NCBI GenBank assembly: GCA_000830275.1
Contig: CP010424.1
Coordinates: 240,001-272,000, forward strand
DNA length: 32,000 nucleotides
Direction: 5' to 3'
Source: an archaeon GW2011_AR10
Lineage (GTDB): Archaea; Iainarchaeota; Iainarchaeia; Iainarchaeales; GW2011-AR10
The position numbers and the translations under genes are program-made. Below the pieces are notes generated by a model. That model was given only the letters and a program-made list of their open reading frames with translations. It did not search any database and was not told the origin of the DNA. Of the stretch, positions 1-32,000 are shown one piece after another (position 1 is the first letter of the stretch; every line of letters begins with the position of its first letter).

Positions 1-330
1 CTTGCCGGCGCATTTATTTCGCAGGCAACTTCCTTTATTGAAAAAGCCACTCCGTATCTTAAGTACTTTAACCTTGCTGCAGGGGTTCTGCTCCTTGTTT
101 TAGGGGTTCTGGTTTTCACTGATAACCTTTCGCAGATTGCTAACTTTTTTTACGCGCAGGGCTTTTTTGGTTTTGACACAATGAACGAACTAGGAGAGGG
201 CGGTAACCCCACACTAGTGATTGCTTTCCTTGGAGGGGTAATCTCTTTTTTCTCTCCGTGCATTCTGCCTTTGGTGCCGGCTTTCCTTTCCTACATTTCC
301 GGCGTCAGCTTTAAGGAAATACAACATTGA
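1..330 (+). CDS. ccdA: CcdA/DsbD-family thiol-disulfide (cytochrome c biogenesis) membrane protein. The 5' end lies outside the window. The C-terminal tail continues in frame into a second, truncated CcdA N-terminal segment.
   Basis: The frame-1 ORF is open from base 1 to TGA 328-330. The first ~60 aa (YLKYFNLAAGVLLLVLGVLVFTDNLSQIANFF) look like the last TM helix and tail of CcdA. From ATG 181 the text MNELGEGGNPTLVIAFLGGVISFFSPCILPLVPAFLSYISGVS matches the conserved CcdA N-terminus/TM1 with its SPC cysteine motif. Compare B. subtilis CcdA ..[24 protein letters not shown], quoted from memory. Confidence 0.6.
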   Translation, partial: LAGAFISQATSFIEKATPYLKYFNLAAGVLLLVLGVLVFTDNLSQIANFFYAQGFFGFDTMNELGEGGNPTLVIAFLGGVISFFSPCILPLVPAFLSYISGVSFKEIQH

Positions 331-354
331 CGTATGTTGGGGAACCCAGCAATT

Positions 355-381
355 CTTTGCAAACCTTTTGGGTTTGCGAAG
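355..381. terminator. Stem-loop in the convergent ccdA/nucS intergenic region
   Basis: gcaaacc (359-365) pairs with ggtttgc (371-377) around a 5-nt loop. The stem extends to 355/381 with one G-T wobble. The hairpin lies between two convergent stop codons. Archaeal terminators are usually T-tracts, so its function is uncertain. Confidence 0.25.
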
Positions 382-384
382 TGC

Positions 385-403
385 CCAGAATTTTCAATTC
401 TGG
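385..403. terminator. Second stem-loop in the convergent ccdA/nucS intergenic region
   Basis: ccagaatt (385-392) pairs with aattctgg (396-403). This gives a perfect 8-bp stem with a 3-nt loop (ttc). Confidence 0.25.
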
Positions 404-423
404 TGCACAGTGCGGGAATGACG

Positions 424-1176
424 TCACATGAACTCAGTTATTGTCGGCTGCTTTTTCTGAACGCCTTTGATTTTTGTTTTAGGGTTGCCTATTTCAAAAT
501 CAAAAGAGTAATACTCCAAACCATAGTTTTCAAGCAGGTCGCGGGCATTCTTCATTATTTCTGGTGCAACAAGAATGCCTCTGGTTTTTACTCCATTAAT
601 TTTTTCCACCTGCTTTGCGTAGCGCTGAAGCTGCGTTACCGCGCTAAAATCGGCTTTTCTTCTTTTAACTTCAATTACAACAATGTTTCCATCCTTGTCC
701 TCAGCTATTAAATCTGCTATTCCTTTCCTGAAAGCCTGCTCCTGCTTCAAGGGTTTTAGTCCTTCCTCCAAAAAACTCAAATCCTTCATTAATTCGTTGC
801 TCAGTTCGCGCTCGCTTCCGAATAAGCGCAAATCAGCTGCTGAATCCATTTCATAGCTCTGAATGTCGTCCACGCGGTAGAAAAATACTTTGATTGATTC
901 CTTTGGCTTCAGTTTTTTCGCGCTTAGCACTAGCGCGTTGTCTTGTTCCTCGCATGAAATGCGCGCATTCATCATGTAATTCGTTGGCCTAAGCAGCCTG
1001 TTCTGGTGGATTGCAGAAGAGCTGTCGCCTTTAATCATCAGGAGCCTTTTTCCTTTCGGGAGCTTTGAAGCAGCTCTCCCCCAATACTCCACATAACAGT
1101 TTCCCACAACCAAGAGCATCTGCTTTCCCTTTATTGCTTCCTCTATCCTTTGCCTGGCTTGCCCGAACGAAAACAT
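424..1176 (-). CDS. nucS: Endonuclease NucS/EndoMS (mismatch-specific RecB-like nuclease)
   Basis: 250 aa. The N-terminal domain reads VEYWGRAASKLPKGKRLLMIKGDSSSAIHQ..LRPTNYM. The C-terminal RecB-like nuclease core reads DLIAEDKDGNIVVIEVKRRKADFSAVTQLQRY. The C-terminus QPTITEFM fits a PIP-box pattern (Q-x-x-I-x-x-F-M) for PCNA binding. Confidence 0.9.
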   Translation of the reverse strand: MFSFGQARQRIEEAIKGKQMLLVVGNCYVEYWGRAASKLPKGKRLLMIKGDSSSAIHQNRLLRPTNYMMNARISCEEQDNALVLSAKKLKPKESIKVFFYRVDDIQSYEMDSAADLRLFGSERELSNELMKDLSFLEEGLKPLKQEQAFRKGIADLIAEDKDGNIVVIEVKRRKADFSAVTQLQRYAKQVEKINGVKTRGILVAPEIMKNARDLLENYGLEYYSFDFEIGNPKTKIKGVQKKQPTITEFM

Positions 1177-1195
1177 GCCATAATTAGAGTAAAAG

Positions 1196-1203
1196 AAATT
1201 AAA
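1196..1203 (-). promoter_or_regulatory. Candidate TATA box for nucS (leaderless)
   Basis: The minus strand reads TTTAATTT about 20-27 nt upstream of the nucS ATG (1176). Confidence 0.3.
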
Positions 1204-1233
1204 TCAATAATTGCTTGGAAAAATTCGCTTTAA

Positions 1234-1248
1234 GCCGAAATTTTCGGC
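1234..1248. promoter_or_regulatory. Perfect 15-bp palindrome GCCGAAA-T-TTTCGGC in the divergent nucS/nadA promoter region
   Basis: gccgaaa (1234-1240) and tttcggc (1242-1248) are exact reverse complements. The palindrome sits between the two candidate TATA boxes and ends 10 nt upstream of the nadA TATA. Confidence 0.35.
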
Positions 1249-1257
1249 TATGGCAAG

Positions 1258-1267
1258 AATTAAATAA
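1258..1267 (+). promoter_or_regulatory. Candidate TATA box for nadA (leaderless)
   Basis: AATTAAATAA is centred about 26 nt upstream of ATG 1289. Confidence 0.4.
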
Positions 1268-1288
1268 CATTGACTTAGCTTAATTAAT

Positions 1289-2299
1289 ATGGCATACCAG
1301 CAGGAAATAACCGTTAGTGAAGTAAAACAGGAAGCAAAGCGCCTGCACGAAAAGCTCAGGCACCTGAAATACTCTTTGGAGGACTGCCTGCCTTTCGCCC
1401 CTTTTACGCTAGAAATCAACAAGCTTAAAAAAGAAAAAAACGCGTTTGTGCTTGCCCACAATTACCAGCGCCCGGAAATAATTTTTGGCATTTCCGATTT
1501 CCATGCTGACAGCCTTGCTTTAAGCAAAAAGGCAACTGAAACAGATGCTGACATAATTTTGTTTTGCGGCGTTCACTTCATGGCTGAAACCGCAAAAATA
1601 CTTAACCCGGAAAAAAAGGTTCTTTTGCCTGATTTAGGGGCAGGATGCAGCCTTGCCGAAAGCATCACTGCAAAAGATGTGAGAATGCTCAGAAAACAGC
1701 ACCCTGATGCAATGGTTGTCACTTACGTTAACACTTCAGCTGAAGTGAAGGCTGAATCAGATTACTGCTGCACCAGCGCAAATGCCCTGAAAGTAATTGA
1801 AGCGGCTCCCTCTGACAGGGTAATCTTTTTGCCTGATATTTTCATGGCGCAAAACCTTGCAAAGCTTACTTCTAAAGAAATCATTTCTTGGAACGGCAAA
1901 TGCATTGTGCATGAAACTTTTACGCCGGAGCAAGTGCAGCGCTACAAAAGAACTTATCCTGAAATGAAGGTTTTGGCCCATACTGAATGTCATCCCGGGG
2001 TTGTTGAGCTGGCTGACCTTGCCGGCGGCACATCAGACATGCAGCGCTATGTTGAGAAAACGGATGCGCGCAGAATAATGCTTGTAACTGAATGCGGGAT
2101 GAGCGACATGCTGCAAGTGCATCATCCAGAAAAAGAATTCATTGTGCCATGCAGCATCTGCCCTTACATGAAGAAAACTCACTTGGAAAATGCGCTTGAA
2201 TGCCTAAAAAATGAATCCCCAGAAATAGTTGTTGAGGAAAGCATAAGGAAACGCGCAGAGAAAGCAGTCAACAGAATGCTTGAAATAACCGGCAATTAG
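1289..2299 (+). CDS. nadA: Quinolinate synthase
   Basis: 336 aa with typical NadA blocks: LAHNYQRPEI, GVHFMAETAKILNP, VTYVNTSAEVKA, CCTSANA, AHTECHP, LVTECGM and CSICPYMK. Confidence 0.95.
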   Translation: MAYQQEITVSEVKQEAKRLHEKLRHLKYSLEDCLPFAPFTLEINKLKKEKNAFVLAHNYQRPEIIFGISDFHADSLALSKKATETDADIILFCGVHFMAETAKILNPEKKVLLPDLGAGCSLAESITAKDVRMLRKQHPDAMVVTYVNTSAEVKAESDYCCTSANALKVIEAAPSDRVIFLPDIFMAQNLAKLTSKEIISWNGKCIVHETFTPEQVQRYKRTYPEMKVLAHTECHPGVVELADLAGGTSDMQRYVEKTDARRIMLVTECGMSDMLQVHHPEKEFIVPCSICPYMKKTHLENALECLKNESPEIVVEESIRKRAEKAVNRMLEITGN

Positions 2300-2631
2300 T
2301 TGCCTCTGAAAGCGCGCTTGACTGCCTTAAGGATTGATTCCCATAAATAGTTTTTCTTTTTTGTGCGAGTAAACTGAACTCCGCCTGAATCCAGCTGCTC
2401 TTTTCTCCTGTCAGTCATTGTGAAAGTGTTTGCTCCGCTGCCAACCGTTTTGTGCACATCAACTGAGAACTTGAATGGCCCCTTTCTCCTTTCCTGCACT
2501 CCTGCTGGTGGCCCAACCTGCATTTTTGGGTATCTTCTTCCAAGGTTAACAGCGCTGAAACCTTTTTCAGATTTTGCGCTTGCAGTATTCTGCGTCAAAA
2601 TTCTTCTCCTGTCTTTTTTTCTCTGCAGCAT
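2296..2631 (-). CDS. Hypothetical small, highly basic protein (111 aa)
   Basis: This is the only long ORF covering 2296-2631 that does not overlap a recognised gene. It is K/R-rich (MLQRKKDRRRIL...RTKKKNYLW...) and I recognise no family. It lies 34 nt downstream of, and co-oriented with, the methyltransferase-like gene. Its stop overlaps the nadA stop on the other strand. Confidence 0.35.
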   Translation of the reverse strand: MLQRKKDRRRILTQNTASAKSEKGFSAVNLGRRYPKMQVGPPAGVQERRKGPFKFSVDVHKTVGSGANTFTMTDRRKEQLDSGGVQFTRTKKKNYLWESILKAVKRAFRGN

Positions 2632-2665
2632 TAATAACCCATATTCGAGGTCATATATAAATTTT

Positions 2666-3358
2666 TCAGTTGCGTGGAAGCCTCGTTATATGAATGATTT
2701 GCTCAAGATATTCTGTTCCGTAATAGGTTCTTCTCTTTACGCTCCATTCCTGCAACTGAATTCCCTTAATTTTTTTTAGATCCTTTAATATGTCACCGAC
2801 TTCTTTAACTGTGAAGTTTTCTCCTGTCTGCAAATAGGAAACCGGGAAAACAGTGAAGGCTTCCCCTCCTTTTTTCAGGTGGGAAATTGTTTTTTCAATT
2901 GAGTGCCTTACAAGGCTTTTTGGCAGATGGAAGTCTTCTCCAAAAGCGTCAAATATTATGTCGTATTTTTTCTCATGCCATTTCGTGATTCCAATGCTCT
3001 TAATTGTTCTGTCAATGAAAGGCATGTTTTCTGGCTTTAAAGCCGCTCTTGTAAGGGTTAATGCAGTAGTGGTTATTCCTCCAGGAAAAAAACGCTTTAT
3101 TTCTGCAAGAGTGTTGCCTGAACCGGTTCCTTTTTCCAAAACCTCGATTTTTCCTTGACTTGCTTTTTTCTTAATGGCTGATATCAGCTCTGAAGTGAAA
3201 GGAATATGGTGTAGGCTCCTGTCAAGCTTGTAAGATGCTGTGCCTCTTCCAATGTCTCCTGCCCTCATGCTCCAGAAATCAGTTGCAAGTTTTTTCCGTT
3301 CAGGAGAGCCCTTTCTTTTCAGCGCCTTCCTAACTTTAGAGGTTTTTCCCAAGCTCAT
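2666..3358 (-). CDS. Class I SAM-dependent methyltransferase-like protein, substrate unknown
   Basis: 230 aa. VLEKGTGSGN resembles motif I (E/D-x-G-x-G-x-G). YDIIFDAFG and HLKKGGEAF resemble the later Rossmann-fold methyltransferase motifs. The N-terminus is basic. Confidence 0.6.
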   Translation of the reverse strand: MSLGKTSKVRKALKRKGSPERKKLATDFWSMRAGDIGRGTASYKLDRSLHHIPFTSELISAIKKKASQGKIEVLEKGTGSGNTLAEIKRFFPGGITTTALTLTRAALKPENMPFIDRTIKSIGITKWHEKKYDIIFDAFGEDFHLPKSLVRHSIEKTISHLKKGGEAFTVFPVSYLQTGENFTVKEVGDILKDLKKIKGIQLQEWSVKRRTYYGTEYLEQIIHITRLPRN

Positions 3359-3408
3359 AATAATGTAAGTAACTTTATTGTAATAAGTTCATTAAAAATT
3401 TTCCGTAT

Positions 3409-4143
3409 CTAATCTAGGCTTCTTCCAAGCAGGATTTCGTTTATTTTACGCCAGGCCGAGAGCGCCGCAATTCCGCTGGTTTTGGGGTTTTTGGAGGGAA
3501 GGGCTGCAACCTTTATGTGGAATGCCCCGAACTTGCCTTTGGCAGTAACTGTGTGGGTGTTTGCAGTGCATTTTGGGTCTGAAATGATTTTTGCCCTTGT
3601 TTTTTCAAAACCAATGCCATTCAATGCGAGTGTAGCAGCAACATTAACGTTTTTTGGGTAAAGCATTGCCGCCTTTCTCGCGTTTCCCTCAAACAAAACG
3701 GTTTCTTTTTTGTCGTTCCTGCCGAAACCTTTAGGGTTTTTTCTTGTGACAAGCTCAACGCTTTCCAGCTGCTCTTTTACTGCCACAATTCCGTCAAGGC
3801 CAATTATTGCGCCTGAAGGGATAAAGAGTTTTGTGCCGAATTTTTTTCTTGCTACACTAATTTTTTCTTCCAGATTTTTTTCTGCTAGGGCAGAGGAAGA
3901 CAAAATCATCAAATCAGTTTTTTCCAGAACTTTTGCCGCGTATTCCTTTACTGCTTCTGCTGAAGCGCACTCAACAACCAAATCAATTTTTGAAAGGTTG
4001 GTTTTGTCCAGAGAGGAAACAGTTGCCTTGGTTTTGTCAACGTCCAAAATAAATGCCAGCTCGAACTTGTCCGAGGACTCAATGCGTTCTTTGAGGTAAG
4101 AGCCAATCGTGCCCAAGCCAATAATGCCGATTTTTTTTCCCAC
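3409..4143 (-). CDS. nadX: L-aspartate dehydrogenase (NAD biosynthesis)
   Basis: 244 aa. It has the Rossmann motif IGIIGLGTIGS and the family-like blocks NVNVAATLAL and CTANTHTVTAKGKFGAFHIKV. The start codon is GTG (cac at 4141-4143), preceded by GGGGAAAG. It sits in the nadC-nadM-nadX gene string. Confidence 0.85.
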   Translation of the reverse strand: MGKKIGIIGLGTIGSYLKERIESSDKFELAFILDVDKTKATVSSLDKTNLSKIDLVVECASAEAVKEYAAKVLEKTDLMILSSSALAEKNLEEKISVARKKFGTKLFIPSGAIIGLDGIVAVKEQLESVELVTRKNPKGFGRNDKKETVLFEGNARKAAMLYPKNVNVAATLALNGIGFEKTRAKIISDPKCTANTHTVTAKGKFGAFHIKVAALPSKNPKTSGIAALSAWRKINEILLGRSLD

Positions 4144-4181
4144 TTTCGCTTTCCCCCTAGCTAAAAATTTAGGTTGAAGTT

Positions 4182-4700
4182 TTACTCTTTCTGTTCTTTT
4201 TCTACAATTGCGCTGATTCTTTCGGCTGCCTTTATTTTCTTTAGGTAATCCTTTACTGCATCAGGGACAAGCCCGCTCCATTCATCGCCGCTTAAAATCG
4301 CTTTCCTTATTTTTACGCCGTCAACGTCTTTAAGTTTTGAAACCATTTTTTTGACTTCAAGGCCTGATGTTTCAAACAGCTGCTTAACCAGCGGGTTGTT
4401 GGTGTAAACAACGTCAAACTTTGGGCAGTAGCTTTTAATCTTTGAAACCCAAATGGAATTCTCGTGAACATCGGCAACCGGGATTATAAAGCACTTTTCA
4501 AAAAGTTTTTTCTCCTTCAATGCAATGGAAATCATTTCAATTCTTTCTCCTGCAGTGAAAGGGTTTTCTGCCTTGTGGCTTTCATCGCTGGAGCCAACAA
4601 CAATTATCAGCTCATCAGCCTCTTTCAGAATGTTCTTAATTGCTTCGTGGTGCCCGGAATGGTAGGGTTGAAACCTTCCAACAATCAGTGCCCTTTTCAT
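4182..4700 (-). CDS. nadM: Nicotinamide-nucleotide adenylyltransferase, archaeal NadM type
   Basis: 172 aa. GRFQPYHSGHHEAI is the (H/T)xGH nucleotidyltransferase motif in the archaeal NMNAT context. The ATG overlaps the nadC stop (ATGA at 4697-4700). Confidence 0.9.
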   Translation of the reverse strand: MKRALIVGRFQPYHSGHHEAIKNILKEADELIIVVGSSDESHKAENPFTAGERIEMISIALKEKKLFEKCFIIPVADVHENSIWVSKIKSYCPKFDVVYTNNPLVKQLFETSGLEVKKMVSKLKDVDGVKIRKAILSGDEWSGLVPDAVKDYLKKIKAAERISAIVEKEQKE

Positions 4701-5536
4701 GCAACCACTTCCAGCGAGAAATCAATTGTTTTTGCTTCTTTGGTCAGTTGGCCCATTGAAATCATTTCCGGCTTTAATTTAACATAACTGTGAAGGTTTT
4801 TTAGCGTGATGCCGCCGCTCAGTTCAACAACTGCTTTTTGGTTTATTTCTTTAACTTTCCTGATTGCTTTTCCAGTGCTTTTCATGGAAAAGTTGTCAAG
4901 CATTACAATGTCAGCATTGTTTTTTGCAGCTTCAACTGCCTGCCCTGCTGTTCTGACTTCAACCTCAATTTTTTCTCCCTTCCTTTTTTTCTCGCGAGCT
5001 TTTGCAATGAGTTCCTGAATGCTGCCAAATGCAAGGTGGTTTTCCTTGAGCAAAATCATTTCCTCCAAATTTTTTCTGTGTGGAAACACCCCGCCAAAAG
5101 TGCAGGCCTTTTTATCAAACTCATTGAAGCCAGGCATTGTCTTGCGTGTAAGGAAAACTTTTGTGTTTTCTCCTGCAATTGTTGCTGCCTTGCTGCAGAT
5201 GGTTGCAACGCCGCTCATTCTTCCCAAAACGTTCAAGGATGTTCTCTCAGCTGAAAGAATTTTTCTGTTCACTCCATCCAGTTTTAAAACCTTTGAGCCT
5301 TTTCGCAGTATTGCACCGTCTTTTTTCAGCTGCTTCACCCTGCAGCCTTGAAATGAAAAAAGCCATGCCGCTTCCTCTGCGCCGGCCAGAACACAGTTTT
5401 CATTGGCAGTTATAATTGCGCGGCATTTTTTTTCCGGCAGCAAAGCGCTTGTTCTGTCTCCTGCACCCACATCATCTGCAAGGAACTGCTTCAGTTTCTT
5501 TTTTGCCGGAGCGAAAAGCATATCGAAGTAACCCAT
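4697..5536 (-). CDS. nadC: Nicotinate-nucleotide pyrophosphorylase (quinolinate phosphoribosyltransferase)
   Basis: 279 aa with the blocks ERTSLNVLGRMSGVAT, TRKTMPG, LLKENH, DIVMLDN and ELSGGIT typical of NadC. Confidence 0.93.
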   Translation of the reverse strand: MGYFDMLFAPAKKKLKQFLADDVGAGDRTSALLPEKKCRAIITANENCVLAGAEEAAWLFSFQGCRVKQLKKDGAILRKGSKVLKLDGVNRKILSAERTSLNVLGRMSGVATICSKAATIAGENTKVFLTRKTMPGFNEFDKKACTFGGVFPHRKNLEEMILLKENHLAFGSIQELIAKAREKKRKGEKIEVEVRTAGQAVEAAKNNADIVMLDNFSMKSTGKAIRKVKEINQKAVVELSGGITLKNLHSYVKLKPEMISMGQLTKEAKTIDFSLEVVA

Positions 5537-5647
5537 GTAAAGTTTTATAAGCTAATTTTTGGAAGAATAATATACTGGATGATATATTGAATTATTGAAT
5601 GTTAAATAGATTTAGTGTTAGTTGCATTTGATGTGTTGGTGCAGGCA

Positions 5648-6541
5648 ATGACTGGAAAGAAAAAAGTTGAAAAGGGAACGCCTAAGCTCAAGAAAGGCTT
5701 TGCTGAAATGCTGAAAGGCGGGGTCATAATGGATGTTATTAGTGCAGAGCAGGCAAAAATAGCTGAAAAGGCCGGCGCTGTTGCTGTAATGGCTTTGGAG
5801 AGGGTTCCAGCTGACATAAGGTCTGCTGGCGGTGTTGCGAGAATGGCTGACCCTACCAGAATAAGGGAAATAATGGGCGTGGTTTCAATTCCTGTCATGG
5901 CAAAAGTTAGAATAGGCCACTTTGTTGAAGCGCAGGTTCTAGAGGCTTTAGGCGTTGACTACATTGACGAGTCAGAAGTTCTCACTCCTGCTGACATGCA
6001 GTTCCACATTGACAAGCGCAATTTCAATGTTCCGTTTGTGTGCGGCGCAAGAAATCTGGGAGAGGCCCTGAGAAGAATAGAGGAAGGCGCTTCCATGATC
6101 AGGACAAAGGGAGAGGCTGGAACAGGCAATGTTGTTGAAGCCGTAACCCACATGCGTTCAATCAGTGATGAAATCCTGCAGCTTCAGTCAATGCACCCTG
6201 ACACGCTTGAAAGCAGGGCTTCCACAATGCGTGTTTCAGCAGAGCTTTTAAGGGAGGTCAGGAAAATTAAGCGCTTGCCTGTGGTTAATTTTGCTGCAGG
6301 CGGAATTGCTACTCCTCCTGACGCTGCTTTGATGATGCAGTTGGGCGCTGACGGAGTATTTGTCGGCTCCGGAATCTTCAAGTCAAGCAATCCGGCTAAA
6401 AGAGCCAAAGCAATAGTTGATGCGACAACTCATTTCATGGATGCAGGCAAAATAGCTGTTTCCTCTGAGGGATTAGGTGAAGCAATGAAGGGCCTTGAAA
6501 TATCAAAGCTCGACACAAGGTTCCAGGAGCGAGGATGGTAG
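5648..6541 (+). CDS. pdxS: Pyridoxal 5'-phosphate synthase, lyase subunit
   Basis: It is near-collinear with B. subtilis PdxS (from memory): [91 protein letters not shown] and the C-terminal QERGW. I chose ATG 5648, which has GGTG 6 nt upstream, over the GTG at 5615 used by the ORF track. Confidence 0.97.
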
Positions 6542-6564
6542 AAAGGAACAGGGGCTGATATGAA

Positions 6565-7137
6565 TTGAGGGTTGGAGTGCTTGCGCTTCAAGGAGACTTC
6601 CGGGAGCACCGCAGGCAAATTGAGGCTTTAGGCGTTGAGTGCGTTGAGGTTAGAAACCCTGAGGAGCTAGAAGGCCTTGCTGGGCTGATTATTCCAGGCG
6701 GGGAAAGCACAACCATTTCCAACTTAATGAAAAAGTGCGGCCTTGACAAGGCAATAAAGCGAAAGCACAAAGCAGGAATGGCTTTGATGGGCACGTGTGC
6801 CGGCGCAATACTTCTTTCAAAAACAGTTCTGAACGAAAAAAGATTTTTTCCTTTGGGTTTAATTGATGTTACCATTTCTCGGAACTCTTACGGAAGACAG
6901 GTTGATTCATTTGAAGCAGACCTAAATGTTAAGGGTTTAGGAAAAGTTAATGGCGCGTTCATTCGAGCACCGGTAATTGAAGGAACAGGAAATAATGTTG
7001 AGGTGCTCTCCAGTTTTAACGGAAAACCAGTGCTTGTAATGCAGGGCAAAATTTTGCTTGCAACATTTCATACGGAGTTAGGTGCAGATACTTCTATTCA
7101 CAGGCTTTTCTGCTCTGTTGCTTCAGATGGTTTTTGA
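6565..7137 (+). CDS. pdxT: Pyridoxal 5'-phosphate synthase, glutaminase subunit
   Basis: 190 aa with VGVLALQGDFREH, IIPGGESTT, catalytic-Cys block GTCAGAILL and TFHTEL. It has a TTG start and no in-frame ATG upstream. Confidence 0.93.
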   Translation: MRVGVLALQGDFREHRRQIEALGVECVEVRNPEELEGLAGLIIPGGESTTISNLMKKCGLDKAIKRKHKAGMALMGTCAGAILLSKTVLNEKRFFPLGLIDVTISRNSYGRQVDSFEADLNVKGLGKVNGAFIRAPVIEGTGNNVEVLSSFNGKPVLVMQGKILLATFHTELGADTSIHRLFCSVASDGF

Positions 7138-7158
7138 CTTCGCTGCCGAAGTAATCAT

Positions 7159-7198
7159 GCCCGAAAAGAAACCTATTTTTCAAGACTTCTTTTCGGGC
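7159..7198. terminator. Perfect 12-bp stem-loop 22 nt downstream of the pdxT stop
   Basis: gcccgaaaagaa (7159-7170) and ttcttttcgggc (7187-7198) are exact reverse complements separated by a 16-nt loop. T-rich runs follow. Confidence 0.4.
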
Positions 7199-7457
7199 GG
7201 CAACTTGATGTCAAATCTTTTTCCCTGCACAAATATCCCATAAACTTTTTCTGGCATCTTTTCCCTCCTCTTCATTTTTGGTCTCATTAACTTTCAGCAT
7301 AACTAGTGTTGTTTGTGTCTAATATATCTGATGACCGAAATCTAACTTGGAACAGGCAATAATCAGGTTTAGTCATGGAATTCAATTTTTTTCTGGGAAA
7401 AAGTTGCTTTTTTTTAAAACAAGGCAAAAGAAATTCAAAATTTTAACAAATTAACGA

Positions 7458-7515
7458 GAAAATGTTAAATTATTGGTAAAAAACGTTGTTTTTTAAAGTT
7501 TTCTAACATTTTTTC
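7458..7515. promoter_or_regulatory. Nested dyad symmetry immediately upstream of the HTH+ACT gene
   Basis: The inner perfect palindrome is aaaaaac-gtt-gtttttt (7478-7494). The outer imperfect arms are gaaaatgtta (7458-7467) and taacattttttc (7504-7515). Both share the same centre (~7486) and the region ends 7 nt before ATG 7522. Confidence 0.3.
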
Positions 7516-7521
7516 ATTATT

Positions 7522-8214
7522 ATGGTTGAAGGCAAGCTTTCAGTAAGCGAAGCTGTAAGGGTGCTGATTGACAGCCATCCTCACATTAGGCACTCTATTT
7601 CTGAGGGGCTGGTAAACTACTCTGCCTTGTCCAGAAAGTTTTCTCCCGAGCTGGAGAAAAAACTGGGCAAAAAAGTCAACGAAGAATCCACCATTGTGGC
7701 AATTAAAAGGTATGCTGAGGAGCTCCAGAAAAAGGAGTTCTCTGACAAGATTTCAGAGCTGCTTTCACAGTCCACTATTACGCTTCAGGACGAAGTGTCT
7801 CATGCTTTGTTCAACAAAAACTCGAGGAGCTCTGAAGTGGTTGACTCAATGGCTTCAAAAACCGAATGGGGTTTAGGAGAAATCAGGATAGTTGTAACTG
7901 GTGCAAACAGGATTTTTGTCGTGCTGAAATCGAACAGGTTAAGCGAACTTGCAGGGCAACTTGAATCAGACTTGATTCATTTGAGAGAGCACCAGACACT
8001 TATTTCGGTTTCTGAGCCAGATGAAGCAAATATGACTTACGGGGTACTGAATGAATTAACTTCTGCCCTTGCAAAAAAAGGCATTAGCATTGAAGTAGTG
8101 AGCGTTCCACCAGACCTGCATTTTTTGGTTGACGACGAAGACTCGGAGCGGGCTTACAGGGCACTAAAAGAGCTGATTAAGCAGTCAAAGGAAGTTAACA
8201 ACAAAAAGAATTAG
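7522..8214 (+). CDS. ACT-domain protein with a putative N-terminal HTH (candidate small-molecule-sensing regulator)
   Basis: 230 aa. The C-terminal part, LISVSEPDEANMTYGVLNELTSALAKKGISIEVVSVPPDLHFLVDDEDSERAYRALKELI, resembles the aspartokinase-type ACT (ACT_7) pattern. The N-terminal part, SVSEAVRVLIDSHPHIRHSISEGLVNYSALSRKF, is HTH-like. Confidence 0.7.
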   Translation: MVEGKLSVSEAVRVLIDSHPHIRHSISEGLVNYSALSRKFSPELEKKLGKKVNEESTIVAIKRYAEELQKKEFSDKISELLSQSTITLQDEVSHALFNKNSRSSEVVDSMASKTEWGLGEIRIVVTGANRIFVVLKSNRLSELAGQLESDLIHLREHQTLISVSEPDEANMTYGVLNELTSALAKKGISIEVVSVPPDLHFLVDDEDSERAYRALKELIKQSKEVNNKKN

Positions 8215-9659
8215 TAAAGCCCTTTGGCAATCCTTTCAAGCCTCATGCCTTTTACTAGAATTTCTGGAGTAACCACAACTGCTTCTTGCCCCCATGCAAG
8301 TGTTGCCTTCCTTTCCTTGCTTAGCGCTTCAATGTTCTTGAAGCACCTCTCCAGGTTGTCATTAATCCTTAGAGTGTTAGGCACCAGAGCAGAAGCGATT
8401 TTCCCGTTCCTGATAATGTACGAATCTCCCCTCATTGTTGAGGTAAAGTCAGCAGAAGCAAGACCGTTAACAGGGTAAGAATACCATATTCTGCCAATAT
8501 ACAAACCGTTTTTTACCTCTGCCGGAAGCTCATCTTCCTTGAAGTCGCCTGCCTCCACAACAAGGTTAGTAGCTGCAATGCCTGGTTCAGAATCATGGTG
8601 CCTTCCGCCGCCGCCAAAACGGAACCCATTCCTCGAATTAAACCTTTTATCGCTTGAAAACTTTTTCGCATAATAGTCGTTTGCCAGAAAATTCACCAGC
8701 TTGCCGTTCCTTACAAGTTCCGTTCTCCCTGTTGCAAGGCCTTCATCTGTAACCCTTTTGGAGCCTATCTCGCCTGAAAGCAGGCCATCATCAAATATTG
8801 TTAGTTTTTCAGAGCCTATTACTTTGTCAAGCTTGTCAATGAAAGGGGAAGCCTTTGCATCAATGCTGCTCAAGCTGACTTCAAACCTGCTGTAAAACAG
8901 GTCTGCAACTGCAAGCCTTCCAAGCACGACATCGTAGGTGCCTGAGCCAACCGATTCAGCCTTAATTAATGCTTGCGCTTTTTCTGCAGATGTTTTTCCA
9001 GTCTCGTAAGTGTTGAGCTTGTTTAAGGCAGTGGCTGAATCAAACCACATTCCTGAAACATCTTTCTCCAGTTCAAGGATTGTTGTAAGGGTTGCCAAAG
9101 AAATACTGTTCTCGTCCCACTCGCTTACCCCATTCGAGTTTGCAACAGCAATTCTTTCAGCCAAGAAATCAACTTCTCCAGTAAGGTTAACGTTTTTCCT
9201 GAAGTCTTTTGCCTTCAGTGCATCAAAGGCCCCAGAAATGCAGGCATAAGCAGAATCAATGGCTTTTTCCTCGTCAAGCTCAAGAATTCTTTTATCAGCT
9301 TTAAGTGAAGCAGAAGGCTTTTCTCCTTGTGCCGGCAAGCCGTGAAAGTCCTTGTCAAGCACGCTGCTGGCTTTGGCTTTCTCGAAAGCAGACTTAACCG
9401 CTTCCATTGAAAGCTCCGAGTCCTCCTTGCCAAAACCAATTTTTCCGTTGTCAAACAAAACCCTTACACTTAACCCAAAGCCCTCCTGGCTTTTTGGTTC
9501 CTCCAACGCATTGCTGGGAATGTTGCTTGAATAACAAATCCTGAAAACGTTAAGCCTGTTAGAGGAAGCAAACACTTCCGCTTCCTTGACTCCCTGCTTT
9601 TTTTCAACTGCCCTCAGGCCTTCTTCAACAGCTGCTTTCAGTTCATTCAGCGAAATCAT
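8211..9659 (-). CDS. pmbA: TldE/PmbA-family metalloprotease partner subunit (no HExxxH motif)
   Basis: 482 aa with PmbA_TldD-family architecture and the Gly-rich block GFRFGGGGRHHDSEPGIAATNLVVEAG. No HExxxH motif was found. The gene starts 1 nt after the tldD stop. Confidence 0.85.
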   Translation of the reverse strand: MISLNELKAAVEEGLRAVEKKQGVKEAEVFASSNRLNVFRICYSSNIPSNALEEPKSQEGFGLSVRVLFDNGKIGFGKEDSELSMEAVKSAFEKAKASSVLDKDFHGLPAQGEKPSASLKADKRILELDEEKAIDSAYACISGAFDALKAKDFRKNVNLTGEVDFLAERIAVANSNGVSEWDENSISLATLTTILELEKDVSGMWFDSATALNKLNTYETGKTSAEKAQALIKAESVGSGTYDVVLGRLAVADLFYSRFEVSLSSIDAKASPFIDKLDKVIGSEKLTIFDDGLLSGEIGSKRVTDEGLATGRTELVRNGKLVNFLANDYYAKKFSSDKRFNSRNGFRFGGGGRHHDSEPGIAATNLVVEAGDFKEDELPAEVKNGLYIGRIWYSYPVNGLASADFTSTMRGDSYIIRNGKIASALVPNTLRINDNLERCFKNIEALSKERKATLAWGQEAVVVTPEILVKGMRLERIAKGLY

Positions 9660-9660
9660 T

Positions 9661-11223
9661 TCAAACAGCCCCTGTTTCCTCTACATGCCCGCCGCTTACA
9701 ACTGCCTTTGCCCTCAAGTGTGGTCCGCCGTTTGAAACCTTCATTGACTGCATCGGGGTTCCTTTCCCGCAGTTTGGAATATTGAACAGCCTGAAGTCAT
9801 CGGCTAATGCATCAATTGAATTGAAGAAAGTGTAGGAATCCCCAGTAATGCCTCCCTGCCTGTAAAGCTTTCCAATTTCCCCGTTTTTGATTTCAAACAG
9901 CTTCCAGCAAGTAATCTTGAAATTCTGCCTTGTCTCGCCAATTGAAGGAGTTTTCTGCCCAACCAAATAATAGCCTTCTTTTGTTTCCTCAAACAGTTCC
10001 TCTTTTTTCCATTTCCCAGGAGCAATTGCGGTGTTGTTCATTCTAATCAGTGGCATGCTTGAGGCAACATTTGCGCGCATCCCGCCATTTGGTTCGCTGC
10101 CGAGAATTGAAGCGGTTTCCCTGCTGTTTAGGAACTCCCTTAAAATTCCTTTGTCAATGTGGACAACCCTTTTTGCCTTCACTCCTTCGTCGTCGTACTT
10201 GTAGTGCCCGTAACCTTTAAGCGTTGGGTCAGAGAACACGGTCAAAAGCTCTGCGCCTACTCTTTGCCCGATTCTGTTTTCCTCCATGCTGTTGAACCAC
10301 CAAGCCCTTCCTGCCCATGCAGTCTCCTTTTTTAGCGCCCTGTCTGCTTCGCTTGGATGCCCTGTTATTTCGTGGCTGAGCAATGCATTAAACCAAGGGT
10401 CAGTTATAACTGTTACAGGCTTGCTTGTCGTCTTCATTGCAGGAGCATTGCTTACCTCAATTGTTCCATCAGCCAAGTAAGAAGCAAAGTCCTCAAAGCT
10501 TTTCTCGAACTCGTTTGCCCCATCAAGTACCTCTAACCCTGCATAGCCCCCAACCCAGTCATAGAATGTTTCAACAGCTTTTCCTTTGGCTGCAACAAAA
10601 ATGAATCCCTGCGTTAGTGCTTTGGACTGGTCAATCAATGCTCCTTCGCTGCTTGCAAAAATTTTTCTGTTCAAGCCGGTAACAATGCTTATGTCGTTGC
10701 TTGCAATGCCTTTCCTTTTTGACAGCTCAACTGAAAGCGATTCGCTTCTCTTCACAACTTCCTCAAGAGAAAAGTCCCGCGGGCTTTTCTTGAACTCAGC
10801 TTTAACTGTGTCTTGGAATACTTCAATTGGCGCAAGCTCTGTTTTTCCAACTGATTCCCCAAAAAAACCGTACTTTTTTTTCAGATTTTTTTTCTGTTCC
10901 GCGCTCAGCTTTGCCCTCTTTAGCGCGGTTTTCATCATTTCCTTCAGTTCTTTTCCAATTGACTCGAGCTGTTTGGCGCCGAGCTCCTTGCCTGCTTGGC
11001 CAGCTGCAACAACGCTGTTGCTTTTAGCGTAAACCCTGACACCAGCGCTTAACCCGAAGTCTTCTGTGGCTCCCCGGATGCTGCCATTGAATGCATTGGC
11101 CCCCTTTCCTTCAAACACCTCAACCCTTGCGTCAGCATAGTGAACGCCGGAAGCAGAGAATTCCCTAACTGCCTTTTCGATGGCATCCTTTGATGCATCC
11201 AGCCTCTCGACGGTTACCTTCAT
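9661..11223 (-). CDS. tldD: TldD-family zinc metalloprotease
   Basis: 520 aa. It has the HExxxH motif in LSHEITGHPSEADR and a C-terminal block GGMRANVASSMPLIRMNNTAI typical of the family. GGGGTG lies about 9 nt upstream of the ATG. Confidence 0.9.
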   Translation of the reverse strand: MKVTVERLDASKDAIEKAVREFSASGVHYADARVEVFEGKGANAFNGSIRGATEDFGLSAGVRVYAKSNSVVAAGQAGKELGAKQLESIGKELKEMMKTALKRAKLSAEQKKNLKKKYGFFGESVGKTELAPIEVFQDTVKAEFKKSPRDFSLEEVVKRSESLSVELSKRKGIASNDISIVTGLNRKIFASSEGALIDQSKALTQGFIFVAAKGKAVETFYDWVGGYAGLEVLDGANEFEKSFEDFASYLADGTIEVSNAPAMKTTSKPVTVITDPWFNALLSHEITGHPSEADRALKKETAWAGRAWWFNSMEENRIGQRVGAELLTVFSDPTLKGYGHYKYDDEGVKAKRVVHIDKGILREFLNSRETASILGSEPNGGMRANVASSMPLIRMNNTAIAPGKWKKEELFEETKEGYYLVGQKTPSIGETRQNFKITCWKLFEIKNGEIGKLYRQGGITGDSYTFFNSIDALADDFRLFNIPNCGKGTPMQSMKVSNGGPHLRAKAVVSGGHVEETGAV

Positions 11224-11273
11224 TTAAATGCACCCCAAAAACAGCAGTATAACAATCAAATCATAATAATGCT

Positions 11274-11960
11274 TTAAATACGCTTTCCCTGGCTGCTGTT
11301 TTTCCCTAGTTCCTGCAGCAAGTCAGTCATCAGTTCTTTATACAATTCACTGGAAGGTTTTTCTCCAAATTTTTTCCTAACGTCCATCTCGTATTGGCTA
11401 AAAAGTTTCTTTCGCTTCCTTTCCGCTTCTCTCTGAACCTTGCCAAACAAGTTAACAGTTCTCCCTTTTCTTTTCAGTTCATCAATTATGTTTGCAGCGT
11501 AAAGCTGGAAAGACAGCGTATTAACCGTACGCGCGGTGTTTTCTAAGGCACTCATGTCCAGAATTATCTCAATATCCCCGGATTTTTTAATCATTGTGGA
11601 AGCTTTAAATTTTCTCAGGTTTCTAAGCCATTCTTCTGAAAGCCCTGTTCCACTGAATGTTTTCTCGATGTCTTCAACAATTTTAAAATCAATTTTCTTT
11701 GATAAAAACCAGCTTTCCAGCTTCCTGTCAATTATCATTGATGAGGCAAGAGCAAACTGAAAGTTTTCTATTGCTTTTGGCTGAACTCCTCTCTCAACCA
11801 CAACAGTCATTGCAGGAAATTTAACCGGCTTTCGGGATCTCCTAAATAACCTTGAGGCTGAGCCGAGTGCAAATCCAAAAAGCGAGCCGGCAGCAGCAAC
11901 TTTCGCGGAAGTTTTAATGAATTTTCTTCTGGTTGTTTTTCTGTTAGGGCCTTGAGGCAT
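11274..11960 (-). CDS. Tat-signal (twin-arginine) secreted protein of unknown function
   Basis: 228 aa. The N-terminus KTTRRKFIKTSAKVAAAGSLFGFALGSA matches the Tat consensus S/T-R-R-x-F-L-K, followed by an h-region and a small-residue cleavage site. I recognise no family in the mature part, which is K/E-rich. Confidence 0.7.
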   Translation of the reverse strand: MPQGPNRKTTRRKFIKTSAKVAAAGSLFGFALGSASRLFRRSRKPVKFPAMTVVVERGVQPKAIENFQFALASSMIIDRKLESWFLSKKIDFKIVEDIEKTFSGTGLSEEWLRNLRKFKASTMIKKSGDIEIILDMSALENTARTVNTLSFQLYAANIIDELKRKGRTVNLFGKVQREAERKRKKLFSQYEMDVRKKFGEKPSSELYKELMTDLLQELGKNSSQGKRI

Positions 11961-11981
11961 AAAAAAATAATGGGGGGCTTG

Positions 11982-11989
11982 AATATAAA
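11982..11989 (-). promoter_or_regulatory. Candidate TATA box for the Tat-protein/tldD/tldE unit (leaderless)
   Basis: The minus strand reads TTTATATT, centred about 25 nt upstream of ATG 11960. It abuts the stop codon (11992-11994) of the upstream 69-aa gene. Confidence 0.4.
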
Positions 11990-11991
11990 CC

Positions 11992-12201
11992 TTATTTCTT
12001 TTTCAGCAGCGGCAGCCCTGTTCTCGGGTTTTCCCCGATAGTGTAGCCCTGCGGCAGGTCAATTGAACCATCGCTTTTTTTCGAGAAAAAGAAAAGGGTT
12101 TTACCGTTTTTCCCCACAACGCTGTGAAGAAAGTATGTAATGCCTTTAGAGTTCTTGTGAGAGTAGCCCATACAGTTCATAACAAATAAGTTTTTTCTCA
12201 T
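11992..12201 (-). CDS. Small basic conserved-looking hypothetical protein (start uncertain)
   Basis: 69 aa. ITYFLHSVVGKNGKTLFFFSKK....LPQGYTIGENPRTGLPLLKKK resembles a small protein family I recall from archaeal and candidate-phyla genomes (Y-x-L-H...YFFSK...LP-x-GY-x-x-x-E...TGLP-x-LKKK). I cannot name the family. Alternative starts are at M8 and M11. Confidence 0.5.
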   Translation of the reverse strand: MRKNLFVMNCMGYSHKNSKGITYFLHSVVGKNGKTLFFFSKKSDGSIDLPQGYTIGENPRTGLPLLKKK

Positions 12202-12313
12202 TATTAAACCTATGCCATGAAAATAGCGAACCAGATAATCCGTATATATTAAAAAAATTATATTAAAAAAAAATTATTTTAACCTGCCTTCAGGAGAAAA
12301 CTGCTGAAGAAAA

Positions 12314-12325
12314 ATATATATATAA
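12314..12325 (+). promoter_or_regulatory. Candidate TATA box for the cohesin-domain surface protein gene
   Basis: ATATATATATAA is centred about 32 nt upstream of ATG 12352, within a 150-bp AT-rich divergent intergenic region. Confidence 0.4.
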
Positions 12326-12344
12326 GAATATTATAAGTATTCTT
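12324..12344. promoter_or_regulatory. Inverted repeat between the TATA box and the start codon (candidate operator)
   Basis: aagaata (12324-12330) and tattctt (12338-12344) are exact reverse complements around ttataag. Confidence 0.3.
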
Positions 12345-12351
12345 GGATTAA

Positions 12352-13692
12352 ATGAAGAAAACCTTTGTTTTGCTTGCATTCTTTTTTGGTTTGGGCTATG
12401 TTTTTGGCGCGGGAAACATTAGCATATACCCTGCGCTTGAGGACAAAATTGTGGGCCAAAACCTTGACCTTAACATAGTTGCCGGCAATGTGAACAACTT
12501 TTACGGTTACCAGTTTGACTTTCAGTATGACCCAAGCAAGCTTGGCTTTAATTCAATTGAATTCAACAGGGATGTGCTTGGCAGCACTGTTGCCCCGCAG
12601 CAGCAGTTCTGCACTTCGTCTGGCGACTGGAATATTGGCTTAGGCTTTGTAAAAAATGTTGCCTGCACCAGAACGGTTGCCGGGGAAATAAACCCTGCAA
12701 GCGGTGCGCTCGCAACACTAAAGTTCAATGTGATTGGGCAGGGCTCAAGCAGCGTTAACTTAACCAAAGTGCTGGTTTCAGATTCCTCTCCTTCAGCTGT
12801 CAGCGTTTCAGTGCCGTTCCCCACAGCTTTGGTAAGGGGCTGCTCCCGCATTGAATGCTCATCAAGTGCGGAATGCAATGACTTCAATGCCTTGACCACT
12901 GACATATGCCTTAATGCAAGTACCTGCATTTCAAGTTGTTCCAATGTTGCAATAGAGCAGTGCTCTGAAGGCCAGATAACAAGCCAGTGCGTTTGCGGCG
13001 GCAGCGTTTACTCTTCCGGTTTCTGCTGCAGCAACACCTTCACGCAGCCCTGCGTTTCAGATTCACAGTGCAATGATGCTGATGTATGCACAATTGATTC
13101 CTGTTACCAGCCGGCTACTTGTGGTGCGCAGTGCATTAACACTCCAAGCGGTGCGTGCAGCCCTGCAACCTACTGTGGTGACGGCATATGCAGCAGCGGA
13201 GAAAACAAAAAGAATTGCCCTCAGGACTGCGGTCAGCGTGGAAAGCCTAGGACTTCTTCAGCCAGCGCCATCGTCGGAAGCAACGGCTATGCTGCTTCAT
13301 CAATTGACTTCCAGTTCGAGCAGTTAAGCTTGGGCTCGGCTTCAGGAGCCAAAGTATCATTAATCCATGAATTCGAGGAGCCTGAAAGGTTTTTGGTTGA
13401 ACTGCACGTGCTCAAGGACAACAAGCTTGTTTTCTTCACTTCAGAAACAACCCCGCTTCTTGATGCCGGCGAAGAGTTTGTTCTGGCGTTTTCTGAGCGT
13501 TGGGTGCCTGATGAAACAGGCCAATACCTTGCAACTGTTGTTCTTTCAGATGCTGAAGGGCAACTGGTGTATGATGTGCGTTCATTCAATTTCAACGTCA
13601 CAACTATTTCTGGCATATCCTTCTTTGTTGGAGTGCTTTTGGTCATAATTGTGGTGGTTTACTTTGCAGCCAGAAGCAGAAATAGCAAGTGA
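12352..13692 (+). CDS. Membrane-anchored surface protein: signal peptide, cohesin-like domain, Cys-rich repeat region, Ig/CARDB-like region, C-terminal TM anchor
   Basis: 446 aa. The signal peptide is MKKTFVLLAFFFGLGYVFGA. Residues ~21-160 (ISIYP..VGQNLDLNIVAGNVNNFYGYQFDFQYDPSKL...GALATLKFNVIGQGSS) read like a type I cohesin. Residues 164-293 contain 22 Cys (counted), with the repeated motifs C-x5-C-N-D-x(5,10)-C and CGDGICSSGENKKNCPQDCG. The C-terminal TM is ISFFVGVLLVIIVVVYFAA followed by RSRNSK. Confidence 0.8.
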   Translation: MKKTFVLLAFFFGLGYVFGAGNISIYPALEDKIVGQNLDLNIVAGNVNNFYGYQFDFQYDPSKLGFNSIEFNRDVLGSTVAPQQQFCTSSGDWNIGLGFVKNVACTRTVAGEINPASGALATLKFNVIGQGSSSVNLTKVLVSDSSPSAVSVSVPFPTALVRGCSRIECSSSAECNDFNALTTDICLNASTCISSCSNVAIEQCSEGQITSQCVCGGSVYSSGFCCSNTFTQPCVSDSQCNDADVCTIDSCYQPATCGAQCINTPSGACSPATYCGDGICSSGENKKNCPQDCGQRGKPRTSSASAIVGSNGYAASSIDFQFEQLSLGSASGAKVSLIHEFEEPERFLVELHVLKDNKLVFFTSETTPLLDAGEEFVLAFSERWVPDETGQYLATVVLSDAEGQLVYDVRSFNFNVTTISGISFFVGVLLVIIVVVYFAARSRNSK

Positions 13693-13722
13693 GAAAATTA
13701 ACCTTGAAAAATTTAAGTGTGA

Positions 13723-14211
13723 ATGATGAGAGAGGCACAAGGCAGTATTGAGTATCTTCTCCTAATTGGCGGCGCAATGCTTCTTGCTGTAATTGTGTTA
13801 TCATTAATTTCTTCAATTGCTGTAAGCGGGGTTTCAGAGCTCCTCTCCCAAATTGGCATTATTGGAGACATTTTTAAGGGCTTTTCCTCGTGCGATTCAA
13901 GCTTTGAGTTAGAGCGGCACCTTCTCATAATCCACGGCGACTCCGCTAATATCAACGTTTCGCTGGATGGAGCAGCAGAGGTAAGGAGAATCAGGCTGAA
14001 TCCAAGCATTTTTGGGCAGGGGATAAACTACGCTGTTTCTGTTGATTCTGCTGTTGTCGGCTCAGGAAATGATTCCACTGAAAGCATCGTTTTTGATGAT
14101 TTGAGCATTTCAGTTAATCCCCCGGAATTTAACCTAAAAATTGACAAAACTGATCCAAATGTTCCGAAGATTGAAGTGGATGTGGAAACAATAGTTCTAT
14201 TGTGCAATTAA
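13723..14211 (+). CDS. Archaeal type IV pilin-like protein (class III signal peptide)
   Basis: 162 aa. The N-terminus MMREAQGSIEYLLLIGGAMLLAVIVLSLI is the archaeal prepilin/class III signal pattern: a short charged leader, Q, then a hydrophobic helix. The gene starts 30 nt after the cohesin gene, with GTGTGA just upstream. Confidence 0.8.
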   Translation: MMREAQGSIEYLLLIGGAMLLAVIVLSLISSIAVSGVSELLSQIGIIGDIFKGFSSCDSSFELERHLLIIHGDSANINVSLDGAAEVRRIRLNPSIFGQGINYAVSVDSAVVGSGNDSTESIVFDDLSISVNPPEFNLKIDKTDPNVPKIEVDVETIVLLCN

Positions 14212-14230
14212 ATTGCCGGCATCTTGCACA

Positions 14231-14241
14231 AAATATTTAAA
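14231..14241 (+). promoter_or_regulatory. Candidate TATA box for the DHH phosphoesterase gene (leaderless)
   Basis: AAATATTTAAA is centred about 28 nt upstream of ATG 14264. Confidence 0.4.
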
Positions 14242-14263
14242 CCGTTGGCTCTTTTTTTATTAA

Positions 14264-15355
14264 ATGGACAAAAAGCAGCTCTTGGAGCAGTTTAAGGACT
14301 TTGCAGCTGGTCTTTCAAAAAAAGACAGAATTGCCATACTGCACGACTCGGATGCTGACGGCTTAAGCGCTGCGGTTATTGCCGCAAAAGCGGTTGAAAG
14401 ACTTTCAGGAAAAAAGCCTGTTCTGGTTTTAACGCAGGGTCACAGCCCGGTTTCAATTCAGGAGCAGACAATTGCGGTATTAAAAAAGAAAAAAATTTCA
14501 AAGCTTATAACAGTTGACTTGGCCGTTTGCCAGAACCCGGAAACAGTTAGAAAAGTTGAAAAGTTTGCCCGGCTGCTTGTAATAGACCACCACAAGCTAT
14601 ACAACAACATTTCCTCAAAAAAAACCGTTTTTCTTAATGCAAAGTTTTTTGCCTCTTTTGACCCAAGCATGTACGTTACCTCAAAGTTCTGCTTTGACTT
14701 GTTCAAAGAGGTTGTTGACTTGCGCGGCCTTGAATGGGTCGCATGCATTGGAATTCTGGGTGACAGCGCGCTTGAGAAATGGGAAAAGTTTGTAAAGGCC
14801 TCTCTTAAATCGGAGAAAATTTCAATGGCTGACTTTGAAATTCTTGTTGGATTGGTTGGGGCAGTTGAAGTAGTGGACAAAACAAAAATGAAGAACCTTT
14901 TCAGTGAGTTCTTCAATGCGGAAAACCCGAAGCAGCTGCTGAAGTCAAAGTTCCTGAAATTCAGCAAGATAGTGGAGATGGAAAAGAAAAAAATCCTGGG
15001 TGGGTTTGACAAAAAAGCAGAGTTTTTTCCAGAGCGCCAGCTTGTGTTTTTCCAGTTTGAATCAAAGTTGGGCATAAAGTCTGCAGTAATAAACGAGCTT
15101 AGCAGCAGGCGTTTCCCAAATTCTACGGTCATTGTTGTGCAGGAACATGAAGAAGGATTTCTCACAATCAGCGCGAGGAGACAGGACTTCAAGGTTAGGG
15201 TAAATGACCTCCTGGAAAAAGCAGTTAAGCCGCTTGAAAACGCTTTTGCCGGCGGCCACATTCCTGCAGCTGGCGGAAAAATACAGAAAAGCGATTTAAA
15301 AAAATTCAAGGAGAACATCCTCAAAGAGCTCAAGCCGCAGAAACCAAAGAAATAA
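14264..15355 (+). CDS. DHH/DHHA1-family phosphoesterase (RecJ-like or NrnA-like)
   Basis: 363 aa with the DHH motifs ILHDSDADG, TVD, LVIDHH and GDS, and the DHHA1 motif GGHIPAAGG near the C-terminus. Confidence 0.85.
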   Translation: MDKKQLLEQFKDFAAGLSKKDRIAILHDSDADGLSAAVIAAKAVERLSGKKPVLVLTQGHSPVSIQEQTIAVLKKKKISKLITVDLAVCQNPETVRKVEKFARLLVIDHHKLYNNISSKKTVFLNAKFFASFDPSMYVTSKFCFDLFKEVVDLRGLEWVACIGILGDSALEKWEKFVKASLKSEKISMADFEILVGLVGAVEVVDKTKMKNLFSEFFNAENPKQLLKSKFLKFSKIVEMEKKKILGGFDKKAEFFPERQLVFFQFESKLGIKSAVINELSSRRFPNSTVIVVQEHEEGFLTISARRQDFKVRVNDLLEKAVKPLENAFAGGHIPAAGGKIQKSDLKKFKENILKELKPQKPKK

Positions 15356-15359
15356 ATAC
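15352..15359 (+). promoter_or_regulatory. Candidate TATA box for the pilin-ILEI gene (leaderless)
   Basis: ATAAATAC is centred about 25 nt upstream of ATG 15381 and overlaps the stop codon of the DHH gene. Confidence 0.35.
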
Positions 15360-15380
15360 AAAAAGTGCTTTATTGTTTGG

Positions 15381-16181
15381 ATGGGCAGAGCGCAGGGAGC
15401 ATTAGAGTACCTTCTTTTGATTGGCGGCGCAATTCTGGTTGCAGTGATAGTTGTTAGCGTTCTCTCCGGAATTGGCGGTGGCGGCGGCACTGAAGCGCGC
15501 AAAGTTGCGGCTGATGCATTATGCGCCAAGTATGGCAATCAGGTGCTATGTAACGGAAGGCAGGTTCAATTGCAGGGTGAAACCGTAACCTGCATATGGA
15601 AATCGACCGGAGGAGTTTGCAGGGCTAATTTGGTTGAAATATCAGTTCCAGTTGCATTGCAGGCAAATTCAGCTGGAAGCGGTTCTGAACTCATCCCTCC
15701 ACAGGCAGCCTATGCACAGATCTATGTTAATGGAGTGCAGCGCGCGAACAACACAAGGGGCCTGAACATTGTTGTAGTGAATGAGACAACTGGCGCATAC
15801 ATTAATGATGATACTTTTGACACCTATGATGCGTCGTGTTCTGCGCTGGTTCCACTAACAAATTTCATTAACAGTATTTCTGCTGGAAGAATTGTTTTGA
15901 TGGCTGCAAGGGATGAGTGGGCTAGGGATTTCAAGCAGACTGGTGGATGCCCCGTCGCCCAAAGGGATGCAGCTTACACTGCTCTGGAATCAATTCATGC
16001 GGACACGTTGGTGAATATTCCTGATTTTCCTTTCTCTCCGCCATGGGACGCTGGAAACTGCGATTATGCTTCCTCTTACGCAATGATTTCAGTTAAGGGT
16101 TCCGGCCTTTACACGGAGCAGTACAGCCAAAACAGAAATAATTGCAGTGGAGTTCCTGTTACAGTTTCATACTCGCCATAA
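15381..16181 (+). CDS. Type IV pilin-like protein with a C-terminal FAM3/ILEI (PANDER-like) domain
   Basis: 266 aa. The class III signal is MGRAQGALEYLLLIGGAILVAVIVV, followed by a G5 linker. Residues ~95-245 include RGLNIVVVNETTGAYINDDTFDTYDASCSALVPLTNFINSISAGRIVLMAARDEWARDF. This parallels the FAM3/ILEI core as I recall it (RGINVA..N..TGEV....FD.W......F..FL..I..GTIVLM..YDDG). Confidence 0.8.
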   Translation: MGRAQGALEYLLLIGGAILVAVIVVSVLSGIGGGGGTEARKVAADALCAKYGNQVLCNGRQVQLQGETVTCIWKSTGGVCRANLVEISVPVALQANSAGSGSELIPPQAAYAQIYVNGVQRANNTRGLNIVVVNETTGAYINDDTFDTYDASCSALVPLTNFINSISAGRIVLMAARDEWARDFKQTGGCPVAQRDAAYTALESIHADTLVNIPDFPFSPPWDAGNCDYASSYAMISVKGSGLYTEQYSQNRNNCSGVPVTVSYSP

Positions 16182-16192
16182 GCCAGCATTAG

Positions 16193-17167
16193 TCAATCAA
16201 CAATTACTTCCTGTCTTTCATCTTTTGCTTTTGCAGCGGCTTTCTCAATGTTTTTCGGCCAGCCCCTGCCTTTTTCCACTACTTTCTCGGAAATTCCGCG
16301 TGGCCCCAATTTTTTTGAAACGTATTCTTTTACCTTCTTTGAGTCAATTGATTTGCATGATGAAACAGCAACCAGCGCAAAGCCTTTTTCTGGAAAAGTA
16401 TGAATTGCTATGTGGCTTTCAGCTATCACCACTACTCCAGAAATTCCAGAATCCTGGGTGTTCTTTGCCTTGTAATTGAAAACATTTGGTTCAGAGATTT
16501 TTTTAAGTTCAAGAATTGAAGGCATTTCGTTAAGCATCTGCCTCACAACCTTAATGCTGTCAAGTTTTTCCTTTTTGCAGCCAACGCACTGCAGCAATAT
16601 CTGCTTTGTGTAAAAGAAATCTGTTGAGTGGATAAAGAACGGCATCAGCCTGTCAGCGAAATTGTAGCCCAAGTCGAACAATAGCAGGGCAAAGAAGTAA
16701 ACCCAGTTGCTGGTTATTACGCCGATTGCAAGCGCTCCTGCTTCAAGGATTAAGCGGCTTTTAACAGCCAGCCCAAAAACTTTTCCTGTTTCAATTCCCT
16801 TTTCACTTCTTCTGTCAGCCCAGTCATTCAGTTTTTCATCAGCAAAGCCCAGCAGTACAAACAGCGCCATGAATGGAATGCTTACCTGCGGGAGGCCAAA
16901 AGCCAGAGTTGTTGCAATCAGTGCTGCAACCGCGAGCTGGTGCGCCCTATCATCAATTTTTCCTGCGATTAAAACACTTATTGTGATTGCAAGAACCAAT
17001 GTTGCAAATTCAGTGGACTGTGCAACAAGGAATCCTGCAAGAAAACCGTAAGTAATGCCAAGCAGGTTTTTCGCAAAGCCGTGCCATACAAACGGCTCAT
17101 CCACGAGATTGTCAGTGAGCTTTGTGATAAAACCTGTTACAAAAGCCAAGGCAAAGCCTAGAACCAT
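16193..17167 (-). CDS. speH: Fusion protein: N-terminal polytopic membrane domain plus C-terminal pyruvoyl-dependent S-adenosylmethionine decarboxylase-like (SpeH/SpeD class 1) domain
   Basis: 324 aa. Residues ~1-180 form about 6-7 hydrophobic helices with no motif I recognise. Residues ~185-300 read KQILLQCVGC...GISGVVVIAESHIAIHTFPEKGFALVAVSSC and match small prokaryotic AdoMetDC, including the Glu250-Ser251 autoprocessing site (Ser codon at 16415-16417). The start overlaps the dys stop by one base (TAATG, 17165-17169), and GAGGA lies 7 nt upstream. Confidence 0.8.
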   Translation of the reverse strand: MVLGFALAFVTGFITKLTDNLVDEPFVWHGFAKNLLGITYGFLAGFLVAQSTEFATLVLAITISVLIAGKIDDRAHQLAVAALIATTLAFGLPQVSIPFMALFVLLGFADEKLNDWADRRSEKGIETGKVFGLAVKSRLILEAGALAIGVITSNWVYFFALLLFDLGYNFADRLMPFFIHSTDFFYTKQILLQCVGCKKEKLDSIKVVRQMLNEMPSILELKKISEPNVFNYKAKNTQDSGISGVVVIAESHIAIHTFPEKGFALVAVSSCKSIDSKKVKEYVSKKLGPRGISEKVVEKGRGWPKNIEKAAAKAKDERQEVIVD

Positions 17168-18078
17168 TATTTTTCCTCTTTGATTGCTGCAATTATCAAT
17201 GGAAATAGTATTGTCGCATCCCCAACAACCGTAACTGATTTTCCTTTCTCCTTTATTTTTCCCCAGCTTTTTGCTTCGTGCGTTCTCGCGCCGCTGAGCG
17301 AGCCATCATATTCTGAGGCGGTTGAAACGTAAACAGCCAAGTCTAGGCCGCCCCTTACAATTGAGGCTCCGATTACATGGTGCTTTGAGATTCCGCCACC
17401 GAGAATGATTCCGGAAGTTTTTTCTGCGTTAAGCACCAACTCCGAGAATTCCTTCATGTCCTTGGTCACGTCAACTGAAAAATCAGGAAAATCCTGCTTG
17501 AAGAAGTACATCTGCAGGCCAATTGCTCCATCAGTTATGCCTGGGCAGAACACAGGAATGTTGTTTTTTGCGCACCAGTAAAGGAAACTGCTTTCATTCA
17601 GCTTTCCGCCAATGAACTTGTTGAGTTCGCTTGGAGAAACAGTTTTGTTTTCCGCGTGCAATTCTTTAAGCATTGGCTGGAACTTTTTTTCAAGCAGTTC
17701 GTAATGAGAGTTCGGCACAAAAATGTTGCCTATCCTGTTAATTCCTTTCCTGTGCAGTTTAACGTCGTCAGCATCAAAGCTTCCCTTATAGTACGGGTTG
17801 AAGGACTTCATGATGTCGTGGTCAATTGCCCCGGCAGTTGTAATAACTGCATCGACAAACTTTTCCTTACACATCTGCGAAATAACCCCGCGCAGCCCAG
17901 AGGCAACCATGTTTGCGGTGAATGATAAAAAAACAGTGTGCTGTTTTCTCTTCATTTCCCTGATGATTTCAACTGCTTCAGCTAAATGGGTTGCCTGGAA
18001 GCCAGTGCTTTCAAGCTGTTTCACAAGCCCTGAAGCACTTGCACCTGCCCTCAGTTCAATGTCCTTGATTTTGTCCAT
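17167..18078 (-). CDS. dys: Deoxyhypusine synthase
   Basis: 303 aa. Family blocks include VFLSFTANMVASGLR, ITTAGAIDHD and GGGISKHH, plus the catalytic-lysine block HEAKSWGKI. GGTGG lies 5-9 nt upstream of the ATG. Confidence 0.93.
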   Translation of the reverse strand: MDKIKDIELRAGASASGLVKQLESTGFQATHLAEAVEIIREMKRKQHTVFLSFTANMVASGLRGVISQMCKEKFVDAVITTAGAIDHDIMKSFNPYYKGSFDADDVKLHRKGINRIGNIFVPNSHYELLEKKFQPMLKELHAENKTVSPSELNKFIGGKLNESSFLYWCAKNNIPVFCPGITDGAIGLQMYFFKQDFPDFSVDVTKDMKEFSELVLNAEKTSGIILGGGISKHHVIGASIVRGGLDLAVYVSTASEYDGSLSGARTHEAKSWGKIKEKGKSVTVVGDATILFPLIIAAIKEEK

Positions 18079-18208
18079 TAAGCCACCATTAAAGAAATCG
18101 TTGAAAAAACAGTTCCGCCCTATATTGGCAGAGTGAACATGAAGGATTTTACCGTTAAAACTGTATTTAAAGATATGTTAGTTTATTATTCTGCGGGTGC
18201 AAAAGTTA

Positions 18209-18661
18209 ATGCTTTTATCCGGCAGGAAGCAGTTCGCCTCGATTTTTGCAATTGCATTTGTGTTCGTTGTAGCAATTGCGATTTTGCTTTTTCAGGGGCC
18301 TTCAAGGGAAACGGTTTCCTGGCTTGAATGCGATGACTCCAACACATTAAAATCAATTGATTTAAACAAACAGCATGTTATTCTGAACAGTGAAAACAAG
18401 GAGTTTGAAAAATTTTTTGGCGATGGCTCCCCTGCGCCGCCAAACCAGAAGAACACTTTTCTATCGGAGAACGGCGAAAAAATAGTCTTCTTTTTTTTGA
18501 AGGGCAATGATTCCTGCAGGGCCGAATACAAGCTTGTTGATTTGCGCCCTGAAAGCGCGGTAATCAATTTCCAAAGGGCATGCTCAATAGAGTCCGTGCC
18601 AATAGTTGAAAATGACTGTGATTTTCAAGTTGTTTGGAGTTTTACGGTTGATGCCAAATGA
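18209..18661 (+). CDS. Hypothetical N-terminally anchored or secreted small protein
   Basis: The ORF track starts at GTG 18197. ATG 18209 gives MLLSGRKQFASIFAIAFVFVVAIAILLF (signal anchor), followed by a ~120-aa domain with 4 Cys that I cannot assign to a family. The Fe-ADH gene follows 28 nt later with GGTG upstream, so the two are probably co-transcribed. Confidence 0.5.
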   Translation: MLLSGRKQFASIFAIAFVFVVAIAILLFQGPSRETVSWLECDDSNTLKSIDLNKQHVILNSENKEFEKFFGDGSPAPPNQKNTFLSENGEKIVFFFLKGNDSCRAEYKLVDLRPESAVINFQRACSIESVPIVENDCDFQVVWSFTVDAK

Positions 18662-18689
18662 ATTAATATTTTTTTGATAGTGGTGTGTA

Positions 18690-19778
18690 ATGGCCTATTT
18701 TCTTCCAACAAAAATTGTTTTTGGTGAAAAAACATTCCTGAAAATTTTCTATGAACTAAAAGAAAGAAAAGTGAAAAAGCCCCTTCTTGTGTGCGGGAAA
18801 CATTTCACTTCAACAATGCATTTTAAGGAACTTAAAAAAAACCTGAAAGGCATGGAAGTTTTTTCGCGCATTGAAGCAAACCCCTCAACTGCTTCAGTTG
18901 ACAAGGCAGCTGAAATGATGAATGAAAAAAGCTGCGATGCGGTTATAGGCATTGGCGGCGGCAGCGTTCTTGATGCAGCAAAAGTTGTTGCATGCATGAA
19001 GAACTTTTCCGGGAGCTGCGAGTCCCTTTATGAAAAAATCCGCGTGAAGGAAAAAGTGCCTTTTTTTGCTTTGCCAACTACCTCGGGCTCAGGAAGCGAA
19101 GCCACAAAATATTCAGTGTTAACGCGTTCCTCCGGCATGAAGGAAACACTGAAAGATGACCTTTTTTATCCTGAAGCGGCAATAGTTGACCCAGAGCTTA
19201 CGTATTCAATGCCTGCAAGTGTAACCGCTGCAACAGGAATTGATGCTTTCTGCCAAGCGGTTGAAGCTTACTGGGCTGCGACATCAATGCCTGAAACAGA
19301 CGAGTTTGCCGAGGCTGCAATAAAACTTTCTTTTAAAACTCTTCCGAAGGTTGTTAATGCCCCTGACAAGAGTTCAAGGCATGACATGGCGCTTGCTTCC
19401 CTGACCACTGCGCGTGCCTTCAGCAACACTGGCACAACAGCATGCCACACACTTTCCTATGCCTTCACAAAATACTATGGCTTAGTGCACGGCTTTGCTG
19501 TTGCATTAACCATTCCCTCTTTTTTGGAGTTTTACTCTGAAAGCACTGAAAAGTGCCTTGCCATCTGCGGCTTTTTTGGGGTTAACACAATTGGTGAAGG
19601 AAAACAAAAAATTCTGGGTTTAATGAGGGAAGTTGGCGCACCAACAAGGCTCAGGGAAATCGGCTGCAAAAAAAAGGATTTGCAGAAAATAATTGAGTTA
19701 AGCCTGGCAGACAAACTTGGCAACCCGCGCAACCATTCAGCGGAAGACTTGGAAAAAATTTTTGAGAAAATATTTTAA
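18690..19778 (+). CDS. Iron-containing (group III) alcohol dehydrogenase family oxidoreductase
   Basis: 362 aa with LPTKIVFGE, EANPSTASVDKAAEMM, CDAVIGIGGGSVLDAAK, LPTTSGSGSE and the His-containing metal-site block ACHTLSYAF...LVHG. The substrate is not inferable. Confidence 0.85.
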   Translation: MAYFLPTKIVFGEKTFLKIFYELKERKVKKPLLVCGKHFTSTMHFKELKKNLKGMEVFSRIEANPSTASVDKAAEMMNEKSCDAVIGIGGGSVLDAAKVVACMKNFSGSCESLYEKIRVKEKVPFFALPTTSGSGSEATKYSVLTRSSGMKETLKDDLFYPEAAIVDPELTYSMPASVTAATGIDAFCQAVEAYWAATSMPETDEFAEAAIKLSFKTLPKVVNAPDKSSRHDMALASLTTARAFSNTGTTACHTLSYAFTKYYGLVHGFAVALTIPSFLEFYSESTEKCLAICGFFGVNTIGEGKQKILGLMREVGAPTRLREIGCKKKDLQKIIELSLADKLGNPRNHSAEDLEKIFEKIF

Positions 19779-19788
19779 CAACCCAAAA

Positions 19789-20541
19789 TTATTTTTTGTT
19801 CAGGAACTCAAAAGCGTTTCTGAAAATCTGCATTCCTTCTCCTTCCTCAGGAAAATCCTTTCTAGTTGACAAAGGGTTGGTTATGGAGAAAAGCACTTTT
19901 TCCGGGTGAGGCATCAAACCGAAAACCCTGCCTGTTTCATCGCATATTCCTGCAATGTCTGCAACTGAACCATTGGGGTTTTCAGCGTACTTGAATACAA
20001 TCTGCCTGTTTTCGGCAAGCCTTTCAATCACTTTTCTGTCCTTTGGAACAAATCTTCCCTCGCCATGGTTTATGGGGCAGTAAATGCTCTCAACGCCTTT
20101 CACGAAAGGCGTTTTATTGCTTTCTTTTTTCAGCAAAACCCATTCATCCTGGAAGTGGCCTGACTTGTTGAATGTCAGCGTTGCAAGCTGCTCGGAGTAA
20201 TTGCCTTTAAAGCCCGGCAGAATGCCTGCTTTGACCAGCGCCTGGAAGCCGTTGCATATTCCAAGCACTAGGTTTCCTGATTCAATGAATTCAGGTATTT
20301 CACTGCTTAGTTTCAGCCTCAGCTTGTTTGCAAGAACCTTTGCTGAACCAAGGTAATCTCCGAAAGTGAAGCCGCCGGGCACTACAAGCAGCCTGTAGTC
20401 CTGCAGTGACTTCTTTTTTCTGGTTAGTTCGTTGATGTGAACCAAGTCTGCCTTGAAGCCGGCAAGACTCAATGCAGCCATTGTCTCAAAATCACAGTTC
20501 GTTCCAGCTGCCCTCAACACAATTGCGTTCGGCTTTGCCAT
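19789..20541 (-). CDS. purQ: Phosphoribosylformylglycinamidine synthase, glutaminase subunit
   Basis: MAKPNAIVLRAAGTNCDFE, LLVVPGGFTFGDYL, catalytic-Cys block LGICNGFQAL and GLMPHPE. I chose ATG 20541 rather than the TTG at 20559 used by the ORF track. Confidence 0.93.
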   Translation of the reverse strand: MAKPNAIVLRAAGTNCDFETMAALSLAGFKADLVHINELTRKKKSLQDYRLLVVPGGFTFGDYLGSAKVLANKLRLKLSSEIPEFIESGNLVLGICNGFQALVKAGILPGFKGNYSEQLATLTFNKSGHFQDEWVLLKKESNKTPFVKGVESIYCPINHGEGRFVPKDRKVIERLAENRQIVFKYAENPNGSVADIAGICDETGRVFGLMPHPEKVLFSITNPLSTRKDFPEEGEGMQIFRNAFEFLNKK

Positions 20542-20574
20542 TTCAACCCACCATTTCAAATAATTTTTTTTGTT

Positions 20575-20591
20575 TCATTTTTTTCACCATT
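20575..20591 (-). repeat. Copy A of a 17-nt perfect direct repeat (minus strand AATGGTGAAAAAAATGA: stop, SD-like GGTGA, A6 spacer, ATG)
   Basis: tcatttttttcaccatt at 20575-20591 is identical to 20670-20686. On the minus strand it contains the TGA stop of a 29-codon ORF and the ATG of an 11-codon ORF. Confidence 0.9.
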
Positions 20592-20669
20592 CAACTGCCA
20601 GTGTCAGTTGACACCACAATACCTCAAGGGATTTCACTTCGTTCAATCCCTTATAAATATTTCCAAAAA

Positions 20670-20686
20670 TCATTTTTTTCACCATT
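20670..20686 (-). repeat. Copy B of the 17-nt perfect direct repeat, spanning the purL stop codon
   Basis: tcatttttttcaccatt at 20670-20686. On the minus strand it contains the last Trp codon and TGA of purL (stop at 20679-20681), then six A, then the ATG at 20671-20673. Confidence 0.9.
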
Positions 20687-23084
20687 TCAAAGTTTTTTTC
20701 CAGCTATCCTTGAGTTTAACGAGTTTTTCCTGCAGCATTGGTTTCCCTTCAAGCCCTTTAACCACGAGCTCGCTGCTTGAAGTGACTTCCCCAATTTTTG
20801 ATACTGGGTGCTCTTTCATTATTTTTTCGAACTCCTTTTCCTTTGGCTTTGCAACCTCCACAATAAGCCTTGAGTTGCTCTCCGAGAAAAGGATGAAGTC
20901 GTTCCTGTACATTTTTTCCCCAAGCAGAACCCTGCTTAACTCAATTTCTGCTCCAAGCATTCCGCCGAAAGCCATTTCTGCTGCTGCAACTCCCAGGCCG
21001 CCTTCACTGCAGTCATGGCAGCTTCTCACAATTCTCTGCGAATTTTTGGAGCCAACGCTCATTGCCGCGAAAAGCGCCTCATACATTCTTTTTGCATTTA
21101 CCGCGTTTACTTTTGGCACATCGTTTCCAATCTGGCCGTGCAGTTTAGCGTAATGGCTTCCGCCAAGCTCATTGAATGTAGTGCCAAGAAGGTAAATTGG
21201 GTTGCCTTCCTCCTTGAAATCCATTGAAACCCTTTTCCTTACATCCTCCATTACTCCCAGCGCTGAAACAAGAAGCGTTCCAGGCACAGAGATGTGCTTG
21301 CTGCCTGCATTGAACTCGTTGTAAAGAGAGTCCTTTCCTGAAACGAATGGTGCCTCGAATTTTGTGGAGGCATCATAGCAGGCTTTGCATGCCCTTACAA
21401 TTTCAGCGAGCTTTATCTGCTTGTCAGGGTTGCCCCAAGAAAAATTGTCGAGCAGTGCAATTCTTGCTGGATCTGCACCAACAGCAATGCAGTTCCTTAT
21501 TGCTTCATCTATTGCTGAGGCTGCCATCCAGTAAGGGTCAATGTCACTGTACAACGGATTAATTCCGTTCGAAATTGCAATGCCATTCCAGGAATCAAAA
21601 AACGGCCTTATGACAGCAGCATCTCCTGGAGAGTCTTCCTCTGCTCCAACCATTGGTTTTAGGATTGCCCCTCCCTGCACCTCATGGTCGTACTGCCTTA
21701 TGGTTGTTTCCTTGCTTGCAATGTTCGGCATTGCAAGAAGTTGGTGCAGAACTTTTCCAAGGCCGCGAGGATACTCTATTGCTAGTTCGCCGTAATCAGG
21801 CTTAACCCATTTAGCCTTTCTTTTTTGTTTCGGCAAGCCATAGTGTAGAAACTCCATTCCAAGCTCTAAAACAGTGTTGCCGTTAAACAAAACTTTGAGC
21901 TTTTTATCCCCAGTAAACTCTCCGATGACAGTTGCCTCCACTTCTTCAAGCTCGCACATTTCCCGCAGCTCATTCCACTTGTTTTTTGGAACAGCTAGCA
22001 CCATCCTCTCCTGGCTTTCACTCAGCCATATTTCCCAAGGGCTTAAACCCTTGTACTTCAGCGGAGCTTTTTCAAGGAAAACAATTGCTCCAATGCTCTT
22101 AGCCATTTCTCCAACAGCAGAAGAGAAGCCTCCTGCACCGCAGTCAGTAATGCAGTTGTAAAGCTTTCTGTCCCGCGCTTGGAGAATAACGTCAAGCATT
22201 TTTTTTTCTTCAATTGCGTTGCCTATCTGGACCGCGCTGGCAGGGCTTGTCTCTTCAAGGCCAACTGAAGAAAAAGTTGCCCCATGCAATCCATCCCTTC
22301 CTGTTCTGCCACCGATAACCACAATGAGTTCTCCGGGAGAAACTTTTTTTTCATGCATTCCCTTTGGCAGCACTCCAACCGTGCCGCAGAAAACAAGCGG
22401 GTTTCCTAGGTAGCGCTTGTCGAAAAGTATTGCTCCGTTTACTGTCGGGATGCCCATCCTGTTTCCATAATCCCTTACTCCTGCCCTAACTCCCTTGAAA
22501 ACCCTTTTCGGGTGCAGCACCCCAGCAGGAACGCTGCCTTTTTCAGTCCAGGGCTCGGCAAAACAAAATACATCAGTGTTTGCAACAGGCTTTGCTCCCA
22601 AGCCTGCTCCAAGCACATCCCTTATGACTCCTCCAATGCCTGTTGATGCCCCTCCATAAGGCTCCAACGCGCTCGGATGGTTGTGGGTTTCAACCTTTAC
22701 TGCAACGTCAAACTTTTCGTTGAAAGAAATTATTCCGGCGTTGTCACTGAAAACAGAGACAAGAAAACTGCTTTTCTTTTTCTTTATCGTGTCAGTTGCT
22801 TTTGCAATGAAGCTCCCGAAAAGCCCATCAATTTTTTCAAATCCGTTTTCGTCCTCGTATTCAATTGTGCAGTTGAACACTTTGTGCTTGCAGTGCTCGC
22901 TCCAAGTCTGGGCCAAAGTTTCAAGCTCTATGTCAGTAGGGTTCCTTCCCTGTTTTTCAAAGTGGTCCTGTGCTGCCTTCATTTCAGCCAAGTCAAGTGA
23001 AAGCAGGCGCTGCCCGCTTAACTCAACCAACTGTTTCTCGTTCAATCCAAGCACTTTTATCTCGGCCGCATTCGTTTCCTTCAT
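20679..23084 (-). CDS. purL: Phosphoribosylformylglycinamidine synthase, synthetase subunit (small PurL type)
   Basis: 801 aa with TWSEHCKHK, VETHNHPSALEPYGGASTGIGGVIRD, SESQERM and DCSEGGL. The ATG overlaps the purS stop (ATGA at 23081-23084). Confidence 0.97.
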   Translation of the reverse strand: MKETNAAEIKVLGLNEKQLVELSGQRLLSLDLAEMKAAQDHFEKQGRNPTDIELETLAQTWSEHCKHKVFNCTIEYEDENGFEKIDGLFGSFIAKATDTIKKKKSSFLVSVFSDNAGIISFNEKFDVAVKVETHNHPSALEPYGGASTGIGGVIRDVLGAGLGAKPVANTDVFCFAEPWTEKGSVPAGVLHPKRVFKGVRAGVRDYGNRMGIPTVNGAILFDKRYLGNPLVFCGTVGVLPKGMHEKKVSPGELIVVIGGRTGRDGLHGATFSSVGLEETSPASAVQIGNAIEEKKMLDVILQARDRKLYNCITDCGAGGFSSAVGEMAKSIGAIVFLEKAPLKYKGLSPWEIWLSESQERMVLAVPKNKWNELREMCELEEVEATVIGEFTGDKKLKVLFNGNTVLELGMEFLHYGLPKQKRKAKWVKPDYGELAIEYPRGLGKVLHQLLAMPNIASKETTIRQYDHEVQGGAILKPMVGAEEDSPGDAAVIRPFFDSWNGIAISNGINPLYSDIDPYWMAASAIDEAIRNCIAVGADPARIALLDNFSWGNPDKQIKLAEIVRACKACYDASTKFEAPFVSGKDSLYNEFNAGSKHISVPGTLLVSALGVMEDVRKRVSMDFKEEGNPIYLLGTTFNELGGSHYAKLHGQIGNDVPKVNAVNAKRMYEALFAAMSVGSKNSQRIVRSCHDCSEGGLGVAAAEMAFGGMLGAEIELSRVLLGEKMYRNDFILFSESNSRLIVEVAKPKEKEFEKIMKEHPVSKIGEVTSSSELVVKGLEGKPMLQEKLVKLKDSWKKTLKW

Positions 23085-23560
23085 TTTTTTCCTTTCCTGT
23101 AAGAGAATTCCTCTATGAGTTCGTTTGCAAGCAGTCCTGTGCAGATTCTTTTCACTTCTTCCTCTTGAATATTTCCGCGCAGCAGGTATTTTCTCCCGCT
23201 TCTGATTGTTTCCTCTTCCAACAGCTTCCTGTCGAGAAGGTCCTCGATTGCCTGCCTTGCAGTTGCCCCAACGTTGTCTGTTACCTCTTTTTTCAGCTTC
23301 ACTTCAATTTCCCAGTCAAAAGCAGCTGAAAGCTCTTTGTTTAAGGAGTACTCTTGGATTATTGGGTCAACAAGCAGTTTTTCAGCTATTTCCTTTGCTT
23401 TTTCCTCTTGCAGCTCGGCATTCAATTCAAAGAACTCAATGAAGGAAACTGTTTCAATTCCTTTTATTTCCAAGTCATCCTCTATGTCTGCTTTGACTGA
23501 CGCACCAATGGGGTCGTTTTTCTGTTCCTTAAAGCCGACTTCAACGCGGTGATGCTCCAT
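23081..23560 (-). CDS. purS: PurS, tandem-duplicated (two PurS-like modules in one polypeptide)
   Basis: 159 aa, about twice the usual ~80-aa PurS. Module 1 is RVEVGFKEQKNDPIGASVKADIE..LEIKGIETVSFIEFFEL....EKAKEIAEKLLVDPIIQEYSL. Module 2 is WEIEVKLKKEVTDNVGATARQAIEDLL......IRSGRKYLLRG.IQEEEVKRICTGLLANELIEEFSY. It lies directly upstream of, and overlapping, purL. Confidence 0.85.
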   Translation of the reverse strand: MEHHRVEVGFKEQKNDPIGASVKADIEDDLEIKGIETVSFIEFFELNAELQEEKAKEIAEKLLVDPIIQEYSLNKELSAAFDWEIEVKLKKEVTDNVGATARQAIEDLLDRKLLEEETIRSGRKYLLRGNIQEEEVKRICTGLLANELIEEFSYRKGKK

Positions 23561-23581
23561 AAAAAAATTTGGAAAACAACA

Positions 23582-23592
23582 ATATTTAAATA
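23582..23592. promoter_or_regulatory. Single palindromic TATA element shared by the divergent purS-purL-purQ and purF-purD operons
   Basis: ATATTTAAATA (core TTTAAA is a palindrome) is the only TATA-like element in the 63-bp spacer. It is centred 27 nt from the purS ATG (23560) and 37 nt from the purF ATG (23624). Confidence 0.4.
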
Positions 23593-23623
23593 GTCACCTC
23601 CTTTATTCTATTAGGAATCCCCC

Positions 23624-25207
23624 ATGTCAGGTGAAGAGGCAAGGCATGAGTGCGGCCTGGCAGCAATCCATTTGTCCAAGCCATTGAAGAACTACCCTTT
23701 CGGTGGCGCGGCATACTACTTGTACAGGATGCTTTTACAGCAGCAAAACAGGGGCCAGCTTTCAGCGGGCATCACAACTTTCAACCCAAAACGAGAGCAG
23801 GTAATTGACACTTACCGAAAACTTGGATTAGTCAACGAGGCTTTTCGCTCTCATCATACGGCAAAAAGCCGCGCGGTAATGGGGCACTATGCCGGTTTGA
23901 AGGGCATAGGGCAGGTGCGTTACGCAACATGCGGCTTGGATGATGTGAGCTACGCGCAGCCGTTTGAAAGGCACCATGGGAGGAGATGGAAGTGGTTTGC
24001 CTTTGCATTCAACGGCAACATTGCAAACTTTTCTGAACTGAAAAAAGAAATGGAGAAAAAGCAGTACCAGCTGGTTAGGAACCTTGACACGGAGCTGATA
24101 CTCCACCACATTGAGCACCAGTTCAGGGGCGACAGGAAACCTGAACTGCCAACAGTGTTCGGCAACCTTGCAAACATTTTTGACGGCGCATACAACATCG
24201 TTTTTCTTAACGCGGAGGGAACGCTTGCGGCAATGCGTGACCCGCTTGCGTTCAGGCCATTAAGCTATGCAATAGACGATGACAAGGTTGCTGTTGCATC
24301 AGAGAGCTGTGCTTTAACCAACCTCGGCATGAACAATGTCCAGTCATTTAAGCCGGGAGAAATGCTCACAGTTGAAAACGGTTCCGCAAAAGTTGAAAAG
24401 TTCGCTAACTCTTCCAGAAAAGCGCGCTGCATGTTTGAATGGGTTTACTTTGCAAACGCTGCATCTCTTATTGACGGCAAAAGCGTTTACCAGGTGCGCT
24501 GGCGGCTTGGCGAACAACTAGCCAAAACTGAAACACTGAAGGTTAACGACAAGGACTGGATTGTTGTCAGCGTGCCTGATACAGCTAAGCCGGCTGCAGA
24601 TGCTTATGCCCATACTTTGGGCCTGCCATCAATGGAAGGTCTCTTGAGGAACAGGTACGTTGGCAGAACATTCATTGAAGGGCAGGGCAGAGAGGAAAGG
24701 GTGCGGGAAAAATACAACCTAAACAAGGCAGTGCTGCATGACAAGAAAGTGATTTTAATTGAGGACTCGATTGTGAGGGGCTTAACCTCAAAGCCTTTGG
24801 TGAAATACATAAGGGATTCCGGCAAAGCAAAAGAGGTTCACGTGCGCGTTTCATGCCCGCCAATAAGGGCGCCGTGCTTTTACGGCATTGACATGAGCAC
24901 TTTGCAGGAAATGATTGCGGTAAGGCACATGAGCAAAAAGCAGATTGAAGATGTTGGCTTTCAGGATGTTGATGAAAGCGTAATTGAAGGGATAAGGAAA
25001 GATATTGGTGCTGATTCCCTGCGCTACCAGTCAATTGACGGTTTGGTTAAGGGCATAAACTACGAGTCAGGCGCCGAAAGCCTGTGCATGGCCTGCTTAA
25101 CAGGAAAGTATCCAACACCTTTCGGTGAAAAGCTTTACCAAGTTGCAAAGCAAAACCAAGAGAAAGGCATTAAGGGACGCACTTACGAGATGTCAGTGAA
25201 AAGCTGA
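23624..25207 (+). CDS. purF: Amidophosphoribosyltransferase (Ntn type with short propeptide, Fe-S type Cys pattern)
   Basis: 527 aa. MSGEEARHE precedes the nucleophile Cys (CGLAAI). The PRPP motif is VILIEDSIVRGLTS. Cys-containing blocks are CMFEWVYFA, SCPPIRAPCFYGIDM and CMACLTGKYP. Confidence 0.95.
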   Translation: MSGEEARHECGLAAIHLSKPLKNYPFGGAAYYLYRMLLQQQNRGQLSAGITTFNPKREQVIDTYRKLGLVNEAFRSHHTAKSRAVMGHYAGLKGIGQVRYATCGLDDVSYAQPFERHHGRRWKWFAFAFNGNIANFSELKKEMEKKQYQLVRNLDTELILHHIEHQFRGDRKPELPTVFGNLANIFDGAYNIVFLNAEGTLAAMRDPLAFRPLSYAIDDDKVAVASESCALTNLGMNNVQSFKPGEMLTVENGSAKVEKFANSSRKARCMFEWVYFANAASLIDGKSVYQVRWRLGEQLAKTETLKVNDKDWIVVSVPDTAKPAADAYAHTLGLPSMEGLLRNRYVGRTFIEGQGREERVREKYNLNKAVLHDKKVILIEDSIVRGLTSKPLVKYIRDSGKAKEVHVRVSCPPIRAPCFYGIDMSTLQEMIAVRHMSKKQIEDVGFQDVDESVIEGIRKDIGADSLRYQSIDGLVKGINYESGAESLCMACLTGKYPTPFGEKLYQVAKQNQEKGIKGRTYEMSVKS

Positions 25208-25321
25208 TAGCATTTATTATCTTCTATATTATATGGCGGGCAATTATGAGGTCATTGCTCGAAAAAGTGCCTTCGGCGATACTTTTAATTGCATTTTCTT
25301 TGTTTCTTTCAATGGGGTTCA

Positions 25322-26605
25322 ATGAAGGTTCTTGTTGTTGGTTCCGGCGGCAGAGAGCACGCGCTTGTCTGGTGCATTGCAAAAAGCAATAAAGTAAAGA
25401 AAATATATTGCGCTCCGGGCAATGGCGGCACTGCTTCCCTTGCGGAAAACATTCCAATTGAAGCAGATGACATTAGTTCTTTGGCTGATTTTGCTGGAAA
25501 GGAAAAGATTGATTTGACTGTTGTGGGGCCTGAGGCACCGCTCGTTGCAGGAATAGCTGATGAATTCCTGACGCGCGGGCTGAATGTTTTCGGGCCTTCA
25601 GCAAATGCTGCAATGATTGAGGGCAGCAAGGCTTTTGCAAAGGAAGTAATGAAATCAGCCGGAATTCCAACCGCTTTCTTCAATTTAATAACAAACATTG
25701 ACGAGCTGCAGGAACTCGTGCAGCGAAAGAATTTGCAGAAAGCAGCCGTGAAAGCGGATGGCCTTGCTGCAGGAAAAGGGGTTTTCATCTGCAATTCGCA
25801 GCAGGAAATAATGGCTGCCGGAAACAAAATACTCCAAGAAGGAATTTTTGGCGGGGCAGGAAAAAGAGTTGTGGTCGAGGAGCTTTTGGAGGGAGAGGAA
25901 GCAAGCATTCTTGCCTTTTGCGATGGCTCAACCGTAAAATTGATGGTTTCAAGCCAGGACCACAAGCGCGCGTTGGACAATGACAAAGGCCCTAATACCG
26001 GTGGCATGGGTGCCTATTCCCCTGCGCCAGTCATAGCAAAGGAATTGGAAAAAAGAATTGAGAGGGACGTAATGCTTCCTGCAATTAAGGAATTGAAGAA
26101 GCGTGGCGCGCCTTATGTTGGGGTTCTTTATGCGGGTTTAATGGTTTCAAACAATCAAATTAAAGTTTTGGAGTTCAACGCAAGATTCGGTGACCCAGAA
26201 GCGCAGGCTGTTTTACCCAGGCTTAAAACTGATTTGGTTGAAATAATGCTTTCGTGCATTAACGGAAAACTGCAAAAACAGAAAATTGAGTGGAGTGAAA
26301 ATGCCGCGTGCTGTGTTGTGATGGCTTCAGGCGGCTATCCCGGCAACTACGAGAAAGGAAAAGAAATTTTTGGCTTGGATAAATCCGCAAAATTGCATGA
26401 TACAATTGTTTTCCATGCTGGGACAAAAAAAATTGGGGATAAAATTTTTTCAAATGGCGGGAGAGTGCTCGGTGTAACCGCGTTAGGGAAAACAATAAAT
26501 GAATCAATTGAGAAAGCCTATAAAGCAGTTTCAAAGATTTCTTTTGAGAAAATGCACTTCCGCCGGGATATTGGCGGAAGAGCATTGGAAGTGAAACTGC
26601 AATGA
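25322..26605 (+). CDS. purD: Phosphoribosylamine-glycine ligase
   Basis: MKVLVVGSGGREHAL, APGNGG, VKADGLAAGKGV, GPNTGGMGAYSP, EFNARFGDPE and GGRVLGVTA. I chose ATG 25322, 11 codons inside the ORF-track start. Confidence 0.95.
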   Translation: MKVLVVGSGGREHALVWCIAKSNKVKKIYCAPGNGGTASLAENIPIEADDISSLADFAGKEKIDLTVVGPEAPLVAGIADEFLTRGLNVFGPSANAAMIEGSKAFAKEVMKSAGIPTAFFNLITNIDELQELVQRKNLQKAAVKADGLAAGKGVFICNSQQEIMAAGNKILQEGIFGGAGKRVVVEELLEGEEASILAFCDGSTVKLMVSSQDHKRALDNDKGPNTGGMGAYSPAPVIAKELEKRIERDVMLPAIKELKKRGAPYVGVLYAGLMVSNNQIKVLEFNARFGDPEAQAVLPRLKTDLVEIMLSCINGKLQKQKIEWSENAACCVVMASGGYPGNYEKGKEIFGLDKSAKLHDTIVFHAGTKKIGDKIFSNGGRVLGVTALGKTINESIEKAYKAVSKISFEKMHFRRDIGGRALEVKLQ

Positions 26606-27165
26606 ACAAGGATGGTTTGCGCAAAGTGATGATTGGAAAAAGGAACTTTTTGACAAAGCAGGAAATATTTGATAAAAGCAAGCTTGTTCAACAAAACCTT
26701 TTTTCGTTGCCCGAATTCCAGCAGGCAAAAAATGTTTTGAGTTACGTTAGCTTTGGCACAGAAGTAAGAACCCAGGACATAATTGAGCATTGCTTGATTG
26801 AAGGCAAAAAGGTTGTTGTGCTTTTCACTGATATCCAGAAGCACAAACTGCTCCTGTTCAAGTTTGAGTCCTTCGAGCTTCTTGCACCTAGCGATTTTGG
26901 GATTCCTGAGCCTAATCCTAAAATTGCAAAGCCAGCAAAAGCAAAAGACCTGGATTTGATTATTGCTCCCGGCCTTGCTTTTGACGAGCACAAGCACAGG
27001 GTCGGGTACGGCAAAGGATACTTTGATTCCTTTTTGTCGGACCTTAAAAACAAATCTCCTGTGGTTGCCTTGGCCTATGATTTTCAGGTTGTGGATTCAG
27101 TGCCAGTGGAAGAAAACGATGTGAAAGTTGACAAAATCGTTACAGACAAACGCATTATAGAATAA
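26602..27165 (+). CDS. 5-formyltetrahydrofolate cyclo-ligase
   Basis: 187 aa with SYVSFGTEV, PGLAFDEHKHRVGYGKGYFD and NDVKVDKIVT typical of the MTHFS family. The ATG overlaps the purD stop (ATGA at 26602-26605). Confidence 0.88.
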   Translation: MNKDGLRKVMIGKRNFLTKQEIFDKSKLVQQNLFSLPEFQQAKNVLSYVSFGTEVRTQDIIEHCLIEGKKVVVLFTDIQKHKLLLFKFESFELLAPSDFGIPEPNPKIAKPAKAKDLDLIIAPGLAFDEHKHRVGYGKGYFDSFLSDLKNKSPVVALAYDFQVVDSVPVEENDVKVDKIVTDKRIIE

Positions 27166-27191
27166 TAGATAATTCAGAAGTGTTCAGAAAC

Positions 27192-27202
27192 ATTTAAATT
27201 TT
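27192..27202 (+). promoter_or_regulatory. Candidate TATA box for the small lipoprotein gene (leaderless)
   Basis: ATTTAAATTTT is centred about 26 nt upstream of ATG 27223. Confidence 0.4.
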
Positions 27203-27222
27203 GCAGAGAGCATTATTTGTTT

Positions 27223-27552
27223 ATGAATTTAAAATTTTTGTTGGCATTAATTGTTTTGCTGTTTTTCATTGCTGGATGCACTTCCAATGTTTCAGAGGTT
27301 CAGCTTACCGTAAAAGTAATTAATGCTTTTAGCAATCCAGTGGAGGATGCGCGTGTTTCCTTGGTGCCAGACAACTCAAATTTTGCTTCAAGGGTGCAGA
27401 ACACTGATGAGCAAGGCATAACAGTTTTCACTGTTGAAACAGGAAAAGTGCAGATAAGCGTTTCAAAGGACGGTTATAGCACCACTGTTGTGGATGAAAT
27501 GCTTGAAGATTCAAAAACAAGGGAAATAGTGCTCGAACAACTTAGAAGGTAA
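27223..27552 (+). CDS. Putative lipoprotein with a carboxypeptidase-regulatory-like (CarboxypepD_reg) beta-sandwich domain
   Basis: MNLKFLLALIVLLFFIAGC has a lipobox-like IAGC. It is followed by VKVINAFSNPVEDARVSLVP.....VQNTDEQGITVFTVETGKVQISVSKDGY, which fits the CarboxypepD_reg pattern. I preferred ATG 27223 to the TTG at 27217. Confidence 0.7.
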   Translation: MNLKFLLALIVLLFFIAGCTSNVSEVQLTVKVINAFSNPVEDARVSLVPDNSNFASRVQNTDEQGITVFTVETGKVQISVSKDGYSTTVVDEMLEDSKTREIVLEQLRR

Positions 27553-27564
27553 AAGGGCGGTAAA

Positions 27565-28197
27565 TTGTTCTTCAACAGAATAAGAAGCCTTTTTGACATA
27601 ATTTCTTTTTACAAGTCCGTTCCTGAACTGATAACTGAAACCAAAAGCGTTGCTTCTGCTGCAGTTGATTTTATTGCAGTGGCACTGCTTTACTTTGTTT
27701 CCTCGGTTTTTCTGAAAATTGTTTTTTTTATTTCCTCGCCTGAAAAGCTGCCGGAAGTGCTGCTTTTGATGGTTTTGTTTTTCGGCTTTGTTTTGGCTGA
27801 AGTATTGGCCCTGCTTGCAGCAGCACTCCTTGTTTTTGCTTTTTCAAGGCTTTTTAGAGCAAAAGGCTCTTTGCAGCAGTTGCTAGCAGTTCAGTTGAGA
27901 GTGCTTTCAGCAATCAACCTCTTTGTTTTAGTTGTATTCATTCCATTCGCTGACTTCGCAAAAATAATTTTTTTGTTTTTGGCAGTGATTTTTCTTCCTT
28001 TTTTTTCGCTGAGGGTGCTTGATGGCCTGTTTAGCCTGACAGCCATAAAGAGTGTTGTTTTGATGCTGTTTTACTTGGTGGTTTTCCTCTCAGTTATTTT
28101 TGCTTTGATGACTGCTTTTTCCTCTGTTTTTGATTCATCTCTTGCAGGGGTTTTTGGGCAGAACTTTTCACAGCTGTTCTCCGGCACATTCTTCTGA
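27565..28197 (+). CDS. Polytopic membrane protein (about 5 TM), family not recognised
   Basis: 210 aa with a TTG start 12 nt after the lipoprotein stop. It is very hydrophobic, with F/L/V-rich helices. There is a weak resemblance to Yip1-type membrane proteins, which I cannot substantiate. Confidence 0.55.
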   Translation: MFFNRIRSLFDIISFYKSVPELITETKSVASAAVDFIAVALLYFVSSVFLKIVFFISSPEKLPEVLLLMVLFFGFVLAEVLALLAAALLVFAFSRLFRAKGSLQQLLAVQLRVLSAINLFVLVVFIPFADFAKIIFLFLAVIFLPFFSLRVLDGLFSLTAIKSVVLMLFYLVVFLSVIFALMTAFSSVFDSSLAGVFGQNFSQLFSGTFF

Positions 28198-28198
28198 T

Positions 28199-30124
28199 TT
28201 AGTCAATTCTCTTGTTTTTGACTGTGAACAGCAAAAGAACCAGTGATGGAATCACGAGCAAAAGAATTTCAGGGGCCAAATTCAAGAGCGTGTTTCCTTT
28301 CACAAGCACCTCTGTCACAATAAGAATTGAAATATTCAAAGGAAGTTTTTCAGCAATGCTTGAAACAATTTCGCTCATCAGCTCTACTGGCAGAATTATT
28401 CCGCTCAGGAAGATAAGCGGGATCATTATTACAAGTGCGGTCAGCAGCGTGGTTGACTGAAGCCGCGTAAAGTTTGTAATGAACAGCCCAAGTGCAACAA
28501 ACGCAAAGCTTGCAAGAGCAAATGCCACATACAACTCGGCTATGTTTCCTGCAATTGGAACATTAAATGAAATAATTGACACGACAAGGATTATTGTTGC
28601 AAGGAAAACCGAAAAAATTATCTGCCCAAAAATTTTCCCTATGAAGAGTTTGTATTTTTTGGTTGTTGAAAGAACCATTCTGAGGTAAGCTCCCTGGATT
28701 TTTTCGTTAATGAAGACAACAGCGCTCAAAAGAATTGCAGTAAGCATTATCACGATCGCGATAAGGGAAGGCACAAGAATGGTGAACTTGTCAACATTGT
28801 AAGCGCTGAGTTTGTTTATTATCACAGGGTTTGAAAGAAACTGAGGGTCAAGGTTGCCAAGCTCATCAAGCGAATCAATAAATGAGGCCATCAGTTCCTT
28901 TGATTCTTCCAGGTCAGAGTCAACGTCTTTCTTGGACTCAAGGGAATCATCAATCAGTGCTATAATCTCATCAATTGTTGAGCCGATGCTTGAGAGCTGC
29001 TCGTTTATGCTGTCAAGGTCAGTGAAAGTGCTGTCAATTTCCCCTTTAAGGTCCTTAAGGCTGGCATCGGTTGTTTCAAGCTTGCCTTGAATTGCAATTA
29101 CTGACTCTTGCATTTCAACTATTTCCTGCTCTGCGCTGTTCATTTCAGCTTCTGCAGCCTCAATGTCAGACCTAGCGCTGGAAATTTCTGCTCTTGCGCT
29201 CCTAATTTCAAGCAATGCTTCCTCTATTTGCGGGCTGCCCCCCGGAATCTGCGAATTAACCTCATCAAGGTCCTGCTCGATTTCTGCAAGCTGCCTGTCG
29301 CGTTCCTCAAGCCTTGTTACAGCATCCCTTCCTTTCTGCCTGTAATCAGCAATGCTTAGCCTGTGCTGTTCAAGCCTTTCTGGAAGGCCCTCAATTTCTC
29401 CTGAAAAAAATTCCACATCAGAAGTGTACTGGTCAAGCTTTGCCTTTATCACATCGTTTCTGTTCCTCTGGCTGTTCAGCACTTCGCGCATTTCGTCAAT
29501 GTTGATTGCGGTAACACTCTCATTCAAATCAAGCAAGGTCAGCTCGCTTTCATCAAGTTGCTGCAGGAATTTTTCTACTCTTTCAACTTCCCCCTGCAAA
29601 TCGGATTTAATTTGTGAGAGGTTCTCCCAAATTTCTTGCAGCAACTGCAGTGAAGTCTGGAAGCCAACGCTCTGCACCGCCTGCCTTGCAACATCAAAGA
29701 AAAAAAGCGACGTAGCAATGTTCGAGTTGTCAAACACCACATCAATTACATATCTTCCATATCTTGTTTCTGGCTCGTGCACAATAATTCCAACCTTGCT
29801 TTGCCTCTCATAAATAATCCGCTCAACGTCATCCGAAGAAACCGCTCTTAAAATTGTTATTTTGTTTGTGTCCTCAAGCTGCTTGATGAATTTCTCTGAG
29901 TCAAAACCCCTGATGTTTGCAGGAGCATAAACCGCTATCTCAAGGTTTTCAAGGGTTGATTTTCCTGTAAAAGCAAGGCCAATAATGAAAACAACAATTA
30001 TCAGCATCAACAAAATCAGGCCAAGCACAAACCATTGTGACTTGATTACGGCAATTTCTTTTGCAGCAATTCTTGCAATCCTTGCTCCAGGCAGCTTTTC
30101 CAGCAGCTCTTTCAATGCAGGCAT
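28199..30124 (-). CDS. ABC-2 type permease with a large coiled-coil ectodomain (YhgE/Pip-like architecture)
   Basis: 641 aa. It has an N-terminal TM (FVLGLILLMLIIVVFIIGLAF) and a ~400-aa acidic, heptad-like region (..LQGEVERVEKFLQQLDESELTLLDLNES...EIRSARAEISSARSDIEAAEAEMNSAEQEIVEMQES..). Five C-terminal TM helices are typical of ABC-2 permeases. The gene starts 1 nt after the ATPase stop. Confidence 0.8.
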   Translation of the reverse strand: MPALKELLEKLPGARIARIAAKEIAVIKSQWFVLGLILLMLIIVVFIIGLAFTGKSTLENLEIAVYAPANIRGFDSEKFIKQLEDTNKITILRAVSSDDVERIIYERQSKVGIIVHEPETRYGRYVIDVVFDNSNIATSLFFFDVARQAVQSVGFQTSLQLLQEIWENLSQIKSDLQGEVERVEKFLQQLDESELTLLDLNESVTAINIDEMREVLNSQRNRNDVIKAKLDQYTSDVEFFSGEIEGLPERLEQHRLSIADYRQKGRDAVTRLEERDRQLAEIEQDLDEVNSQIPGGSPQIEEALLEIRSARAEISSARSDIEAAEAEMNSAEQEIVEMQESVIAIQGKLETTDASLKDLKGEIDSTFTDLDSINEQLSSIGSTIDEIIALIDDSLESKKDVDSDLEESKELMASFIDSLDELGNLDPQFLSNPVIINKLSAYNVDKFTILVPSLIAIVIMLTAILLSAVVFINEKIQGAYLRMVLSTTKKYKLFIGKIFGQIIFSVFLATIILVVSIISFNVPIAGNIAELYVAFALASFAFVALGLFITNFTRLQSTTLLTALVIMIPLIFLSGIILPVELMSEIVSSIAEKLPLNISILIVTEVLVKGNTLLNLAPEILLLVIPSLVLLLFTVKNKRID

Positions 30125-30125
30125 T

Positions 30126-31157
30126 TCAGTTCCTCAGTTGTTGTCCTGTAACATTCATGAAAACATCCTCTAAATCTGGCTCCTTGATTCTGGATGAAAC
30201 AATCTCGTAACCTTCTTTTACAAGCCATTCTGTGATGCTGGCAATTTTTTCAAGCGCGCGTTCCGGAAGTAAAGAAATTATTAAGTAGTTTCCAGCTGCA
30301 TTCACGTCACTGCCTTTCAGCGTGCCTTTAATCGCGTCAACTATTATTTTTTCAGGCACCTTGTTTAGTTTCACTACCAGCACTTTAACCCCGCCAAAGC
30401 TTGCGATTAGTTCCTGCGGCGTTCCGCTTAAGAGCACTTTTCCGTCGCTTATCAGCCCAATGCGGTTGCACAAGTGCTCTGCTTCATCCATGTAATGGGT
30501 TGTAATGCAGATGGTTTTGCCTTGGTGCTTTAGCTCAAAAATTTTTTCCCAGAAGTGCTCTCTCACCTTTGGGTCCAACCCAACAGTTGGCTCATCCATG
30601 AAAATAACTTTAGGGTTATTCACGAGAGAGCACGCAATGTTCAGCAGCCTCTTGTAGCCGCCGCTCAAATTTTCTGCCTGCCTTTTCCTGAAGCTGCTTA
30701 ACCCCAGCCATTCAATCAGGTAATCAGTCCGCTTTTGAAGTTCTGCTCCAGTTAAGCCGTACATTGCTCCAAAAAACTTAAGGTTCTGTTCAACTGTGAA
30801 GCTGTAAAAAAAGCTTGTTTCCTGCGGTACAATCGCAATAAACCCTTTTATTTTGTCATAGTTTGCTGTTAGTTCTGCTCCAGAAAAATTTACTGTTCCC
30901 GAATCGGCTTTTCCAAGGCCTGTCATGATTTTTGCAAGCGTTGATTTGCCCGCACCATTCGGCCCAATAAGGCCGAACACCTCTCCCTGCATTATGTCAA
31001 GCGAGACATCGTTGAGTGCCTGAAAGTTTCCATAGAATTTGTTTATGCTTCTAATCTGAACAATTGGTGCAGCTGCTGCGTAACCTCTTTTTTCTTGAGT
31101 TTTTGCTTCAGCCCCTTTAACCGCTTCCTTTGCTTGAACTGCGTTTTCAGCAGGCAT
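30126..31157 (-). CDS. ABC transporter ATP-binding protein (ABC-2/DrrA-like, with C-terminal accessory domain)
   Basis: 343 aa with Walker A GPNGAGKST, signature LSGGYKRLL, Walker B VIFMDEPTVGLD and an H-loop in ITTHYMDEAE. A ~30-aa Ala/Lys-rich N-terminal extension is present. Confidence 0.93.
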   Translation of the reverse strand: MPAENAVQAKEAVKGAEAKTQEKRGYAAAAPIVQIRSINKFYGNFQALNDVSLDIMQGEVFGLIGPNGAGKSTLAKIMTGLGKADSGTVNFSGAELTANYDKIKGFIAIVPQETSFFYSFTVEQNLKFFGAMYGLTGAELQKRTDYLIEWLGLSSFRKRQAENLSGGYKRLLNIACSLVNNPKVIFMDEPTVGLDPKVREHFWEKIFELKHQGKTICITTHYMDEAEHLCNRIGLISDGKVLLSGTPQELIASFGGVKVLVVKLNKVPEKIIVDAIKGTLKGSDVNAAGNYLIISLLPERALEKIASITEWLVKEGYEIVSSRIKEPDLEDVFMNVTGQQLRN

Positions 31158-31178
31158 AATTGTTAAACAGTTCTTTAA

Positions 31179-31186
31179 TATTTAAA
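31179..31186 (-). promoter_or_regulatory. Candidate TATA box for the ABC ATPase/permease operon (leaderless)
   Basis: The minus strand reads TTTAAATA, centred about 26 nt upstream of ATG 31157. Confidence 0.4.
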
Positions 31187-31239
31187 TGTAGCCTTCCTGC
31201 ATTTTTTCCCTGTTTTTTTCCCAAACCCCCCAACAAAAG

Positions 31240-31247
31240 TTTATATA
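31240..31247 (+). promoter_or_regulatory. Candidate BRE/TATA for the downstream lipoprotein gene
   Basis: AAAAG-TTTATATA lies about 60 nt upstream of ATG 31304, which implies a ~30-nt leader. Confidence 0.35.
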
Positions 31248-31303
31248 TTACTTTGCACTTATATTTTTCAGTTATTTTTGAATTGTTTTTGAATTGTGGT
31301 GTG

Positions 31304-32000
31304 ATGAAGGGAAAATTTTTCGCTGCATTTGCTTTATTTGCTTTGCTAATTGTTTCCGGTTGCATTTCGAATGAAGGAACTTTGCTTGTTAATGTTTTTG
31401 ATGTAACGGAAGCTGATGATGTTGAAAGCAAACCCCCTTTTTTGCCTGGTGCTACTGTTGAGGTTTACTCTAACTCAGGTTTGGCTGCAATAGCAAAAAC
31501 CGACAATAATGGCAAAGTTTCCTTTGAGCTTGCGGTAGGCGACTATGACGTGGTTGCTTCAAAAGATGGGTATGGAAAAGAAAAGCAGGAAACAACAGTT
31601 TCAGCTAACCAAACAACTAACTTAGAATTCCTGCTTGAAAAAGCTGGTGGCGGAGGCGGCGGAGGGGACAGCAATGTTGTTTCAGGAGGGGGCAGCGAAG
31701 GGCTTGTTTCCCCTGCATTTGAAATTGCCTATCACCGCGTTTGGCTGAACTTTGACGATGGGCAAGGAAAAATTATTAGTGCTGCTCCAGTGTCTGGTTT
31801 TGATTCCTGTTTTGATATTCTTATGAGCACTGGCACTGAAGCAGTCTGCGCGGAGGGAAAAACCTACAACCAAGGCGAAAAGTGCAGGTATTACTTGCAG
31901 GAGACTGCAAACAACCCGAACATTGACGAGGACAGGTGCGTTCTAGAAATCAGTTTCGAGGAAGGAAGCAGTGGAAAACAAGGCAAGAGGTTCTTTGAGA
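31304..32000 (+). CDS. Putative lipoprotein: CarboxypepD_reg-like domain, Gly-rich linker, Cys-containing C-terminal domain (3' end outside the window)
   Basis: This ORF is not in the ORF track because no stop is reached. My own translation from ATG 31304 reads MKGKFFAAFALFALLIVSGC (lipobox-like VSGC), then LLVNVFDV....LPGATVEVYSNSGLAAIAKTDNNGKVSFELAVGDYDVVASKDGYG (CarboxypepD_reg pattern), then GGGGGGG...GGG, then a domain with 4 Cys. The frame is open to base 32000. Confidence 0.7.
   Translation, partial: MKGKFFAAFALFALLIVSGCISNEGTLLVNVFDVTEADDVESKPPFLPGATVEVYSNSGLAAIAKTDNNGKVSFELAVGDYDVVASKDGYGKEKQETTVSANQTTNLEFLLEKAGGGGGGGDSNVVSGGGSEGLVSPAFEIAYHRVWLNFDDGQGKIISAAPVSGFDSCFDILMSTGTEAVCAEGKTYNQGEKCRYYLQETANNPNIDEDRCVLEISFEEGSSGKQGKRFFE

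Follow-up and report, generated by a model that had tools for sequence, protein, structure and literature searches.

Modular pilins that carry lectin modules are established in bacteria, for example in Streptococcus sanguinis, where PilC bears a concanavalin-A-like lectin module and PilB a vWA module (PMC8179133, PMC9934059). In these proteins, a short N-terminal pilin module is joined by a linker to a domain that also exists apart from pili, one carrier is reused with many different heads, and the role proposed for the low-abundance, probably tip-located subunit is binding of a ligand (glycan). The published survey of such proteins is keyed on the N-methylation motif IPR012902 and makes no mention of archaea (PMC8179133, PMC9934059). 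In archaea, comparable arrangements are the Sulfolobus bindosome, in which a pilin-type signal is found on a carbohydrate-related extracellular domain together with a T4P-like assembly system, and the LamG surface proteins of Micrarchaeota Mia14, which have been linked to T4P loci (PMC5498576). The ILEI/FAM3 family includes FAM3A-D, the POMGnT1 stem, CEMIP/TMEM2 and phage T4-like gp35. Binding of sugars, GlcNAc among them, is known for FAM3C, FAM3A and nematode Fam3L2 (PMC9802357), and tail-fibre and receptor-binding proteins of phages make use of the same fold (PMC9437275).

The locus described here appears to bring these two families of proteins together. It lies in a window of 32,000 nucleotides (the whole stretch of DNA analyzed) from archaeon GW2011_AR10 (AR10; Diapherotrites/Iainarchaeum), a small archaeon of groundwater. 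ORF calling and translation yielded an ORF of 801 nt (266 aa) at 15381..16181 (+), the product of which is AJF59796.1 (QT03_C0001G0295), referred to as ILEI-pilin below. Its layout, with a carrier at aa 1-85, a linker at aa 86-106 and an ILEI domain at aa 107-260, corresponds to a pilin module plus a domain that is not pilus-specific, as in the bacterial proteins. A previous sequence-only reading of this DNA had proposed a lectin pilin from the MGRAQGALEYLLLIGGAILVAVIVV N-terminus, a run of five glycines, four cysteines and an ILEI-like stretch, all of which were transcribed exactly as they stand in the translation. The gene and its parts are the following.

15381..16181, + strand: whole gene of the modular pilin-like protein, 266 aa (ORF, translation, exact accession match)
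15381..15392, + strand: leader peptide M-G-R-A, with predicted cleavage after A4 and Q5 as +1 (PF04021 match, [KR][GA]-Q pattern in family alignments)
15393..15470, + strand: hydrophobic N-terminal helix QGALEYLLLIGGAILVAVIVVSVLSG, equivalent to type IV pilin alpha1-N (alignment, model, pilins of relatives)
15471..15488, + strand: Gly-rich break IGGGGG, in which GGGGG is aa 32-36 (sequence, helix break in the model)
15489..15635, + strand: 4-Cys carrier module, aa 37-85, an amphipathic helix and a small three-stranded sheet (alignment A5, AlphaFold2)
15636..15698, + strand: linker between carrier and head, aa 86-106 (low pLDDT, no conservation)
15699..16160, + strand: complete ILEI/FAM3/PANDER (GG-type) domain, aa ~107-260 (Pfam, PDB sequence matches, jackhmmer, AlphaFold2/Foldseek)
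15756..16004, + strand: Pfam core of the ILEI domain, aa 126-208 (PF15711 match)
15756..15758, + strand: R126, equivalent of POMGnT1 Arg129, conserved (alignments; role of the residue from PMC9802357, PMC9437275)
15912..15914, + strand: D178, equivalent of POMGnT1 Asp179, conserved (alignments)
16068..16070, + strand: A230 at the position of POMGnT1 Arg207, not conserved (5ggj alignment, family alignment A2)

The possibility that the gene is a decaying pseudogene, or an artefact arising from a chance ORF or a chimeric assembly, is effectively refuted. In one MAG (GCA_013332025.1, NCBI), gene calling gives two ORFs, of 148 and 97 aa, in its place; however, the break falls at an unresolved base (X in the translation), upstream of which the lengths differ, and thus looks like an assembly gap. 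In four independent assemblies the 801-nt gene is unbroken and found in synteny with 100% nucleotide identity, in a fifth it differs by 2 nt, and an intact copy sits on a 1.24-Mb AR10 contig. Both Pfam domains of the protein exceed their curated cut-offs and the model of the head folds confidently, as detailed below. Scans with sigma-70-type promoter and terminator models, which are not applicable to archaea, gave background-level results, and the NCBIfam profile search with ILEI-pilin gave no match.

The N-terminus of ILEI-pilin matches PF04021 (Class_IIIsignal) over aa 3-27 with 26.9 bits, above the curated cut-off of 23.7, in agreement with the archaeal class III (prepilin peptidase) signal recognized earlier. 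The protein starts with MGRA followed by QGALEYLLLIGGAILVAVIVVSVLS, i.e. a short basic leader, Gln at +1 and Glu at +5 followed by about 20 hydrophobic residues; a [KR][GA] leader end, Gln +1, Glu +5 and a hydrophobic stretch make up the motif that defines PF04021. From this motif, prepilin peptidase is predicted to cleave between A4 and Q5. Alignments of 14 and 19 homologues show no variation at Q5, at E9 or in the hydrophobic core, and among the 19 carrier modules the invariant residues are Q5, L8, E9, Y10, L11-13, G15, G16 and A17. The bacterial N_methyl profile gave no match in ILEI-pilin (Pfam). The signal is thus archaeal class III (PF04021, Gln +1), in contrast to the bacterial motif on which the survey of modular pilins was built, and because it is of the PF04021 type, ILEI-pilin is best described as an archaeal analogue that lies outside the surveyed set (Raynaud et al. 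2021).

The signal is followed by the five glycines and by a short segment with four cysteines, as had been read from the sequence; these cysteines (C48, C57, C71 and C80) are all invariant in alignment A5. An alignment of N-terminal fragments and ILEI domains together (A4, MAFFT) was mis-aligned and discarded, and the carrier was modelled separately. The AlphaFold2 model of the carrier has helices at aa 7-32 and 35-51, with a break after the N-terminal helix at aa 33-34, and strands at aa 61-64, 67-74 and 79-83; the mean pLDDT is 75.9, with block means of 85-89 at aa 41-80. Foldseek of this model against the PDB gave no significant match, neither to a solved pilin nor to any other entry (best E 2.0), so that a pilin fold of the carrier cannot be claimed from structure. 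Unlike the pilin modules of bacterial modular pilins, the carrier is a lineage-specific 4-Cys mini-module without detectable similarity to solved pilins. It is also very small for a pilin globular domain, an observation that counts against reading the protein as a pilin. Conservation among carriers ends at about aa 85, and in the full-length AlphaFold2 model the linker has a pLDDT below 50 at aa 89-104.

The head was identified by sequence and structure comparisons. PF15711 (ILEI), the profile to which the sequence-only reading had pointed, matches aa 126-208 with 52.8 bits (cut-off 27, E 5.9e-14), and local jackhmmer envelopes extend this core to the full ILEI domain of ~150 aa at about aa 107-260. 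The whole domain is thus present, slightly more C-terminal than the earlier placement at residues ~95-245. In phmmer searches against PDB sequences, the head matches FAM3C (E 1.9e-5), the POMGnT1 stem (8.6e-5) and FAM3B (2.5e-4), and the FAM3C alignment reproduces the block-for-block FAM3/ILEI match of the earlier reading. This similarity is far beyond chance. In the AlphaFold2 model, the block-mean pLDDT of the head is mostly 84-98, with dips to 62-72 near aa 211-230 and 251-260. All 21 Foldseek matches to the PDB at E ≤ 1e-3 are FAM3B, the POMGnT1 stem, FAM3C, FAM3A or TMEM2, i.e. the three structures with which the earlier reading had suggested a comparison (FAM3B, FAM3C, POMGnT1 stem) and two others; the next match follows only at E ~0.9. 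Against single-domain monomer chains the target-normalised TM is 0.68-0.80, and the model shows the three-layer fold of FAM3 and the POMGnT1 stem. The head carries four extra cysteines, two of which, C190 and C227, are also found in a subgroup of bacterial lipoprotein-type ILEI proteins (P0148, P0157).

The POMGnT1 stem contacts GlcNAc through Arg129, Asp179 and Arg207 (PMC9802357), of which Arg129 and Asp179 have been called the two essential residues (PMC9437275). Both have equivalents in ILEI-pilin: R126 lies in a column with Arg in 82% of 287 ILEI domain copies, and D178 in a column with Asp in 78% of them. The third residue is replaced. Arg207 of POMGnT1 is position 121 of the 5ggj chain, the Arg of GWRDTWAF, and A230 falls in the same column of alignment A2, where Arg is found in 71% of the 287 copies and also in the other pilin-type fusion (P0099). 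In addition, H206 replaces a Gly present in 99% of the copies. The head thus shares sequence and fold with the ILEI/FAM3 family and differs from it by Ala for Arg207, His206 for Gly and the four extra cysteines. The nematode Fam3L1 domain, in which equivalents of Asp179 and Arg207 are missing, shows no sugar binding (PMC9802357); by comparison, sugar binding by the ILEI-pilin head may be lost or altered, as its third ligand residue is Ala230.

These replacements bear on the view that the head is not a lectin, but mediates protein-protein contacts, e.g. FAM3C-like homo-oligomerisation, or serves as a structural or spacer domain. A non-lectin head would be consistent with the departures at A230 and H206, with the absence of sugar binding in Fam3L1 and with the dimers formed by FAM3C (PDB 5lc4, among the Foldseek matches of the head), and many repeats of multi-ILEI proteins likewise are without the Arg. 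On the other hand, the equivalents of the essential Arg129 and Asp179 are both kept, as are nine of the 11 near-invariant family positions in alignment A2, and the prokaryotic and viral uses of the fold are in surface or host-recognition proteins. A non-lectin head is quite improbable in our estimation. A sugar-binding role of the head is plausible. With two of the three contact residues kept (R126 and D178) and Ala230 at the third, the 'lectin' of the sequence-only reading is an inference.

Relatives of the head are difficult to find. When only the ILEI region was used in a word-indexed search (E ≤ 10), ILEI-pilin itself was the sole match, and relatives had to be sought exhaustively with HMMER. 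In 5.8 billion protein clusters, only one other fusion of a class III signal with ILEI was revealed, P0099, which is 28% identical to ILEI-pilin, and a tblastn comparison of the ILEI region with 78 related genome loci showed no further ILEI. The fusion is real and, as judged from these searches, extremely rare. The ILEI domain also occurs independently, in about 179 other proteins with a variety of architectures, and by source name the closest relatives are metagenomic, with one from Zixibacteria and one RHS protein. The carrier, in turn, recurs in sister proteins with beta-helix, LamG_3, CBM_4_9, PKD, Big_7 and FN3-like heads. P0002-P0012 and P0163-P0169 combine it with unrelated heads; in the closest of them, P0163 and P0164, the 4-Cys carrier is the same, with 39-52% identity where the N-terminal stretches align. 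Among the matches listed, the ILEI head is rare on such carriers, with two clusters compared to dozens with beta-helix and LamG. These other class III carriers of Diapherotrites/Iainarchaeota share the N-terminal signal, the lineage and the presumed export route with ILEI-pilin and differ in the head. Because its carrier recurs with other heads, ILEI-pilin can be regarded as a modular pilin, and domain shuffling is the most likely way in which its head came to be joined to the carrier of the lineage.

The suggestion that an ILEI domain on an archaeal pilin had not been described agrees with the literature searched, in which we found no paper describing an ILEI head on a pilin. The two domains are nevertheless labelled automatically in NCBI/UniRef, AJF59796.1 as 'class III signal peptide-containing protein' and a truncated copy as 'ILEI/PANDER domain-containing protein', so that the parts have been annotated, while no paper on their fusion was found. 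A link of the fusion to episymbiosis, also considered in the earlier reading, is unsupported, with only two fusions in the databases searched and AR10 described as metabolically better equipped than many DPANN genomes (PMC8561730).

To place the N-terminus among the pili of this lineage, we used the pattern EYLLLIGGA, which has 150 relatives in GTDB genomes, most of the named ones from Candidatus Iainarchaeum/Diapherotrites. An ORF with the Walker A motif GxxGSGKT[TS] is present in 45 of 78 EYLLLIGGA loci, mostly 2-4 kb upstream on the same strand. L003 and L045 (complete Forterrea genome) encode T2SSE, two copies of T2SSF, class III pilins and Peptidase_A24+Arc_PepC (Pfam), and the same gene order is seen in L090 under the public names CpaF family, T2SS F family, class III signal peptide-containing and prepilin peptidase. 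Small pilins with the N-terminus of ILEI-pilin thus sit inside complete T4P operons of related Iainarchaeota, which supports the term 'pilin-like' used in the earlier reading. In the 32-kb window, Pfam detected no T2SSE, T2SSF or A24 gene; type IV pili genes have been reported for AR10 (PMC8561730). A metagenome scan with the T2SSE of a relative recovered L090/L091, a complete operon of matching GC, and the L091 sample also contains an AR10 contig. As AR10's own pilus operon this candidate was rejected, since exact look-up showed that its proteins belong to another Diapherotrites MAG; no machinery of AR10 itself was recovered, a point that speaks against the pilin reading.

The ILEI-pilin gene itself stands alone. 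It is adjoined by DHH/DHHA1 and AdoMetDC genes (Pfam), and the window also encodes NAD, PLP and purine biosynthesis genes. Its position outside any pilus operon is a further observation that counts against a pilin. With 266 aa, the protein is longer than the pilin-like ORFs near the ATPase, for which the median is 144 aa. The same window contains a second protein with a signal of this type.

13723..14211, + strand: second class-III-signal protein, 162 aa, MMREAQGSIEYLLLIGGAMLLAVIV..., AJF59794.1 (hypothetical) (PF04021, motif scan, alignment A1)

AJF59794.1 scores 19.1 bits with PF04021, below the cut-off of 23.7, its motif having been seen in a six-frame scan, and it is possibly a pilin-like paralogue encoded in the co-directional gene group to which ILEI-pilin belongs. 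The 4-Cys carrier is absent from this protein.

A stand-alone gene could also encode a cell-surface receptor that never enters a filament. In that case, the class III signal would serve export and membrane or pseudopilus anchoring, similar to the bindosome, and the ILEI head would capture soluble or polymeric carbohydrate at the cell surface, with no adhesion at a distance. The location among housekeeping genes outside a T4P operon would fit such a receptor, as would a head that is bulky compared to operon pilins and a tiny carrier without detectable similarity to solved pilin globular domains; sister proteins bear CBM4_9 and LamG heads typical of substrate binding, and archaeal class III signals are known to extend beyond filament subunits (bindosome; PMC4858521). 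However, the bindosome uses an ABC substrate-binding fold, whereas the head of ILEI-pilin is FAM3-like and not a periplasmic-binding-protein fold. There is also no ABC-transporter substrate-binding context adjoining the gene, as 12 kb separate it from the ABC-2 genes at 28199-31157, which lie on the opposite strand. Finally, the bindosome belongs to Sulfolobales, while ILEI-pilin is a DPANN protein with an N-terminus in the sequence class of the lineage's own small operon-encoded pilins, which argues for a shared assembly route. Taken together, a receptor outside any filament appears unlikely.

The reading toward which we lean, by a modest measure, is that ILEI-pilin is a modular type IV pilin-like surface protein of AR10 that is assembled in a pilus and displays a glycan-binding head. 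The hydrophobic N-terminal helix would insert the precursor into the membrane, and an A24 prepilin peptidase would remove MGRA, leaving Gln at +1. Machinery of the T2SSE/T2SSF type would then extract the protein and assemble it as a low-abundance (minor or tip) subunit of a type IV pilus, because a 17-kDa head cannot pack like the operon pilins of 90-170 aa. Held outside the cell, the disulfide-stabilised ILEI head could bind a glycan, be it on a polymer, a particle or another cell, through a pocket centred on R126 and D178; with Ala at the third ligand position, a specificity other than that of POMGnT1 is probable. Both the incorporation into a filament and glycan binding by the head are steps that we infer. 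In phage tail fibres, an ILEI domain likewise is found at the outer end of an adhesion-type appendage (PMC9437275).

The significance of ILEI-pilin is limited in that only two clusters have the ILEI fusion, the design is known from bacteria and both domains had already been annotated by machine. If the proposed assignment is true, a surface appendage of an archaeon would be added to the known uses of the FAM3/ILEI fold, of which the most familiar are secreted metazoan proteins and the POMGnT1 stem, and use in such an appendage and in phage tail fibres would support cell-surface glycan recognition as the general role of the fold. Little is understood of how ultrasmall DPANN archaea recognize surfaces, polymers or partner cells, a task for which type IV pili are the usual candidates. 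As a tentative extension, which we consider possible though not probable, Iainarchaeota may possess 'plug-and-display' pilins, in which a two-disulfide mini-carrier presents interchangeable adhesin heads on type IV pili and thereby sets partner or substrate specificity, with ILEI captured horizontally from bacteria or phages. Such a system would be without an earlier archaeal parallel to the modular pilins of bacteria, and its ILEI head would be the first lectin of the FAM3 fold to be borne on a pilus. ILEI-pilin and, above all, its carrier family, with one shared module for export and assembly and varying heads, provide a testable set of candidate determinants of specificity.

The open reading frame at 15381-16181 (+) translates into 266 amino acids, exactly as the sequence-only reading had it, and the two domains that this reading had proposed were both recovered with Pfam: Class_IIIsignal (PF04021) scored 26.9 bits against a cut-off of 23.7 at residues 3-27, and ILEI (PF15711) 52.8 bits against a cut-off of 27 (E = 5.9e-14) at residues 126-208, with jackhmmer envelopes placing the full ILEI domain at residues ~107-260. 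In a phmmer search of PDB sequences, the protein matched FAM3C (1.9e-5), the POMGnT1 stem (8.6e-5), FAM3B (2.5e-4), FAM3A and, weakly, TMEM2, and the FAM3C alignment reproduced the FAM3/ILEI blocks named in the sequence-only reading. The protein contains three N-x-S/T sequons. Its eight cysteines are split evenly between the N-terminal segment (48, 57, 71, 80) and the head (153, 190, 227, 255). Both domains are already machine-annotated in public databases: exact look-up returned AJF59796.1 ('hypothetical protein QT03_C0001G0295'), an identical MAG copy is auto-labelled 'class III signal peptide-containing protein', and a truncated copy in UniRef is labelled 'ILEI/PANDER domain-containing protein'. 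That the protein is an artefact is effectively excluded by this public entry and by four further assemblies from several samples, in which the gene is 100% nucleotide-identical and syntenic; the 'split' version in GCA_013332025.1 breaks at an unresolved base and therefore looks like an assembly gap.

The AlphaFold2 model of the head (40-row alignment) has block-mean pLDDT values mostly of 84-98, with 62-72 around residues 211-230 and 251-260. All 21 Foldseek PDB matches at E<=1e-3 were FAM3B, POMGnT1 stem, FAM3C, FAM3A or TMEM2, in agreement with the fold originally assigned, and the next match followed at E 0.9; target-normalised TM against single-domain monomer chains was 0.68-0.80. The head is thus a bona fide ILEI/FAM3 domain. 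In a viral library, 31 proteins matched the head model, including phage 'ILEI' proteins, T4-like gp35 hinge connectors, tail-fibre proteins and receptor-binding proteins, which agrees with the POMGnT1-stem-like carbohydrate-binding module described in streptococcal phage adhesion devices (PMC9437275).

POMGnT1 binds beta-GlcNAc via Arg129, Asp179 and Arg207 (PMC9802357), the first two being the residues stressed in PMC9437275. These correspond to positions 43, 93 and 121 of 5ggj_A (offset 86), where the expected residue was found at all three. Over 287 domain copies the same columns hold R in 82%, D in 78% and R in 71%. The archaeal head shares the Arg and Asp ligand residues with the POMGnT1 stem (R126, D178), whereas the third, Arg207, is replaced by Ala230; in addition, position 206, Gly in 99% of the 287 copies, is His. 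The earlier proposal of a lectin head is backed by two of the ligand residues and weakened by the third and by His206, so that sugar binding, as judged from these alignments, is plausible but not assured, and specificity cannot be inferred. The rival reading, that the head does not bind sugar, draws on the same two substitutions and has to accommodate the retained R126 and D178.

An exhaustive phmmer search of residues 90-266 against 1.84 billion cluster representatives gave 179 proteins at E<=1e-3, the best non-self match at 39% identity and none above 46% over the matched stretches. The majority were either long proteins in which ILEI is repeated 2-6 times in tandem or bacterial proteins with a single domain and a Sec or lipoprotein signal, and some matches carried PEP-CTERM anchors. 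In a large set of long proteins (clusters P0014-P0027 and similar), which lack an evident signal peptide, ILEI domains stand in tandem arrays of 4-6, many of the repeats without the Arg207 equivalent; one of these proteins, P0014 (2371 aa), has an Acyl_transf_3 domain besides its six copies. A separate ILEI subgroup (clusters P0148 and P0157, both with lipoprotein-type signals, and two further rows of the family alignment) is marked by an inserted stretch behind the D-E motif and by an additional Cys immediately ahead of the Y-R-x-S-W strand. The present head has the corresponding cysteines (C190, C227), which hints at its subfamily of origin.

How widespread the fusion is had been left as a question, and in the collections searched it turned up in two clusters. 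The 5.8-billion-cluster collection was searched with a profile, in a way that ranks fusions first; PF15711 and PF04021 occurred together only in the present cluster and in P0099, which was also the only other protein with a class III motif among the 150 listed matches of the exhaustive ILEI search. P0099 (297 aa) is encoded on a contig of 1.7 kb, beside an AsnC regulator, and is 28% identical to the present protein over the full length, with residues in common in the pilin N-terminus and throughout the ILEI head. It keeps Arg at the Arg207 equivalent, lacks the 4-Cys carrier, has Cys-rich insertions, and its ILEI score is barely at the cut-off (27.1 bits vs 27). A literature search found no paper that connects ILEI with archaeal pilins, consistent with the sequence-only reading, which knew of none.

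The N-terminal half forms a pilin-like carrier specific to the lineage. From 5.8 billion clusters, word-indexed searches retrieved relatives that have only the first ~85-100 residues in common and carry unrelated C-terminal domains: right-handed beta-helix (PF13229), Laminin_G_3 (PF13385), CBM_4_9 (PF02018), PF06439, PKD and Big_7, and, in P0163, the protein with the carrier nearest to the present one, an FN3-like domain. LamG-type surface proteins have been linked to T4P loci in DPANN (PMC5498576). In 19 carrier N-termini, Q5, L8, E9, Y10, L11-13, G15, G16, A17 and all four Cys are invariant. The AlphaFold2 model of residues 1-104 (mean pLDDT 75.9; block means 85-89 across residues 41-80) shows a long helix at 7-32, a break at the Gly run, a helix at 35-51 and a three-stranded sheet, a predicted topology that is pilin-like; it had no significant structural match in the PDB.

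The gene is the last of a co-directional group, and is followed by a gene on the opposite strand:

12352-13692 (+): cohesin-domain protein, 446 aa, secreted-looking; PF00963 34.6 bits
13723-14211 (+): second class-III-signal protein, 162 aa, MMREAQGSIEYLLLIGGAMLLAVIV...; PF04021 19.1 bits, under the cut-off
14264-15355 (+): DHH/DHHA1 protein, directly before the ILEI gene
16193-17167 (-): AdoMetDC-domain gene; PF02675 at residues 190-299

In the 162-aa pilin-like protein, the 4-Cys carrier is missing and no head domain can be recognised; the cohesin-domain gene lies immediately upstream of it and may belong to a small cluster of genes for surface proteins. The AdoMetDC-domain gene overlaps the gene for deoxyhypusine synthase (17167-18078, -) by the single base 17167, which suggests a polyamine/hypusine operon at 16193-18078, with an AdoMetDC that would be membrane-anchored, its N-terminal ~190 residues looking like several transmembrane helices; the public label is AdoMetDC only. 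The window is otherwise housekeeping (NucS, NadA/NadC/aspartate dehydrogenase/NMNAT, PdxS/PdxT, PurL/S/Q/F/D, an ABC-2 transporter and two TldD/PmbA paralogues). The latter, adjacent metallopeptidases of 482 and 520 aa at 8211-11223 (-), precede a 228-aa protein that matched no family. The 32-kb window contains no tRNAs and no pilus machinery genes.

Type IV pili have been described in compared reference genomes including AR10 (PMC8561730). A candidate operon considered as AR10's own was rejected, as it belongs to another population. The EYLLLIGGA pattern retrieved 150 relatives from GTDB genomes, most named ones being Candidatus Iainarchaeum/Diapherotrites MAGs, and 45 of 78 fetched loci have a GxxGSGKT[TS] Walker A ORF, mostly 2-4 kb upstream on the same strand. 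In locus L003 and in the complete genome of Forterrea multitransposorum (L045), Pfam identified, in this order, T2SSE, two T2SSF, class III pilin(s), Peptidase_A24 with Arc_PepC and further class III proteins. L090 has the same gene order, with the public names CpaF family, T2SS F family, class III signal peptide-containing and prepilin peptidase. Position and order of this Iainarchaeota T4P operon are conserved across L003, L013, L020, L090, L033 and L045: an upstream ORF, T2SSE, two separate T2SSF, 1-4 tandem small pilins, the A24 peptidase with Arc_PepC, and 2-3 further Q-x-S-I-E pilin-like genes. The upstream ORF is of ~585-650 aa in the first four (named threonine--tRNA ligase in L090) and RFC-small-subunit-like in L033 and L045. 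Contigs L024, L048, L052, L072 and L075, filed as Bacteroidetes, Chloroflexi, Falkowbacteria and Thaumarchaeota MAGs, carry the archaeal pilin N-terminus and probably come from Diapherotrites, their binning being wrong.

The median length of the pilin-like ORFs close to the ATPase is 144 aa; the present protein has 266 aa and stands alone. It could alternatively be a bindosome-like cell-surface receptor that forms no filament. As a pilus subunit, its precursor would insert into the membrane, the A24 peptidase would remove MGRA, and the T2SSE/T2SSF machinery would make it a minor subunit of a type IV pilus, probably at the tip, with the ILEI head displayed for glycan recognition. This route would parallel that of the bacterial modular pilins PilC and PilB of S. 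sanguinis (PMC8179133, PMC9934059), from which the modular-pilin design principle is already known; the survey of these pilins took the bacterial IPR012902 motif as its criterion, and archaea go unmentioned in the paper. The domain combination is real and very rare, and it sits on an archaeal pilin-like carrier specific to the lineage; the Iainarchaeota family of carriers with swappable heads is a more interesting result than the single ILEI case.
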